Origin: Methanotrichaceae archaeon
GTDB lineage: Archaea > Halobacteriota > Methanosarcinia > Methanotrichales > Methanotrichaceae
Direction: 5' to 3'
Assembly: GCA_963813075.1 (NCBI GenBank)
Contig: CAWEXU010000005.1
Coordinates: forward strand, 96,001-160,000
Length of the DNA stretch: 64,000 nucleotides
Under the pieces are notes generated by a model that had not been told where the DNA came from, searched no databases, and saw only the letters and a program-made list of their open reading frames with translations. Positions 1-64,000 of the stretch are shown piece by piece (positions within the stretch are counted from its first letter, which is position 1; every line of letters begins with the position of its first letter). The position numbers were made by a program, and so were the translations under genes.

Positions 1-792
1 AACGGCTATTTCATGACCTATATCTATGCCCGGGCAGGAAATTCCGCAGTCAAGAACTATGCCCACGGTAGCGGTTCCTTGAACAGCGAGGCTCTTTTGA
101 CCTTGCAAGATATGGATAAGATGACCCATAATACCTACTCCGACTACAATGACTACACCTTGAACTGCATCGAGTTCAAAGAGGATGTCTCCATGGTCTA
201 TGCACCCATGAGAATTGCCGTCGGAAATGGATATTATGCGGCAAACCCCCTGGACTACAGCTCCCTGCTCAAAGAGAAGACCTGGATAAAGAACCACCTC
301 TCTGGCACCAGCATGCATCATGAGGTCGAGTATGCCCATGCCCTGGACAAGGAATTGAACGTCGTGGCCAAAGACGTCTACAACTACACCTACGATCCAG
401 AGACCATAGGCAATGCCTATACCCAGATGACAATAAATGAGGACGTGACCGACGGCAAAGCCCATATTGGAGTGCTGCAGGCAGCAGACACCTATGTCAG
501 CGATGATTATGTGGACGTCTCCTTCGGCATTGCTAACAAGAAGTCCGCCTGGAGGAACCCTGCTATCGAGATCGATGAGGACTACTGGGGAACCTACCAC
601 ATTGAGAAGAACATGACCCTCGAGGTGCCATACCACCTGGTCCAGAAGTCAGAAGACTGGCTGCCCTGCTGCTTCGGCGGCTTTGAATCCATGAATGCCA
701 TGGACAAGAAGGCTTTCAAGTCTGCAACCGGTGTATTCGATTGCACCTGCTTCAAGGCACCAACCCAGGCCCAGTTCCCGAGAGTTTATTAG
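1..792 (+). CDS. Hypothetical beta-rich protein of a Methanothrix-type family with Cys-rich C-terminus; 5' end lies outside the window
   Basis: Frame is open from base 1 (NGYF-MTYIY...); C-terminal WLPCCFGG...FDCTC; resembles 12728..13348. Confidence 0.7.
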   Translation, partial: NGYFMTYIYARAGNSAVKNYAHGSGSLNSEALLTLQDMDKMTHNTYSDYNDYTLNCIEFKEDVSMVYAPMRIAVGNGYYAANPLDYSSLLKEKTWIKNHLSGTSMHHEVEYAHALDKELNVVAKDVYNYTYDPETIGNAYTQMTINEDVTDGKAHIGVLQAADTYVSDDYVDVSFGIANKKSAWRNPAIEIDEDYWGTYHIEKNMTLEVPYHLVQKSEDWLPCCFGGFESMNAMDKKAFKSATGVFDCTCFKAPTQAQFPRVY

Positions 793-802
793 TTGAGAGA
801 TG

Positions 803-835
803 AGGGAGACAGTCTCCCTTCTATTTTTTATTTTT
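803..835 (+). terminator. Hairpin plus T-tract terminator
   Basis: AGGGAGA-cag-TCTCCCT followed by TTTTTTATTTTT right after the stop. Confidence 0.6.
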
Positions 836-875
836 AATCAAAGGCATTATTAATCCTGCATTGCCTGGATAACCT

Positions 876-1508
876 ATGCAGTTCGCGACGTGGGAGCCAA
901 TCTATAATCAGATCTTGCAGGACTTCGGCTTCTCCTCCTCCAGGGACGAAGAGGGAGCCCTGCTTCTGGAAAATCTTCTGCAGGGCCGCCGCAATTTCCT
1001 GGCCATTGCACAGGAAGGGGTAGGTGGGAGAGAGGCAGTGGTATTTGGCAATGCGCCCTCTCTTGACCATGAGGTGGATATGCTGCCACCGCTTGATGCC
1101 GCCCTCATCGCTGCGGACGGGGCAGCGGCTGTCATGCTGAAAAAGGGTATAGTACCGGATATTGTGGTCTCAGACCTTGACGGCCCATTTCCTGCTATCT
1201 ATGAGGCCTGCCAGAGGGGGGCGATCATCGTCGTTCATGCTCACGGCGATAACCTGGATGCTCTCAAAAGGTATGTACCCCAGCTTGATAATATCATCGG
1301 CACCTGCCAGTGCCGGCCTCCTGCAGGCCTTTACAACTTCGGAGGATTCACAGACGGAGATCGGTCGGTATTCCTGGCGAAAGAGCTTGGGGCGTCATCA
1401 ATTAAGCTGGTCGGCTTTGACTTCGAGGACGAGAGCGTAACCCCCCGCAAAAGAAAGAAGCTGGCCTGGGCGAAGAGGCTGATCGATTTCGCACTATCTG
1501 ATCCGTAA
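876..1508 (+). CDS. mptE: 6-hydroxymethyl-7,8-dihydropterin pyrophosphokinase (DUF115)
   Basis: WEPIY..IL.DFG, AADGA, VVSDLDG, HAHGDN, NFGGFTDGDR motifs. Confidence 0.9.
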   Translation: MQFATWEPIYNQILQDFGFSSSRDEEGALLLENLLQGRRNFLAIAQEGVGGREAVVFGNAPSLDHEVDMLPPLDAALIAADGAAAVMLKKGIVPDIVVSDLDGPFPAIYEACQRGAIIVVHAHGDNLDALKRYVPQLDNIIGTCQCRPPAGLYNFGGFTDGDRSVFLAKELGASSIKLVGFDFEDESVTPRKRKKLAWAKRLIDFALSDP

Positions 1509-1558
1509 TCTCTCAAAATGTAAAAGGGGATTTTCCTGTGCCGCCTGGCAGGACCGGT

Positions 1559-2203
1559 TTAGGGCAGGATATCCAGTATGGATGAGACCGCTCTCTTTGC
1601 AACCTCCTCCACCCCCATGCCGGCATCCACTGTAACAAAACGCTCCGGCTCTATTGAGGCCAGTCGGCGAAAGTTGCCGTCCACCTGGCGGAGGAACTCC
1701 AGCCGCTCGAACTTCTCTTTTCCCGGACGGGAGCTGATCCTTTGCAGGGATATCTCCGGGTCCAGAAGGAAAAGGAGGGTCCTGTCCGGAGTGAGGTTCC
1801 ACGGTCGGTATATCTCTCTGATCCACTGCACCGGATCGGGAACTATTCCCTGCAGTGTCACTCCCTGATAGGCCGCAGTGGAGTCAGCGTACCGGTCGCA
1901 TAAGACAATGGCCCCCTCCTCTAGAGATGGGATTATGGTCTGGGTGAGGTGGTGGGCATGGTCTGCCATGAAAAGGAAGAGCTCCTCCATGTGCTCGGCA
2001 GGCTGGGGCATAGCAGCCGTAGATTTCAATATCTGAGACCTCAATATCCTCCCGGCACCGCTATCTGAAGGCTCAGCGGTGAGAAGGAGCCTGCGCCCTG
2101 GAAGGAGCGCCTTCAGTCTTTTCGCGATATGGCGAATAGCAGTGCTCTTTCCCGAGCCGTCGATTCCCTCTATGGTAATGAGTTGGCCCTTCACAGCTTT
2201 CAA
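1559..2203 (-). CDS. tmk: Thymidylate kinase
   Basis: ITIEGIDGSGKST P-loop, LFMADH, CDRYADSTAAYQG. Confidence 0.93.
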   Translation of the reverse strand: MKAVKGQLITIEGIDGSGKSTAIRHIAKRLKALLPGRRLLLTAEPSDSGAGRILRSQILKSTAAMPQPAEHMEELFLFMADHAHHLTQTIIPSLEEGAIVLCDRYADSTAAYQGVTLQGIVPDPVQWIREIYRPWNLTPDRTLLFLLDPEISLQRISSRPGKEKFERLEFLRQVDGNFRRLASIEPERFVTVDAGMGVEEVAKRAVSSILDILP

Positions 2204-2230
2204 GAAGGCAAGAATAGAGAGATTAAATTG

Positions 2231-2455
2231 TCGCCCGATACTAACTCTGGCACGTCATCCGCTGGGTATCCGCAGTCAGGCCAGCAACCCTCGCAACGGG
2301 CGTCTGTACCGCATTTGGGTTGTCTCATGGTCATAGGTAGACATTAGTCAATATCCTACCATAAGGACCTATCAACGCGGCCTGTAGTCCCTATCCTGCA
2401 CCGGCACTCACAGCAGAACATATTCTAAGCTCGTGCCAGCCCTCGAAAGGGACGA
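2231..2455 (-). ncRNA. Candidate structured non-coding RNA of unknown family (strand tentative)
   Basis: Nested helices CTGGCACG/CGTGCCAG, GCTG..GCAG/CTGC..CAGC, CAGGCC/GGCCTG, GCAACCC/GGGTTGT, GGTAG/CTACC; TTTATTAA box about 20 nt upstream on the minus strand. Confidence 0.45.
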
Positions 2456-2580
2456 ATAAAGAATGTATTCCAGATTAATAAAGTTATCCATTTGCGATAT
2501 AATAATCAAATCATAAAGTGGTTATGCTGCCAGTAAGCTTTAAGTTGATGTTCTACATTAACAATGCTGAGGTGCTTTGT

Positions 2581-3516
2581 TTGACCGACAAGATCTATGT
2601 AATCGGGCACAAGAGTCCTGATACCGATTCTGTGACATCTGCCATAACCTATGCCAACCTGAAGAACGCCATGGGAATGAAGGAAGCTGTACCTGCTGCC
2701 GCAGGGGACATAAATGCCGAAACCAAGTTCCTGCTGGACTACTTCAAGGTCCCATACCCGGAGAAGCTCACCGACGCCACAGACAAGTTGGTGATCCTGG
2801 TAGACCATAATGAGATGGGTCAGGCGGTGGACAATCTCAATATGGAGAACATTGTGGAGATCGTGGACCACCACAAGATCGGCGGCCTGGCCACCGGAAA
2901 GCCCATATTCTTCCTGAATGAGCCGGTGGGCGCGACTGGCGGCATCATCGCGAACCTCTATGAGAAGAATAATGTGCCGATCAGCAAGGAGATGGCTGGC
3001 CTGATGATGTCCGCCATCCTCTCTGACACCGTCCTCTTCAAGTCACCCACCTGCACTCCTCGCGACAAGGCCGCGGTGGAGAAGCTGGCTAAAATTGCGG
3101 GCGTCGATCCGATGAATTTCGGCATGGAGCTGCTTAAAGCCAAGAGCGATGTCTCATCCAAGTCTGCCAAGGATATTCTCCTGGGAGACTTCAAGAAGTT
3201 CGACTTCTCCGGCATAAAGTCCGGCGTGGGCCAGATCGAGGTCATGGATCTTAAGGACCTGGAGCCCAAGAGGGCGGCAATCCTGGAAGAGATGAATAAG
3301 ATGAAGGATGCGGAAAAGCTGGACATGATCGTTCTCATGCTTACCGATGTAATGAAAGAGGCAAGCGACATTCTCTTCGTAGGAAATGCCCAGGCAGCGG
3401 CAGGATTTGAGAAGGCTTTCGGCGGCAAGATCCAGAATAACTCCATCTACAAGGAAAAGGTCCTCTCCAGGAAAAAGCAGGTCATCCCGCCCCTGGAAGG
3501 CGCCTTCAAGAAATAA
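2581..3516 (+). CDS. ppaC: Manganese-dependent inorganic pyrophosphatase (family II, DHH)
   Basis: GHKSPDTDS, LVDHNE, VDHH, SRKKQVIP; probable TTG start at 2581 after a GAGGTG RBS. Confidence 0.95.
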   Translation: MTDKIYVIGHKSPDTDSVTSAITYANLKNAMGMKEAVPAAAGDINAETKFLLDYFKVPYPEKLTDATDKLVILVDHNEMGQAVDNLNMENIVEIVDHHKIGGLATGKPIFFLNEPVGATGGIIANLYEKNNVPISKEMAGLMMSAILSDTVLFKSPTCTPRDKAAVEKLAKIAGVDPMNFGMELLKAKSDVSSKSAKDILLGDFKKFDFSGIKSGVGQIEVMDLKDLEPKRAAILEEMNKMKDAEKLDMIVLMLTDVMKEASDILFVGNAQAAAGFEKAFGGKIQNNSIYKEKVLSRKKQVIPPLEGAFKK

Positions 3517-3529
3517 AGCATCTGGATTT

Positions 3530-3610
3530 GGTGGCCGAGGGGCCACCTCTTGTTTTTCTCTTTTTCTTGTTTCCTCTTTTTCTTGTTTCCTATTTCCCTT
3601 TTTTTCTCCT
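3530..3610 (+). terminator. GC hairpin plus long pyrimidine tract
   Basis: GGTGGCC-gagg-GGCCACC followed by about 60 nt of T/C. Confidence 0.6.
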
Positions 3611-3648
3611 CTATTTCTCCCGGCAATGTTTTTCGCAATTGGAGTGGT

Positions 3649-4929
3649 CTAGCGGCTGGGGTGGACCAATTGGCTGCTTTCTCTCAGGCGCACTAAAGGC
3701 ATGGAGAGATGGCGGCGAGCGCAGGGCGGCACCTCATAGAAGCCCGTCTCCAGCTCGCGGGCCCGATTCTCCATTTCGCGAGAGGGTGACCTGGTCTTGC
3801 AGCGGCGGCAGCGGTAGCCCTGGCCCTTGCCCGCGGACTCCATTCGTCTCTGGCATTGAGGGCACAATGGCGCAGCCTGAACCCATTCCGTAGCAAGATG
3901 GAGGACGTTGATCTTCTCCAGGTTCAGGGTTCCATCCCTGACTGAGCCATAGACCTCCAGCTCATCTCCTGACCGGAGATTTTTAATGATGTTGCGGAAG
4001 TTCTTGGTGGGCTCGAAGGCTGCGCACTCTATCCTGCCCTCTTTGCTCAGTCCCTCCCTCTCGCTCTGCTCACTCTGAAGGGTCAGGAACAGGTGTCCTC
4101 CCGCGATCGCCCTGGCCGGCCCGGCGAGGAAACCGTGCAGCCGGTAGCTCTGGCTATCCTTTGCCTGGCATATCTGGCCGTCCAGGATATGGGCATCTGT
4201 GCCCTGGTTGGTCTGATAGAGGACATACCTCTCCACCGGCTCAGATGTTATGGTCTCGAATGCCCTTCTGATGGCCACGGGATCCGAGCCCCTTATGCCG
4301 AAGAGGACGGGATCCGCGGAATGGGGGGCGAAGACCACCCTCTGGTTATGATGGTCCACCGTATCCCAGGTCAATGGATAGGTGAGCCTGTCCGCCTCCC
4401 ATACGGTGGCGGGATCTATGAACCTGGGCGTGCCCCAGCGCTTTCTTTCCCGGTAAGCTATCAGCTCATAGGTCCAGTCGGGCCCGTCCGCCCCCACGGC
4501 AGCCAGAGCGCCGATCAGACCCCTACCCTTCTTGAAGCCCCGGTACCATATCCCCTCTTCCTCCAGAAGGGACCGCGCGTCGTCTATCTGGAGGATTTGA
4601 GTGACTGCAGAGCGGTAGAAGGCCCTCATCCTCTCCGTCACCTCCTCCGCGATCACCAGGCCGGGATTGGTGTTGGCCCCGGAAAAGTCGGAAAGCTCCA
4701 ACAGTGTTTTGAGGGCGATCTTTTTCACCATATCCGGCCGGCTGCTTTTGAAGCAGAAGGCGAGGGCGGCATTGCCCCGGGTCTTGTAGCGGGCGCAGGG
4801 GTTGAGGCGGATGAGCCTGGGCAGGCCACAGATCTCTCCCCAGGGAACGAGCCTCTCCATGAGCACCCCGGCCAGATAGGTGGTGCACAGGCCCCTCTCA
4901 GAATCGGTATCATCTATTCCAATGAACAT
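3649..4929 (-). CDS. tiaS: tRNA(Ile2) 2-agmatinylcytidine synthetase
   Basis: MFIGIDDTDS..GLCTTY, PRLIRLNP...KTRGN, TNQGTD.H, AAFEPT, C-terminal Zn ribbon, RRHLSMPL. Confidence 0.95.
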   Translation of the reverse strand: MFIGIDDTDSERGLCTTYLAGVLMERLVPWGEICGLPRLIRLNPCARYKTRGNAALAFCFKSSRPDMVKKIALKTLLELSDFSGANTNPGLVIAEEVTERMRAFYRSAVTQILQIDDARSLLEEEGIWYRGFKKGRGLIGALAAVGADGPDWTYELIAYRERKRWGTPRFIDPATVWEADRLTYPLTWDTVDHHNQRVVFAPHSADPVLFGIRGSDPVAIRRAFETITSEPVERYVLYQTNQGTDAHILDGQICQAKDSQSYRLHGFLAGPARAIAGGHLFLTLQSEQSEREGLSKEGRIECAAFEPTKNFRNIIKNLRSGDELEVYGSVRDGTLNLEKINVLHLATEWVQAAPLCPQCQRRMESAGKGQGYRCRRCKTRSPSREMENRARELETGFYEVPPCARRHLSMPLVRLRESSQLVHPSR

Positions 4930-4965
4930 GGTCAAGCTTAAATAGCGGTCAAACGGACATATATA

Positions 4966-5907
4966 ATGATGGATAAGGAGCTTCTCGCCACCCAGGTGGA
5001 GGAGGTTTTGAGAGAGGCAGGATTCAGTACCTCTGACCGCTGCTATCTCCGTCCCAGGAGCTTCGACCTGGCAGCCAGAAGAGGAGATCAGTTCCTGTTC
5101 CTGAAGATCCTCTCCAATATCGATGGCCTGAATGAGCGCACGGCTCTGGAGATCAGGCGTCTGGCCAAGCACCTCTTAGGCAGCCCTATACTGGTGGGAG
5201 AGAAGACCCGCGACCAGTACCTGGAGAGGGGGGCGGTCTACTTCCGCTATGGCATTCCCACCCTCAGCCTGTTCACTCTGGCAGACTGCCTCTTGGAGGG
5301 GGCATTGCCACTGGTCTATGCGGCGCACGGCGGCCTTTATGTGCGCATCGATGGGGGCAGGATGAGGCAGATCCGGTTGGCTCGAGGCATATCTTTGGGG
5401 GCCCTGGCCACAGATCTAGGCGTCTCCCGCCGGACTATCAGCAAGTACGAGGCAGAGGACATGGACACCTCGGTGGATGTGGCCCTGAAGCTGGAGGAGA
5501 TCTTCAATGAGGAGTTGATCGAGCCGGTCGATCCCTTCCAGAGCGAGGTGGTGGCAGAGGAGAAGGCAGAGGTGAAGGGGCCGGTGACGGACAACATCCT
5601 CCGCCTGCTCCTTGAGATCGGCTTTGAGGTGGTCCCCACCGCCCAGGCGCCCTTCAATGCCATAAGCAGGGAGGGAAACCTGGTGGTCCTCACCGGTGTT
5701 GGCAAGTTCTCCCAGAGCATAGTCAAGAAGGCCCGGCTGATGAGCAGCCTCTCCTCCGTCGCCCGCACCAAGTCGGTGGTGATAGTGGACGGGGAGACCA
5801 AGCTGGAGTGCATCGAGGAGACTGCGCTGATCGAGAAGAGGGAGCTGGAGGACATCGACGAGACGCGGGACTTTGAGGACCTGGTGGCGGAAAAGCAGAG
5901 CAAGTGA
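4966..5907 (+). CDS. Archaeal Cro/C1-type HTH transcriptional regulator (COG1395-like)
   Basis: SFDLAARR, KILSNIDG, central HTH SLGALATDLGVSRRTISKYE, APFNA. Confidence 0.85.
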   Translation: MMDKELLATQVEEVLREAGFSTSDRCYLRPRSFDLAARRGDQFLFLKILSNIDGLNERTALEIRRLAKHLLGSPILVGEKTRDQYLERGAVYFRYGIPTLSLFTLADCLLEGALPLVYAAHGGLYVRIDGGRMRQIRLARGISLGALATDLGVSRRTISKYEAEDMDTSVDVALKLEEIFNEELIEPVDPFQSEVVAEEKAEVKGPVTDNILRLLLEIGFEVVPTAQAPFNAISREGNLVVLTGVGKFSQSIVKKARLMSSLSSVARTKSVVIVDGETKLECIEETALIEKRELEDIDETRDFEDLVAEKQSK

Positions 5908-5914
5908 TTGAGAG

Positions 5915-6125
5915 GTGTTTTCGGTGGGTGCTAAGGCGCTCGGCTCATTGCTGATACTTACAGCGCCTGTTGTATCCGCTACTGGGCAGCAGACTGCTGA
6001 TGAATGGAATGATAAAGGCATAGCTCTCGGATATCAGGGCAAGTATGATGATGCAATAGCGGCTTTTGATAAGGCCATTGAGATTGATCCAAAACATGCA
6101 AATGCCTGGATCATCAAAGGCAGAC
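5915..6125 (+). pseudogene. Truncated secreted TPR protein (5' part)
   Basis: Signal-like N-terminus plus one TPR (WNDKG..GKYDDAIAAFDKAIEIDPKHANAWIIKG), then unrelated sequence. Confidence 0.65.
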
Positions 6126-6361
6126 CTCATAGAGTCTGTAATCAGTGTCACCCCCTGGGGTCTTTTGCTGCCTGCATCCCGCCGTCGCTCCCTTTTTGCT
6201 TCATGCCTCTATCTTCCCCCTAAGTTAGCTCGTTAATGGGCCGAATACACCGAAAAGCTTTTACCAGGCGGATACTTAGTATATGTTGTTAATAGCTCAC
6301 AGGCGGCGGGGACTTTATCCCCTCGAAAACAGCGGTCAACCGCTTGCCGCCTGGTTAATTA

Positions 6362-6937
6362 CTACCTATTATCACGCTCGATTTTGTCTAGAATTTCCTC
6401 AAGGTCAATGAAGCGATCTGCCAATCGTATCAAGTCTTTGCTGATGCCCTGACTTCTGAAGTACGCAATTTCCACGATTAATCCACGTCTTTGAATTTCG
6501 TCTATTGCTTTGTGGTAATCCAGATCGCCGGATACGATTGTGGCTACGTCGTAAGCTCCGGTTGTTGCCAGAGATAGCATGTCAGACACTAAGGCGACGT
6601 CTACGCCTTTTTCTACATCTCTTTCGATAGTGGTAGTCTCTCCGCAATTTTCACATTTGAATTCGAATTTCCTTTTTCTCAGAGGTATTATCGAATTCTT
6701 AAATCCGGAATATTCTAAATAATGATAATAGCCCATCTCTTTGTCTATCGCCTTTTTTAATTCAATATCATTGTTTGGGTTAGGTGGTATCGAGTTGTAA
6801 TAGTACACTCTTTTTAGTTTACGCCCTTCTGCTAATACATCTCTAAGCTTAACGCAATCAATCTGTACATGGAGCTTGCGTGCTCCACCCATCAGGTTTT
6901 GGCCGTCAATAAAGATCATTAAGCGGTCTTCAGTCAT
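6362..6937 (-). CDS. NYN (LabA/DUF88, PIN-like) domain protein with a CxxC insert
   Basis: IFIDGQN, EKGVDVAL, VSGDLDY, ADRFIDL; visibly AT-richer than neighbours. Confidence 0.9.
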   Translation of the reverse strand: MTEDRLMIFIDGQNLMGGARKLHVQIDCVKLRDVLAEGRKLKRVYYYNSIPPNPNNDIELKKAIDKEMGYYHYLEYSGFKNSIIPLRKRKFEFKCENCGETTTIERDVEKGVDVALVSDMLSLATTGAYDVATIVSGDLDYHKAIDEIQRRGLIVEIAYFRSQGISKDLIRLADRFIDLEEILDKIERDNR

Positions 6938-7084
6938 TAAGATCGATTTGGTATCTTGCAGATATACAGGTTGCGGGCTGCCGCGTATGGCAGAGAGAGG
7001 GGCAGGCATCAATCTGCCTGCTCCAGCATGTTGCTCATTCCTCATCTATATCCGCAAAGTTAATCCCATGATCCCCAGGGTAAG

Positions 7085-7150
7085 GCGGCATTTGATAAGG
7101 CTATTGAGATCGATTCAGGATTAGCGGCGTTGCCCTGATAACAGGGGGCG
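7085..7150 (+). pseudogene. Second TPR remnant
   Basis: GCGGCATTTGATAAGGCTATTGAGATCGAT (AAFDKAIEID), 27/30 identical to 6059-6088. Confidence 0.55.
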
Positions 7151-7305
7151 CGGAGGGTCAGGAATACCAAGAGCTTCATGCCGGTCTCTTTCGACCGTCC
7201 TGCAATTGATCATAATGATATCGTTTGCACAGCTGCTGCTCTGATACTGCACACATACATTGATCTATTCCGCGGCTCAATTACATGCCTGAAGGCAGTG
7301 TTCTC

Positions 7306-8277
7306 ATGAAATCGCTCAAGGACAGAATCAGGGAATCGGGACGGGTATTCGTCTTTGGCATAGCAGGAGACAGCGGCTCGGGCAAGACCACCATCTCCCG
7401 GGGAATCAGAAGGATCCTGGGGGAGGATATGGTGGCCACCTTCTCCATGGACGACTACCACTCACTGGACCGAAAAGAGAGGAAGGAGAGAAACATCACT
7501 CCCCTCCATCCCGAGGCCAATCAGTTCGATCTTCTGGCAGAGCACCTGGAGGCCTTGCGGCGAGGGGAGAGGATCAATAAGCCCGTTTATGATCACAGCA
7601 CGGGAGAGATCGCGGGGACGGTGCCCTTCGGACCGGCGCCGGTGATAATCGTTGAGGGCCTTCATCCCCTCTACACCGAAAGGCTGAGAGGCCAGATCGA
7701 CTTCAAGATATTCGTCGACCCCTCCCGCTCGGTCAAGAGGCTGTGGAAGATCAGGAGGGATGTGGGCGATCGGGGCTATGAGGCGGGGCAGGTGATGGCG
7801 GAGATCCTGCAGCGCGAGCCGGACTACAAGCTCTATGTGGACATCCAGAAGATCTATGCCGAGATTGTGATCAAGATCCAGGACTCCCGCTTTCATCCCT
7901 CACTTCTTGATTCCCAGCCCAACCTGGACTGGTACTCGGTGCGGCTGATCATGGAGATCATGGAGCATCCGGTCTCTGAGGTGGGGATGAACATCGATCT
8001 CTCCAAGATCCTGCGCCGCTCGGAGCACGAGTTCTCCATAGAGTTTCAGCGGGACGACTACTACGGAAAGAGGGTGGGGATCATGACCATGGACGGGGAG
8101 ATTCATCAGTCCATGATTGCAGAGCTGGAAAAGAAGCTTGGCCAGTCCCTGGGAACGGACGGCTTGATAAGCGACCGGCGGGAGGAGTACGTCAATGCCA
8201 TCGGCCTGGCCCAGCTGATCTTAACCTGGAACTGCACTGAGAAGCTGGACTATCTGCTGCGGGAGGAAGGCTATTAG
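7306..8277 (+). CDS. prk: Phosphoribulokinase (archaeal type)
   Basis: GIAGDSGSGKTT, DDYHSLDR.ERK..ITPLHP.AN, KPVYDHSTG, EGLHP, RRDV.DRG; alternative start at 7285. Confidence 0.9.
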   Translation: MKSLKDRIRESGRVFVFGIAGDSGSGKTTISRGIRRILGEDMVATFSMDDYHSLDRKERKERNITPLHPEANQFDLLAEHLEALRRGERINKPVYDHSTGEIAGTVPFGPAPVIIVEGLHPLYTERLRGQIDFKIFVDPSRSVKRLWKIRRDVGDRGYEAGQVMAEILQREPDYKLYVDIQKIYAEIVIKIQDSRFHPSLLDSQPNLDWYSVRLIMEIMEHPVSEVGMNIDLSKILRRSEHEFSIEFQRDDYYGKRVGIMTMDGEIHQSMIAELEKKLGQSLGTDGLISDRREEYVNAIGLAQLILTWNCTEKLDYLLREEGY

Positions 8278-8471
8278 GTTCATGAGCAGTGGTTCCTGAG
8301 GATCGGCCACAAGCCCGGGGTAAAGCGAGAAAATAGATGGGCGACCAGATGGCAAAAGGCGGACTATCGGGCCGATGTCATCCGCCATAAGTGCTTGAGG
8401 GTGGGGCGGTCCAGAGGTGATAATGGGTTGAGCCGCAGCTTCTGGATCGCCTCCGCCGGACGATAGGACCT

Positions 8472-8735
8472 TCAGCCTCTTTTCTTCATCTCTTTTTCTA
8501 TCTCCGCTCCCGCCTCGGTCAGGCCCCAGATGCCGTTCTCTTCGGAGACCAGATCCCGCTCTGCCATCTCCGCCAGGATCTTCTTGACCGACGGGGCGGG
8601 GACATGGGTGAACTTGGCCACCTTGTCTGACTCCATCTTCCCCTTGGAGCCCAGGATCTGAACAACCCTTTCCCGCTGCTTGTTTCCCATAATGAAACCC
8701 ATAATTGCATCCAGGTCATCTACCATATTTTCCAC
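8472..8735 (-). CDS. Small winged-helix protein
   Basis: HTH-like pattern ending in GIWGLTEAG wing. Confidence 0.7.
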   Translation of the reverse strand: MENMVDDLDAIMGFIMGNKQRERVVQILGSKGKMESDKVAKFTHVPAPSVKKILAEMAERDLVSEENGIWGLTEAGAEIEKEMKKRG

Positions 8736-8750
8736 CTCTTTTTGCGTTAG

Positions 8751-8759
8751 CTTTATTAG
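8751..8759 (+). promoter_or_regulatory. TATA box of the SRP RNA gene
   Basis: CTTTATTAG about 24 nt upstream of the RNA 5' end. Confidence 0.55.
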
Positions 8760-8781
8760 CTGTACACCTCAATGTTAAAAG

Positions 8782-9096
8782 TGGCGGGCAGTCCGGGTGG
8801 TTCGGCGTCACCTATAACCCGAAATCGTCGATACGCGGGGGGCGAAGCTGACGGAAGACCTCGGGCGCTGTGCGTTCAGTCCAGCGGCCAACTATGATTC
8901 TCCGTCCTGTAGGGATGGCACCGGTCCATGGGTCCTTCTGAGGAATGATCCATGTACCATAATTGCAGGAACCGGTTCAGGCCCGGAAGGGAGCAGACCC
9001 ACTGCGGGTAACTATCGCTTATAGGTATAAGGGGAGGAGGAGGCCGCGGGAAAAACTGGCGCACAAGCCGGGGGGCAACCGCCGGCGTGCCTGCCA
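8782..9096 (+). ncRNA. ffs: Archaeal signal recognition particle (7S) RNA
   Basis: Helix-8 motif GGTTCAGGCCCGGAAGGGAGCAGACC; terminal helix TGGCGGGCA/TGCCTGCCA; about 315 nt. Confidence 0.93.
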
Positions 9097-9265
9097 TTTG
9101 ATCTAATGGATAATTTAATGTCCAGTTTTATTTCAATCTCGCTGAATACAAATAGATTATAGCGTTACCCGTTTGCGTATCTTTGAATGGGAAGGCGAAA
9201 GATGGAAGAGATCTGGGAAGGAGAGCAATAACCAAATAGCACAACGAACACATATCAGGGATGGC

Positions 9266-9723
9266 ATGAAACTGAAGATCACTATAACCGGCCCCAAGGT
9301 GCATGATGTGGGCTATAGACCCTGCCTTGCTGAGATAGCCATGCGCCTGGCTCTTCGAGGTTTTGAGGTCTACAATGACGATGATGATGGACAACAGGCA
9401 GTTATAGCCCTGGTCGAAGGCGACGAGCAGAGAATCATGAAATTCCACAACTCGGCTATTTTGGTGCGACCTGCACTCGCCAAAGCGGATAATGTGCGAT
9501 CAGAGGACTTCAACGGCGACGTCATGCCTTTATGGCAATTTGCATCGATAAACACGGCATCTCAGATGAATAAGGCGATTCCAATCCTAATGGCCGTGCA
9601 AGAGAATACCGACAAAATCAAGAAGATACCAGTGGCATGCGAGAAGACATTCCCGGCTATGTAATGCAGTTCAGACAGATGCAGGTGGATGTTAAAGAGA
9701 TAAAAGAGCGCCTGGGCATGTAG
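9266..9723 (+). CDS. Acylphosphatase-fold protein with coiled-coil tail; frameshift near 9620
   Basis: KITITGPKVHDVGYR; alternative frame continues EDTSGMREDIPGYVMQFRQMQVDVKEIKERLGM*. Confidence 0.7.
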
Positions 9724-9946
9724 GCTAAGTCGTTGACGGGAGATAGAGTATCCAATTTTCCACCTGCGCAACCTAAAAATAGCCATCAAATGTTGGCCAA
9801 TTTCAGATACTGCTTTTGGAAATTGCGCAAATTATCTCCCGTCAATCTCTAAGGCATGATCATGGCTGTTTTAGAGAGTCTGGGCTGACCGTTTAACCCT
9901 CCCCTGAAAACATTCATATATACCCCTGCATAATATTGCTCTCCGG

Positions 9947-10437
9947 TTGATACCATCTCCGTCAATTCCCTGCGCCCTGCGATCTTCTTTGACCTGACCC
10001 TTACCCTGCTTGGGAAGATAAACGAGCAGTACCATCTCTATAGCGATGCACTGGATACTCTGAAGGCGCTGCGTGAGCGGGGCTACCGGCTGGGAGTGAT
10101 CTCCAACCTGTCTGAAGGGGTGACCGTTGACGAGGTGCACTCCTTTTTGGAGGAATGCAGCATCGCCTCATTTATCGACTCCGACTTGATCGTCTTCTCC
10201 TCTGAGCACCCCGAGTGTATAAAGAAGCCGGACAAGCAGATCTTCGACCTGGCCCTGGAAAAGAGTGGTCTGATGAGGGCAGGAAGCAGCACCATCTTTG
10301 TGACCGAGGAGTATGACCACATCCTGGCCGCTCGGAGCTATGGCTGGAGGGCGATACTGAAGCGAAATTGGGGCCAATGCAGGCCGGAAGATGGTGAATG
10401 CGTGCACAGCCTCTCCGAACTGCTTAGACTGCTGTGA
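9947..10437 (+). CDS. HAD-superfamily hydrolase; start uncertain or frameshifted
   Basis: Frame upstream of the listed ORF reads AIFFDLTLTL..DALDTLKALRERGYRLGVISN, then KKPD..IF. Confidence 0.7.
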
Positions 10438-10537
10438 CCGATCATAAATTCTGATATAATTTTATAATTAACGTGGCCTTCTGAATTCCGCTTGTCCAAT
10501 GATTAATTGAGAAATTAGACCAAAGAAATTTATTAAT

Positions 10538-11080
10538 ATGAATATCACACCAGTTAGAGCTATGAATCAGAAAGTGATTTCCGGCGCTGTGATCTTTCTT
10601 GTCGGTGTGGCGATCAACATATACAATAATAGCCATGCAATTGAAAGAGGTGCCTACCGCATATCGTTATTCGCAATCGTCTTTGGCCTGATCACCATAA
10701 TAAGCGCCCTGGCGGATGAGAAGCGTTCAAAAGAGAAGAAAGAGTTAATGGAAAGGGCTTCCCTGGGACAGGTGACCCGAGAGGACTGGCTCGCTAGAGG
10801 GGCTGAATCCTTCCACATGCATGAGTATGATGATGCCTTGAAATCCTTCGACATGGCCCTGAAGATGGATCCGAACTATGCCGATGCCTGGATCAATAAA
10901 GGCTCTGCCCTTCACGAGCTTGGGATGTATCGTGACGCCATTGCCGCTTACGATCAGGCCACCCGGATAGAGCCGCAAAACGCCAATGCCTGGAAACGCA
11001 TGGGATACGCTCTCAAGAAGCTCGATCGGAACAGTGAGGCCAAAGAGGCATTCTCTAAAGCAGAAGAGCTTGGAAATTAG
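10538..11080 (+). CDS. Membrane-anchored TPR protein
   Basis: Two hydrophobic helices followed by three TPRs. Confidence 0.85.
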   Translation: MNITPVRAMNQKVISGAVIFLVGVAINIYNNSHAIERGAYRISLFAIVFGLITIISALADEKRSKEKKELMERASLGQVTREDWLARGAESFHMHEYDDALKSFDMALKMDPNYADAWINKGSALHELGMYRDAIAAYDQATRIEPQNANAWKRMGYALKKLDRNSEAKEAFSKAEELGN

Positions 11081-11124
11081 CGCTGATTATGCACCTTCAG
11101 AAAAAAAAGTTTATGAGCGGCGCA

Positions 11125-11682
11125 TCAGATCCATCTGAGCACCTTCACCGCCCTTGGCTTTGCCTCCGGGACCTCCCTTGGATAGCCGAAGATCAGCGGG
11201 GCTATCAGCTCGTGGTCCTCGGGTATCCCGATCCCGGCCAGAACTTCCGGGACCTGGTTTAAGACCGTGGCAAATCCTATGAAGCAGCTTCCCAGTCCCT
11301 CCTGGTAGGCAGCGAGGAACATGTTCTGGGCCGCCAGGCCGCAGTCTAAGAGGTTCACCGTCCGCCAATCGGGATTCTTCGGGACGCTGATGAGAATAAG
11401 CAGAGGTGCGCCATAGAAGACCACATCCTGACCCGACTTGAATGCTTTTTTGAGCTCTTCTGGGAGGGGCATGCTCTTCATCACCAGCTCCCCCGTCTTC
11501 CGAGAGAGGCTATCCATGACCTCCCGGTCCTGGATGACTGTGAACCTCCAGGGCTGCATGTTCATTCCCGAGGGGGCCCATACGGCAGCATCAAGCAACC
11601 GGTCGATGACCTCTTTGGGAACAGTCCGGTCCAGGTAGCTTCTCACGCTTCTTCTGCCTTTAATGCAAAGATCCAGCTCCAT
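11125..11682 (-). CDS. Nitroreductase family protein
   Basis: RRSVRSY, APSGMNMQPWRF, AAQNMFLAA..GLGSC. Confidence 0.92.
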   Translation of the reverse strand: MELDLCIKGRRSVRSYLDRTVPKEVIDRLLDAAVWAPSGMNMQPWRFTVIQDREVMDSLSRKTGELVMKSMPLPEELKKAFKSGQDVVFYGAPLLILISVPKNPDWRTVNLLDCGLAAQNMFLAAYQEGLGSCFIGFATVLNQVPEVLAGIGIPEDHELIAPLIFGYPREVPEAKPRAVKVLRWI

Positions 11683-11756
11683 GGCTGAATGGTTGCCTCT
11701 GACCGATATTAAAAGCTATCACCAGGAAAAATAGAGGATGACTGCAATGATCAGAA

Positions 11757-11909
11757 CTAAATTCGCGTTTTTCTGGGCCGATCATTCTTGACTCCGCTCT
11801 TCGTCTCCCCATAGACCGGGGAATATGCCTTGTTCTTCCTGGGCTTGGATGGATCATGTTTGCCCGGGCCTTCGATTGGCATCCCCTTGGCACCCTTCTT
11901 CTTGCTCAT
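11757..11909 (-). CDS. Small basic hypothetical protein
   Basis: Lys/Arg-rich 50-aa ORF preceded by a GGAGGTGA RBS. Confidence 0.5.
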   Translation of the reverse strand: MSKKKGAKGMPIEGPGKHDPSKPRKNKAYSPVYGETKSGVKNDRPRKTRI

Positions 11910-12219
11910 ATGACGCTTCACCTCCTGCAAGTCTCGTCTTTTCATTGAGCCGCTGCCTTCAATATAGAATAAAGGCTGTCCTGCAATACAGTTCCATTAT
12001 GCAGTCCCACTTTAAAGTCCCACTCTGCACTAATGCACCTGTCATTGCCCATTGAAAGAGATTCTATCTGATAGCATTGGTTTCTTTCTCATCGCATAAA
12101 TACCAATGCGAATCCCCTCGTAGTTCTGCCGCAGCAAAAGCATAGATCCAATCCGGCAAAATCTTTTTTGTCGATGCCCTTAATATCAATAGATCACCGC
12201 AGATAATGGAGGACTGAAA

Positions 12220-12660
12220 TTGAGATACATAATGGCAATATCAATCGCATTGCTCTTCGCTTCCGCCTTCATGGGCCCTTCTTTGGCCCTGAGCGACTAC
12301 CAGAAAGGGGTCTTAGACGGCCTGAGCATGGGCTGGAAGATGGCCCAGAAATATGACCTGGCTGTCTCAGGCAGCCCGGCGGAGTTCAATGGGGCCGTTC
12401 CACAGTACAACGCCTGGATCAAGGAGATATTCGGAGAGAACGAATCTCTGATGCTCATGCCCATGCCATTATCCGCTGCCTCTGGCAGGCAGACCGGCTC
12501 CTACTTCAAGAGCCAGACCATCACCCCGGTGCACTCCATGGACGCCAGCTGGAACCAGACAGAGGTCTCCCTCTTGCCGGAGCCGGACGAATACGGCCTG
12601 ATAAACGGAATCCCTGCCGATGCCTACTACACCTTCGGCCCTGCCCTGGCGGATTTCTGA
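12220..12660 (+). CDS. Secreted hypothetical protein
   Basis: Signal peptide; GGAGG RBS. Confidence 0.75.
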   Translation: MRYIMAISIALLFASAFMGPSLALSDYQKGVLDGLSMGWKMAQKYDLAVSGSPAEFNGAVPQYNAWIKEIFGENESLMLMPMPLSAASGRQTGSYFKSQTITPVHSMDASWNQTEVSLLPEPDEYGLINGIPADAYYTFGPALADF

Positions 12661-12727
12661 ACGAGGGCGGGATCACATTTATATTTCCCCGCCACATTCG
12701 ATACCTGGAAGTTGATGAGGCGCAAAG

Positions 12728-13348
12728 ATGAAGTCGATGCTTTTAGTGCTATCCATGGCCTGTATCGCCGCCCTGGCCGCAGCCGGTCAGGCGAGCAGCT
12801 CAGCTGATTCATTCGCCCAGAACACCACTGAGCACTCCTGGGTATTCGTCAACGGCTATATGGATGAATCCCGTATCCTTCAGACCCAGGCAGGCTTTGC
12901 CGGACAGAAGGCGGTGCTTGGTGCCAGTGGCAGCGGAATGGTCACCAGGACAATAGACTCCGTCTCCTACCGGGACTCGGATATGGATGAAACCTCCCTT
13001 ACCAACTCAGTGGAATTCAACTACAAGCCCTACCATCCGCCCCTCAATCAGAGCGATCTGAGAAATGCCCTCTGCGCCAAGAACTACGAGGTGGGCTCGG
13101 TATTCTCCGAGACCTACCAGATCGAAAAAGACCTGATCAAGGATACCAAAACCTATCAGGATGACAGCATCTCCGTTTATGAGATCAGCTCTGAGGTCCA
13201 GGGCTCGGCCAGGATAGGCCAGAGGGTGCAAAAGAACGCCAGCACTGTGCCCACCATGATGATGGGAGGTACCTACATGGGCTATGCCCAGATCAGATCG
13301 GACACGGTAGCAGGAAATATGTCCGTTCTCACTCTGCCCTGCCCCTGA
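12728..13348 (+). CDS. Secreted beta-rich hypothetical protein
   Basis: Signal peptide; motif order shared with 1..792. Confidence 0.75.
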   Translation: MKSMLLVLSMACIAALAAAGQASSSADSFAQNTTEHSWVFVNGYMDESRILQTQAGFAGQKAVLGASGSGMVTRTIDSVSYRDSDMDETSLTNSVEFNYKPYHPPLNQSDLRNALCAKNYEVGSVFSETYQIEKDLIKDTKTYQDDSISVYEISSEVQGSARIGQRVQKNASTVPTMMMGGTYMGYAQIRSDTVAGNMSVLTLPCP

Positions 13349-13414
13349 ATGAGCTTGAGGGGAGCCCAGCCTGCCGCCCCTCGCTCCATTTTACTTGTTA
13401 TCTCGTTTTCTGCT

Positions 13415-13462
13415 CAGATCAGTTCAAATCGGCTCAGAACAGATCAGTTCAGAACAGATCAG
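13415..13462. repeat. Short 15-nt-period tandem repeat
   Basis: TCAGAACAGATCAG at 13434 and 13449, partial copy at 13415. Confidence 0.7.
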
Positions 13463-14263
13463 CTAGATCTTCTGCATGTCAAAAGCCCATCGGCTGACAT
13501 TTGGGGCCACATTTCCGCATCGCCGGCACAGCCGCACCTCCAGGCCCAGATCTTCGTATTTCTTTTTCAGCCCCTCGATCTGCTGGGCCTTCTTGAAGGT
13601 ATAAAAATGGATTATTCCTCCCCTTCTCATCATCTCCGGCAAGCCATCCATTATCCGGTCCATTCCATAGGGGGTGGGCACAATCGCCCGGTCAAACCTC
13701 CTCTTCAATAAGGCGGCCATATAGAACGCATCGGCATTAATGACCGCTATCCTCTCCTCCACCCCATTCTCCCGGGCGTTCACAGCCAGCCAGCCGCAGG
13801 CCTCTGGGCTCTTCTCCAGGGCCACCACCCTCGCTCCCCGGGCGGCTGGAGGGATGGCGAAGGGGCCCACCCCGGCAAATAAAACCAGCACCTCTTCCCT
13901 TTCCCTTACCTGGCCGGCCACCCTCATTCTCTCGTAGCCCAGACGGCTGTTGAAAAAGACCCTCGCCACATCCAGGTGATACCGAAAGCCGAACTCCCGA
14001 TGAACGGTGACCGAATTCGCTTCGCCGGCCAGAAGCTCCAGGCGGGAGATCCTCCTCTCCCCTTCCAGCGGGGTGGTCTTATTGAAGACCGTATGGACAT
14101 TGCTGCACTGATCCAGGAGAGCTGAGGCAATCAGCTCCTTATAGCCGTCCAATTCAGGGTCAATGGAGAGGATGGCGATGTCTCCGACCACATGGAAGCG
14201 GCTGGAAAGATGCGCGAGCATATCCTCGGGAACAACTCCTGCCAGCTTCTCCTTCAAACGCAC
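13463..14263 (-). CDS. Trm5/Met-10+ family SAM-dependent tRNA methyltransferase-like protein
   Basis: FHVVGDIAI, TVHREFG.RY.LDV..VFF, LFAGVGPFAI. Confidence 0.85.
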   Translation of the reverse strand: MRLKEKLAGVVPEDMLAHLSSRFHVVGDIAILSIDPELDGYKELIASALLDQCSNVHTVFNKTTPLEGERRISRLELLAGEANSVTVHREFGFRYHLDVARVFFNSRLGYERMRVAGQVREREEVLVLFAGVGPFAIPPAARGARVVALEKSPEACGWLAVNARENGVEERIAVINADAFYMAALLKRRFDRAIVPTPYGMDRIMDGLPEMMRRGGIIHFYTFKKAQQIEGLKKKYEDLGLEVRLCRRCGNVAPNVSRWAFDMQKI

Positions 14264-14290
14264 CTTGTATCACCTGGGTCTTATTCCGTC

Positions 14291-15607
14291 CTATGGAAAG
14301 CCAAATCCATATGATCCCTGATTATTGAGCGTTCCCTCCAGGATCATCGATCCTATTTTGGAGGAATAGCAGTAAATGAGATTGATTCTCGTTCCCGGGG
14401 CGCAATCCACAGTATGCCTCTCCGGGATGAATACTGTCCCAATCAGGGTTGCGATAGCGGTGCTCGGATCGATGCCCCGGATAAAGGCACAGGCATATGA
14501 GGCATTGAGTGCGCCACCGTGTATTGTAGCCGTCGCCGATCCCAATACATGCAATGCATAGTATCCATCCAGAACGCAATTATCAAGGGTCGCGGCCGTG
14601 GGACCATCGATGTCGGCGTCTATATATGATGCCCCTCCGAAAGAGTTCGCTTTTTTCCGGTCCGATTTGAAGAATGATTCCTTAATATGAATTCCAATTG
14701 AGCTATGAATCAATAGACCATATGCATTAGGGCTTAAAGTGCAATCCATATTGACGCTGGACATCTCCAGATCATTTATGCACCAGATGGTAAGGGGGGA
14801 GGCAATGCAGGATAAGTCTTTTACCACAATTCGATCTTTAGTCCGGGTTTGATAATCGTTATTCCCATGAACGGTGAGCCCGGTTTTGCAGTATTCAAAG
14901 AGACAATCAGATATCACGGTATCCTGTACGGTATCAAGGAGTATGCCCTCCAGGCTGCAATTTCTGGCAACGACATTGGTGATGGAAGAATGCGATTCAG
15001 ATCCACCCCCATTATTTCCCAGATACAGGCCGGTCCCATATGAGTTCCTGAACTCAAGGTTGTAGTACTTGCCGCCGGACCTGATGCTGCCAGTCAGTAT
15101 CAGTGAAGCACCATCTTTGTACCATTGGCCCTGATCGTCCCTATTGCCATCAAGGGTCATATTGGCAACGGTAAAGGCGGTAAATCCCAGATTGACCGGA
15201 CCGCTGGACCGATTGAGTATCATCGCCACAGGATGATCGACCTGGAATTGTTTTGGTTTTAATTTGAGTACTGTTATCCCCATCCCATAACCGAAGATAT
15301 GGACGTTCTTCCCCTCTAATATAGGAATGCAGATCCAAAAGGGATTCGTTTCCCCATCGTCCAGGTAAAATAGGGTATCTGCGCTGAGATTGTAGACCCC
15401 GGCGGAGATCAAGACGTTGCCGTTATCGGGGACTGAATTTATGGCCTCCGTTAATACTCGAGAGTCATCAGTTCCAGCCACGCCACTGGAAATTTCATTG
15501 CCTTCGACATTGCGAGCGATAATCGAATTGCCCTCGATAGATACGATCGCGGAATATATAATATTATCTAAAATTTTTATATCGGAATTCTCTGACAATG
15601 AGTTCAT
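14291..15607 (-). CDS. Right-handed parallel beta-helix (pectin-lyase-like) protein
   Basis: DDS..LTEAIN..VLISAGVY, TVLKL, NMTLDGN, repeated GI.L / I.DC.F rungs. Confidence 0.75.
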   Translation of the reverse strand: MNSLSENSDIKILDNIIYSAIVSIEGNSIIARNVEGNEISSGVAGTDDSRVLTEAINSVPDNGNVLISAGVYNLSADTLFYLDDGETNPFWICIPILEGKNVHIFGYGMGITVLKLKPKQFQVDHPVAMILNRSSGPVNLGFTAFTVANMTLDGNRDDQGQWYKDGASLILTGSIRSGGKYYNLEFRNSYGTGLYLGNNGGGSESHSSITNVVARNCSLEGILLDTVQDTVISDCLFEYCKTGLTVHGNNDYQTRTKDRIVVKDLSCIASPLTIWCINDLEMSSVNMDCTLSPNAYGLLIHSSIGIHIKESFFKSDRKKANSFGGASYIDADIDGPTAATLDNCVLDGYYALHVLGSATATIHGGALNASYACAFIRGIDPSTAIATLIGTVFIPERHTVDCAPGTRINLIYCYSSKIGSMILEGTLNNQGSYGFGFP

Positions 15608-15981
15608 TTTATAGTCCTCCTAATCATTTAGGTCTAAACTTATCTGCACGGCCATCAATCTTCTCCTCGGGGGGCGCAAGTGATTACACTAATTTTGCTG
15701 CCGCTATCTGGACCTTTCCCAAGCTCGATGCCTCAATGCCATAAAGATATCAGCAGTTCATATTCAGCACATTTTGGCTTATAATACCTGCTGCTTTAAG
15801 ATATATATAACTTTTTGAGTTTTCAATTTATGTTATAATGACTCCTTGTCCATATCCGCCTTAAGACCTGCTACTGCCTCCGGCATGAGGATATTTATAT
15901 GCCGAGAATAGATAGCAAATCCGGTGGCATGCAACTTCGAAATCTGGCCGATAGTGCGACCTGAGGGTCTGGAATCCGATC

Positions 15982-17235
15982 ATGATTGCTGACATGCTCC
16001 GTAACCTCAGCCGCAGAACGATCTTGGGAATGGCCAAAGACAGCCTGTATAGAACATCCTTCTTTATGGCCTTCGCCAACATCGTGAGCGCTGGATGCGG
16101 CTTCTTCTTCTGGATCATCGCTGCCCGGCTCTATGCGGTGGATGAGGTGGGCCTGGCCACGGCACTCATCTCATCTCTGGCTCTTGTCGCCCTCTTCTCC
16201 ACTCTCGGCTTCGATTCATCGATCATCCGCTTCCTCCCCCAGGAGGACAAAGGGAGGGTCATTAGCACTTGCCTTACAGTGACCGCTGGGGCCAGCATCC
16301 TGGCCGGTGGGGTATACATCTTGCTGGCCATGATTCTCACTCCTTCAATGCCTTTATGGCAGAAGCCTGAATACGCTCTGGCCTTTATTTCGGTAGCTGC
16401 CTTGAACTCAATAGCGGTCAATGGTGGATATGCTTTTGTGGCGGAAAGGAGAGCGGACCAGTACTTCCTGCAGAATCTCATGCAGGCAATCCGGATTCCC
16501 GCCCTCCTGCCGCTGGCTTTTCTGGGTGTCTTCGGGATCTTCGGCGCTATCGGACTGGGATATTTGGCCGCTGCGCTCTACTGTCTGACAAAGATTCACT
16601 TGACGATCTCCCCTGTCAGGCCGCAGGTGGACCAGGATTTCATCCGCAAGTCCTTTCGTTTCTCCTCCCAAAACTATCTTTCCAGCCTGCTGTATGCAGC
16701 ACCGACCCTGATTATGCCCATAATGGTTCTGAGCCTGCTGGATGAGGCTGAAGCGGCAAAGTACTATATCGCTTTCGCCCTGGGCACCATGGTGCTCATC
16801 ATTCCCAGCTCCTTTGGGACCTCCCTCTTTGTGGAGGGCAGCCACGGCAGCGGGCTCAGGAAAAGCGCTCTTGAGGCTGGAGGCGCGAGCCTGATGATCA
16901 TGCTCCCAATCGTATTGGTGCTCTTCTTCTTCGGAGACCGGCTGCTGGGACTGCTCAAAGGAGAGTACATTGAGGCCTTTGCCCTGCTGCGGATAATTGC
17001 CCTCTCCAGCTTCCTCGTGGCCTGCTACTCCCTGTTTATTCCCATCCAGAATGTGAGGATGAAGGTGGAGAGCATTGTGAGGCTGAACTTCATCCGTTGT
17101 ATTCTGCTCCTCGGATTAAGCTATGTCCTGGTGAATAGATATGGCATCCTGGGAGCAGGATATGCCTGGATGGCAACCTATATTGTTATTGTTTTGTGGG
17201 TGGCCTGGGTGGCGCTAAAAGAGAAGTGGATCTGA
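15982..17235 (+). CDS. Oligosaccharide flippase (Wzx-like) family protein
   Basis: About 12 TM; GFFFWIIAARLY..EVG, LG...SIIRFLP. Confidence 0.85.
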   Translation: MIADMLRNLSRRTILGMAKDSLYRTSFFMAFANIVSAGCGFFFWIIAARLYAVDEVGLATALISSLALVALFSTLGFDSSIIRFLPQEDKGRVISTCLTVTAGASILAGGVYILLAMILTPSMPLWQKPEYALAFISVAALNSIAVNGGYAFVAERRADQYFLQNLMQAIRIPALLPLAFLGVFGIFGAIGLGYLAAALYCLTKIHLTISPVRPQVDQDFIRKSFRFSSQNYLSSLLYAAPTLIMPIMVLSLLDEAEAAKYYIAFALGTMVLIIPSSFGTSLFVEGSHGSGLRKSALEAGGASLMIMLPIVLVLFFFGDRLLGLLKGEYIEAFALLRIIALSSFLVACYSLFIPIQNVRMKVESIVRLNFIRCILLLGLSYVLVNRYGILGAGYAWMATYIVIVLWVAWVALKEKWI

Positions 17236-17259
17236 ATATATGAAATGATTCATGTTTTT

Positions 17260-17619
17260 TTAATAGAGAAGCTGAGATACCGCTCTTGCGGGCACATTGA
17301 GGATACGGGTCGTTATCTCAATGAACAAATTCTCTTGTTGCCGCCGATCGATGCCGAATGCATCATCCATTGAATGCTTTTCCATCTCCAGTGCGATTAG
17401 CCTTGTCTGCACCTGGGTAATCTTATGGCGCTTGCCCAGCTCAGCGATGACGTTCATGAAAAAGCCCAGGCTATGCGGCTTATCTGAGGAGAGATTCTTG
17501 ACTAGGCCGCACTCCTTGCAATACGGATGTGGCTTTAGCCCTCGAATTCTCCCTTCATAATAATGAGGGAGCCAGATCTTCTCTCTGCTTCCAGATATTT
17601 TATGCTCACAATAAGCCAT
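17260..17619 (-). CDS. Hypothetical protein with HPYCxxCG motif
   Basis: PHPYCKECGLVKNLSSD. Confidence 0.7.
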   Translation of the reverse strand: MAYCEHKISGSREKIWLPHYYEGRIRGLKPHPYCKECGLVKNLSSDKPHSLGFFMNVIAELGKRHKITQVQTRLIALEMEKHSMDDAFGIDRRQQENLFIEITTRILNVPARAVSQLLY

Positions 17620-17787
17620 GGTCTCTCGGTCTCATTGAGATAGTTATATGCATAAAAAACCGTTGGTAAGTCGATAGATATAGAGATATAATCGATGGAA
17701 TATAGAGATATTATAGCTCAAACCCGAAAGGACATGGTCATAAGGATCTAATACTCAGAATGGCTCTATTCACCGTACTGCAGAATT

Positions 17788-18291
17788 ATGAATGATTTAA
17801 ACTATGAACTCTGGCAGGAGATGATCGAGCATATAGCTTCTGAATATGCCGATCTATTCTCCATCATGCACCAGGCGGCAAGAGAGCTGCCCCTCTCTCG
17901 CGCTCTGATAGATGATCTGAAGACCAAAAAGGAGCTTTTAATATCAACTGATCCCTGGCGGATGGTGCTTCAGATCGACCTGATCGAGGATGATATCGGA
18001 GGCTTTCGAATCTACCTGATGACCTCTGTGGAGAGGGATGCATTGGAAGATCTATTGTCAGAGACGGCGGAGGAACTGGGCATCACCCAGGAGGAGATAG
18101 ATGCCTTTGAGGTTGATCACGGCCTGGATATGCTGGGAGATGTCTTTGAAAAGATCAGGGATGAATATGGGATTCAGCCGGAGATCCAGGGAGGCAATAT
18201 CATCTTTTCGCTGCTGGTGTTCGACAGCCAGGATATAGATGACAGCATGGGAAATGACATTTTCTGGAGCGAGGATGTTCATACGAATTAG
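17788..18291 (+). CDS. Acidic hypothetical protein
   Basis: 167-aa ORF with normal codon usage. Confidence 0.7.
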   Translation: MNDLNYELWQEMIEHIASEYADLFSIMHQAARELPLSRALIDDLKTKKELLISTDPWRMVLQIDLIEDDIGGFRIYLMTSVERDALEDLLSETAEELGITQEEIDAFEVDHGLDMLGDVFEKIRDEYGIQPEIQGGNIIFSLLVFDSQDIDDSMGNDIFWSEDVHTN

Positions 18292-18299
18292 ATCAGCCG

Positions 18300-18348
18300 A
18301 TCTGATTGGATCAAAGTATCTGATTGGATCAACGTATCTGATTGGATC
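18300..18348. repeat. 18-nt-period tandem repeat, three copies
   Basis: ATCTGATTGGATC at 18300, 18318 and 18336. Confidence 0.8.
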
Positions 18349-18376
18349 GGCCGACTTGGATGGAATGCACTGGAAA

Positions 18377-19084
18377 TCAGGATCGATCCCTGTCCACCAT
18401 CAATTCAATATTTTTCATAAAAACCTTCAGATGTTTGTTCAAATCTTTCATATCCTTTTCTGCAGATAGCATATCCACCGGCTGCTGCACGAACCTTCCT
18501 GGAGTCAATCCATCCTCGCAGTTGTCTATCAGCCTTCGTATGCTTTGCCAGGATGACTCCAGATGAAATTGCAGTCCTACATTGCGCCCGATCTCAAAGG
18601 CCTGGTTGGAGCAGGCAGCAGTAGATGCCAGATACTTCGATCCTTCAGGCAGGTCAAATGTATCCCCGTGCCATTGAAATGCCGTGAAGCTATCCGGAAA
18701 GCCCCTGAAAGCACAAGAGTTCAAGGCGGCAGCCGTTAGCTTCACCTCATGCCAGCCGATTTCCCTATAGCGATTTTTATGTACCGTCCCGCCCAGGAGG
18801 TCTGCGATCAGCTGGGCGCCAAGGCAGATGCCAAGAACCGTCTTCTCGCCATCCATAACCTTCCGGATGAACCTCTTCTCCTCCTTCAGCCAGGGATACC
18901 TGTCCTCTTCATAGATGTTCATCTCTCCGCCCAGGAGCAGCAAAAGGTCAAAATCGGCTTTTTCTGAGAGCCTCTCGCCTGCATATATCTTCGTTCCTGA
19001 GACCTCGTGGCCGGAGTCTTCCGCCCAGAGGGCGATATTCGCCGGGTCCTCAAAGGGATTATGCTGGATGTAGTGCAATCTCAC
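18377..19084 (-). CDS. Type 1 glutamine amidotransferase
   Basis: LGICLGAQL, EIGW, FQWHGD, GLQFHLE catalytic triad. Confidence 0.92.
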   Translation of the reverse strand: MRLHYIQHNPFEDPANIALWAEDSGHEVSGTKIYAGERLSEKADFDLLLLLGGEMNIYEEDRYPWLKEEKRFIRKVMDGEKTVLGICLGAQLIADLLGGTVHKNRYREIGWHEVKLTAAALNSCAFRGFPDSFTAFQWHGDTFDLPEGSKYLASTAACSNQAFEIGRNVGLQFHLESSWQSIRRLIDNCEDGLTPGRFVQQPVDMLSAEKDMKDLNKHLKVFMKNIELMVDRDRS

Positions 19085-19180
19085 CGCTCAATTCTCCTGT
19101 ATTCGCTGATTTTTAACAGAGAGAATATTGGATTATAGCTTTTTTTGAGAGGGTTTAGGAATAATTAAGAGATTAAGCTG

Positions 19181-21361
19181 CTAAAGCCTGGTAGGATCCA
19201 CCCTGAGCTGGCCATACCTTTTCAGTATCGCGGCAATCTCACCCTTTTGCACTGGCTTTGCGATGTAGTCGTCCATCCCAGCTCCCAGGCACTTTTCTCT
19301 GTCCCCGGATAACGCATACGCAGTGGTCGCTATGATCCTTGGGCCATTGACCGGCCAGCGTTTCCTTATCTGCTCCGTCGCTCTGAATCCATCCATCTCA
19401 GGCATCCTCACATCCATGAATACCACGTCGTAGGGCCTTCTCTCCAGTGAGTCGATCACCTCCTTGCCATCTGATACCGCATCAGGCCGGTATCCCATCT
19501 TTTTGAGCATCTCCACCATGACCTTCTGATTGGATGGATTGTCCTCAGCCACCAGTATTCTCAGAGGATGCCCTTCGACAATATCTGCCACATCATTGCA
19601 GGGTCCGGCGATGGCCGTCGTTTTTCGGGATGGATCAGGGACGATCTCACAATCTATTGTGAAACGGAAGACCGAACCCCTTCCCAGTTCGCTCTCCACC
19701 CAGATCCGGCCGCCCATGAGCTCCACCAGGCTCTTGCTGATGACCAGGCCCAGGCCACTGCCATCATATCTGCTGCTCATAGTGGTATCCAGACGGCTGA
19801 AGGGCAAAAAGAGCATCGCCATCTTGTCAGATGGTATGCCGATTCCGGTATCCTGAACGGCGAATGAAAATCTATGTTTTCCCTCTTCGATCTCCTGGGA
19901 GAAGACCGAGACGGATACAGCTCCCGCATCTGTGAACTTGATGGCGTTGGAGATGAGGTTGACCAGGATCTGCCTGAGCCTGCCGTTATCTCCGATGATG
20001 GCGTCAGGAGTGCCATAGCCGATGGTGAGGCTGAGCCTCAGGCCCTTCTTTTCCGCCTCCACGGCCACCATCTCCATAGACTCCTCCAGCAGAGTGCGGA
20101 GGGAGAGGGGATCAAGACTGATCTTCACCCTCCTCTTCTCCATCTTGGAGAAATCCAGGATATCATTTATCAGGGTGAGGAGGGTCTCTCCGCTGGTCCT
20201 GATCCTTTCGATGTAGTCTTTCTGCTCGGTGGATAGGGGCTCTTCTAAAAGGAGGCTGGAGAAGCCGATCACCGCGTTCATGGGCGTCCTCAGCTCGTGA
20301 GACATGCTGGCCAGGAATGCTGCCTTGGCCTCGACCGCGGCTTCAGCTTCCTCTTTGGCCTTCACCAGGTCTGCAGTCCTCTCCTGTACCCTGAGTTCCA
20401 GCTCATCTCTTGACCGGCGCAGCTCCACCTCCGCCTTCTTGCGCTCGGTGATGTCCCTGGTGATCCCCCGGAAGCCGAGCAGATTGCCGGAGTCGTCAAA
20501 ATAAGGGACTCCGCTGGTCTCTATGAAGATCTGATGGCCGTGGCCGTCGTATGCTGTCACCTCCATTCCGGCGAATGGGCCGGGAGAGGCCATTAAATTC
20601 AAAAGGGATTCTATCGCCGCCTGGTTATCGTTTGCAGGGATCAGGTCAAAGATCGACCTGCCTATCATCTTCTCAGGCTTTATGCCCCATAGCCTTTCCG
20701 TCTGAGGGCTGCAGTAGGTATACCTGCACTGATCGTCAGTCTCCCAGACCAGGTCACTGGTAGTCTCTATCAGGGCCTGGTACTTCTTCTGGCTCTCTTT
20801 GAGCTCCACCTCAGACTTCTTTCGCTCAGTGATGTCCCTGATAACCGTCACACGCACGGGCAATCCATCCCGCTCTATGATGCGGCCGTGTGCCTCCACG
20901 GCAAAGGTCGATTTATCCTTTTTCAGGGCAGAAAACTCGCTTATCAGCTCCTCGTTGCTCCCCAGGGTCTTTATAGCACGCTCATGCTCCTGGGGGACGA
21001 GGAATTTGGTAACGTGCGATCCAATCAGCTCCGAGAGCTCATAGCCGTTGGCCTGGGCAAAATCCTCATGGGCTTCAACTATGATGCCATCCACGCTGAT
21101 GGCGATGCTCTCAAATGCAGTCTGGATAAGGGTGCTGTATCCACTATAATCCGAGACGGGATAATCGGCCATTTTCTCGTCAATAAAAGTATGCCCCCCA
21201 TGCGGATTAGATGGCTCCCTTTGAGCATTGCTGAGCTCCCGGAGGGCGTCATCCAGGACCGCCTTTGCGTGAATGGGGTCTTTTAGGGCTTTCGCTTTGA
21301 GTTCATCTATTCTTCTGTAAACCTCAGACAGCCTCTTGGAGTCGTCATTCGCTTTAGCCAT
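19181..21361 (-). CDS. Hybrid sensor histidine kinase (two PAS domains, HisKA, HATPase, receiver)
   Basis: RDITERK x2, MSHELRTP, NAIKFT, DTGIGI, GSGLGL, receiver MDVRMP. Confidence 0.95.
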   Translation of the reverse strand: MAKANDDSKRLSEVYRRIDELKAKALKDPIHAKAVLDDALRELSNAQREPSNPHGGHTFIDEKMADYPVSDYSGYSTLIQTAFESIAISVDGIIVEAHEDFAQANGYELSELIGSHVTKFLVPQEHERAIKTLGSNEELISEFSALKKDKSTFAVEAHGRIIERDGLPVRVTVIRDITERKKSEVELKESQKKYQALIETTSDLVWETDDQCRYTYCSPQTERLWGIKPEKMIGRSIFDLIPANDNQAAIESLLNLMASPGPFAGMEVTAYDGHGHQIFIETSGVPYFDDSGNLLGFRGITRDITERKKAEVELRRSRDELELRVQERTADLVKAKEEAEAAVEAKAAFLASMSHELRTPMNAVIGFSSLLLEEPLSTEQKDYIERIRTSGETLLTLINDILDFSKMEKRRVKISLDPLSLRTLLEESMEMVAVEAEKKGLRLSLTIGYGTPDAIIGDNGRLRQILVNLISNAIKFTDAGAVSVSVFSQEIEEGKHRFSFAVQDTGIGIPSDKMAMLFLPFSRLDTTMSSRYDGSGLGLVISKSLVELMGGRIWVESELGRGSVFRFTIDCEIVPDPSRKTTAIAGPCNDVADIVEGHPLRILVAEDNPSNQKVMVEMLKKMGYRPDAVSDGKEVIDSLERRPYDVVFMDVRMPEMDGFRATEQIRKRWPVNGPRIIATTAYALSGDREKCLGAGMDDYIAKPVQKGEIAAILKRYGQLRVDPTRL

Positions 21362-21598
21362 AGCACACCTTTTGCCAGAGGCCCAAATCTTGACCGCTCT
21401 TCGCTTTATTAACAGTTCAGTATGATCAGATCAGCTATTTTCTTAAGAATCTGTGGCCAGAGAGATTAATCTTTTGGTTATAATTGGTGGTGTATAGTTC
21501 ATGGTGCATGGCAGAAGAGGTGGTGTGCTTTCACTGAGGCAAAACACAATCGTACTCTCGGATTCCCGGCTCTTATGCGATGATCAAGACCGCAGGCC

Positions 21599-22009
21599 TT
21601 ATCCGTTTCTCCTGAACAGGTAAAACCTCGCTTCCCCATAGTTGACCAGCCTCCGTCCAAATCCGGCAAGCTCTGCCAGCTCATCCTGCAGCGGCCGGAC
21701 AATGACATCCGCTCCAACCCTGGCCGCCAGCTCTCCCAGGGCAAATTGCATCTCCAGAGGAGGGCGGATGGAGTAGATCAGACTGGCTCCCTGGTAGATC
21801 TCCTGTCGAGGGGAGAAGATGTCGTCCTTCTCCACCCTCATGCCCGCTATGAGCCGCTCCTCTCTGTCCGTGAGGAGGACATCCAAACCCAATTCCAACA
21901 GCCTTCGGGCAACAGAGGGAAAATAGCCCACACCCACTTCCACCACCCGGCCGGAGTAGTTTTTGGCGATGAACTCCGCCAGGTCTCTGGCTTCCTGCTG
22001 TCCTGTCAT
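21599..22009 (-). CDS. UPF0146 family protein
   Basis: VVEVGVG, DDIFSP..IY.GA.LIYSIRPP.E. Confidence 0.88.
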   Translation of the reverse strand: MTGQQEARDLAEFIAKNYSGRVVEVGVGYFPSVARRLLELGLDVLLTDREERLIAGMRVEKDDIFSPRQEIYQGASLIYSIRPPLEMQFALGELAARVGADVIVRPLQDELAELAGFGRRLVNYGEARFYLFRRNG

Positions 22010-22119
22010 AATGCATCCCATTCTTTACCATATCATTCTTATCCATTTGCAGGATCTGATCGCAATTATTATTAACATATACCACTAATTGACTCTGAGA
22101 AGCTTTGAAGGGGATAGGG

Positions 22120-23223
22120 ATGGAATTGGATCTACGGGAGACTACGGATTTTTCAAAATCAGGCGATGACTTCGGCACCCCCAGGATACTGGTCGCAGGC
22201 TGCGGCGGCGCTGGCGGAAACACTGTGACTCGGCTTGTGAGAATGGGCATCAAAGGCGCGAAGACAGTGTCCATAAACACCGACCGCCAGCACCTGGAGA
22301 CCGTCATGGCGGACGAGAAGCTGCTGATCGGTCGAAAGCTAACTCGGGGGATGGGGGCAGGAGGCGACCCGGTGGTGGGAAGAAAAGCGGCAGAGAGCGC
22401 CAGGGTGGACCTGGAGGACCTGCTGCGGGGCATAGATCTGGTGTTCGTCCTCGCGGGCATGGGCGGCGGCACCGGCACCGGCTCGGCACCGGTGGTGGCA
22501 AGGATTGCCAGGCAAATGGGTGCACTGGTGGTGGCCATGGTCACCACCCCATTTCACCTGGAGAGGAAGAGAATCTGCATCGCCGAGGAGGGGCTGGAGA
22601 ACCTGCGCAATTATGCCAACACCTCCATAGTGATGGACAACAACCGCCTGCTGGAACGCGCCCCTCACCTGCCCTTCCTTGAGGCCTTCTCCCTGGTGGA
22701 CGGGATGACGGGCGAGATCATCCAGTCAATCTGCGAGACATTGACCAGTCCCTCGCTCATCAACCTGGATTATGCGGATGTGCACACCATCATGAGCACC
22801 GGCGGAGCCAGCTATATGCTGGTGGGGGAGGGTAGCATGAAGAAGAGCCCGGAGAAGATCGTCCGCTCCGCTCTGAACAATCCCCTGCTGGACGTTGACC
22901 TCCGGGGAGCAAAAGCCTGTCTGCTGCACATTAGCGGCGGGCCGGACATGACTCTAAAGGAGGCGGCATCTCTGGCCGGGACCCTCACCCAGGACCTGGA
23001 CCCCAGGGCAAATGTCATCTGGGGGGCGAGGATCAGGCCGGAGCTGAGGGGCAGAGTGAAGCTCATGGCCATAATCACCGGGGTGAAATCAGCCCAGGTG
23101 CTGGGGTCCACCGAGGAAGAGGTGGACCTGCTGGATGAGTTGCGCCTCCATACCGATCGGTGCGCAGCTAAAACGAATTTCGCAACAGGAATGAATATAG
23201 ATAGGAAATCAGGATTGGTATGA
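22120..23223 (+). CDS. ftsZ: Cell division protein FtsZ (FtsZ2-like, divergent)
   Basis: GCGGAGGN, GAGGDP, GGGTGTG, DNNRLL, SLINLDYADV. Confidence 0.93.
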   Translation: MELDLRETTDFSKSGDDFGTPRILVAGCGGAGGNTVTRLVRMGIKGAKTVSINTDRQHLETVMADEKLLIGRKLTRGMGAGGDPVVGRKAAESARVDLEDLLRGIDLVFVLAGMGGGTGTGSAPVVARIARQMGALVVAMVTTPFHLERKRICIAEEGLENLRNYANTSIVMDNNRLLERAPHLPFLEAFSLVDGMTGEIIQSICETLTSPSLINLDYADVHTIMSTGGASYMLVGEGSMKKSPEKIVRSALNNPLLDVDLRGAKACLLHISGGPDMTLKEAASLAGTLTQDLDPRANVIWGARIRPELRGRVKLMAIITGVKSAQVLGSTEEEVDLLDELRLHTDRCAAKTNFATGMNIDRKSGLV

Positions 23224-23227
23224 TAGC

Positions 23228-23323
23228 ATGAACGAACTCCTGTTCCAGATTACCGCCTTAACCCTGGCGGTCATCCTGGGAATTGCGGTAATCTACAGCA
23301 TCCGCCTCTATCTGGAGATCTGA
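23228..23323 (+). CDS. Predicted 31-aa single-pass membrane protein (not in the ORF track)
   Basis: MNELLFQITALTLAVILGIAVIYSIRLYLEI*, starting 4 nt after the ftsZ stop. Confidence 0.55.
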   Translation: MNELLFQITALTLAVILGIAVIYSIRLYLEI

Positions 23324-23356
23324 GAGGAAAGGCAATCTGGCATTATCACTGCCTTA

Positions 23357-24616
23357 TCAGCCCTGCCCAGGTGGCGTCACCCTCTGGAACTTCCAGAGCC
23401 GGTCGAGCCTGGCAGTGGCATCCACCCCCACCTTGGTGGTCATGCCCTCATTGCTCCTGGGGTCTAGCGTGCTGCCCCGCACATTCGGATAAAGGACTAT
23501 ATCCTCATCCCCACGCATCCGGGTGGCCAGGGCATACTCCAGATCCCGCGGGTCGTGAATATTGATGTCTGAGTCCACCACCAGCACATGCTTCAGCGAG
23601 CCATGGGCATTTATTGTGGCATCAATAGCTCTTTTCGCATCCTTTTCCGTCTCCTTCTCAATCTGAACAACGGCATGGAAGTAGCAGCATCCGCCCTCGG
23701 TGAGCAGGACGTCCTTTATTTTGGCCACTTTGGAGACGGCACGGTAGATCAGCGGCTCATAGGGCACTCCCATCAGCATCTTGTGCTCTCCTCCTGCAGG
23801 CAATAGTCCGTGGTATATCGATTCATTGCGCATCATCATTTTAGTGATCCGGATGACAGGCTCCTGGCGGACGAGGTCTCTTGTGCCGGTTATATCCACG
23901 AACGGGCCCTCAGGTGCCCGCTCTTCGGTGATGTACCCTTCTAAAACGATCTCCGCATGGGGGACCAGGACGCCGTTCTCCAGAGGGACCAGCTCCACCG
24001 GAGAGCCTCGCAGGGCGGCAGCATACTGGAACTCCATCTCCGGGGGAACGCGGGTGGAGGCGGCCATCAGCACTAATGGATCGACTCCTATGGCCACAGC
24101 CACAGGAACCTCCTCTCCTTTGGCCCGGGCGGACTCATAGAACTGATGGGTGTGCCTTCCCGGAACCAGCCTCGCTGCCAGTCTGTCTTTTCCCAGGACC
24201 ATCAGGCGGTGAACACAGGCATTGATCCTGCCCTCAAAGCGGCTGCTCACCACCCCGGAGGTGATATAAGGGCCGCCGTCTCCGGGAAAGTAGGTCAGGA
24301 TCGGCAGAGAGGTGAGGTCCGGGCGGGAGACTTTCTCCATGAAAGGAGACCAGTCCACCTCTCGAACAGGACCCTGATAGCCGATCTCTGAGAGATGGCG
24401 GACCATATCCTGGGGGGCAACGCCCAGGGCTCTTGCCAATAGATCCCTCGTCCCCAGAATGTTCAGGCAGCACTTGTGGCCGGACACATTGTCAAATAGG
24501 ATCGGCCCCTTTCCCCAGGAGCGCTCCGTTACCTCCTGGACGGGAGACACTGATTCATGCACATGATTCAATAATCCAGCCGCGTCCAGATCCTCCAAAA
24601 AGCCCCTGAAGCTCAT
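23357..24616 (-). CDS. UbiD-family prFMN decarboxylase, probably the anhydromevalonate-phosphate decarboxylase of the archaeal mevalonate pathway
   Basis: DGGPYITSG, EGPFVDITG, GG.EH..LMG.P.EP, GSTLDP. Confidence 0.85.
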   Translation of the reverse strand: MSFRGFLEDLDAAGLLNHVHESVSPVQEVTERSWGKGPILFDNVSGHKCCLNILGTRDLLARALGVAPQDMVRHLSEIGYQGPVREVDWSPFMEKVSRPDLTSLPILTYFPGDGGPYITSGVVSSRFEGRINACVHRLMVLGKDRLAARLVPGRHTHQFYESARAKGEEVPVAVAIGVDPLVLMAASTRVPPEMEFQYAAALRGSPVELVPLENGVLVPHAEIVLEGYITEERAPEGPFVDITGTRDLVRQEPVIRITKMMMRNESIYHGLLPAGGEHKMLMGVPYEPLIYRAVSKVAKIKDVLLTEGGCCYFHAVVQIEKETEKDAKRAIDATINAHGSLKHVLVVDSDINIHDPRDLEYALATRMRGDEDIVLYPNVRGSTLDPRSNEGMTTKVGVDATARLDRLWKFQRVTPPGQG

Positions 24617-24703
24617 GATCCTCTCTCCCACTCTATTTTGCCGGTCTTCATCAAGCCACCTTCCCACACGTTTCTCTTTAATCGCTAATCCACTTTTCCT
24701 TTT

Positions 24704-25405
24704 TCACACCAGGAGCACGGCGATCAGGCCGCTCAGAAAGACGCCGTCGAAGGTCCCAGCCCCGCCTATGCTGGCCACCGGTGCCCCCAGATCGCGGATC
24801 TTTCCCAGGTTGAGGATATCTGCCCCCATAAGAGCGCCTAAAGTTCCTGCCGCATAGGCGATGAGGAAGATCAGATCATGAGGAGCGCCCAGGAGATAGA
24901 CCATCACTATCGCCGCCAGAGCGGCAGATAATGGAGGGATCAGGGCAGGAGTGACGATTCCCAGCCCCCGGACCGGCTTTGCCACCCGGTTGGTGATCAA
25001 GGCCACTATTGCAATGCCGGCCAGAGCATAATAGAAGGATTGGGGGTACCGGTAGATGAGGGCGAGGGAGATCAACGATGGAATCAGGGCCCCTCCCACA
25101 TTTATGGCCAGAAGGGTATTGCAGCTTTTCGCCACAGGGACATGGTAGGATACACCAAAAGCTCGAATGTATCTCTCCTCCACCATGGGCGTGCTGCATT
25201 TCAGATTTGTCAGGGGTATGTTGATGCTGCTTCCCACCAGTGATGCTAAAAGCACAAAGAGAGCCTGGCTCCAGGTGAATCCGATCTTGGTGAAGGCAGT
25301 CCTTGCCAGATCCAGGAAGAGAAAGCTCACCACAACTACTACCAAGAATGCGAATACCAGCATCAGTAAAATGCCCACTGGATAGTAGATCAGACGGTTC
25401 TCCAT
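24704..25405 (-). CDS. DUF1614 membrane protein
   Basis: GS.INIP, AINVGGALIP, GADILNL, SIGGAGTFDGVF. Confidence 0.9.
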   Translation of the reverse strand: MENRLIYYPVGILLMLVFAFLVVVVVSFLFLDLARTAFTKIGFTWSQALFVLLASLVGSSINIPLTNLKCSTPMVEERYIRAFGVSYHVPVAKSCNTLLAINVGGALIPSLISLALIYRYPQSFYYALAGIAIVALITNRVAKPVRGLGIVTPALIPPLSAALAAIVMVYLLGAPHDLIFLIAYAAGTLGALMGADILNLGKIRDLGAPVASIGGAGTFDGVFLSGLIAVLLV

Positions 25406-25503
25406 TTGTCTTTCTATTGCCGTCCCTGGGGTATAATCCTTGTGTATCCCGGTGCGTAATCCTTTGCAAAAGAGATTAGTAATGGTATGTTAAAGAGTGG
25501 CAT

Positions 25504-26625
25504 ATGAAAGAGAAATGGCTCATGGCTAAAGGGTCATGGGAGGAGATCAAACCCCAGATAACCACGGCACTTGAATCGGGATTCGACTGCGTGATCGTGG
25601 ACAGGGAGAATGTCGAAAGGGTGAGGGAGCTGGGAAAGATCAAGGTGGCATGCTTTGGCGCTGAGAGGGGAGCAGAGGACATCCTGGTAATCGGCAGGCA
25701 CGGCGAGGGCGATGGATCGGTGCCCCTGCCCAAAGACCTGAACAGCTCCATGGACTATGCCCTGGCCAAGACCATCTCCGGGACCCGAGCCGCTTATGTG
25801 GTCATAGCCGGCAAGAAGTACGAGCAGTTCGCTGTGGAGATGGGAAAATACGTCGACTATCTCCTGGTGATCGGCACCGACTGGAAGGTGATCCCCCTGG
25901 AGAATATGATTGCCGGACTGCAGGGGTCCAGTGTCAAGATCATCAGCGGGGTCAAGAGCTCAGATGAGGCAGAGCTGGCCCTGGCCACCCTGGAGCAGGG
26001 GGCAGATGGAGTGCTCCTGGATAGCACCGACATGTCCGAGATCAAAAAGGTTATGCGGGCGGCTGAGCAGCTGGAAAAAGGCCGCCTGAACCTTATATCT
26101 GCCAGGGTGGTCTCAGTCAAGCCGGCGGGGATGGGCGACCGGGTCTGCGTGGATACGGCCAGCATGATGGTCCCGGGGGAGGGAATGCTCATCGGCTCTC
26201 AGGCCAGGGGCTTCTTCCTGGTCCATAGCGAGTCCGAGGACAGCCCCTACGTCGCTGCCCGCCCCTTCCGGGTGAACGCCGGTGCAGTTCATGCCTATAT
26301 CCGGGTGGGTGAGAAGACCCGCTATCTCTCGGAGCTGAAATCAGGTGACGAGGTGACCATTGTGAGCAAGGAGGGCCTCTCCCGGAGCGCTATTGTCGGC
26401 CGGTCGAAGATCGAGAAGAGGCCCATGATGCTTATCGAGGCTGAGGCGGATGGGGTGCTGATAAGCACACTCTTGCAGAATGCCGAGACGATCAAGCTGG
26501 TGGCTGGCGATGGCACCCCAAGGCCGGTCACGGAGCTGAAAGCTGGGGACGAGGTGCTGGTCCACCTGGAGGAGTCGGGCAGGCATTTTGGCATGAAGAT
26601 TGAAGAGAGCATTGTGGAGAAATGA
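25504..26625 (+). CDS. aroB': 3-dehydroquinate synthase II (archaeal)
   Basis: [40 protein letters not shown]. Confidence 0.95.
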
Positions 26626-27317
26626 TTCGGGATCGGGAGGGCTCCAGGTTGGATGATTTGGGGAAAACGAAAAGATCGCTGATCGTTGCCGTCCTGGGAG
26701 AGGGGGCGGCAGACGACCTCCGGGCAGCATCAGAAGCGGATGCCATTGAGTTGAGGCTGGACCTTATCCCCGATCCTCTCCCCACCATAAGGGCCATTCG
26801 AATGGCCAGCACAAAGCCGATCATCGCCACCAACCGCCTCCAGGCCGAGGGGGGGAAGTATCAGGGCAGCGAGAGGGAGAGGATCGAGCTGCTTATTCAG
26901 GCCTCGGAATATGCCGATTTCGTGGACATCGAGCTTCAGGCAGAATTGAGAGATGAATTCCTGGCCAGGGTCAATAAGCCGGCCATAGTCTCTTACCATG
27001 ACTTCCAGGGGATGGCGGGTATAGATGAGCTTAGAGCGATCCTTAATCGGATGAGGATGAGCGGGGCGGCCATCGCCAAGATCGCAGTGACGCCTATGAG
27101 CCTGAAGGACGATCTGGACCTCCTGGGATTTTTGCTGAATGCAGATGCCGATCTGCCGTTGTGTATCATCGCCATGGGCGCTCTGGGCAGACATCTGCGG
27201 GCGGTGGCGCCAATATATGGTTCAGCTCTGACTTATGGCTATGTCAGGGAGAGCACCGCTCCCGGGCAGATGAGCCTCACGGAACTCTCGGCTTTAAGAG
27301 CGCTGCTTAAATGGTGA
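26622..27317 (+). CDS. aroD: Type I 3-dehydroquinate dehydratase
   Basis: IELRLD, EGG, SYHDF, IAKIA, AMG..G..R, APGQ. Confidence 0.93.
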
Positions 27318-27541
27318 TATTTTCAATCAGATATGGCATTATGAATGAATTACTATGTGGGATCTAATACTATGATATTTTCGATCCGGTGCGAATTTGA
27401 TACTGAAGCCTAGCCAGACCATTATAAAAATTATTCTCATTTGTCATTCAAATATACGCTAAGACCAGGACGCTTGTGCCTCCAAAACTTGCTTCATTAT
27501 TTAACGTAAGATTTAATTACTCTGACTGCAAATTAGAAACT

Positions 27542-28888
27542 ATGGATGCAGTCGTTGATGTAGGAGGCAGGCCGGGACATGACTGCGGTGGATTTTGCAG
27601 CTTTTGCTATTTTAAAGGAGTAAAAAGAGTCGAGCCGATGGGATGCAAACATTGCCCACCCCATAAAAAAGGCTGTGATTACTGTTCCAGATCGGTAATC
27701 GAGATCCAGCCCGGCTTCAAGTCCCTGGATCAATTGATATTCGAAGCGTCCCAGCAGTGCATCTTTTCGCGGCCTGATACCATAACAATAAAGGGAAACG
27801 GTGATGCGAGCTTTCATCCGGATCTTCTTAAGCTGATTGGGACCCTGAGCAACGGTGCAGTTCCCATTCGCCTGGATTACACCAGCGGAAAGGGCTTTTT
27901 TAAGGGAGACGAGGCCGGACCGCTGGTGGACGCTGGGCTGCGAAGGATCAGCTTTTCGGTCTTCTCCACCAATCCTGAGCTTCGGCGCAGGTATGTAAAT
28001 GATAGGCACCCGGAGGCAGTTCTCTCAAACCTCAGGACATTCTGCAAAAGATGCGATCTATATGCGATGATCGTCCTCATACCGGGCATAAACGACGGCC
28101 CGGAATTGGAGAGGACCTGTCGGGATCTATACGAGATGGGAGCCAAAGGCCTCATGCTCATGTCCTTTGCCAATAGCAGAGAACAGGGGCTGATTTTTGG
28201 AAACGCTCCTGTAATGCCGGGGATAGTGCCCTACTCGATAGCAGATATCCGCAGAATTGCCACTGAGATCGATGAACAGTATGACATGAGAATCATTGGC
28301 ACGCCCCTTTGGGACCCTCTGACCGGGGCTCCTTTTGCCCTGGCCCATCATAAGGATGAGCTGGACCGACTTCCGACCATCGAGAAGAGCGCTACCATTA
28401 TCACCAGTTCTGTGGCCCATCCGCTGCTTGCGTCCATATTCGAAAAGCTGGGTGAGGATGTGAATGTGGTGGCGGTGAATAAGGAGATCGGCAACCTGAT
28501 CACCCTGGAGGACTTCGAGATCCTGGAGCTGGAGAGGGTGAAGGAGAGGGTGCTGATACCGGGAATGGTCCTGGCCCATGACAGGGAGATCCGCAGGGCC
28601 CTTAGCCGTGACGGTGTGCGCCGGCTGGTCTTCAGAGGCCCTGATGCCCTAACCGTCGAATCGGAGAGGAGCATCTACATGACCCCTGAGGAGGTTTTGG
28701 CCAGAGAGGTGGAGGCATTCACCGGCTTGATCTGTCAGATCAACGAGCTGGGCGAGGATATCGCAGAATTCTCAGACGGCGGGCAGCTTCGTGAGGGATA
28801 TGGATTTTCCAGTTCAGATCGGTCTCAATTCCGTGAGAGGTCGCAAACACCGGATGAGGGGGACCAGATCAGGCAAATCGCTGACTGA
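27542..28888 (+). CDS. mmp10: Mmp10-family radical SAM protein (methanogenesis marker 10), divergent
   Basis: DVGG.PG.DC.GFC.FCYF, C..CPP.KKGCDYC loop, YTSGKG, GTPL.DP..G.PFA, RDGV.R.V.RGP. Confidence 0.85.
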   Translation: MDAVVDVGGRPGHDCGGFCSFCYFKGVKRVEPMGCKHCPPHKKGCDYCSRSVIEIQPGFKSLDQLIFEASQQCIFSRPDTITIKGNGDASFHPDLLKLIGTLSNGAVPIRLDYTSGKGFFKGDEAGPLVDAGLRRISFSVFSTNPELRRRYVNDRHPEAVLSNLRTFCKRCDLYAMIVLIPGINDGPELERTCRDLYEMGAKGLMLMSFANSREQGLIFGNAPVMPGIVPYSIADIRRIATEIDEQYDMRIIGTPLWDPLTGAPFALAHHKDELDRLPTIEKSATIITSSVAHPLLASIFEKLGEDVNVVAVNKEIGNLITLEDFEILELERVKERVLIPGMVLAHDREIRRALSRDGVRRLVFRGPDALTVESERSIYMTPEEVLAREVEAFTGLICQINELGEDIAEFSDGGQLREGYGFSSSDRSQFRERSQTPDEGDQIRQIAD

Positions 28889-28953
28889 CCAGTTGCCTTT
28901 CGGACGATTAATTTTATCTCATATCCCAGCCAGTCCCAGGAGGGTGATTCCGA

Positions 28954-29289
28954 TTGAGCGAGACAAGAGAGCTGGTGGTAAATAAGGATGATTACCTGAA
29001 TTTCCTGGCACAGCGACTGCGGCTGAAGGGCTCCTGCCAGAGGGAGATCGAGAATGTGAGCTTTCCCTTCCTCTTCGCCTCAGGAAGCGAGATGCTGCGC
29101 ACTTATATTCTGGGAGAGTCCGAGTTCACCTCCACCCTGCCGGACAGGTACAGGCTGCCGGACAGAGGCTTCATCTGGTACCTATTCTCTCAGTCGGTGA
29201 AGGAGATTCAGGTATTGCCCGAGAAGATGATAATTAAGTACGAGCTGAAAGACGAATACCGCAAGCCTTTCAAGCAGTTCTATCTATAA
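28954..29289 (+). CDS. Hypothetical protein
   Basis: 111-aa ORF with GAGGGTGA RBS. Confidence 0.7.
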   Translation: MSETRELVVNKDDYLNFLAQRLRLKGSCQREIENVSFPFLFASGSEMLRTYILGESEFTSTLPDRYRLPDRGFIWYLFSQSVKEIQVLPEKMIIKYELKDEYRKPFKQFYL

Positions 29290-29290
29290 G

Positions 29291-30425
29291 TCAGCCGGTT
29301 CTATCTCTTTCCGCCCCGATCTTCCGGCTCCAGCTGCCTGTCAGACGGCCTTTCAGCGCCAGGCTGCCCAGCAGCCCCTCGGCATCATCGGATAGAGGTG
29401 CAGGCGTTCTTTTCCAGAGGGGTGTTCCGGGCAGGGGCATAAAGCGGTGTGCCCTCACCTTTCCCCCTTTTCCTTCGATCCATCTCGCCAGGTCCAGTGT
29501 CATCTGCTGATCCTCAGCAGACTCCATGGGCAGGCCGAATATCAGATCTACATTAGGTATGAGGCCGTGCTCCCGGCAAAGCTCGCAGGCAGACTCGATC
29601 TCCTGCCGGCCGTGCCCCCGACCGATGCTCTTCAGGACCGCCGGGCTGCCGGACTGGCCTCCTATGCTGATGCTCTTGTTTGCGCAGTATGCGGTTATGA
29701 TCTCCAGCGCTTCATCGGATACGAAATCGGGTCTGACCTCGGAGGGAAAGGTGCCGAAGTAGATGGGCTTATTCTGCTCGGACAGCTCTTCCAGCAGCTT
29801 CTTGACCTTGTCCAGCCGGGGCCTTCGGCCGTCGGAGCCGTAGGCAAGGGAGTTGGGCGAGGTGAAGCGGATGTCTTTGTGGCGGCGGGCGAATCTGGAG
29901 ATGACGGAAATTGAGCGGTGACGCATGCAGTGCCCGAAAAGGCGGGGAGTCTGGCAGTAGGTGCAGCCCCAGGGGCAGCCGCGAGAGATCTCTATGGGGG
30001 AGAGGATCGTGGTAAAAGGGGGATAGAGGTCCAGGTCCACCGGGGCACGCTTTTCCGTGAAACAGATCCGGCCGGCGGACTTGTAGGCGATGCCCTTCAC
30101 TGTGCCTGGATCCCCTCCATCGGTTATCGCCTTTATCAGATCGGGCAGGGTCTCCTCGCCCTCGCCCACCACCACGAAGTCGAAGTGCTCCAGCACCTCC
30201 TCCGGCAGGGCGGAGGGGTGGGGGCCGCCGGCGACGAAGATGGCATCCAGCTTTGTCTCCCTGGCCCTGTCGACCTCCCGGTAGACCTCCTCGGCCTGAG
30301 GAGTGGCAAAGCTGTAGAGCATGATTCCCGCCCTGGGCTCAGGAGCCAGACCGGCCTGTACCAGGGGCATGCAGGGCAGCAATGCTATAGGAGTTCTTGC
30401 TGTTGTGCCGAAACCAAATCTTCAC
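29291..30425 (-). CDS. B12-binding-domain radical SAM protein (TIGR04013-like); frameshift near 30371
   Basis: AGGPHPS, GEGE, EISRGCPWGCTYC, GTFPSEVRP; upstream frame gives MKIWFRHNSKNSYSIAAL from GTG 30425. Confidence 0.85.
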
Positions 30426-30733
30426 GGAAACTCTCTGAGCTTCAGCTGAACCTCCAGCTCTCTTCTGGCTGGATCGTGTTTGTACTGTATCTCCGCCTTG
30501 AGGGGCTCAGCGGGATTCACGCCTATAGTCCAGTCGCCAAAAGAGGCCTCTACCTGCCCCCGGGCCTCGACCTCATCCGCCAGGCCGCGCAGCATGCCGG
30601 CCATCTCAGCAGCAGTCATATAGATCTCCTGCTCGAACTTCACTCCCTCGGTGGGGCTTCCTTTGCTCCTTCCCGGCCTTCCTGATACCTTAACCATTTG
30701 ACTCACCATTTCCGGTATTAATCTCAATTCCAT
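30422..30733 (-). CDS. Amphi-Trp domain protein
   Basis: FEQEIYMT..E.A..LR.LAD, ELEVQLK. Confidence 0.75.
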   Translation of the reverse strand: MELRLIPEMVSQMVKVSGRPGRSKGSPTEGVKFEQEIYMTAAEMAGMLRGLADEVEARGQVEASFGDWTIGVNPAEPLKAEIQYKHDPARRELEVQLKLREFP

Positions 30734-30812
30734 AAGACTTTTCCCGTTTTAGGCGATTCCTCGATTGTCCTTGTGAGTTAGGAGATTTCATTTAATCTCC
30801 ATCTCACTCATC

Positions 30813-32539
30813 TCAAATGAATAGAGGAACCAGCCGGAAGTCCACCGCGTCCACCAGCCCCCGGTCCGTCAGCTTCAGCTCCGGGATCACCGGCAGGCAA
30901 AGAAACGAGAGGGTCATGAAGGGGTCCTCCAGCTTGCATCCCAGCCTGTGAGCGGCATCAATGCACTCCGCTATGCCCTCTGCCACCTCTCGCATATAGC
31001 TCTCCGAGAGCAGGCCGGCCACGGGCAGAGCCAGTGAGGCCGAAATCCTGCCCTCCTCCACCGCCACCAGCCCGCCATTCATCTCCGTGACTGCTGAGAC
31101 TGCCGCCAGCATCTCCTCGTCCCCGGTTCCCACCACGACGATGTTATGGGAGTCATGGGCAACGGAAGTGGCCAGAGCGCCCCTCACCAGACCGAATCCC
31201 TGCACCAGACCCAGGCCCACATTGCCAGTGGCCCTGTGCCTCTCGACCACCGCCATCTTCAGTATATCCTGGTCGGTGTCCGATACCACCATGCCCTCCC
31301 GGATCCGGGGAAAGAGGGGCAGAGATCTGGTGATGATTTGATCGGGAACGATGCCAATGGTCCGGGCGGGCCCCTTCCTAGCCCGGATCTCAAACGATCG
31401 TCGGCTGAGGGGAGCGACGTGCATCGATTTATGCATGGCCCGGACCGATTTTTTCAGAGGGGCGACGAAATCCCCGTCCTGAGCCACCAGCCTGCCGTCC
31501 TTGAAGACCTGAGACCACTCTCGGCTCATCCAGCCCATCCAGCACGGCGATGTCCGCCCGGTAGCCGGGAGCTATCGCCCCCAAATCAGCCAGGCCGAAG
31601 TAACGGGCGGCATTGAGAGAGGATATCTGCAGGGCGAGTATAGGGTCCAGCCCCTCCTTTATCGCCCTTCTCAGCATGAAGTCGATATGCCCTTCCCTGA
31701 GGATATCAGCCGGGTGGCGGTCGTCTGAGACGAACATGAACTGGCGGGCGTTTTTCGCTGTGACCAGCGGGAGGAGGTCAGAGAGATTTCGGGCTGCGCT
31801 CCCCTCTCGCAGCATGATGAACATCCCGGAAAACAGTTTCTCTTCTGCCTCGGCCAGGGTGGTGCACTCGTGATCCGATCTGATGCCGGCGCAGATGTAA
31901 GCGGACAGGTCCGGGCCGGAAAGGCCTGGTGCATGGCCGTCCATGAGCCGTCTTTTGGCCAGCTGGATCTTTTTCATGACCTCTGGGTCCCGGAATATGA
32001 CGCCCGGATAGTTCATTACCTCGGCCAGGCCTATTACATCCTCCTCTTTCAGGAGACGGGCTAAGGCATCCGGGCCCAGGGCCGCTCCTGACAGTCTCCA
32101 TATCGGTAGCAGGGACACAGGAAGGGAGCATGACAAAGACGTTCAGGGGTACACTTCTTGATGACTGCAGGATATAGCGAACCCCCTCCTCACCCCAGAC
32201 GTTGGCGATCTCATGCGGGTCGGCGACCACAGTGGTGGTGCCCCGGGGGACCACCGCCCGGGCGTACTCCGGGACGGTGACCATGCTGCTTTCAAGGTGC
32301 ACATGGCCGTCGATGAATCCCGGTGCCAGTACATGGTCCTCCAGGTCTACGGTCTCGCGAGCGCTGCTGCATTCAAAGCCCACAATTCTGCCCTTGTGCA
32401 CGGCAACGTCTGCTCTGCGAACCTCGCCCGAAATGAGGTTGGCGACCGCTCCCCCATGAAGGAGAAGATCGACCTCGATCTCGCATCTGGCGGCAGCAAT
32501 CAGCTCCTCTAGTTTCGCGATCCGGACCATGATAATCAC
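30813..32539 (-). CDS. ade: Adenine deaminase, split by two single-base insertions (near 32092 and 31511)
   Basis: PGFIDGHVHLESS, DPHEIAN, GLAEVMN, DGHAP, SDHE, SVAHDSHN, LPVIPELK across three ORFs. Confidence 0.92.
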
Positions 32540-32687
32540 ATGCCGTCGATCCTATTTAAAAGCGGCATTTGTGCAGTCGGTATCCAGTTTTGCTCAATGG
32601 GGCATCAAGATCGCTCACTTTTTTGAATAAAAAATATCTCATCGACACCAGATAAATTTAAATCGAAAAGCTGGGATAAACTGAACT

Positions 32688-34901
32688 GTGCGTGAATTCA
32701 AGGATATAGTTCTCAAGGTGGCCAAAGCCTATCCCAATGACTCCGCCCGGGGCATCGCCCGCTTAGACCCCAATGCCCTTTTGACCCTGAGGCTCAGTCC
32801 GGGTGACATCATTGAGATTGAGGGGAAGAGGCTCACCGCAGCCAAGGTCTGGCGGGCGGACCGGCAGGACTGGTCTCAGGATTACATAAGGATAGACGGA
32901 TTCATCCGCCAGAACGCCGGCGTCGGCATCGGGGACAAGGTGAAGATCCGCAAGGCCAGGTTCGCCGAGGCGCAGAGGGTAGTCCTCGCTCCCCCTGCGG
33001 GCTCCCATATGCACTATGGAGATGAGGCGGCAGATATGATCCGCCGCCAGACGCTCAAGCGGCCGGTGGTGGCGGGAGACATACTTCCCATTATGAGCTC
33101 CGGCAGCCATCCCTTTGTCGGCCGGATGGAGCCCGTGCCTTTGGTGGTGACAGAGACCCATCCCGACGATGTGGTGGTGGTCTGCGAGAGGACGGAGATC
33201 GTTTTATTGGAGAAGCCGGCCAAGAGCGTCCAATCGGTCAAGGCCACGGGAATCACCTATGAGAATGTGGGCGGCCTGCGCTCAGAGGTGCAGCGGGTAA
33301 GAGAGATGATCGAATTGCCCATCAAGCACCCTGAGATCTTCCAGAAGCTCGGTATTGAGCCACCCAAAGGTGTTCTCCTTTTCGGGCCGCCGGGCACGGG
33401 AAAGACCCTCATCGCCAAAGCGGTGGCCAATGAGAGCGGAGCCAACTTCATCTCCATCGCCGGTCCGGAGATCATGTCCAAATACTATGGTGAGAGCGAG
33501 CAGAGGCTGCGGGAGATCTTCGAGGAGGCGCAAAAGTCCGCTCCTTCCATCATATTCATCGATGAGATCGACTCCATTGCTCCCCGGAGGGGCGAGGTCA
33601 CCGGTGAGGTGGAAAGAAGGGTGGTGGCCCAGCTCCTGGCCATGATGGACGGCCTGAAAGAGAGAGGCCAGGTGGTGGTGATCGGAGCCACCAACCGGGA
33701 AGAGGCCATCGATCCCGCTCTGCGCCGGCCGGGCAGGTTCGACCGGGAGATCGAGATCGGCGTCCCGGACCGAGCAGGGAGAGTCGAGATCATGCAGATC
33801 CATATGCATAGCATGCCCGTGGGAGATGACGTGAACCTGGAGAAGCTGGCGGACCGGATGCATGGTTTCGTCGGGGCGGATGTGAATGCCCTTTGCAAAG
33901 AGGCAGCCATGAAGGCCCTTCGCCGCTACCTGCCCGACCTCACCTCGGAGGACGAGATCCCTCAGGAGATAATTGATCAGATGCAGGTCATGGCAGAGGA
34001 CTTCGAGGAGGCTTTAAAGGAGATCGAGCCCTCGGCGATGAGAGAGGTTTTAGTGGAGGTGCCTCAGGTCAACTGGACCGATCTGGGAGGACTTGGAGCT
34101 TTAAAGCAGGAACTGATCGAGTCCATAGAGTGGCCCATCAAGCAGCCGGAGAAGTTCCAGAAGATGGGCATAAGGCCGCCAAAGGGAATTCTGCTCTACG
34201 GGCCGCCGGGCACGGGAAAGACCATGATCGCCCAGGCGGTGGCCAATGAGACCAATGCCAACTTCATAAGCATTCGGGGGCCGCAGATGCTCTCCAAGTG
34301 GGTGGGCGAATCGGAGAAGGCGATCAGAGAGATATTCCGCAAGGCAAGGCAGGTCTCGCCGGCGATCATATTCTTCGATGAGCTGGACTCCATCGCCCCC
34401 ATGAGGGGAACGGACGAGGGGGGCAGAGTGATGGAGCGGGTGGTAAACCAGCTTTTGGCTGAATTGGACGGCCTGGAGGCCCTGAAGGACGTGGTTGTTA
34501 TAGCGGCCACCAATCGGCCGGACATCCTCGACCCGGCTCTGCTTCGATCGGGAAGGTTCGACCGAATGCTCCTGGTGGGGCCGCCTGACCGGCAGGGCAG
34601 GCATGAGATCCTCAAGATCCATGCCACCAGGACGCCGCGGGGAGAGGATGTGAGCCTGGAGGAGCTGGCGGAACTGACCGATGGCTATGTGGGCTCAGAC
34701 CTGGACAGCCTCTGCCGGGAGGCGGCCATGCTCGCCCTGAGGGAAGAGCTGGACCGGGTGGATATGAGACACTACCGGGAAGCTTTGAAGAAGGTCAGGC
34801 CGAGTGTGGAAGAGCATATGCTCAGCTACTATGAGCGCATCGGCGAGAGGTTCAAGGGCGGAATCAAGGTCGAGCCGGCCAGTCTTGCCGGCTATAGATA
34901 G
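32688..34901 (+). CDS. cdc48: CDC48/VAT AAA+ ATPase
   Basis: N-domain plus two AAA modules (GPPGTGKT x2, DEIDS/DELDS, GRFDR). Confidence 0.96.
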
Positions 34902-34966
34902 CCTGGCAGAGATCATAATGCTGGAATCCTGATATTCATAAAACTGGTGAGGAGGGTTTAAGGGGC

Positions 34967-35218
34967 ATGGGAAAGATGTTCGCAGGAAGCATTGCCGATA
35001 AACAGATCGTAAACATCGATGGCGCAGTCCTGGGCGATCTGGAGAATGTGATCTATGAGGTCCTGACCGGAAAGCTGGTGGACCTGGTGGTGAAGCCCAA
35101 CTCGGGGCTTGATCGCACCAAATACCGGGAGGATGGAAAGTATGTGCTGATACCATACAGCTCGGTGGTGGCGGTCAAGGACTACATCGTGGTGGATGAG
35201 AGCCGGGCTATGAAATAG
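34967..35218 (+). CDS. PRC-barrel protein (possibly CdpB-like)
   Basis: DG..LG.L.N.....TGKL..L.VKP, IPY..V.AV.DYIVV. Confidence 0.85.
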   Translation: MGKMFAGSIADKQIVNIDGAVLGDLENVIYEVLTGKLVDLVVKPNSGLDRTKYREDGKYVLIPYSSVVAVKDYIVVDESRAMK

Positions 35219-35383
35219 TAATGCTGTGGCTCGATTCTTTTTCTTTGTCTCCTAATGTCGCTTAGGACAGCCCTTTTTCTCTTGGCCTGATTTCTCGCCG
35301 TCGCCTCCGGGCAGCCCAAAATCCCAACGCTCCACTCTCCTGTCTCCGGAAAGCTTATTTCTTCTCAAGTCCTCCATTTTTCA

Positions 35384-35928
35384 ATGATGCGACTTAGATC
35401 TTATTTGGCCATGGGCATTCTCGTGCTCGCCGTGGTCCAGGCGGGTTGCCTGGGCGAGGAGAAGGATGAAGGCAAAAAGGTCCTTTTAGAGACCAGCATG
35501 GGCAATATCACAATTCAGCTCTATTCGGATATGCCCATAACCACCGGCAACTTCCTGAGCCTGGTCGAGAAGGGCTTTTACGACGGGGTGATCTTCCACC
35601 GGGTTATAGACGGCTTCATGATCCAGGGCGGAGATCCAGAGGGAACGGGATATGGCGGACCGGGCTATGCCATCAGAGGACGAGTTCACTGATCACAATC
35701 GAAACGATCGGGGCACCATCAGCCATGGCCAATTCCGGGCCGAACACCGGTGGCAGCCAATTTTTCATCAACCTGGTGGACAACAACAGCCTGGATGGCA
35801 AGCATCCTGCCTTTGGAAGGGTGATTGAGGGCATGGATGTGGTGGACAGGATTGGAAAGGTCAAAACGGACATAAGTGACCGACCGCTGGAGGACGTTGT
35901 GATCGTTCGAGCCAGTGTGATTGCTTAA
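35384..35928 (+). CDS. Cyclophilin-type PPIase with signal/lipoprotein peptide; frameshift near 35656
   Basis: [28 protein letters not shown]; one extra base relative to the adjacent paralog. Confidence 0.9.
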
Positions 35929-35947
35929 ATTTGGAGATGATTTGACT

Positions 35948-36428
35948 ATGGCAATTGAGAGCGAAGAGGCAGGGGCGAAGGGTTCTGCTTAATACGAGCA
36001 TGGGTGACATCACCATCCAGCTCTATCGTGATATGCCCATCACCGCGGGCAACTTCAAGAAGCTGGTGGAAAAGGGCTTTTACGATGGAGTGATCTTCCA
36101 CCGGATCATAGACGGCTTCATGATCCAGGGCGGGGACCCCACCGGGACCGGCCGGGGAGGTCCAGGCTATGCCATCAAGGACGAGTTCACCCCGAACAGC
36201 AAGAACGACCGGGGGACCATCAGCATGGCCAATGCCGGGCCGAACACCGGAGGTAGCCAGTTTTTCATCAACCTGGTGGACAATAACTTCCTGGATGGCA
36301 AGCATCCCGCCTTCGGCAAGGTGATCGAGGGCATGGATGTGGTGGACAAGATCGGCAAGGTGAAGACGGGAGCGATGGACCGGCCGGCAAAAGAGGTCAA
36401 GATTCTGAGCGCAAAAGTGCTCGCCTGA
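35948..36428 (+). CDS. Cytoplasmic cyclophilin-type PPIase
   Basis: Same motifs; probable ATG 35948 with one extra G near 35975, or TTG 35955. Confidence 0.92.
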
Positions 36429-36498
36429 TCACTTATATTTTTTTGCATATCCAAAGTCTTTTATCGCTTTGCCGCCCATACTTAAGCGGTGGGTTGGG

Positions 36499-36933
36499 AT
36501 GAAAACAGCAACAGCAATAATCGTATCGCTACTCTTATCGCTGGCGATATTTTCATTGGCAGGGAGCTGCTATGCACAAGGCGCTGCACAGTATGTTGGC
36601 GGTGACTTTGGCAGGATGTGGCTGGCAAGCACAGGCTATCAGTATCCTCCGCCTGCCCAGAGCACTCAGAGCGACCTGTGGTACTGGGGCGGCGGCCCGA
36701 AAGGGAGAATGGTGGTCGATGGCAACCTGGTGCCTGATCCGCGTTACATCTGGAAGTCGGAGAACGGCACCGGCTACTGGGCGGGGTGGAATTACCCGTA
36801 TACAAGCGGATGGTATCCCGTATACAGCTACAAATATCCCTACACTTTCACCAGCGGCCCATACTACGTAAGCCCTTACTATTATCCGTCGGACTACCTC
36901 GCCACGGGATATGTAGCACGCAGATTATACTGA
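36499..36933 (+). CDS. Secreted Tyr/Pro/Trp-rich hypothetical protein
   Basis: Signal peptide, YVGGDFGR.WL, WGG.PKG, Tyr-rich tail. Confidence 0.75.
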   Translation: MKTATAIIVSLLLSLAIFSLAGSCYAQGAAQYVGGDFGRMWLASTGYQYPPPAQSTQSDLWYWGGGPKGRMVVDGNLVPDPRYIWKSENGTGYWAGWNYPYTSGWYPVYSYKYPYTFTSGPYYVSPYYYPSDYLATGYVARRLY

Positions 36934-36974
36934 GCATATATAAATAGCCATATCTTATATTTTTCAACAAAGCG

Positions 36975-37583
36975 TTATCGGATGGTTCTTCTCTCGATCT
37001 CTCCCAGGAGCTTAATCACATTCCGGCGAAGGTCATCCAGGCCGCCCGAGTTCTCGATTCTGTAATCTGCAGTCTCCATGGCCTGGCATAATCCCCAGCC
37101 CTTCTCCCGGCACTCCCTCTCCTCCAGAGTGGTGGCAGAGCTGCTTTTCCCCTGGCCCTCAGCCGCAGCATGGCCGCTTTCTTTTCCGCATTCCTTTGGA
37201 TCGTCAGGCCGGCCGCGGGCCATGAGCCTGTCCAGCCTTCTTTCTGCCGGCGCCTGCACCTCAATCAGGTAAAACTCCTCCGCCTGAGTGCGGAAGAAGT
37301 CCGCCTCCACCAGAGAGCGCAGGCCGTCGACAACTACCATCTCTTTTCCCGTTGCCCTCGCCATCTCCAGCGTTCTTTTGGCTATGGCCTCCGGCCCCTC
37401 CGCTTCTCGCAGGGCATTTCCGATCCTTCCCAGGTTCAGGTCGGTTGGCTCGAGATCCAGCCGGGCAGCCTCCTGACGGATGACATCCCCCATGACCACC
37501 ACGCCAAAATCCAGCTCCTGGGCGATCTTCGAGGCCTCGCCCTTGCCCGAGCCCGGCAGGCCCACAAAACCGATTATCTTCAT
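36975..37583 (-). CDS. UPF0200 / dephospho-CoA-kinase-like P-loop kinase
   Basis: GFVGLPGSGKG, MGDVIR, VDGLRS, RGR.DD. Confidence 0.85.
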   Translation of the reverse strand: MKIIGFVGLPGSGKGEASKIAQELDFGVVVMGDVIRQEAARLDLEPTDLNLGRIGNALREAEGPEAIAKRTLEMARATGKEMVVVDGLRSLVEADFFRTQAEEFYLIEVQAPAERRLDRLMARGRPDDPKECGKESGHAAAEGQGKSSSATTLEERECREKGWGLCQAMETADYRIENSGGLDDLRRNVIKLLGEIERRTIR

Positions 37584-38444
37584 TCTCCCTTCATCCCCTC
37601 ACCATTCATGTGCTCTTGGCTAATCTGGCCCGCCCATTTGATCACCGCCGGTGCTCGCACCTGGACGGCAATTTCCCCGCCCGCCGCCCGGGCCATCTCC
37701 TGCATCGCCTCCAGGGACACCGGCTCAAACCAGGGCTCGCCCTCCCTGGGATGACCCTGCTGGAGGACGAGATGCTCTAAATGGCTATCAGGGTACTCGC
37801 CATTAAGCCTTTCCAGAATCCTGGCGATCTCTTTTATCTGGTCTGTGGAGGGCAGTTCAGGAAATATCGTGCTCCGGGCATCAATTGCCACACCCGAATT
37901 GATAGCAGATCTCCAGGCTCTCCCGCACCCGGGCGGCCACTCCCCGAACGCCCGTGGCCATCTGATAGGCGGGCTCAATAAGCTCCGTTTTCAGGTCCAA
38001 AAAGACCCTGTCCACCATATTCCTCTCCAGCAGACTCCTCAGCCGGCCGGGGTAGAAGCCCGAGGTCTCTAGACCTGTGGCCAGCTCAAGGCTTCGAGCC
38101 AGGCCAAACAGCCTCACACAGGCCTCAGGCTGCTCGAGGGGCTCGCCCCCAGAGAGGACGAAGGCATCAACGAATGGCCGGGATGCTGCCCGAGCAGATG
38201 CATCCTCAAGGCTGATCTGCCGGGGATCGGCTCTCAATCTTATCGCCGGAGTCTGCAGGCCTTTGGTCCGGCAGACTATCCGGGAGGCCAGAGCATGAAA
38301 CTCGATGCTGCTCTCTCCAGTCTGAAGAGCATGATTGTGGCAGTGGGGGCAGCGAAGGGGGCAGCCCCGCAGGAACACCACCACCGCCGCCTTTCCCAGC
38401 CAGTCCACAGTGGACAGAGGGATGATGCCCCCAAAGTTGACCAA
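37580..38444 (-). CDS. Anaerobic RNR-activating-type radical SAM protein; frameshift near 37903
   Basis: PLSTVDW, GCPLRCPHCHN, SGGEPL, ETSG, LDLK; C-terminus continues in ORF 37580..37978. Confidence 0.82.
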
Positions 38445-38451
38445 CAGTTCA

Positions 38452-39728
38452 TCACCCGCTCTTTTCCGGCAGAACGAGAGTCATCTCTTTGCCGGCGATC
38501 CTGGTCAGCCTATCTTCTAGCTCGGACTGCTTTGAGCTCATCCTCTCCTCCAGCAGCAATAGGTCCTTGCTGGCTCTGCTCCACCGCCGCCTCCAGGCTT
38601 CTCAGGGTTTTCTTATCCTGAGAGATGGAGTCTTTCAAAGCTAGAGCTTCTTGGCTGCTCTCCTTGAGCTGACCGTTCAGGGATTCGATCTCCTCTGCCA
38701 GGCGGGAATAGCGGGAGCGGGCCAGTTCCAGCGACCTTTTCTCGATCAGCTGGTCGATATGATCCAGGACCTTCTCCTTCTTTCGATCCTTCAATCCCAG
38801 GGTGGCCAGATGAGCGCGCAGCTCCGTCCAGGATCCGGCAATCTCAATATCCGAGACCTGGGCCGGGTTGTTCATCAGCTGGATAAAGACCTCACCATGC
38901 TCGAGGCTGATCCTGTCGCTAGAACTCTGCTTGGTGATCCTGCCCAGGGCCTTGGTCAGGGGGGAGATCAGAAGTCTCAGCTCTTCTTCCGTCTGGATCT
39001 TCTCCCTTTTTTTGTCCTCCAGACTCTTTTTCAGCTCTTCCGTCCTTCTGCCCACTTCGCTCGCCGCCAGGCTCTTCACTCTCTCCTCCTGATCCTTCAG
39101 CCGGGCAGAAGTGCCGGCGAGCTGGTCCTCCTCTCCGGACACCGTCTTCTTCAAGGAGTCTATGGCCACGAGGCCCTTTCGAAGCTCTCCGGCAAGCTCC
39201 TTTGAGTAATAGATCTCCTCAGAGAGCTTCCTTCTCTTGCCGATCAGCTCCTCCAGCTCGACCAAAGTGCGGCTGATCTGGCCCAGATCGGAGTTTATGC
39301 TCTCCAGGCTTTTGGGGAAAAGAGCTGCCACATAGCGCTGCGCTCTTCCAAAGGTGGTGACCGTCCTCTCCAGGCCCTTCACCAATGCCCAGTGGTGCTC
39401 GCTGGCGGACTCGAAGGTCCCTTTTCCTGGGGGGAGCGATCTTCTCCTGCAGCGATTCCATCTGCTTGACCACCTCCCCCCGGGCGGCAAGCCCTGCCCG
39501 GAGCAGCTTTGGTGGAGTGGAAGGGTCGGGCTCTGCCGAGGCCAGAAGAGAGAGGTCCAGGGAAAGCTCACCTGCCTGATCTTCCAGATGGCGGTATATC
39601 CCGGAAAGGCTCTCCTCCCATCCGGCTGATGCCTCCCTTTCCTCCAGCCAGGAGATGACATCCTCCAGCCTCAGGCTCTCCCCTTCCTTAGACCCCGATC
39701 CGGAGAAGATCTTCTTCAGCCAGTTCAA
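38452..39728 (-). CDS. Coiled-coil hypothetical protein; frameshifts near 39417 and 38572
   Basis: MNWLKKIF start; continuous heptads after removing two single extra bases. Confidence 0.7.
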
Positions 39729-42056
39729 GGCAGTCTCCCCTGCTTTGACCTTCTGGCCTTTGTCTTCCTCTCAGGCGGCATATCTGCCGGCTGCACTTCA
39801 CCCGTTCCCTGATCTCTCATAGCCCCGTTCAACTCTCCTTCACCTCGACCTTCTTTGCCATATCCCTCTATGGCTTGATCTGATCCTGTCCAGTCCATCC
39901 TCTCTGCCCTCTCAGCTCTCTCCTCCCTGGCCAGCTGAACGAGGACCTTCTCTGCGATCTTCGGGCCAAGGAGCCTGGCGACCTCTGCCGGATCGGTGCT
40001 CTTGAGCTTCTCCCGGTTGGTTATGCCGGACTGATGGAGCTTTCTCGCCCTCACCCGTCCCACTCCCTTCAGATCGAGCAGGGATAAGAGGTCCTGGCCG
40101 GCGCCATAGTGGAGGCGAACCGATAGCTGCTCTGCTCGATAGGTGATTCCCAGATCATGTTGCTTGGACAGCTCTGCTAAGGAGTGCATCAGCCACTCTG
40201 CGGTCTCGGCAGACCGGCGGATGTCGCCCGGTCCGATGTGATATCGATCGCTTATCAGCTCCTCTTTCACCTCTCCGATCCAGTCTGAGAGCATGGCGGA
40301 GGTCTTGGCCTCGCGGAGGAGATAGTCATAGTTCTCCTCATCGAACAATTCCTTCTGATTGAGATCGATGAACTCCTCCACCCAGCCGTCTGCCGACTGG
40401 ATGTAGAGCAAGGCCATATCCGGGGTCATGGTAATGAGATGGATAAGAGAGAGGTCAGTGGGCCTTTTGTTACCCTTTTCCCTCCCACCGTTCTCCTTTT
40501 CTTTGCTTTTGGCAGTCAGGTTCTCCAGCATGATGACTGCGCTCAAGGGGTCGATATACAGCTTGGAGACCAGAGAGCCGAGCTTCGTCGGCACAAGATC
40601 GCCCTCCGGACTGTCTACGATCATCCCGTTATCTGAGAGGAAGGCGAGGACCTTCTCCAAAGCAGCATCCAGGTGCCAGGGGTCCTGCTGGTGAGCATAA
40701 AATGTGGTGGCAATGAACTCCTTCAGCTCTCTTTCCGTGCGGGCAAAGCCCGCGGTGATGGTGGAGAGGATATGGGTGCGCAGAGCGCTCTCGCTGGCCA
40801 GCTTCGACCAGATCTCCTCCGGGGAGCCGTCGATATAGTGCTCCCTTAAATTGAGCATCTCCGAGTCGTTCTTGGCCATGAGGAAGGATTCGCCATAAGG
40901 GTCCAGCCCCGGCCTTCCCGCCCTGCCCGCCATCTGGCGGTACTCGATCACCGGTATGGGGACCATTCCCGAGCCGTACTCATACCTCCGGTAGCTCTTG
41001 ATCAATACCCTCCGGGCGGGCAGGTTCAGGCCGGCGGCCAGGGTGGGAGTGCTGGCGATGACCTTGATCCTGTTATCCCTGAATCCCTGCTCCACCAGCC
41101 TCCGCTGCTCGGGCAACAGGCCCGCATGATGAAACGCAATGCCTCTGGAGACGCATGAGGCCAGGCGGTGGCAGGTCTCGCTCTCACCTGTGGCCAGAAT
41201 GCTCTCCGACAGGGCCTCAGCCTTCGGCTCCTGTGGGATCAGATTGCTCAGCTTTATGGCCGCAGCTTCTGCATTCTTGCGGGAGTTCTCGAATATCAGT
41301 ATCTGGGCGTCCTGGGAGAGGGTGTCCCTGACCAGGGCGATAGCCTCGTCCTTTTTCTCATCCTTCTTCCCAACCAGGTCCCTCTCTTCGTCCGAGAAGA
41401 CCAGCCTCCCCTTGCAGATGACTCCCTCTTTCAGGGCTATGGGCCTCCAGTCGCTGCTCACCAGCTCTGCATCCAGCCAGTCTGCCAGGTCACGGGAGTT
41501 GGCGACGGTCGCTGAAAGGCCGATGATCTGCAATCCAGGGTTAGAGCGGCGCAATTTGGTTATGGTCATCTCCAGGGTAGGGACCCCGGCCAACGTCGTT
41601 TAAGAGGTGGATCTCGTCGACCACCAGCACCGCCAGGTCCCGCACCCAGGAGGCACCGTTTCTCATCAATGAGTCCGCTTTTTCTGAGGTGGCGATGATG
41701 ATCTGATTTTTTCCCAGGCGCTCGTCCTTCTTATCGAAGTCGCCGGTGCTTATGCCCACGCTGACTCCCAGGTCCCTGAACCTCTGAAAAGAATCGAACT
41801 TCTCTGCCGCCAGGGCGCGCAGAGGGACGATGTATAGGGAGCGCTTCGACTGCAGAGCGGCCTTGAGCATGGCCAGCTCCGCCAGGAAGGTCTTGCCCGA
41901 GGCGGTAGCCAGGGCAAGAAGCATGTTCTTTTCCTCCAGGAGGCCTTTTTCCACCGCTTCCGCCTGTGGAGGATAAAGCTCTCTATACCCCTGCCCTTCG
42001 TAAAGCTCGATGGCCTCCTGGGGCAGCCAGCGGCTCAAATCCTTTATCTCCAGCAT
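39725..42056 (-). CDS. hel308: Hel308/Ski2-like DEIH helicase; frameshift near 41580
   Basis: [40 protein letters not shown] restored by removing one C. Confidence 0.93.
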
Positions 42057-42267
42057 CAATCTCCCTTTCGGCTCGATAACTTCAAGACATCCGACCTTCA
42101 CCGATCTATAATATGGCCAATATGACCTATTGACCTTCAATGGTCTGCCCAGGCTCCTCTAATCTTAAATACTACGTGAAAGTAGTACCTGCGGGACAAT
42201 AACCTGGACAGGAACAAAAAAAGAATGACCGTCATCATATAAATGCATCTTCCATGGAGAGAACCTA

Positions 42268-43419
42268 ATGTATGCCGATCGGATAAAGAATCTCCCGCCG
42301 TACCTTTTTGCCGGCATCGATAAGGCGAAGCAGGAGGCAAGGGCAAGAGGAGTGGACGTAATCGATCTGAGCGTTGGCGATCCGGATCTGCCGACGCCCG
42401 ATCACATCGTTTTAGCTTTGAAGCAAGCGGCAAATGACCCATCGAACCATCAGTACCCGTCTTACGAGGGAAAGCTAGCCTTCCGGGCCGCCGTATCGGG
42501 CTGGTATAAGAAGACCTTTGATGTTGACCTGGACCCAAAGAATGAAGTGCTCACTCTGATCGGCTCCAAGGAGGGCATCGCCCATGCACCGCTGGCCTTC
42601 ATCAATCCCGGTGATGTGGCCCTGGTGCCCGACCCTGCCTACCCGGTTTACCGGACGGCCACCGCCTTTGCCGGCGGAGAGCCGGCCATCATGCCGCTTT
42701 TGAGGGAGAACGGCTTTTTGCCCGATCTTGAAGCCATCCCGGCAGATGTCGCCCGGCGGGCGAAGATCATGTTTCTCAACTATCCAAACAATCCCATCGG
42801 GGCGACGGCCAGCGAGAAGTTCTTCCGAGAGCTGGTCGACTATGCCCGGGATCATAATATCATCATAATGCACGACAATCCCTACTCGGAGGTCTACTAC
42901 GATGGCAATAGATCACTGAGCCTTCTGGAGATAGATGGGGCAAAGGAGGTTGCAGTGGAGTTTCATTCCCTCTCCAAGACCTATAACATGACCGGCTGGA
43001 GGATCGGATCGGTGGTGGGCAATGCCGATGTCGTGGCCGGAATTGGCAAGGTCAAGAGCAACATCGATTCGGGGACCTTTGGGGCAGTGCAGGATGCAGG
43101 GATCGTGGCCTTGAGCAGCCCAACGGAAGTGGTGGATGCCATTCGCCGGGTCTACCAGCAGCGTATAGAGATCCTGTACAAGGCCCTCAAGGATATCGGC
43201 CTGGAACTGGAGAAGCCCAGGGCCACGCTCTACCTCTGGGCCTGGGTGGGAGGAAGCTCCATCGATTATGCGGCAAAGCTGCTGGAGAGGACGGGAATCG
43301 TGGCCACTCCCGGAGTGGGATTCGGAAAGTACGGCGAGGGCTACATCCGCTTTTCCATCACCCGGGAGACGAAGAGGGTGGAAGAGGCAGCGAGGCGTCT
43401 GGAGAAGATGAGAGACTAG
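42268..43419 (+). CDS. dapL: LL-diaminopimelate aminotransferase
   Basis: LPPYLFA, GSKEGIAH, NYPNNP, FHSLSKTYNMTGWR, KSNIDSG. Confidence 0.88.
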   Translation: MYADRIKNLPPYLFAGIDKAKQEARARGVDVIDLSVGDPDLPTPDHIVLALKQAANDPSNHQYPSYEGKLAFRAAVSGWYKKTFDVDLDPKNEVLTLIGSKEGIAHAPLAFINPGDVALVPDPAYPVYRTATAFAGGEPAIMPLLRENGFLPDLEAIPADVARRAKIMFLNYPNNPIGATASEKFFRELVDYARDHNIIIMHDNPYSEVYYDGNRSLSLLEIDGAKEVAVEFHSLSKTYNMTGWRIGSVVGNADVVAGIGKVKSNIDSGTFGAVQDAGIVALSSPTEVVDAIRRVYQQRIEILYKALKDIGLELEKPRATLYLWAWVGGSSIDYAAKLLERTGIVATPGVGFGKYGEGYIRFSITRETKRVEEAARRLEKMRD

Positions 43420-43461
43420 ATCAGGCGGTTTTTTCCGCCGAAAAGTCTGGAGGGAACCAAA

Positions 43462-46314
43462 TTGCTTGAAAGTTATTCCGCAAAAGAAGTCGAGGCCAAG
43501 TGGCAGAAGACCTGGGAGGAGAAGAAGGTCTATGAGCCGGAGCCCGATGAGCGCCAGAAGTTTCTCTTGACCATACCCTATCCCTATTTGAATGGAAATC
43601 TGCATGCCGGCCACACCCGCACCTTCACCATAGGAGACGCATATGCCCGCTACAAGAGGATGAGGGGCTACAATGTCCTCTTCCCCATGGGCTTTCATGC
43701 CACGGGAACGCCCATCGTGGGTCTCTCAGAGCTCATCGCCAATAAGGATCCTCTCATCTGGGGGGTCTACACCCGGCTGCATGGCATTCCGGAGGAGGAG
43801 CTGGCCGGCCTGAATACGCCGGAGAAGATAGTGCTCTACTTCCGCCGCCAGGCCAAAGCGGCAATGCAGTCCATCGGCTACTCCATAGACTGGAGGCGGG
43901 AGTTCACCACCACCGATCCTGCTTACAGCAAGTTCATCGAGTGGCAGTACGGCATACTGCGCAATCTTGATTATGTGGTCAAGGGCAGCCATCCGGTGCG
44001 CTGGTGCCCGCATGACCGGAATCCGGTGGAGGACCACGACATCCTCAAGGGCGAGGATGCCACCATCATGGACTTCGCCCTGATCAAGTTCAGGATGGGA
44101 GATACCGTTCTGCCCTGTGCCACCCTGAGGCCGGAGACCGTATTCGGAGTGACCAACCTCTGGCTGAACCCGGATGTAACCTATGTCGTAGCCAGGGTGA
44201 ACGACGAGAGCTGGATCGTCTCCAAAGAGGCTTACGAGAAGCTGACCTATACCGACCGAACTGTGGCCTGGGGGGCGGAGATTCCCGGCAGTGAGCTTAT
44301 TGGCAAGAGGGTGACAAATCCCCTCACCGGAACGGAGGTTCTCGTTCTGCCCGCCGGGTTCGTGGACCCGGACAACGGCTCAGGGATTGTGATGTCCGTT
44401 CCTGCCCATGCCCCTTACGATTATCTGGCTCTGAAGGATCTTTATGACAAAGACCTGAGCCAGTATGGCATCAAGGAGGACCTGAGAAAAATCCAGTTCA
44501 TATCCCTGATCGAGTCGCCGGGCTACGGGGAGTTCCCGGCGGTGGAGGCAGTAAAGGAGCTGGGCGTCCGGGATCAGAACGACCCCAAAGCGGAGGATGC
44601 GACCAAGATGGTCTACCGCCGCGAGTTCCATAACGGAGTTTTAAAGCCCAACACCGGCCGCTACGCGGGCGTGGCGGTGAGCAAGATCAAGGACCTCCTG
44701 CTGGGGGATCTGATCGACCGGGGGATAGCCGAGATCTTCTATGAGTTCTCCCAGACCCCGGTGATCTGCCGCTGCGGCACCAGGTGTGTTATCATGATGG
44801 TGCGGGACCAGTGGTTCTTGGAGTACTCCAATCCCGCCTGGAAGGGCAGAGTTCTGTGGTGCCTGTCCAGGATGAACATAGTGCCGCCGGAGTTCCGGGT
44901 GGAGTTCGAGAACAAGATCGACTGGCTGAAGGACAAGGCCTGCGCCAGGCGGAAGGGTCTGGGAACTCACCTCCCCTGGGATAAGGAGTGGCTGATTGAG
45001 TCCCTGGGAGACTCGACCATTTACATGGCCTACTACATCCTGGCCAAGTATGTGAATGCGGGGATGAAGATCGACAACCTGCCCCCGGAGTTTTTCGAGT
45101 ACATCTTCATGGACAACGGAGATGCCGCAGCGGTAGCGAACCTGACCGGCCTGCCTTGTCAGACGGTGCAGCAGATTCACGACGACTTCGCCTACTGGTA
45201 TCCCGTAGACTTGAGGACATCGGGCAAGGATCTGGTGGCCAACCACCTGCTCTTCTTCCTCTACCATCATGTGGCCATATTCCCGGAGCAGCTCTGGCCC
45301 AAATCCATTGCTGTAAACGGTTTTGTCTCTCTGGAGGGGCAGAAGATGTCCAAGTCCAAGGGACCGCTCCTCACGCTTCGCCAGGCAGTGGCCGAGAACG
45401 GGGCAGATGTGACCAGACTATACATTCTGGGCAATGCCGAGGGGACGGCGGATGTGGACTGGAGAAATGATGGGGTTGAGGCCACCCATGCTCATCTGGA
45501 CCGGTTCTACCATCTGGCGCGGGAGATAATGGCCGATGGAAGCCTTGACGAGAATGCGGAAAAGACGCTCATCGACCGCTGGATGCTCTCCCGGCTGCAG
45601 AGGCGCATTGTCCAGGCCACCGAGGCCATGGAGGAGATTCAGACCCGCAGGGCACTGCAGAGTGCCTTTTACCTGCTGATGGGAGACCTGCGCTGGTATC
45701 AGCGCCGGGGAGGGAAAAACCAGCTCCGTGCAGTGCTGTCGGCCTGGGTGAGGATGATGTCGCCTTTCATCCCCCATATCTGCGAGGAGCTCTGGGCGAC
45801 AGGCCTTGGCCAGGGATATGCCTCTTTGGCCGAGTGGCCGGTGGCAGATGAGTCCCTGATCGACCTGAAGGCGGAGAAGGCGGAGGACCTCCTGGAGAGG
45901 ACGCTAAACGATGTGCAGGAGATCGTCAATGTCACCAAAGCCACTCCGGCCAAGATCACCCTTTACACCACTCCTCAGTGGAAGAAGGAGATGCTGCGCC
46001 TTGCCGTGGCCGCTGCAGCGGGAGGAAAGCTGGACATGGGAGCGCTGATGAAGGAGGCCATGGCCAATCCGGCGATAGCCGAGCACAAGAAGGATGCTCC
46101 CAAGTATGCCCAAAAGCTGGCCAAGGCGGCCCACTCGCTCTCGGCAGAGGCGCTGGGGCTGGACGAGTACGAGACCCTGACAAGAGAGAAGGAGTATCTG
46201 GCTGCAGCCCTGGGCGTGCCGGTGGAGATCTTTTCGGCTGAGGAGCCGGGAGCGGACCCCAAGGGCAAGAGCCGTCAAGCGGAGCCGGGGAGGCCGGCGA
46301 TATATATTGAGTGA
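43462..46314 (+). CDS. leuS: Leucine--tRNA ligase (archaeal)
   Basis: PYPYLNG.LHAGH, TLRPET, SGKDL..NHL, KMSKS, A.PG.PAI C-terminus. Confidence 0.97.
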   Translation: MLESYSAKEVEAKWQKTWEEKKVYEPEPDERQKFLLTIPYPYLNGNLHAGHTRTFTIGDAYARYKRMRGYNVLFPMGFHATGTPIVGLSELIANKDPLIWGVYTRLHGIPEEELAGLNTPEKIVLYFRRQAKAAMQSIGYSIDWRREFTTTDPAYSKFIEWQYGILRNLDYVVKGSHPVRWCPHDRNPVEDHDILKGEDATIMDFALIKFRMGDTVLPCATLRPETVFGVTNLWLNPDVTYVVARVNDESWIVSKEAYEKLTYTDRTVAWGAEIPGSELIGKRVTNPLTGTEVLVLPAGFVDPDNGSGIVMSVPAHAPYDYLALKDLYDKDLSQYGIKEDLRKIQFISLIESPGYGEFPAVEAVKELGVRDQNDPKAEDATKMVYRREFHNGVLKPNTGRYAGVAVSKIKDLLLGDLIDRGIAEIFYEFSQTPVICRCGTRCVIMMVRDQWFLEYSNPAWKGRVLWCLSRMNIVPPEFRVEFENKIDWLKDKACARRKGLGTHLPWDKEWLIESLGDSTIYMAYYILAKYVNAGMKIDNLPPEFFEYIFMDNGDAAAVANLTGLPCQTVQQIHDDFAYWYPVDLRTSGKDLVANHLLFFLYHHVAIFPEQLWPKSIAVNGFVSLEGQKMSKSKGPLLTLRQAVAENGADVTRLYILGNAEGTADVDWRNDGVEATHAHLDRFYHLAREIMADGSLDENAEKTLIDRWMLSRLQRRIVQATEAMEEIQTRRALQSAFYLLMGDLRWYQRRGGKNQLRAVLSAWVRMMSPFIPHICEELWATGLGQGYASLAEWPVADESLIDLKAEKAEDLLERTLNDVQEIVNVTKATPAKITLYTTPQWKKEMLRLAVAAAAGGKLDMGALMKEAMANPAIAEHKKDAPKYAQKLAKAAHSLSAEALGLDEYETLTREKEYLAAALGVPVEIFSAEEPGADPKGKSRQAEPGRPAIYIE

Positions 46315-46826
46315 AGCCTCCTGTTCTTTTTTCTCAACGGAGATATCAAAGGAGTCCGCTTATCCACCTTTTCAATTGGTCTGCAGCTTGGTCGCCGTCG
46401 CTCAGCCTGCCAGGGCCATAAGCCTCGCACCGACCATTACGCTGGAGGCCTGCAGGCCGACTCGCGGCAATCCGGAAGATTGCTGGGATCCTTTCCCAGC
46501 TTGCATCTACGAAGTCCAGTCTGCAGTTAAATGACATTATCATATCTTATTACTAAGAGCAAGAGATCTAACAACTTCTTCCGGGGTTCCGCGCGGTGTT
46601 ACGCGCTGGTGTAACGGGGGTCCACTCCAGGCCGTGGCGGCCCCCCTGACCCCGCGTCCGCGGGGAACAATCAATGAAGCTATGCCCTTTAGGTTTGGAC
46701 GTTTTTGAGAAGGTCCTGGGCAGAGTGCCTATTCGAACAGCCCACATCCCATTATTGATGGAGAACGAACTATATGGTTCTTCGCTGTTTTCCATGGGTA
46801 ATCCAGGGCCACCATCTCTCTCTCGT

Positions 46827-46898
46827 CTTTGTGCCTTTGTGCCTCTGTGGTGAAATCGTGATGCTTTGGCCTCACCACAAAGGAACAAAGGCACGAAG
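46827..46898. repeat. 27-bp imperfect inverted repeat with 18-nt spacer
   Basis: CTTTGTGCCTTTGTGCCTCTGTGGTGA / TCACCACAAAGGAACAAAGGCACGAAG, 24 of 27 complementary. Confidence 0.85.
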
Positions 46899-47034
46899 AA
46901 AAATTCTCTGCAATACATCACCCACACAATTTAGCGAAGAGCCAACTATATGCTCTGACATCATAGACTCGATTTACATGCGTAAGCACGCCCGTGTCCT
47001 TCAGAATTAATATTAGGGCCTTTGAAAGCAAGCA

Positions 47035-47118
47035 TGTCATGTGGTTGCAGCACTATGCAAAGATCGAGTGAAGATCGTCACAGTCTATTGGCCTGATGAC
47101 GAAACGAAGTGTGGTTGA
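47035..47118 (+). pseudogene. DUF4258-like toxin C-terminal remnant
   Basis: HVVAALCKDRVKIVTVYWPD directly upstream of a YgiT-type gene. Confidence 0.6.
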
Positions 47119-47134
47119 ATTCGAGAAAGAGGAG

Positions 47135-47413
47135 ATGCAAATGAGGTCTGTTGCCCACGATTGCTGCTGCGGAACAGGCAAGATGCATGAGGGCAGGCAT
47201 GATTTCATGGCCAGAGTAGAGGATGAGATCATTGTCATCAAGGATGTCCCGGCCCTGGTCTGCGATACCTGCGGCGAGATCGAATACACTCTGGAAGTAT
47301 CAAGAGAAATCGACCAGATGATGAAGGAATTCTTTGCTGGACGACTGCAAGGCCGGCCCCTGGCGGCGAAGGAGGTAGTATTCAAGCCACAGGGCACGGA
47401 TTCGATTGCGTGA
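47135..47413 (+). CDS. YgiT-type zinc-finger (MqsA-like antitoxin) protein
   Basis: IIVIKDVPALVCDTCGE. Confidence 0.8.
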   Translation: MQMRSVAHDCCCGTGKMHEGRHDFMARVEDEIIVIKDVPALVCDTCGEIEYTLEVSREIDQMMKEFFAGRLQGRPLAAKEVVFKPQGTDSIA

Positions 47414-47454
47414 GCGTCTTCTGCTTAACCAACTACGCACGAGCGAGCAGACCA

Positions 47455-47566
47455 GGCTGCGGCTGTGGGCGTGCTAGTTGAGGTCTGCTCGTGCGGACAA
47501 GGCTGGGGAGGACCCCAAGGGCAAGAGCAAGCAAGTGGAGCCGGGGAGGCCGGCTATCTCTATTGA
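47455..47566 (+). repeat. Diverged copy of the leuS 3' end
   Basis: 19-nt and 18-nt blocks identical to 46254-46272 and 46281-46298; reads DPKGKSKQVEPGRPAISIE. Confidence 0.85.
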
Positions 47567-47752
47567 AAATAATCCTGCAAACCCCGGTTAATCTTTAATC
47601 TGTTTTAAAATTTGGATTATAGACAACTCAATGTTGGATCCCGATATGACATTTGACCTCATTCTAATCATATCTAATAGCAACAATCTGAAGCCCGTTT
47701 GGCTCTTCAGGCTCGAAGCCTTAATCTATTCAAGAGACTAATTATATCTCAA

Positions 47753-48043
47753 ATGCATCTTAACGACCTCCTGAAATCAAGGCGCGATGAGATTCTCCGG
47801 ATCGCTGCCAAGCACGGTGCTCACAACGTACGTGTATTCGGCTCTGTGGCCCGAGGTGAAGCCGACTCTCAAAGTGATATAGATCTGCTTGTGGAATTCA
47901 GACGTGGTACGACTCTGCTGACGCATGCAGATCTAATTCATGAGCTGGAGGAGCTTCTGGGTGTCAAGGTCGATGTGGTGAGCGACCGCGGCTTGCGAGA
48001 GCGTGTCCGGGATCGCGTTCTGAACGAGGCGGTAGCGCTTTGA
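47753..48043 (+). CDS. Minimal nucleotidyltransferase (MNT) antitoxin
   Basis: VFGSVARGE...SDIDLLV, VDVV. Confidence 0.92.
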   Translation: MHLNDLLKSRRDEILRIAAKHGAHNVRVFGSVARGEADSQSDIDLLVEFRRGTTLLTHADLIHELEELLGVKVDVVSDRGLRERVRDRVLNEAVAL

Positions 48044-48096
48044 GAGACGATCTCGCATGGCTTTTGGATATCGAGGAGGCTTTGCTGAAAATTTAA
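48040..48096 (+). pseudogene. Truncated HEPN (DUF86) toxin
   Basis: MRDDLAWLLDIEEALLKI* overlapping the MNT stop. Confidence 0.7.
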
Positions 48097-48460
48097 TTGG
48101 AGACTATTGGATTATGCATCTTTTTCGCTAGCGATTTCCCTGCTGGCCACTCAGGCCTAACCAGTCTCTTTCTTCCTTGCCTGAGCCCCTACCAGGCAAT
48201 CCAGCCCGCCCTGACGACAACGCCGCATCCCCGGCCGGCCCAGACCATAAGCGGCCATGAGAGCAGACCGGGGCACTGGCAGCAATCCGCGGTCAATGGG
48301 CTGCCCGGCGCTGCCGTCAGCGGCCTGCAAGGATCGCAAAAGCTGGAGAACTGCTTTGGATCACAAAAGCCTGCCAGAACGGCCCTGACCCACGGGCTGC
48401 GGCCATGAGAGCAGACAGACTGAGGCGACAGAAGCCCGTGTTTCGACTGTCTTAGAAAGA

Positions 48461-48709
48461 CTAAGCCACCTGATATGTAACTCCTATTGCCCGAAACTCT
48501 CCCGTCTCCTGGCGTTCCAGCTTGGCTCTGATCTGTTCGAATCTCCTCACAACTTCCTCAGAATAAAGCCTCTCTCCGCAGCGAAGGCAAACCTCAGCGC
48601 AAACCTTCACAACGGCAGTATTGACGCCTCCCCGCAAGACCTTCTCAACTTCATTCTCTACCAGATCGCCACCGCAGACCGGGCATTTTTCAAAGGGCAT
48701 GCTACTCAT
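48461..48709 (-). CDS. YgiT-type zinc-finger protein
   Basis: CPVCGG...AEVCLRCGERLYS. Confidence 0.85.
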   Translation of the reverse strand: MSSMPFEKCPVCGGDLVENEVEKVLRGGVNTAVVKVCAEVCLRCGERLYSEEVVRRFEQIRAKLERQETGEFRAIGVTYQVA

Positions 48710-48812
48710 CTCGTCGAACTTCAGCCGGTCATCATTGGCTTCTTCATGAGGCATGATCGTTTATTCTGACATGATCTATTTGAATGGCTTCTACTATGTC
48801 GGCTATCTTCAC
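48710..48812 (-). pseudogene. DUF4258-like toxin N-terminal remnant
   Basis: MKIADIVEAIQ..HVRINDHA/EEANDDRLKFDE joined directly to the YgiT gene. Confidence 0.6.
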
Positions 48813-49140
48813 CCGGCCACTTCTAACCACAAATTAATAAATTCCTATTATGATTATTAAAGTTTATGTCAGCTAGGTTTGGGGTTCTACACTGCTCTTT
48901 CCGCATTACCGATATCACTGGGACCCGGGACTGCCTGAATGGCCGAGCCGGTATTGGCATCCATGCACTTATCCGCTGCAGCTTTGCATTTCTACCGCCT
49001 CAATCAATAGCCTGCACGGAGTGGGACGCCCACCCGCGAGAGCGCGCGTGCACGTGCACGGGGGCCCGCCCGGGCGGAAGGCCCGAGAGCGAGTGCAAAG
49101 ATGCGAAAGGCTTTATCTGATCGCCGAGGATATTATTGAG

Positions 49141-49388
49141 GTGTTCGCAGAATACATCCAGGCAGCAAGGGATCTGGCCACCTACGAGATCATCGATGAC
49201 CTTGAACCCTTTTATGGCCAAGCTTCAGGGCCTTTGGGCAACCGGCAAGACCCTGGAGGAATGCCCAAGGGAGCTCGCAAGAAGTCATCGAGGGCTGGAT
49301 TGCCTTGAAGCTGAGACTTGGCCATCCCATACCCGCCATCATCGGGCTTTCTATCAATGCATCAGCGGAGCTGTTGTCCATTGTCGAA
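49141..49388 (+). pseudogene. hicB: Frameshifted hicB copy
   Basis: Near-duplicate of 50399..50656 with indels; no hicA behind it. Confidence 0.8.
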
Positions 49389-49414
49389 AATGGCCGGGTA
49401 AATGGATTCTTGCC

Positions 49415-49630
49415 TTATATGCTCACTTCTAGGGAGGCCGCAGTTGTAGTCGGCTCGGGAATGGTTAGAGACTGAGCTTTTAGCCCTTCCAGATGAAACT
49501 CAATTGCCTCTTTCATCAGCTCTAAAGTCTCCTTTCTCGTTGCCCCAGTGGCTATGACGCCTGGCAAATCAGGACAATATGCAGCGTAATTGCTCTTGGC
49601 CTTTTCAATGATGATCAGATACTCGGTCAT
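49415..49630 (-). CDS. hicB: HicB-family antitoxin
   Basis: YAAYCPDLPGVIATGAT..E....KEAIEFHLEG. Confidence 0.9.
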   Translation of the reverse strand: MTEYLIIIEKAKSNYAAYCPDLPGVIATGATRKETLELMKEAIEFHLEGLKAQSLTIPEPTTTAASLEVSI

Positions 49631-49639
49631 CTTTCCCCC

Positions 49640-49720
49640 CTCTCCTTAAAGCGCTATGCTTTAATATGCTATTTATGGTGCCCTTGATCGATTTCCTTGA
49701 ATTCTACACAGGGTGACGAT
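49640..49720 (-). pseudogene. HicA C-terminal remnant
   Basis: KGTINSILKHSAL upstream of hicB. Confidence 0.5.
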
Positions 49721-49738
49721 GCCTAGCGCATGCCTGGC

Positions 49739-49987
49739 TTATAATCTTTCAAGCAACTCCATTAATGAATCCTTTGAAATCACATTGCGAATGGAAATAT
49801 CGGATAAAATATCGTTTAGGGTGCCCTTCGCAATCTCATCGTGCATCGGGACTGTGATATTATGGTCCCCTGCAGGGGTTTTCTTCCTCAGCCTGACGTG
49901 ACTTCCCCTTTGACGGATCGTTTCATACCCCAACTTCCCCAGCACACGGATAAGCTGTTCTCCGCTAACAACCGGAAGCTTTCGCAA
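49739..49987 (-). CDS. hicA: HicA-family toxin
   Basis: LPVVSG..LIRVL..LGY...RQRGSH, VPMH.EI.KGTL..IL. Confidence 0.9.
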   Translation of the reverse strand: MRKLPVVSGEQLIRVLGKLGYETIRQRGSHVRLRKKTPAGDHNITVPMHDEIAKGTLNDILSDISIRNVISKDSLMELLERL

Positions 49988-50189
49988 CAGGATGCACCTC
50001 GAACTCAGAAATTGATAGGACCCGGATCTCCTCGCCTGCCTCCAGGACATCTTCAAAATGCAGACTGATTGCCTCTTTTACATTGTCCATCAGCTCATCC
50101 AGGCTCTTGCCTTGGGTAAATATGCTGATGCCTATTCCACGAGCACACCAATTCTCTCCGTCAAAATACACTTCAAATTTCACAAGCAT
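49965..50189 (-). CDS. hicB: HicB-like antitoxin
   Basis: IFTQGKSLDELMDNVKEAISLHF; overlaps hicA. Confidence 0.8.
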   Translation of the reverse strand: MLVKFEVYFDGENWCARGIGISIFTQGKSLDELMDNVKEAISLHFEDVLEAGEEIRVLSISEFEVHPVAKASGC

Positions 50190-50398
50190 CAGATCACCGC
50201 TTTTTATAGTGATTATCCGCTTTATATTTCTAGATTCCCTCCGGGCATAGGTTAGCGCCCAAATGCGGACCAGCACAAATGTCAGTCGCCCACCCGCAAG
50301 CGCGCGTGCACGTGCACGGGGTCCGGACTGGCCCTCGGTCCAAGAGCAAATGAATAAGATGCGAAAGGCTTTATCTGATCGCTGAGGATATTATTGCG

Positions 50399-50656
50399 AT
50401 GTTCGCAGAATACATCCAGGCAGCAATGGACCAGGCCACCTACGAGATCATCGATGACCCTGAGCCCTTTTATGGCGAGGTTCCCGAGCTGCAAGGCGTA
50501 TGGGCCACTGGCAAAACCCTGGAAGAATGCCGCAGGGAGCTGCAAGAAGTCATCGAGGGCTGGATTGCCTTGAAGCTGAGATTTGGTCATCCCATACCCG
50601 TCATCGGCGGGCATTCGATCAATGCATCAGCGGAGCCGGTATCCATTGTCGAATAA
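50399..50656 (+). CDS. hicB: HicB-family antitoxin
   Basis: FYGEVPELQGVWATGKTLEECR.EL.EVIEGW. Confidence 0.9.
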   Translation: MFAEYIQAAMDQATYEIIDDPEPFYGEVPELQGVWATGKTLEECRRELQEVIEGWIALKLRFGHPIPVIGGHSINASAEPVSIVE

Positions 50657-50867
50657 GCTTTTGCCGGTCTCAAGAAGAGAGCTAATCCGGCGGTTGGGCA
50701 AATTGGGATTCGTGGGTCCTTTTCCTGGTGCTGGTCACGAGTATATGTCAAGGGGCCTTTTAGAGGTACACATTCCGAATCCTCATGGAAGCGATATCAG
50801 TACTGCTCTCCTACAAAAGATCCTGAAGAGAGCTGGAATAAGCAGAGAGGAATGGTTTGATAGCTGA
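50646..50867 (+). CDS. hicA: HicA-family toxin
   Basis: PVSRRELIRRL..LGF.GP..G..H, IPNPHG.DI...LL..IL..AGISREEW. Confidence 0.88.
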   Translation: MSNKLLPVSRRELIRRLGKLGFVGPFPGAGHEYMSRGLLEVHIPNPHGSDISTALLQKILKRAGISREEWFDS

Positions 50868-50896
50868 GCGCTTCTCAGATTCAAAAAGAGGATTGC

Positions 50897-51124
50897 ATGA
50901 GATGCGTAATCTGCAGGAAAGCAACTACAAAGCCAGGCACAACCACAATCACATTAGAGCGTGGCTGCCTGACCATGGTGGTGAAATGTGTGCCTGCTTT
51001 AGTCTGTCCCAATTGCGGTGAAGCATATCTCGATGAGGACGTCACTGCTAAATTATATACTCAAAGATGCACAAGAGCGAGCAAATGCTGGCGCTCAAGT
51101 TGAGATTCGACAGTACGTAGCGGC
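50897..51124 (+). pseudogene. YgiT/MqsA-type zinc-finger gene, frameshifted near 51056, with its last codon interrupted by an IS-like element
   Basis: CVIC..VPALVCPNCGE; alternative frame LKDAQERANAGAQVEIRQYVAA. Confidence 0.8.
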
Positions 51125-51511
51125 GTCAACTACCGCGTCCTGAAGGGCGTGGCTTGCCTCTACGCAAAAAGTCGCGAGGCGCAAGGGTGGCTGACTCTTC
51201 ATGCTGACTACACTGTGGCACGATAATGTTGTGCTGGCACCCCAGGCACGGGAAGAGGCTTCATCTGTCAGCAATCCACCAGATTCCTTGCGGAATCTCG
51301 TGCTTCCGATGCCGTGTCTGTTCGATTTGCTGGTACGAGTCAGTTAAGCCGTGTGTCTGTTCCTCGTCAAAACGAGGGGAAGTGCCCAACCATATCGAAT
51401 GGTCTGACTCTAGCAATAGACAACAGGAGACAGATTTGTGAGCATAAATAACTTACGGGAGTCGCCCAATTAATCCCCACCCTGAAGGATGGGGACTCCT
51501 TGGGCAACAAG
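51125..51511 (+). mobile_element. Non-autonomous IS200/IS605-family element with IscB/HEARO-type ends and structured RNA interior
   Basis: Left end GTCAACTACCGCGTCCTGAAGGGCGTGGCTTG; right end CAATTAATCCCCACCCTGAAGGATGGGGACTCCTTG; no target duplication; removal restores GTA GCG GC|T TGA. Confidence 0.85.
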
Positions 51512-51810
51512 TTGAGATATTCCTGACGTCAGTGGCTGCCGCATGTAGACCGCGATCAGTCGGAATACTCCCATACGACCCACCGGGATTGCCCCGCATG
51601 AAGGTGCACTTCCGGAGCCAGAGCGATGGCCCGCATGGATGTGAAGCTTCCTCATGCGAGGGCAAAAACCGCGCTTCGCCCTCTTTTCCGATTCCAGAGC
51701 GCTTTGCGAGAAAAAAATCGATTTCTGCAATCGAAAAAGCTTAAGAGCGATTAGAGCGGAATATTGATCATGATAAATAATGCAAAATCCGTTCTAAATG
51801 GAGTTCCGCC

Positions 51811-52350
51811 ATGACAGTCACCTTTGATCCTCACACCAGAATGAAGCATCTGGAGGAGTATGTTCTCAAGATTCACCTTAAGCTCCCCCTGGAGGAGGCC
51901 AGGGTGCAGCTCTTGAGATGCAGGATTGTGGCCTACGGCCTGATCGCTGAGATAGCCGAGGAAGGTTACGACAAAGAGTATGTCGACCGGATCTTCGCCC
52001 GAGCTTATCAGAACCTCTCCGACCTCGCCGGCCGGGATATACCGGATCCCTTCTGTGAGCCCTGCACCGGCCAGTACCAGCTTCTGGATGAGCTTATGTC
52101 CTATGGCCAGATGGATCTTCCCGAGCCGTTCCTGCGATTCATCCGGGCGGAGTTCAAGAAGGCGTTCATCCCCACCATGAGGCTCCTGACCGAGCTGTGC
52201 TCATCTGAGAACAAGTACTCCTGGGAGGAGGTAAAGCTGCAGCTTTTGGAGATCATGGACCGCTTGAGGGTGGATGTGACAATGGAAGAGTGCGAGGAGA
52301 AGCTGGAGAGGTATCTGAAAAAGATCGGTGGAACCATTTATATCAATTGA
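51811..52350 (+). CDS. Hypothetical alpha-helical protein
   Basis: 179-aa ORF with typical codon usage. Confidence 0.75.
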   Translation: MTVTFDPHTRMKHLEEYVLKIHLKLPLEEARVQLLRCRIVAYGLIAEIAEEGYDKEYVDRIFARAYQNLSDLAGRDIPDPFCEPCTGQYQLLDELMSYGQMDLPEPFLRFIRAEFKKAFIPTMRLLTELCSSENKYSWEEVKLQLLEIMDRLRVDVTMEECEEKLERYLKKIGGTIYIN

Positions 52351-52368
52351 GCTCTTTCAGGACAATTC

Positions 52369-53883
52369 ATGAATACCAGGGGCATGAATACCAGGGGCAA
52401 AAAAATAGAAGCTCAGAACCGGACCGTCCTGCAGAAAGTGGCCAGAGGAATAATGCTCATGCGAGGACTTCAAACCGATTTCTCGCCGGAGGCCCTCTCC
52501 GAGCTCGCCCGGATCAACGGCCCGGCCACAGCGGATGGCTCACCCCATATACGCGACCTGAGAGGACCACTGTGGGCCTCCATAGATAACGATGACTCAG
52601 AAGACCTGGATCAGCTCACAGTGGCCGAGCCGCTGGACGACGGAAACACCAGGATCCGGGTAGCAGTGGCGGACGTGGACAGCCTGGTCCATAAGGACTC
52701 GGCCATCGATCGGGATGCCCAGGCCAACACCACCTCCGTCTATACCGCGGCCCAGATCTTTCCCATGCTCCCCCTGAAGCTATCCACCAACCTCACCTCT
52801 CTGAACCTGAACCAGGACCGCCTGGCGGTAGTGGTGGATATGACGGTCGCCCCGGACGGCTCGCTGGTCGACTCCGATGTCTACCGGGCAGTGGTGCACA
52901 ATCATGCCAAGCTGGCCTACAACAGCGTGGCCGCCTGGCTGGAGGGAAAAGATCCCATGCCTGAGGCGGTCAGCGCCGTGGAAGGACTGGCCGAGAACCT
53001 GCTCCTCCAGGATAAGGTGGCCCAGAATATGAAGAGCCTCCGCCATGCCCAGGGCGCTTTGAGCCTGGAGACCATTGAGGCCAAGCCGGTCTTCACGGGG
53101 GAGAGGATATCCGACCTATTGGTCGAGGAGACGAACCGGGCCAAGCAGATCATCGAGGACTTCATGATCGCCGCCAATGGAGTGACAGTCCGCTATCTCA
53201 CGGAGCGAAATATGCCCTCCATTCGCAGGGTGGTGCGGGTTCCCAAAAGATGGGACCGGATCGTCCAGATCGCCGCTCAGCATGCCTTCAAGCTCCCTGC
53301 TAACCCCAGCTCCAGAAAGCTGGAGATATTCCTGAACATGATGAAGAAGAAGGATCCGCTCCGCTTTCCCGATCTATCCCTGGCCGTAATCAAGCTCCTG
53401 GGAAATGGAGAGTATGTGGCTGAACTGCCCGGGAAAGAGCCCATCGGCCACTTCGGCCTGGCGGTCAAGGACTATGCCCACTCCACCGCCCCCAACCGGC
53501 GCTATCCCGATCTGATCACCCAGAGACTGCTCAAGGCGGCCATTGAGAAAAAGCCCCTGCCCTACAAAATAGGTGAGCTGGACCGGCTGGCCGATCACTG
53601 CACCCGGAAAGAGGATATTGTGGCCAAAGTCGAGCGGCAGGTGAGCAAGTCCGCTGCTGCACTTCTGCTGGAGCCAAGAATCGGAGAGAGGTTTTCCGCC
53701 ATGGTCACCGGCTCATCAGAGAAGGGCACCTGGGTGCGGCTGCTGGACATTCCGGTGGAAGGGATGCTCAAAGGAAAAAGAAAGGGAATCGATGTGGGAG
53801 ACGAGGTCACTGTGGAGCTGGTCTCGGTGGATGTGAATCTTGGATTCATCGACTTCAAGCAAGTTGAGGATAGGATAGAATAG
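52369..53883 (+). CDS. RNB-domain exoribonuclease (RNase II/R family)
   Basis: SIDNDDSEDLD, IEDFMIAAN, HFGLA..YAHSTAPNRRYPDL, C-terminal S1; 15-nt tandem duplication at the start (52368-52397). Confidence 0.92.
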   Translation: MNTRGMNTRGKKIEAQNRTVLQKVARGIMLMRGLQTDFSPEALSELARINGPATADGSPHIRDLRGPLWASIDNDDSEDLDQLTVAEPLDDGNTRIRVAVADVDSLVHKDSAIDRDAQANTTSVYTAAQIFPMLPLKLSTNLTSLNLNQDRLAVVVDMTVAPDGSLVDSDVYRAVVHNHAKLAYNSVAAWLEGKDPMPEAVSAVEGLAENLLLQDKVAQNMKSLRHAQGALSLETIEAKPVFTGERISDLLVEETNRAKQIIEDFMIAANGVTVRYLTERNMPSIRRVVRVPKRWDRIVQIAAQHAFKLPANPSSRKLEIFLNMMKKKDPLRFPDLSLAVIKLLGNGEYVAELPGKEPIGHFGLAVKDYAHSTAPNRRYPDLITQRLLKAAIEKKPLPYKIGELDRLADHCTRKEDIVAKVERQVSKSAAALLLEPRIGERFSAMVTGSSEKGTWVRLLDIPVEGMLKGKRKGIDVGDEVTVELVSVDVNLGFIDFKQVEDRIE

Positions 53884-54401
53884 GACGATCGAATAAGCCT
53901 GTCAAAGGGGATGGATCCAGATGGGTCTATCCCCAAAACAGCCTATACAAGAGCGGTTGATAACCGGATATCTGGCTAGAAAATAAGCTGCACTGCATAA
54001 TACTCTTCTCTTACTACTCCTCCTGCACAGAAATCTTCCCCAATTCTGTCCCCGCCGGCACCAGTCCCGGGTAGATCAGATCGTACAGCTCGCAGTTGAA
54101 GAAGGGGGTCAAGGGCGATCCCTTCGGTAGGACAAATTTGCCCATTCTCTCCATTAAGTTTACCGTTCACGTTTTGTTCCATTATTTCCCTATTGTGTCA
54201 TATCAATTCAAATAGATCGAAGACCATAACCAATCATTGCAGGCTTTACGGCCAATCTTGGCCGGATAGAGTTCTCCTTTGAAAGCCAGCATTGTGCACC
54301 ACCAGGTTAGAGTGCTGAGATCTGTATGCCAACAAGACGACCATCGATATTTGATGTGTAAATGAAAATTGATCGATCATATGAGCTAAAAAGGAGGATT
54401 T

Positions 54402-54698
54402 ATGGCAGAAAAAGTAGTATCTCCTGATGTCTGTGTGTTCAGCGACGAAAATTTTGAGACCATGAACATTCAGATTGAGCTTCCGGGCGTCGATAAGGAT
54501 AATATCGATCTGCATTTCTATGAAGACGGGTTCTATGTAGTGGCCAGGGGGGAAAATGCGAAGTACATGAGTTCCTATTCCCTGATCTTCCCCGTAGAGC
54601 CCGATGGTGCGATCGCCAATTATGCCAATGGACTTCTTACAGTCAACGTGCCATACAAGAAGCCTTTTTTGCCGGGGGTAAAGGTGAAGATCGACTAA
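54402..54698 (+). CDS. Hsp20/alpha-crystallin protein
   Basis: IELPGVDK..I, A.Y.NGLL.V.VP. Confidence 0.9.
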   Translation: MAEKVVSPDVCVFSDENFETMNIQIELPGVDKDNIDLHFYEDGFYVVARGENAKYMSSYSLIFPVEPDGAIANYANGLLTVNVPYKKPFLPGVKVKID

Positions 54699-54778
54699 GT
54701 TTGGAAAAGAACTGGATGAATGTTCCTGAATTGATATGAAAAAATAATTGATTGGAAATAAAGGGGAAAGGTGAGAGT

Positions 54779-55117
54779 ATGATTGGAGTCTGTCCAGGCT
54801 GCGGAAAGCCGTTTAAAATAGAGAACGCGGAAAGTGGAGAAGTAGTCTACTGCGAGGATGTATGCATCAATCCGGCTGCCATGCCCACCGGAGAGAGATT
54901 GATGCCAGACCAGGCCACGAAATTGTATGTGGATGGAAACATGCGAGAGATGAAACGGCAGGATTACATTCAGATGCATGGCTTTGATCCCGAACCGGTG
55001 ATGCAGGCGGTCAATAAGTGGAGAGAAGAGCAGGTGAGAAAATGGGCCTCTTCCCAGGGCAATAGTCCTGATGAGGTCGAGGAATGGATTCGAAGGCTGT
55101 CGGTTAAGAGGGCCTGA
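54779..55117 (+). CDS. Hypothetical protein with CxxC...CxxxC
   Basis: CPGCG...CEDVC; RBS-like AGGTGA. Confidence 0.65.
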   Translation: MIGVCPGCGKPFKIENAESGEVVYCEDVCINPAAMPTGERLMPDQATKLYVDGNMREMKRQDYIQMHGFDPEPVMQAVNKWREEQVRKWASSQGNSPDEVEEWIRRLSVKRA

Positions 55118-55158
55118 TAGATTATCATGACTTAATCTTGATCGAAATGGTGATAGAG

Positions 55159-55371
55159 ATGGAATGCTGCGATATTGTGAGAAACTTTCTTGAAGGCAGG
55201 AAAGGAAAAGAGATAAGGGTGCTGGTAGAAGGGGGAAGGTTCCAGCCAGTGTCCGGAACGCTTGCCGATTTCAACGAGTCCGCCCTGGTAATCCAGCAGA
55301 AGGATGGAACACAATATCTGTTCGACCTCGATTATGTGATCAGCGTAGCAGATGCAGAGGCGGGTGATTAG
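55159..55371 (+). CDS. Small hypothetical beta-rich (Sm-like?) protein
   Basis: G.EIRVLVEG...GTL.DF....LVI pattern. Confidence 0.6.
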   Translation: MECCDIVRNFLEGRKGKEIRVLVEGGRFQPVSGTLADFNESALVIQQKDGTQYLFDLDYVISVADAEAGD

Positions 55372-55479
55372 AGAGATAGAGTACACAAATAATTTTTTGC
55401 AAAAGATCGAATAAGCTCCAGATTGAGAATAAATCAAAGCAATTTCGTTAGGCTGCACCCAATCGGAGGTAAAGCAATC

Positions 55480-56853
55480 ATGCTCTTCGAGAGAATCGTC
55501 TCTACTGGTCTGGCCCACTACTCATACCTTATCGGCGACAGAAATGAAGCAGTTGTGATCGACCCCAGAAGAGACTGCGAGGTATACATCAAGAAGGCAA
55601 CCGCCGAGGGCATGAGGATAACCCATATTCTTGAGACCCATCGCAATGAGGATTATTTTGTTGGCACCACTGCACTGGCCAGGCGCACGGGAGCAGAGGT
55701 CTGGCATGCGGATCCGCAATGGGACTACAGATATGGGAAGGCCGCAAGCCCGGGCCAGAGATGGCGGGTGGGCAGACTGGAGGTCGAGGCGCTCTTTACC
55801 CCCGGGCACACTCCCGGCAGCCTGAGCTATCTGCTGCGAGATCCAGACGGCCTGGCCTGGACGGTCTTCACCGGCGATGCTCTTTTTGCCGGTGATGTAG
55901 GCCGGATCGACCTGTTGGGACAGGAGAGAGCAGAGGAGATGGCGGGTCTGCTGTATGATAGCATCTTTCAGACTCTCCTCCCCCTGGGGGATGGTATTTT
56001 GGTCTGCCCGGCCCATGGAGCAGGATCCGTCTGCGGCGAATCCATAGCTGAAAGGCTCTGGACCAGTATCGGCCTGGAGAGGCTGTACAACCCCCGTCTG
56101 AAGACAAAAAGAAAAGAGGAGTTCGTAAATTCCCTGTTAAAAGCCCATCTGGAAAGACCGCCCTATTTCAGCACAATGGAGAAGGTCAATTTGGAGGGCA
56201 AGCCAATTTTGGAGACAATTCCACAGCTCAAACCCCTTTCAGCGCCTGATTTTGCCGCCCTGGCCGATGAAGCTATGATCCTTGACACCAGAATGGAGCT
56301 GGGATACTCTGCCGCTCACGTTCCCAACTCCATGTCCATCTGGTCAGGCGGGCTGGCAAGCTTTGCGGGATGGTTTCTCAGCTACGAAAAGCCCATTCTG
56401 CTGGTGGCAGAGGGAAATGATACCGAGGACGTGGTGCGCATTCTCCTCCGCCTGGGCTTCGATGATATCACCGGTTTTTTGGCGGGTGGGATGCTCAGCT
56501 GGCATAAGGCAGGATTGCAGTCCGATTTCCAGCCTACTATAAGTGTTTCGGATTTCTGCCAGCTGCTGGATGAGGATCTTTCTCCCTGGATACTGGACGT
56601 AAGAAGCGAGGCAGAGCTGGTGAGGGAGGGGACGATTCCGGGTGCGCATCATATTCACATCACCCAGATTGGGGAGCGAATAGAACTGCTGCCAAAAAAC
56701 AGAAAGATCTATATTTTCTGTGGCAGCGGCCTGCGCTCCATGATCGCTGCCAGCTACCTCAAAAGGCATGGCTGGACGGATCTGGTGGTCATCCTGGGTG
56801 GCATGGCTGGCTGGAGGTCGATCAACTGCCCAATCATAAGACCCGCGAATTGA
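55480..56853 (+). CDS. MBL-fold hydrolase-rhodanese fusion (persulfide dioxygenase/CstB-like)
   Basis: ETHRNEDY, TPGHT, TGDALF.GDVGR, PAHGAGS.CG, two rhodanese domains, CGSGLRS. Confidence 0.88.
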   Translation: MLFERIVSTGLAHYSYLIGDRNEAVVIDPRRDCEVYIKKATAEGMRITHILETHRNEDYFVGTTALARRTGAEVWHADPQWDYRYGKAASPGQRWRVGRLEVEALFTPGHTPGSLSYLLRDPDGLAWTVFTGDALFAGDVGRIDLLGQERAEEMAGLLYDSIFQTLLPLGDGILVCPAHGAGSVCGESIAERLWTSIGLERLYNPRLKTKRKEEFVNSLLKAHLERPPYFSTMEKVNLEGKPILETIPQLKPLSAPDFAALADEAMILDTRMELGYSAAHVPNSMSIWSGGLASFAGWFLSYEKPILLVAEGNDTEDVVRILLRLGFDDITGFLAGGMLSWHKAGLQSDFQPTISVSDFCQLLDEDLSPWILDVRSEAELVREGTIPGAHHIHITQIGERIELLPKNRKIYIFCGSGLRSMIAASYLKRHGWTDLVVILGGMAGWRSINCPIIRPAN

Positions 56854-56915
56854 AGCGCCTTCAGAAAAGACAGAATATCGGCAGAGGATAGCGAAAAATA
56901 AGGAAATGAGGATTT

Positions 56916-58481
56916 ATGATAAACAAATTCGGATTAGCTCTCATGACGATGCTTCTGGCATTATCCCTGGGATTGTCGTGGGGCGAAGATACACAGACTG
57001 CAAGCATATTGATCAGCGACTTTTCTTTCCAGCCTGATTCGATCACTGTTGCAGCCGGGAGCACCGTTGTCTGGACAAATGAGGATTCAGCGCCCCATAC
57101 GGTAACTGCTGATGACGGATCGTTCGAGTCCCCTCGGATGAATAGCGGCGGCAAATTTGAGCATACTTTCCCGCAGCCTGGGAGCTATGAATACCATTGC
57201 GCCATTCATCCTGCCATGAAGGGCGAGATCTCAGTCATCGAGGCCGAGGCTGTTTCCTCTACCTCTACGCCCGCCGTCGGGCTGGACCTGATAGCAGAAG
57301 GGCTGGTGGCTCCGATGGCATTCATGAGCGCGGGAGACGCAAGGATGTTCATCGTCGAGCAGACCGGCCTGATAAGATTGATGCAGGAGGATGGCACAAT
57401 TCTGGATGAGCCATTCATGGACTTGAGCGACAGGATGATTCCAATCTCACCAGGATACGACGAACGAGGTCTTTTGGGACTGGCCTTCCACCCCGAATTC
57501 TCCCAAAACGGACGGCTCTTTGTCTTCTACAGTGCGCCTTTAAGAGATGGCGCGCCAGAAGACTATAGCTGCACCAATCGCATATCCGAGTTCGTGGTCT
57601 CGGAGGAGAACCCAAATAAAGTGGACATGAACTCCGAGAGAATCCTGCTTGAGGTCGATAAGCCTCAGGGGAACCACAACGGAGGAGGGATCGCCTTTGG
57701 TCCGGATGGCTACCTCTACATTCCCCTGGGAGATGGAGGCGGAGCAGATGACGTGGGAATGGGCCATGCGCCAGAAGGAAATGGCCAATTTACCCAGACA
57801 TTTCTGGGCAAGATCCTGCGCATAGATGTGGACCGCCAGGATGACGGCCTGCCCTATGGCATACCGGCAGACAATCCATTCCTGGAAGATGAAGATATTC
57901 TCCCTGAAATCTGGGCACTGGGATTCAGGAACCCCTGGATGATCAGCTTCGATAAAGGGGAAGAGCACGATTTATTCGTCTCTGATGCCGGCCAGAACCT
58001 CTGGGAGGAGGTCGATCTCGTAACCAGTGGCGGCAATTATGGCTGGAATATCCGGGAGGGCACTCATTGCTTTGATCCCGATAACCCCAATGAATCCCCA
58101 GCCAGCTGTCCGGACACCGGATCCCGAGGCGAGCCGCTGATCGATCCGATTATCGAGTACGGACATGACCTGGGTACGGTGGTGGTTGGAGGTTACGTCT
58201 ACCGGGGCATGGCAATGCCTGAGATGGAAGGAAAGTACATCTTCGCCGACTGGTCCAATGACTTTGGGAAGGGGAATGGGACACTGCTCGTAGCCAGCCC
58301 CTCAACCGATGGCTTATGGGATTGGGAGGAAGTATCGGTAGCCGGCAGTTCCAGCGGCCGGATCGATGAGTTCATCCGCGGCTTCGGACAGGATGATGAG
58401 GGCGAGATTTATGTTCTCACCTCCAGCGAGATGGGGCCAGCTAATCAGACGGCAAAGATATTCAAGATGACTCCTCCCTGA
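56916..58481 (+). CDS. Secreted cupredoxin fused to PQQ-dependent sugar dehydrogenase (GSDH) beta-propeller
   Basis: Signal peptide; WTN.D..PHTV, YHCAIHPAM; ERGLLGLAFHP, NHNGG, GKILRID, GFRNPW, GGNYGW. Confidence 0.9.
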   Translation: MINKFGLALMTMLLALSLGLSWGEDTQTASILISDFSFQPDSITVAAGSTVVWTNEDSAPHTVTADDGSFESPRMNSGGKFEHTFPQPGSYEYHCAIHPAMKGEISVIEAEAVSSTSTPAVGLDLIAEGLVAPMAFMSAGDARMFIVEQTGLIRLMQEDGTILDEPFMDLSDRMIPISPGYDERGLLGLAFHPEFSQNGRLFVFYSAPLRDGAPEDYSCTNRISEFVVSEENPNKVDMNSERILLEVDKPQGNHNGGGIAFGPDGYLYIPLGDGGGADDVGMGHAPEGNGQFTQTFLGKILRIDVDRQDDGLPYGIPADNPFLEDEDILPEIWALGFRNPWMISFDKGEEHDLFVSDAGQNLWEEVDLVTSGGNYGWNIREGTHCFDPDNPNESPASCPDTGSRGEPLIDPIIEYGHDLGTVVVGGYVYRGMAMPEMEGKYIFADWSNDFGKGNGTLLVASPSTDGLWDWEEVSVAGSSSGRIDEFIRGFGQDDEGEIYVLTSSEMGPANQTAKIFKMTPP

Positions 58482-58721
58482 AGAGAGGAGAAGGGGATCC
58501 CCAAAATCCCCATTTTTATTTTTGGAGTTAACATTGATTCTGGTGGGGCGTAAAGGAAAGAGAGTTCAGCTCCAGGCATGCAGACATGTCACCTGGTCAG
58601 CATAGCGAGCTGGTGCGGGAGGGAATAAGTCTTTCGAAGCTTGCCGAACATCTGGAAAGATGTCATCCTGCCAAGAAAAATCCTGATAACGGATCTTGCA
58701 GGGCTTATCGATTGAATCTGA

Positions 58722-59030
58722 TCACGCATATCCCAGATTGAAGTCAATAGGCGTGGATTTTGAAGCAAATGAGCTGCCATGCTCCAGAGCATCTTCAGCG
58801 ATCTTCTTGAGGAGAGTAGGATAGATCTCCCCACGATATCTATCCTGGCAAATGCGATCTTTCCCTTGAACTCATCGGCATATTTCTCGAAATAGGGCAT
58901 CATGGCAATACTATGGGGGCAGGTGGGACTGAAAAACATCACCACTATCGTCTTTCCTTCTTTTTCAACCACCATCTCCCAGTTCAGATCATCGAGTTCA
59001 ATTATCGATCTACCACTGAAGATTTCTCTG
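58722..59030 (-). pseudogene. Thioredoxin-family pseudogene with internal deletion and CPHS site
   Basis: IIELDDLNWE..VVMFFSPTCPHS..FARIDIV jumps frame to GEIYPTLLKK...GYA*. Confidence 0.7.
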
Positions 59031-59045
59031 ATGCTTCAAAGGTCC

Positions 59046-60431
59046 TCAGATCTCTTGATTTGGCCGGACCTTATAGGCTATCCGAATAGTTATCAGACTG
59101 ATTAAAGAGAGGACGACAAAGGCAGCCAGGACCTGCTTCATGCTCAGCAGGAATGTTGGATATCTATCCGGAGTTATATTCGTACCCCCGAGATAGATAG
59201 CGAATCCGATGCTGACGATGGCCATGCTGGTGGAATTTCCAATTAGCCTCATGGTCTCGGCCAGGCTTGACCCCATGGCGTATCTGTCCTTTGATATTGA
59301 CCCTAAAATTATCTTCATCAATGGCGGATAGAAAAATGCCCCGCCTGCGGAGATCGAAATCATCTCAATCAATGCCAGCAGCAGAGGCGTATCGGAGGAG
59401 ATCAGGGACATGGGCAATAGGCCTGCCAGAGATATCATCACCCCCACAGTGGCAAGGAAATAGAGATTCATGCGGTCTGAGAGACGACCGGCATAAATGG
59501 TCAGGGCGGCAGTGACCAGGGTAGGTGCAAGGAGGAGCATTCCTGCTGACCGGGCATCGAATCCTTTGATGTACTGCAGATATAGGCTGAACAGGAAGAC
59601 AGCTCCCAGGTTGGACGCAGTATAAAGCATAATGGCCGCATTGGAGAGGGAAAAGCAGCGATTCAGTCGCAAGAGGTTCATATCAATCACGGGATAGCTG
59701 ATTTTAGATTGACGCATTATGTAAAGCGTTAATACTGCCATTCCAGCCAGGATAAGGAGGCCCCCCCTGAGGGAGGGGAGTTCTGTCAGTCCTCGGATGA
59801 ACAGAAATAGCTGCATTGCGATCAGTGCGGAGCCCAAACCATCGAACTTTTGTCCTTTGGATAACGCACATTCACCCGGAAGCCTGTAGCGTATCATTAA
59901 GGCCACAAAGAGGCTTATGGGAAGTGTCAAGAGGAAGATGAACCTCCAGTTAAAGTAGTAAGTTAAGATGCCCCCCAGAAAAAAACCCAGAGCGAAACCG
60001 GTGATATTTGAGGCGATGTTAATGCCCAGAGCCGCACCCCGTTCCCGTTCTGAGAGGGATAGGCTAAGGAGGGCAAAAGAGGTGCCGAAAACCATAGCTG
60101 CACCAAGGCCGGTCATAAAGCGAGCCATGATCAGAATCGGGGCCGATGGGGCAATAGCTGCGAATAGAGCAGATATAAAATAGATGCCAACGCCAATGGA
60201 AAAGACCCTCTTGATCCCGAATATATCTGCTAACCGTCCGAACGGTATCAAAAACATGGATGCGGCCAGAAAGAAGACCGTGGCCAGCCAGCTCATGGCA
60301 ACGGCGTTCATCCCGAACTCAACTCCAATGGTGGGAATGGCTACGGTAAGGGCGGATACCATGAATGGAGCCAGGAACGAGCCGCCGGCGGAGATCACCA
60401 GAAGATGCATTTTAGCAGGAGATGGAGTCAT
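59046..60431 (-). CDS. MFS transporter (14-TM DHA2-like)
   Basis: GRLADIFG.KR, ARF..G.G.A, ERG.ALG, GRLSDR. Confidence 0.92.
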   Translation of the reverse strand: MTPSPAKMHLLVISAGGSFLAPFMVSALTVAIPTIGVEFGMNAVAMSWLATVFFLAASMFLIPFGRLADIFGIKRVFSIGVGIYFISALFAAIAPSAPILIMARFMTGLGAAMVFGTSFALLSLSLSERERGAALGINIASNITGFALGFFLGGILTYYFNWRFIFLLTLPISLFVALMIRYRLPGECALSKGQKFDGLGSALIAMQLFLFIRGLTELPSLRGGLLILAGMAVLTLYIMRQSKISYPVIDMNLLRLNRCFSLSNAAIMLYTASNLGAVFLFSLYLQYIKGFDARSAGMLLLAPTLVTAALTIYAGRLSDRMNLYFLATVGVMISLAGLLPMSLISSDTPLLLALIEMISISAGGAFFYPPLMKIILGSISKDRYAMGSSLAETMRLIGNSTSMAIVSIGFAIYLGGTNITPDRYPTFLLSMKQVLAAFVVLSLISLITIRIAYKVRPNQEI

Positions 60432-60639
60432 GTAATTTCGTATTGACGTTGGCGTCTTCAGAGGATAAATTTTTGCGTTAGATAGATAAACGATCAGGGA
60501 TTAATATTGATAGGAATTTGCATACCCGACCCATGTCCACACAAAAACGCATATGGATATAGTATAATTGGGATTGCATCTGCAAGAGACTTAAAGGCAT
60601 ATTGCGGCTTATCCGCTTAAGAATGGAGGCTTTTCAAAT

Positions 60640-61524
60640 ATGATATATCCTTATCCGCCTGGCCAAGGCACAGTAAAGTGGATCTCAACCGAATGGCTGG
60701 CAGATCACATCGAGGACGACGATCTGAAGATCCTGGACGTTCAGCCTAATATCCACGATTACATCATGGGCCATATACCCCATGCAGCCTACTTGAATGA
60801 AGGCGTCCTCAGATCTGCCTGGGAGAGTTTGCCGGCTATGTATGTTCCTCCTGAGAGCTTGAAGCCTATTCTGGATCGAGCGGGAGTAGATCCCGATACG
60901 CCCACGGTCATTTACTCTAGCGCCGGACGCTACAGCCACTGCACTGCCGGCATCGGCGACGGCCTGGAGCAGCCCATGATGGCCTATTCCCTGGCTCGAT
61001 TCGGCCATAAAAAGCTGTATATCCTGGACGGCGGGATTGAGAAGTGGTTAGCAGACGGCCATAAGCTGACTAAGGTATACCCTAGATGCATCAAATCCGA
61101 TTTCACTGTGGACCTCCAGAGGGAATACTTTGTGACCTATGATCAGTTTCTGGAAATGAAAGACCAGAACACTGTTATGGTCCTTGATGCCCGCCCGGCC
61201 GATATCTATGCCCAGGGAGGGCTCTGGCCAAAGCTCGGCCATATTCCCGGCGCTCTGAGCCTCCCCTGGAGGAGCCTGATGACCAAGGATAACAGCCGCC
61301 TCTTGAAGAGCGACATTGAACTGAAGGAGATCATAGGAAAGTTCGATATCCGCCCAGAGAAGACCCTGATCGTATACTGTGGCACGGGCAGGGAAGCCAC
61401 CAACGAGTTCCTCATTCTTAAGTGGTATTTCGGCCATGAAAAAGTCAAGATATTTGAGGGATCGTTTACCGAATGGACGGCTCATCCTGAGAATCCTACG
61501 GTAACCGGCACTGAGCCCCGGTAG
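60640..61524 (+). CDS. Tandem-domain sulfurtransferase (rhodanese)
   Basis: GHIPHA, ILDGG..KW, GHIPGA, YCGTGREA, FEGSFTEW. Confidence 0.93.
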   Translation: MIYPYPPGQGTVKWISTEWLADHIEDDDLKILDVQPNIHDYIMGHIPHAAYLNEGVLRSAWESLPAMYVPPESLKPILDRAGVDPDTPTVIYSSAGRYSHCTAGIGDGLEQPMMAYSLARFGHKKLYILDGGIEKWLADGHKLTKVYPRCIKSDFTVDLQREYFVTYDQFLEMKDQNTVMVLDARPADIYAQGGLWPKLGHIPGALSLPWRSLMTKDNSRLLKSDIELKEIIGKFDIRPEKTLIVYCGTGREATNEFLILKWYFGHEKVKIFEGSFTEWTAHPENPTVTGTEPR

Positions 61525-61595
61525 TGGGATGCAATCTTGGACAGACGTGTCAGGGAATTCTCGCCCCTGCCAGGTCTTCAGTCTTAAGAATTTTT

Positions 61596-62357
61596 TTATT
61601 TCGAAGTGATAATCTTTGAGCCCAGATCCGAATATAGCTGGGCAACTACCCTGAGGGCTCGATATCCCTTCTCGGTTATCATATAGTCCCCTCTCTCATT
61701 CCTCTGCAGAATCATTCCTCCATCTTGCAGTTTTTGCAGGTGAAAGAGCAGGTTGCCGCCCCGCAATCCAGTGAGCTCAGCGAGAGCTGAAAAGGTCATA
61801 GTCTCCGCGAAAAGAGCCTTTAGAATTTGCAGTCTCTGTTTATTGCTCAAGGGCTCGAGCAGATCGGTTACGGCATCTTCCACAGGAAGGGGCTCCATAG
61901 ATTCGCCCGTCACATCATTATCATGGTATAGTCTGAGCGAACGCATCAGATCTATCTGCTTATCCAACAGCCTGGCGGCCTCAGAGAAGCAGGTTTTGCA
62001 TTGATCATAAGGAGACTTCCCGCGCATCTGCTCCAGCTTCGATTTCGCATTGCAGATGGAATCCACGGATACCTCGCTTCCTTTAATCTGATCCAGGTTG
62101 TTGTTCAGAAGATCTGAGAATAGCGCTTTGCAGGTTTTCTTCATATGACAGTCCCCTACCATCTTGCCCTCCAGGCTGCCTTCGATATCATTGGTAGCGT
62201 ATCCCCGGATTACATCCAAAAAATCGCTTCTGCAGCCATTGACAATCGAAGCCAAATGCTGCTGGTTTGAGCGTTCCATGAACCTCTTCATGTCCTCATG
62301 AATGATATCGAGCTTCGACTTTATGGCGTTGACTTCCTTCAGAAGATCCTCATTCAT
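61596..62357 (-). CDS. ArsR-like winged-helix regulator with Cys-containing N-domain
   Basis: C.....C, C..C; EPLSNKQRL.IL, GLRGGNLLFHL.KL, Y.IT.KG. Confidence 0.85.
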   Translation of the reverse strand: MNEDLLKEVNAIKSKLDIIHEDMKRFMERSNQQHLASIVNGCRSDFLDVIRGYATNDIEGSLEGKMVGDCHMKKTCKALFSDLLNNNLDQIKGSEVSVDSICNAKSKLEQMRGKSPYDQCKTCFSEAARLLDKQIDLMRSLRLYHDNDVTGESMEPLPVEDAVTDLLEPLSNKQRLQILKALFAETMTFSALAELTGLRGGNLLFHLQKLQDGGMILQRNERGDYMITEKGYRALRVVAQLYSDLGSKIITSK

Positions 62358-62501
62358 GATATCATAAAAGGGCCCTGAGAGGAAAAAGGTTTCTATTATG
62401 CATCTGAGAGTTAATCTTGTACATTGGATTATATCTTGTATAGTTTTATGACGCCAAAGTATATATTCCTAACTGGGCAATATAAGGATTGGTGAAGAAC
62501 C

Positions 62502-62741
62502 ATGAATGTAAAAGACGAGATACATAGCCAAATTGTCGGTGCCCTAAAGGAAGCAAGGTTTCCCATAAGAACGCCCGAAGAGCTTATAGCTGCCCTGCCC
62601 CAGGGTGCTGCCACCAAATGCAGGGCAGGTGACGTCGAGCTTACTGCAGGAGATGCGGGAAAGGTCTTGAAGGCGAGCGATTTTCCCTTTAAGGATGCCA
62701 GGCAGGTTGCAGATGTAATAGTCATGCGGGCAGGGCTATAA
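62502..62741 (+). CDS. MTH865-family protein
   Basis: A.FPI.TPEEL.AALP.G..T.C, DFPF. Confidence 0.88.
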   Translation: MNVKDEIHSQIVGALKEARFPIRTPEELIAALPQGAATKCRAGDVELTAGDAGKVLKASDFPFKDARQVADVIVMRAGL

Positions 62742-62780
62742 AATAATCAGCCTCAAGATACATCCTTTTGATCAGCTATT

Positions 62781-63254
62781 TTAGATTTTTTTCATTTTTT
62801 GGAATTTATCTCTCTCATCTATGAAATAGATCATGCCCAAACCCATAAAAAACATGAAGCAACCACCCAAGAGGAGAAGTCCGCCCATAAATCCATTTAA
62901 AAGAGAGAAAAATCCAATAATTATCACAAATTGTGATACTATTATCGCGATTCCTGCACCCAACATGGCGAAAACCTTGGCGATCGATACAATCAATCCG
63001 CTTTTGCTCATATCAAAGAGCATGAAATAACCATAGCCCAAAACAATTTTTATTGAACCCCAAATAGCTGCCTGAAGGAATAAATAAAATGATTTTGCGC
63101 CATCGGCAAGAAAAGCAAATCCTTCAATGAAATCAATAATGCCCACTAAAACGCAACCAATCGCAGTTAGAGCTATGACTATCTTCCCCATTGTGACCAA
63201 TGGTTTATCCAATACTGCCAGCCCTAACTTTTCTATAAGCTCATCTAATGCCAT
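62781..63254 (-). CDS. Four-TM membrane protein, AT-rich
   Basis: Four hydrophobic segments. Confidence 0.7.
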   Translation of the reverse strand: MALDELIEKLGLAVLDKPLVTMGKIVIALTAIGCVLVGIIDFIEGFAFLADGAKSFYLFLQAAIWGSIKIVLGYGYFMLFDMSKSGLIVSIAKVFAMLGAGIAIIVSQFVIIIGFFSLLNGFMGGLLLLGGCFMFFMGLGMIYFIDERDKFQKMKKI

Positions 63255-63352
63255 CTGATCAGCTTTCCAATATGAATATTATCTATGATAAGTGTTTTCT
63301 TTTTCTGGGTGACTATGGATAGATGCGGATAGCAGATTCTGCCCTCTGCTTC

Positions 63353-63720
63353 TCAGAGAGACTCCTCTGTCTTTTTTCTGCAGACCAGGACCAGAAAATC
63401 CGGTATTCGAGCGCCATCCATCCGATCCGGGCACATGCTCCTCCAGCGCTCCGGCGGCTCGGGCTCGATCACCCTGGTGATTTGAAATCCGCAGGAGATC
63501 AGCCCGTTCATGATGTCCCCCAGGGTCCGGTGCCAGTAGAAGGTGGGCTCCATGCCGGACTTCGCTCCCCAGGGACAGAGAAATGGGCCCCGCTGAAAGT
63601 AATGGTCGACCTTTCTATGCAGCCTTCTCCCTTCCTCATCCCTGACCCATCCCCAGACCGGGGTCATGAAGCAGGGATGATTGGCGATGTGCAGATAGGT
63701 TCCGCCATCAAAGGATCGAG
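63353..63720 (-). pseudogene. C-terminal fragment of a class I SAM methyltransferase
   Basis: HPCF, YF, WHRTL....N.L...GF.I..V.EP, RIP.FL; SAM-binding N-half absent. Confidence 0.65.
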
Positions 63721-64000
63721 CAGATCGCTGCGGTTCGGGTCCCTCTCGCCATAGGATCGATGCCACTCTTCTGCATTGCGGTCCCAGATACGCGTGCCCT
63801 GATTCTGATCGAGATTCATGTGGCGAATTCCTCAGAGAGTTCTGATGCGGCCCGGTTTATATAGGCTCTTCCGACCTGGATTTTCAAAGCGTGACGGCAG
63901 AAGGCGAAGAGGCCAAAGTGCGCTGATGATATCTGGGTGTACTATGAGATGCACAAGGATGAGATTGAGAACCTGGATGAATATGCCAAAAAGCGTGGCC

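Follow-up and report, generated by a model that had tools for sequence, protein, structure and literature searches.

What kind of element interrupts the last codon of a small zinc-finger gene, and which RNA, on which strand, does it carry? The question is raised by positions 51125-51511 of the window, the 64,000-nucleotide stretch of Methanotrichaceae DNA analyzed here, where 387 bp (confirmed by sequence check) contain extensive base pairing and no protein gene. A preliminary description had read the insertion as an IscB-type IS200/IS605 element carrying a standalone guide-scaffold RNA on the plus strand.

A mobile element at the end of a ygiT-like gene

The host gene (50897-51124, plus strand) is of the YgiT/MqsA zinc-finger type, matching Pfam MqsA_antitoxin with an E value of 6e-5, below the cut-off, and is interrupted at its last codon. 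Its homologs were intact, with 75 amino acids, in all 14 loci fetched, none of which carried the element at this position. Relative to these homologs, a 4-bp insertion near 51053-51056 shifts the frame of the window's gene; this insertion could be either real or an assembly error. Because it lies upstream and shifts the frame regardless, excising the element restores only the end of the gene, so that the proposed rejoining to VAA-stop held for the 3' end and the gene as a whole stays frameshifted. The window contains a cluster of small toxin-antitoxin-like genes with repeated YgiT-like zinc fingers at 47096-51124, with HicB/UPF0150 at 50399-50656 and HicA at 50583-50867.

Comparison of copies indicates that the element is real and mobile. 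A second copy on another contig of the same genome (G000:C6:63104-63491) showed 98.5% identity, unrelated flanks and two identical ends, beginning with GTCAAC and followed directly by TTGA after its other end. An empty allele was found in genome G044 (locus L185, gene 91% identical), reading ...GTAGCGGC|TTGAT, joined at GC|TTGA and encoding an intact 75-aa protein that ends VAA-stop. The exact boundaries and the lack of a target duplication, both proposed from the window alone, were confirmed by this pair of loci. The CC-TGAA-GG hairpins reported at both ends were also present, with CCTGAAGG cores at 51139 and 51481, one per end. The subterminal hairpin at 51471-51496 (no strand assigned) recurs in tnpB and isrB-like elements and is a putative TnpA binding site. 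With ends common to the tnpB elements of its genome, the insertion is classified as a non-autonomous IS200/IS605 element (51125-51511, minus strand), with its left end at 51511 and its right end at 51125 in the TnpA/TnpB orientation. The window's genome has at least 5 strong Y1 tnpA loci and 15 tnpB-like loci.

Insertion sites were analyzed in pooled metagenome and genome loci, which gave 48 distinct right-end flanks (two mis-anchored). At the other end, the motif was TTGAA in 29 of the 34 sites with a called left end (14 of 48 uncalled). The target motif (TAM) 5' of the left end (51512-51516, minus strand) is accordingly TTCAA in the family (TTGAA on the plus strand) and CTCAA here; the TTGA of the flank first given as TTGA(G) was retained, and the window's TTGAG is a variant of the consensus. 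Thus, a fixed target motif on one side, a variable flank on the other and no target duplication characterize the insertions, which showed no common gene type and no clear orientation.

Strand of the RNA

The plus strand of the element, on which the RNA had been placed, folded at z = -2.3, which is modest by itself, and comparison of homologs puts the RNA most likely on the minus strand. Read on that strand, a hairpin with a GYAA (GNRA) loop and a variable stem occurred in 24 of 24 aligned homologs. Among the 16 rows of subfamily B, G-U outnumbered A-C by 75 to 6 cells (22 versus 6 pairs), the second loop contained GAAA in all rows, four invariant G/A positions fitted a kink-turn (G.A/A.G), and the minus strand was the more stable in 15. 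In the 17 rows of the second element type (type 2, below), G-U was found in 9 cells and A-C in 0, with the GYAA loop in 14. The signal was weak in the window's own subfamily, with 23 G-U versus 14 A-C cells (11 versus 9 pairs) and the minus strand folding better in only 3 of 10 rows.

A candidate archaeal promoter or operator was located at 51434-51451 on the minus strand, an AT-rich near-palindrome with a TTTA(T/C) box 26-30 nt before the first helix. Of 29 homologs, 18 had TTTAT 26 or 30 nt before this helix, 4 had TTTAC there (by eye) and 1 had TTATAT; in all, 23 carried a box of some form at 26-30 nt. Its near-palindromic sequence and its departure from the TTTAWATA consensus count against the box. 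A bacterial promoter scan, with a model not suited to archaea, returned 0 sites. On the plus strand, the AGGAG at 51425 and the GTG at 51438 opening 11 codons were found as described; ribosome-binding site and start codon were kept in only 16 of 29 homologs.

Among the 24 rows listed for RNA runs, 21 contained part of the stretch and 13 were on record as RNA. RNA contigs from 4 runs, mostly of relatives' copies, covered the interior of the element (unstranded, no DNA control). None of these unstranded contigs extended over 51478-51511, those of two studies ended near 51405-51409, one ran unspliced across 51016-51458, and none joined 51124 to 51512.

The end itself does not tell the strand, because it is common to tnpB elements, with their gene on the opposite strand, and to isrB-like elements. 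In the tnpB elements of this genome, GTCAACTACC forms the right end, towards which the gene runs on the opposite strand; elsewhere in the family, isrB-like elements of other genomes begin with it. As set out in the consulted part of PMC10055086, IscB RNAs start at the right end and need transcription from outside, and TnpB RNAs are transcribed from inside. The GTCAAC end alone is therefore insufficient to assign the element to IscB or TnpB.

Structure and covariation of the predicted RNA

Covariation, the strand marks and a covariance model, which matched both genomic copies on the minus strand, together predict a structured RNA scaffold of about 300 nt (51125-51425, minus strand) with its 5' end probably at about 51422-51430. 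Its 5' domain (51315-51422) would consist of the nested stems 51418-51422/51315-51319, 51412-51416/51327-51331 and 51404-51410/51337-51343 with two hairpins; it carries the conserved motifs GG(U/C)WGGGCAC (51382-51391) and RGCUU (51346-51351), and the kink-turn-like motif in subfamily B only. The middle domain (51245-51313) is formed by the helix 51303-51313/51245-51255 around the GYAA-capped hairpin 51281-51298 and UGAC 51267-51270, and this helix changed on both sides in 6 of 11 pairs in subfamily B and 3 of 10 in subfamily A. A TnpB-type stem 1 (51185-51242) pairs GGGUG 51238-51242 with CACCC 51185-51189 and has an insert in its loop of about 41 nt, in which lie the hairpin 51217-51235 and GUCA 51205-51208, able to pair with UGAC 51267-51270. 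The TnpB-type 3' core (51125-51195) comprises a pseudoknot between GUCAGC 51190-51195 and the terminal GUUGAC 51125-51130, a hairpin at 51156-51180 and the right-end hairpin at 51133-51152; both hairpins covary, and the terminal pseudoknot pairs showed one-sided changes only.

In subfamily B, 97.1% of cells paired under the minus-strand model and 30 of 79 pairs had changed on both sides, compared with 87.8% and 18 in shuffles, of which 0 of 500 reached the model, and 36-44% pairing in slid controls. In the window's subfamily, the model paired 96.3% of cells, with two-sided change in 11 of 62 pairs. These controls overstate the support, because the models were drawn from the same sequences and relatives share changes. 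The helix set of the preliminary description, scored on the same rows, reached 81.8% pairing and 4 two-sided changes in 48 pairs (plus-strand wobbles not credited). Its general expectation of a conserved structured RNA was upheld, and its individual helices fared unequally.

All of these helices exist in the window's sequence: 51125-51134/51186-51195 pairs at 9 of 10 positions, and the CTCTTC, TGCTGAC, CAGGCACGG and TTCGAT helices pair fully when G-T is counted. GAGTCAG/CTGACTC and TTGCTGG/CTAGCAA are likewise both present, although they share base 51410 and cannot both extend over 7 bp. Across homologs, GAGTCAG, TTGCT, TGAC/GTCA and the end stems survived, and three crossing helices were poorly supported. 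With plus-strand wobbles allowed, the CAGGCACGG/CCGTGTCTG helix was kept in 70 of 90 cells in 10 close homologs and gives way to the covarying helix 51245-51255/51303-51313; TTCGAT/ATCGAA was kept in 39 of 52 and gives way to a local hairpin. All 50 cells of CTCTTC/GAAGAG in the 10 close homologs could pair, but none of its pairs had changed on both sides, and it is in competition with a covarying helix.

The crossing helices UGAC/GUCA and RGCUU/GANNCY were invariant or imperfect, with no two-sided change, and several invariant motifs had been required by the metagenome search pattern. The term "multiply pseudoknotted" is therefore only plausible for the modeled fold, because the remaining crossing helices are invariant and some of their bases were demanded by the pattern. 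A GGCAC/GUGCC pseudoknot was rejected, as it did not covary, competed with stem 1 and was lost in loci L017 and L035. Likenesses to RNase P CR-V, SAM-I, HDV and group I RNAs, judged by eye against their consensuses, were discarded with no Rfam match. The single-stranded linkers were conserved, also in matches obtained without the pattern (L126 and L207). When the upstream ~180 nt were searched as a possible tnpB or isrB coding remnant, the best tblastn E value was 0.61 (47 RNAs against 8 proteins; control 4e-37).

Kinship with TnpB guide RNAs

The tnpB elements of this genome have a right-end RNA whose stem, pseudoknot and hairpins recur in the last ~118 nt of the minus-strand RNA. The order in the tnpB1 elements is GGCGG-4 nt-GUCAGC-CCGCC-hairpin-hairpin-GUUGAC, and in the element GGGUG-41 nt-GUCAGC-CACCC-hairpin-hairpin-GUUGAC, the 3' core being near-identical in order and sequence. 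The same stem-1-plus-pseudoknot plan is given for the ISDra2 RNA in the excerpted PMC10097598. Counted from the end, the 5' strand of stem 1 comes at about 115 nt, past the terminal hairpin. Within type 1, the type of the window's element, stem 1 does not vary; taking type 1, type 2 and the tnpB loci together, it occurs in seven sequence versions, all of them complementary. In tnpB1 it was compensated as GGUGG/CCACC in 3 of 15 distinct rows, with GGUGG/CCGCC in 2 more; in type 2 it read GGUCG/CGGCC, GGCCG/CGGCC, GGCUG/CAGCC or GGUCG/CGACC with 39-48 nt between the strands, pairing 5 of 5 in all 16 interpretable rows (one further row mis-anchored). The loop insert measured 39-48 nt, versus 4 nt in tnpB1 loci, and it could block TnpB. 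The scaffold also differs from a compact scaffold beside a tnpB gene in its length of about 300 nt, with no tnpB gene overlapping or preceding it.

By analogy with TnpB omega RNA, as described in the available parts of PMC10097598 and PMC10055086, the predicted guide is the flank after the right end (51105-51124, minus strand; putative length), antisense to the last codons of the ygiT-like gene. Its first 12 nt are unique in the genome. Both the guide junction and the target motif of the element match tnpB1 exactly. The left end of the tnpB1 clade was TTCAA|CT in 11 of 15 distinct rows (3 uncalled, 1 other), and tnpB1 is intact in three copies in the window's genome, with the TTCAA target and right end of the element; a tnpB1 gene lies at G000:C13:111861-113045. 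Close tnpB1 genes were found in 5 of 13 genomes carrying the RNA versus 7 of 92 others (P = 0.006; genomes not independent); the remaining 8 of 13 carriers had none at E ≤ 1e-90, in incomplete assemblies and with tnpB1 only counted.

Distribution and variants

The interior of the element was detected in 13 of 105 family genomes by DNA search and in 13 of 105 by covariance model; counts over 104 family genomes were 11 by DNA search and 12 by model R1. Outside the family, the DNA search found it in 0 of 287 other genomes of the class, and model R1 under strict filters in 0 of 150 genomes drawn across the phylum. A pattern search of the whole GTDB gave 5 loci, of which L257 was read and is type 1. 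Among the named records of RNA loci, 4 of 5 were Methanothrix and Methanotrichaceae, and one was a short contig labelled Syntrophaceae. L257 is a type-1 element on a 2.3-kb contig with that label, which may reflect mis-binning or transfer to a bacterium. The metagenome pattern had 83 matches, 80 of which were fetched; 5 were dropped as chance pattern matches and 75 family loci were kept.

Element length was 270-449 bp in 39 of 53 sites with a called left end (14 uncalled), and some copies had large deletions. Longer versions with an ORF for IscB, IsrB or another nuclease were not seen: no such gene lay inside the element among the family loci listed (of 75) or in 2 matches from a viral collection. 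Two loci measured 509 bp, each with a divergent 42-aa DUF7557 ORF. In this type-1 variant (L035:2075-2203 and L105), the ORF is placed behind a two-way TATA-like region, and its small protein may regulate the RNA. In the two viral-collection matches (L262 and L263), the AT-rich palindrome of a type-1 element is interrupted by another IS605-type element, about 0.93 kb long and lacking a long ORF in its own orientation, and the left end of the type-1 element resumes exactly after it.

The type-2 element, of about 520 bp, is present in the window's genome in three copies (L161, L177 and L182; C31:64340-64871, C4:82696 onward and C30:362653 onward in G000), and matches to it occurred in 16 of 105 family genomes. 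It has a TTTAT left-end target compared with TTCAA in type 1, the same right end, a divergent 46-aa DUF7557 ORF and a structured RNA of about 310 nt on the same plan. The interiors of the two types gave no BLAST match to each other; common to both are hairpin-GGWGGGCAC-hairpin, a GCAYGA-GYAA hairpin and the insert in stem 1. A natural hybrid, the gene-less element L022 (G050:C27, match 5831-5915), combines the type-1 5' domain with the tnpB1 right-end RNA. Rfam searches of the element region and of 5 loci of both types gave nothing near any cut-off.

Proposed mechanism and alternative explanations

On balance, and with confidence a little above even, these sequence comparisons point to a non-autonomous, PATE-like element of the IS605 family that expresses its own enlarged TnpB-type guide RNA. 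A Y1 TnpA from elsewhere would move it by peel-and-paste, inserting it 3' of (T)TCAA with no target duplication. Transcription from the TATA-like box in the left end would yield the ~300-nt RNA, crossing the right end and continuing into the flank, and the last ~118 nt, the part for which the structure is supported, would fold as the TnpB core with stem 1, terminal pseudoknot and two hairpins. This core may load TnpB in trans, most likely from the tnpB1 clade with its TTCAA target, and with the flank as guide, the complex would cut the element-free allele (TCAA plus guide). Repair from an element-bearing copy of the chromosome would then keep or spread the element. Cutting of the empty allele followed by repair that restores the element is known for other IS605 elements. 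As the least supported step, the extra ~180 nt might fold compactly and so keep the RNA from being lost where no tnpB message surrounds it. Counting against the TnpB-guide model is that a plain guide needs no 180 extra conserved nucleotides.

With no protein gene as a constraint, selection has preserved these ~180 nt, whose structure covaries and which surround a TnpB-type core, in both of the divergent types. Should TnpB use the RNA, the loop of stem 1 would be a place where its scaffold accepts large inserts, and the element would exemplify the expression and protection of a standalone guide in archaea. A nuclease with the same target is encoded in the same genome, which makes a direct test possible.

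The extra domains might instead have a function of their own, as a ribozyme or as the scaffold of an unrecognised effector, and be attached to the TnpB guide core in the way that IStrons join a group I intron to IS605, with the element as vehicle. That two types without a BLAST match between interiors follow one plan, that the linkers are conserved and that neither a coding remnant nor an Rfam family was recognised all speak for this explanation; yet no known catalytic core was recognised, the only co-located protein is the occasional divergent 42-48-aa DUF7557 ORF, copies with large deletions occur, and a single archaeal family carries the RNA among those searched. We consider it unlikely, while taking it seriously. 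Equally tentative is its general form, an undescribed class of ~300-340-nt archaeal transposon RNAs, so far of two types, in which a TnpB guide core is joined to a tertiary fold with its own activity (ribozyme, or scaffold for another effector at a programmable 3' guide). Such activity would make the fold a new class of large RNA, and the element an RNA-only mobile unit with its own promoter that acquires a guide anew whenever it inserts.

It is improbable that the RNA acts as a decoy or regulator, one that binds TnpB or RNA-binding proteins of the host but guides no cleavage, or one that serves mainly as antisense to neighboring genes. The insert within the TnpB core, the candidate promoter of its own and the antisense orientation that read-through would have to ygiT are compatible with such a role, but the exact match of guide junction and target motif to tnpB1 and the scatter of insertion sites over gene types and orientations argue against it.

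The original model of a standalone IscB/IsrB omega RNA on the plus strand, in which read-through from upstream genes supplies the guide at the 5' end, is now slightly less probable still. In the family, IsrB-like elements have the ends of this element in the plus orientation, and IsrB omega RNAs are long and doubly pseudoknotted, some with a TTGA TAM, as reported in the consulted portion of PMC9581776. The nearest long ORF at the right end was co-oriented with the plus strand at 21 sites versus 12, a weak lean (P = 0.16; 7 without ORF, 8 too short). Against these stand the minus-strand marks and the lack of an ORF-bearing form. The Rfam HEARO model (RF02033) scored 18.4 bits on the element (cut-off 83), from the shared end alone, bearing out the earlier remark that the interior is not HEARO, compared with 43.8-47.4 bits over the full model length for four of the six isrB-like loci tested in the family (one 20.9, one no match); these loci and the element have only their ends in common. 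No RRXRR gene was found in the 13 carrier genomes, and 7 of 105 family genomes were positive (P = 0.59; genomes incomplete), so that absence in carriers alone is not significant, because so few genomes have the gene. RRXRR genes were present in G050, which holds the hybrid L022, and in three type-2 carriers. At loci L217, L224, L226 and L220 (G007 and G006), IsrB-sized RRXRR genes (366-368 aa where complete) accompany a HEARO-like RNA of about 200 nt with ends as in the element.

An ORF-less archaeal IStron, a group I intron with IS605 ends self-splicing from host transcripts, is hardly credible: the minus-strand order helix/UGAC/helix partner/hairpin/YAGUC resembles a P3-P7-P8 pseudoknot and ORF-less IStrons exist (PMC4227781, in part), but none was found in archaea in that part of the paper, Rfam gave no group I match at E ≤ 10, the left flank ends in A rather than U and the element in C rather than G, and P6 and a G-C pair after the bulge are absent (by eye).

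Comparison with known systems

IStrons, as far as PMC4227781 was available, likewise carry a large structured RNA within IS605 ends, read from left end to right end; the element differs from them in its archaeal host and in having neither a group I core nor the splice-site bases. With the omega RNA of IscB/IsrB (HEARO RF02033; PMC9581776, consulted in part) it shares the transposon end, a length near that of IsrB RNA, several crossing helices and TTGA, whereas its RNA lies on the opposite strand, with the guide on the other side and no protein after it. The DtIsrB RNA printed in PMC9581776 showed no likeness to the element by eye.

The omega RNA (reRNA) of TnpB, represented by ISDra2 in the available text of PMC10097598 and by the tnpB1 RNA, is alike in its 3' guide, the pseudoknot in the stem-1 loop, the two hairpins and the TAM 5' of the left end. 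The ISDra2 scaffold in the same text measures 116 nt and overlaps the tnpB gene, as against about 300 nt here, and the tnpB1 RNA has 4 nt where the element RNA has about 41.

A description of the ~300-nt RNA was not found in the literature searched, in sources seen in part; the comparison with omega-RNA models covered Rfam. The consulted parts of PMC12558985 contained nothing on standalone RNAs or methanogen RNAs, and those of PMC10691335 only restate standalone omega RNAs. Closest are the PATE-like, ORF-less IS200/IS605 elements of Geobacillus treated in the excerpts of PMC10055086, which also have no protein gene, TnpA-type ends, a fixed target motif, no duplication and a right-end RNA for use by TnpB in trans. 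That use in trans of omega RNAs from gene-less elements is proposed there, and in the same excerpts these RNAs are not described as enlarged. In comparison to them, the Methanotrichaceae element has a predicted RNA of about 300 nt that is no coding remnant and includes two added covarying domains and a stem-1 insert; it also has a TATA-like box of archaeal kind, and its two types differ in their left ends (TTCAA and TTTAT). Gene-less elements with omega RNAs are thus already known, and what appears new is the ~300-nt non-coding expansion, in two related types in Methanotrichaceae, with no match in Rfam.
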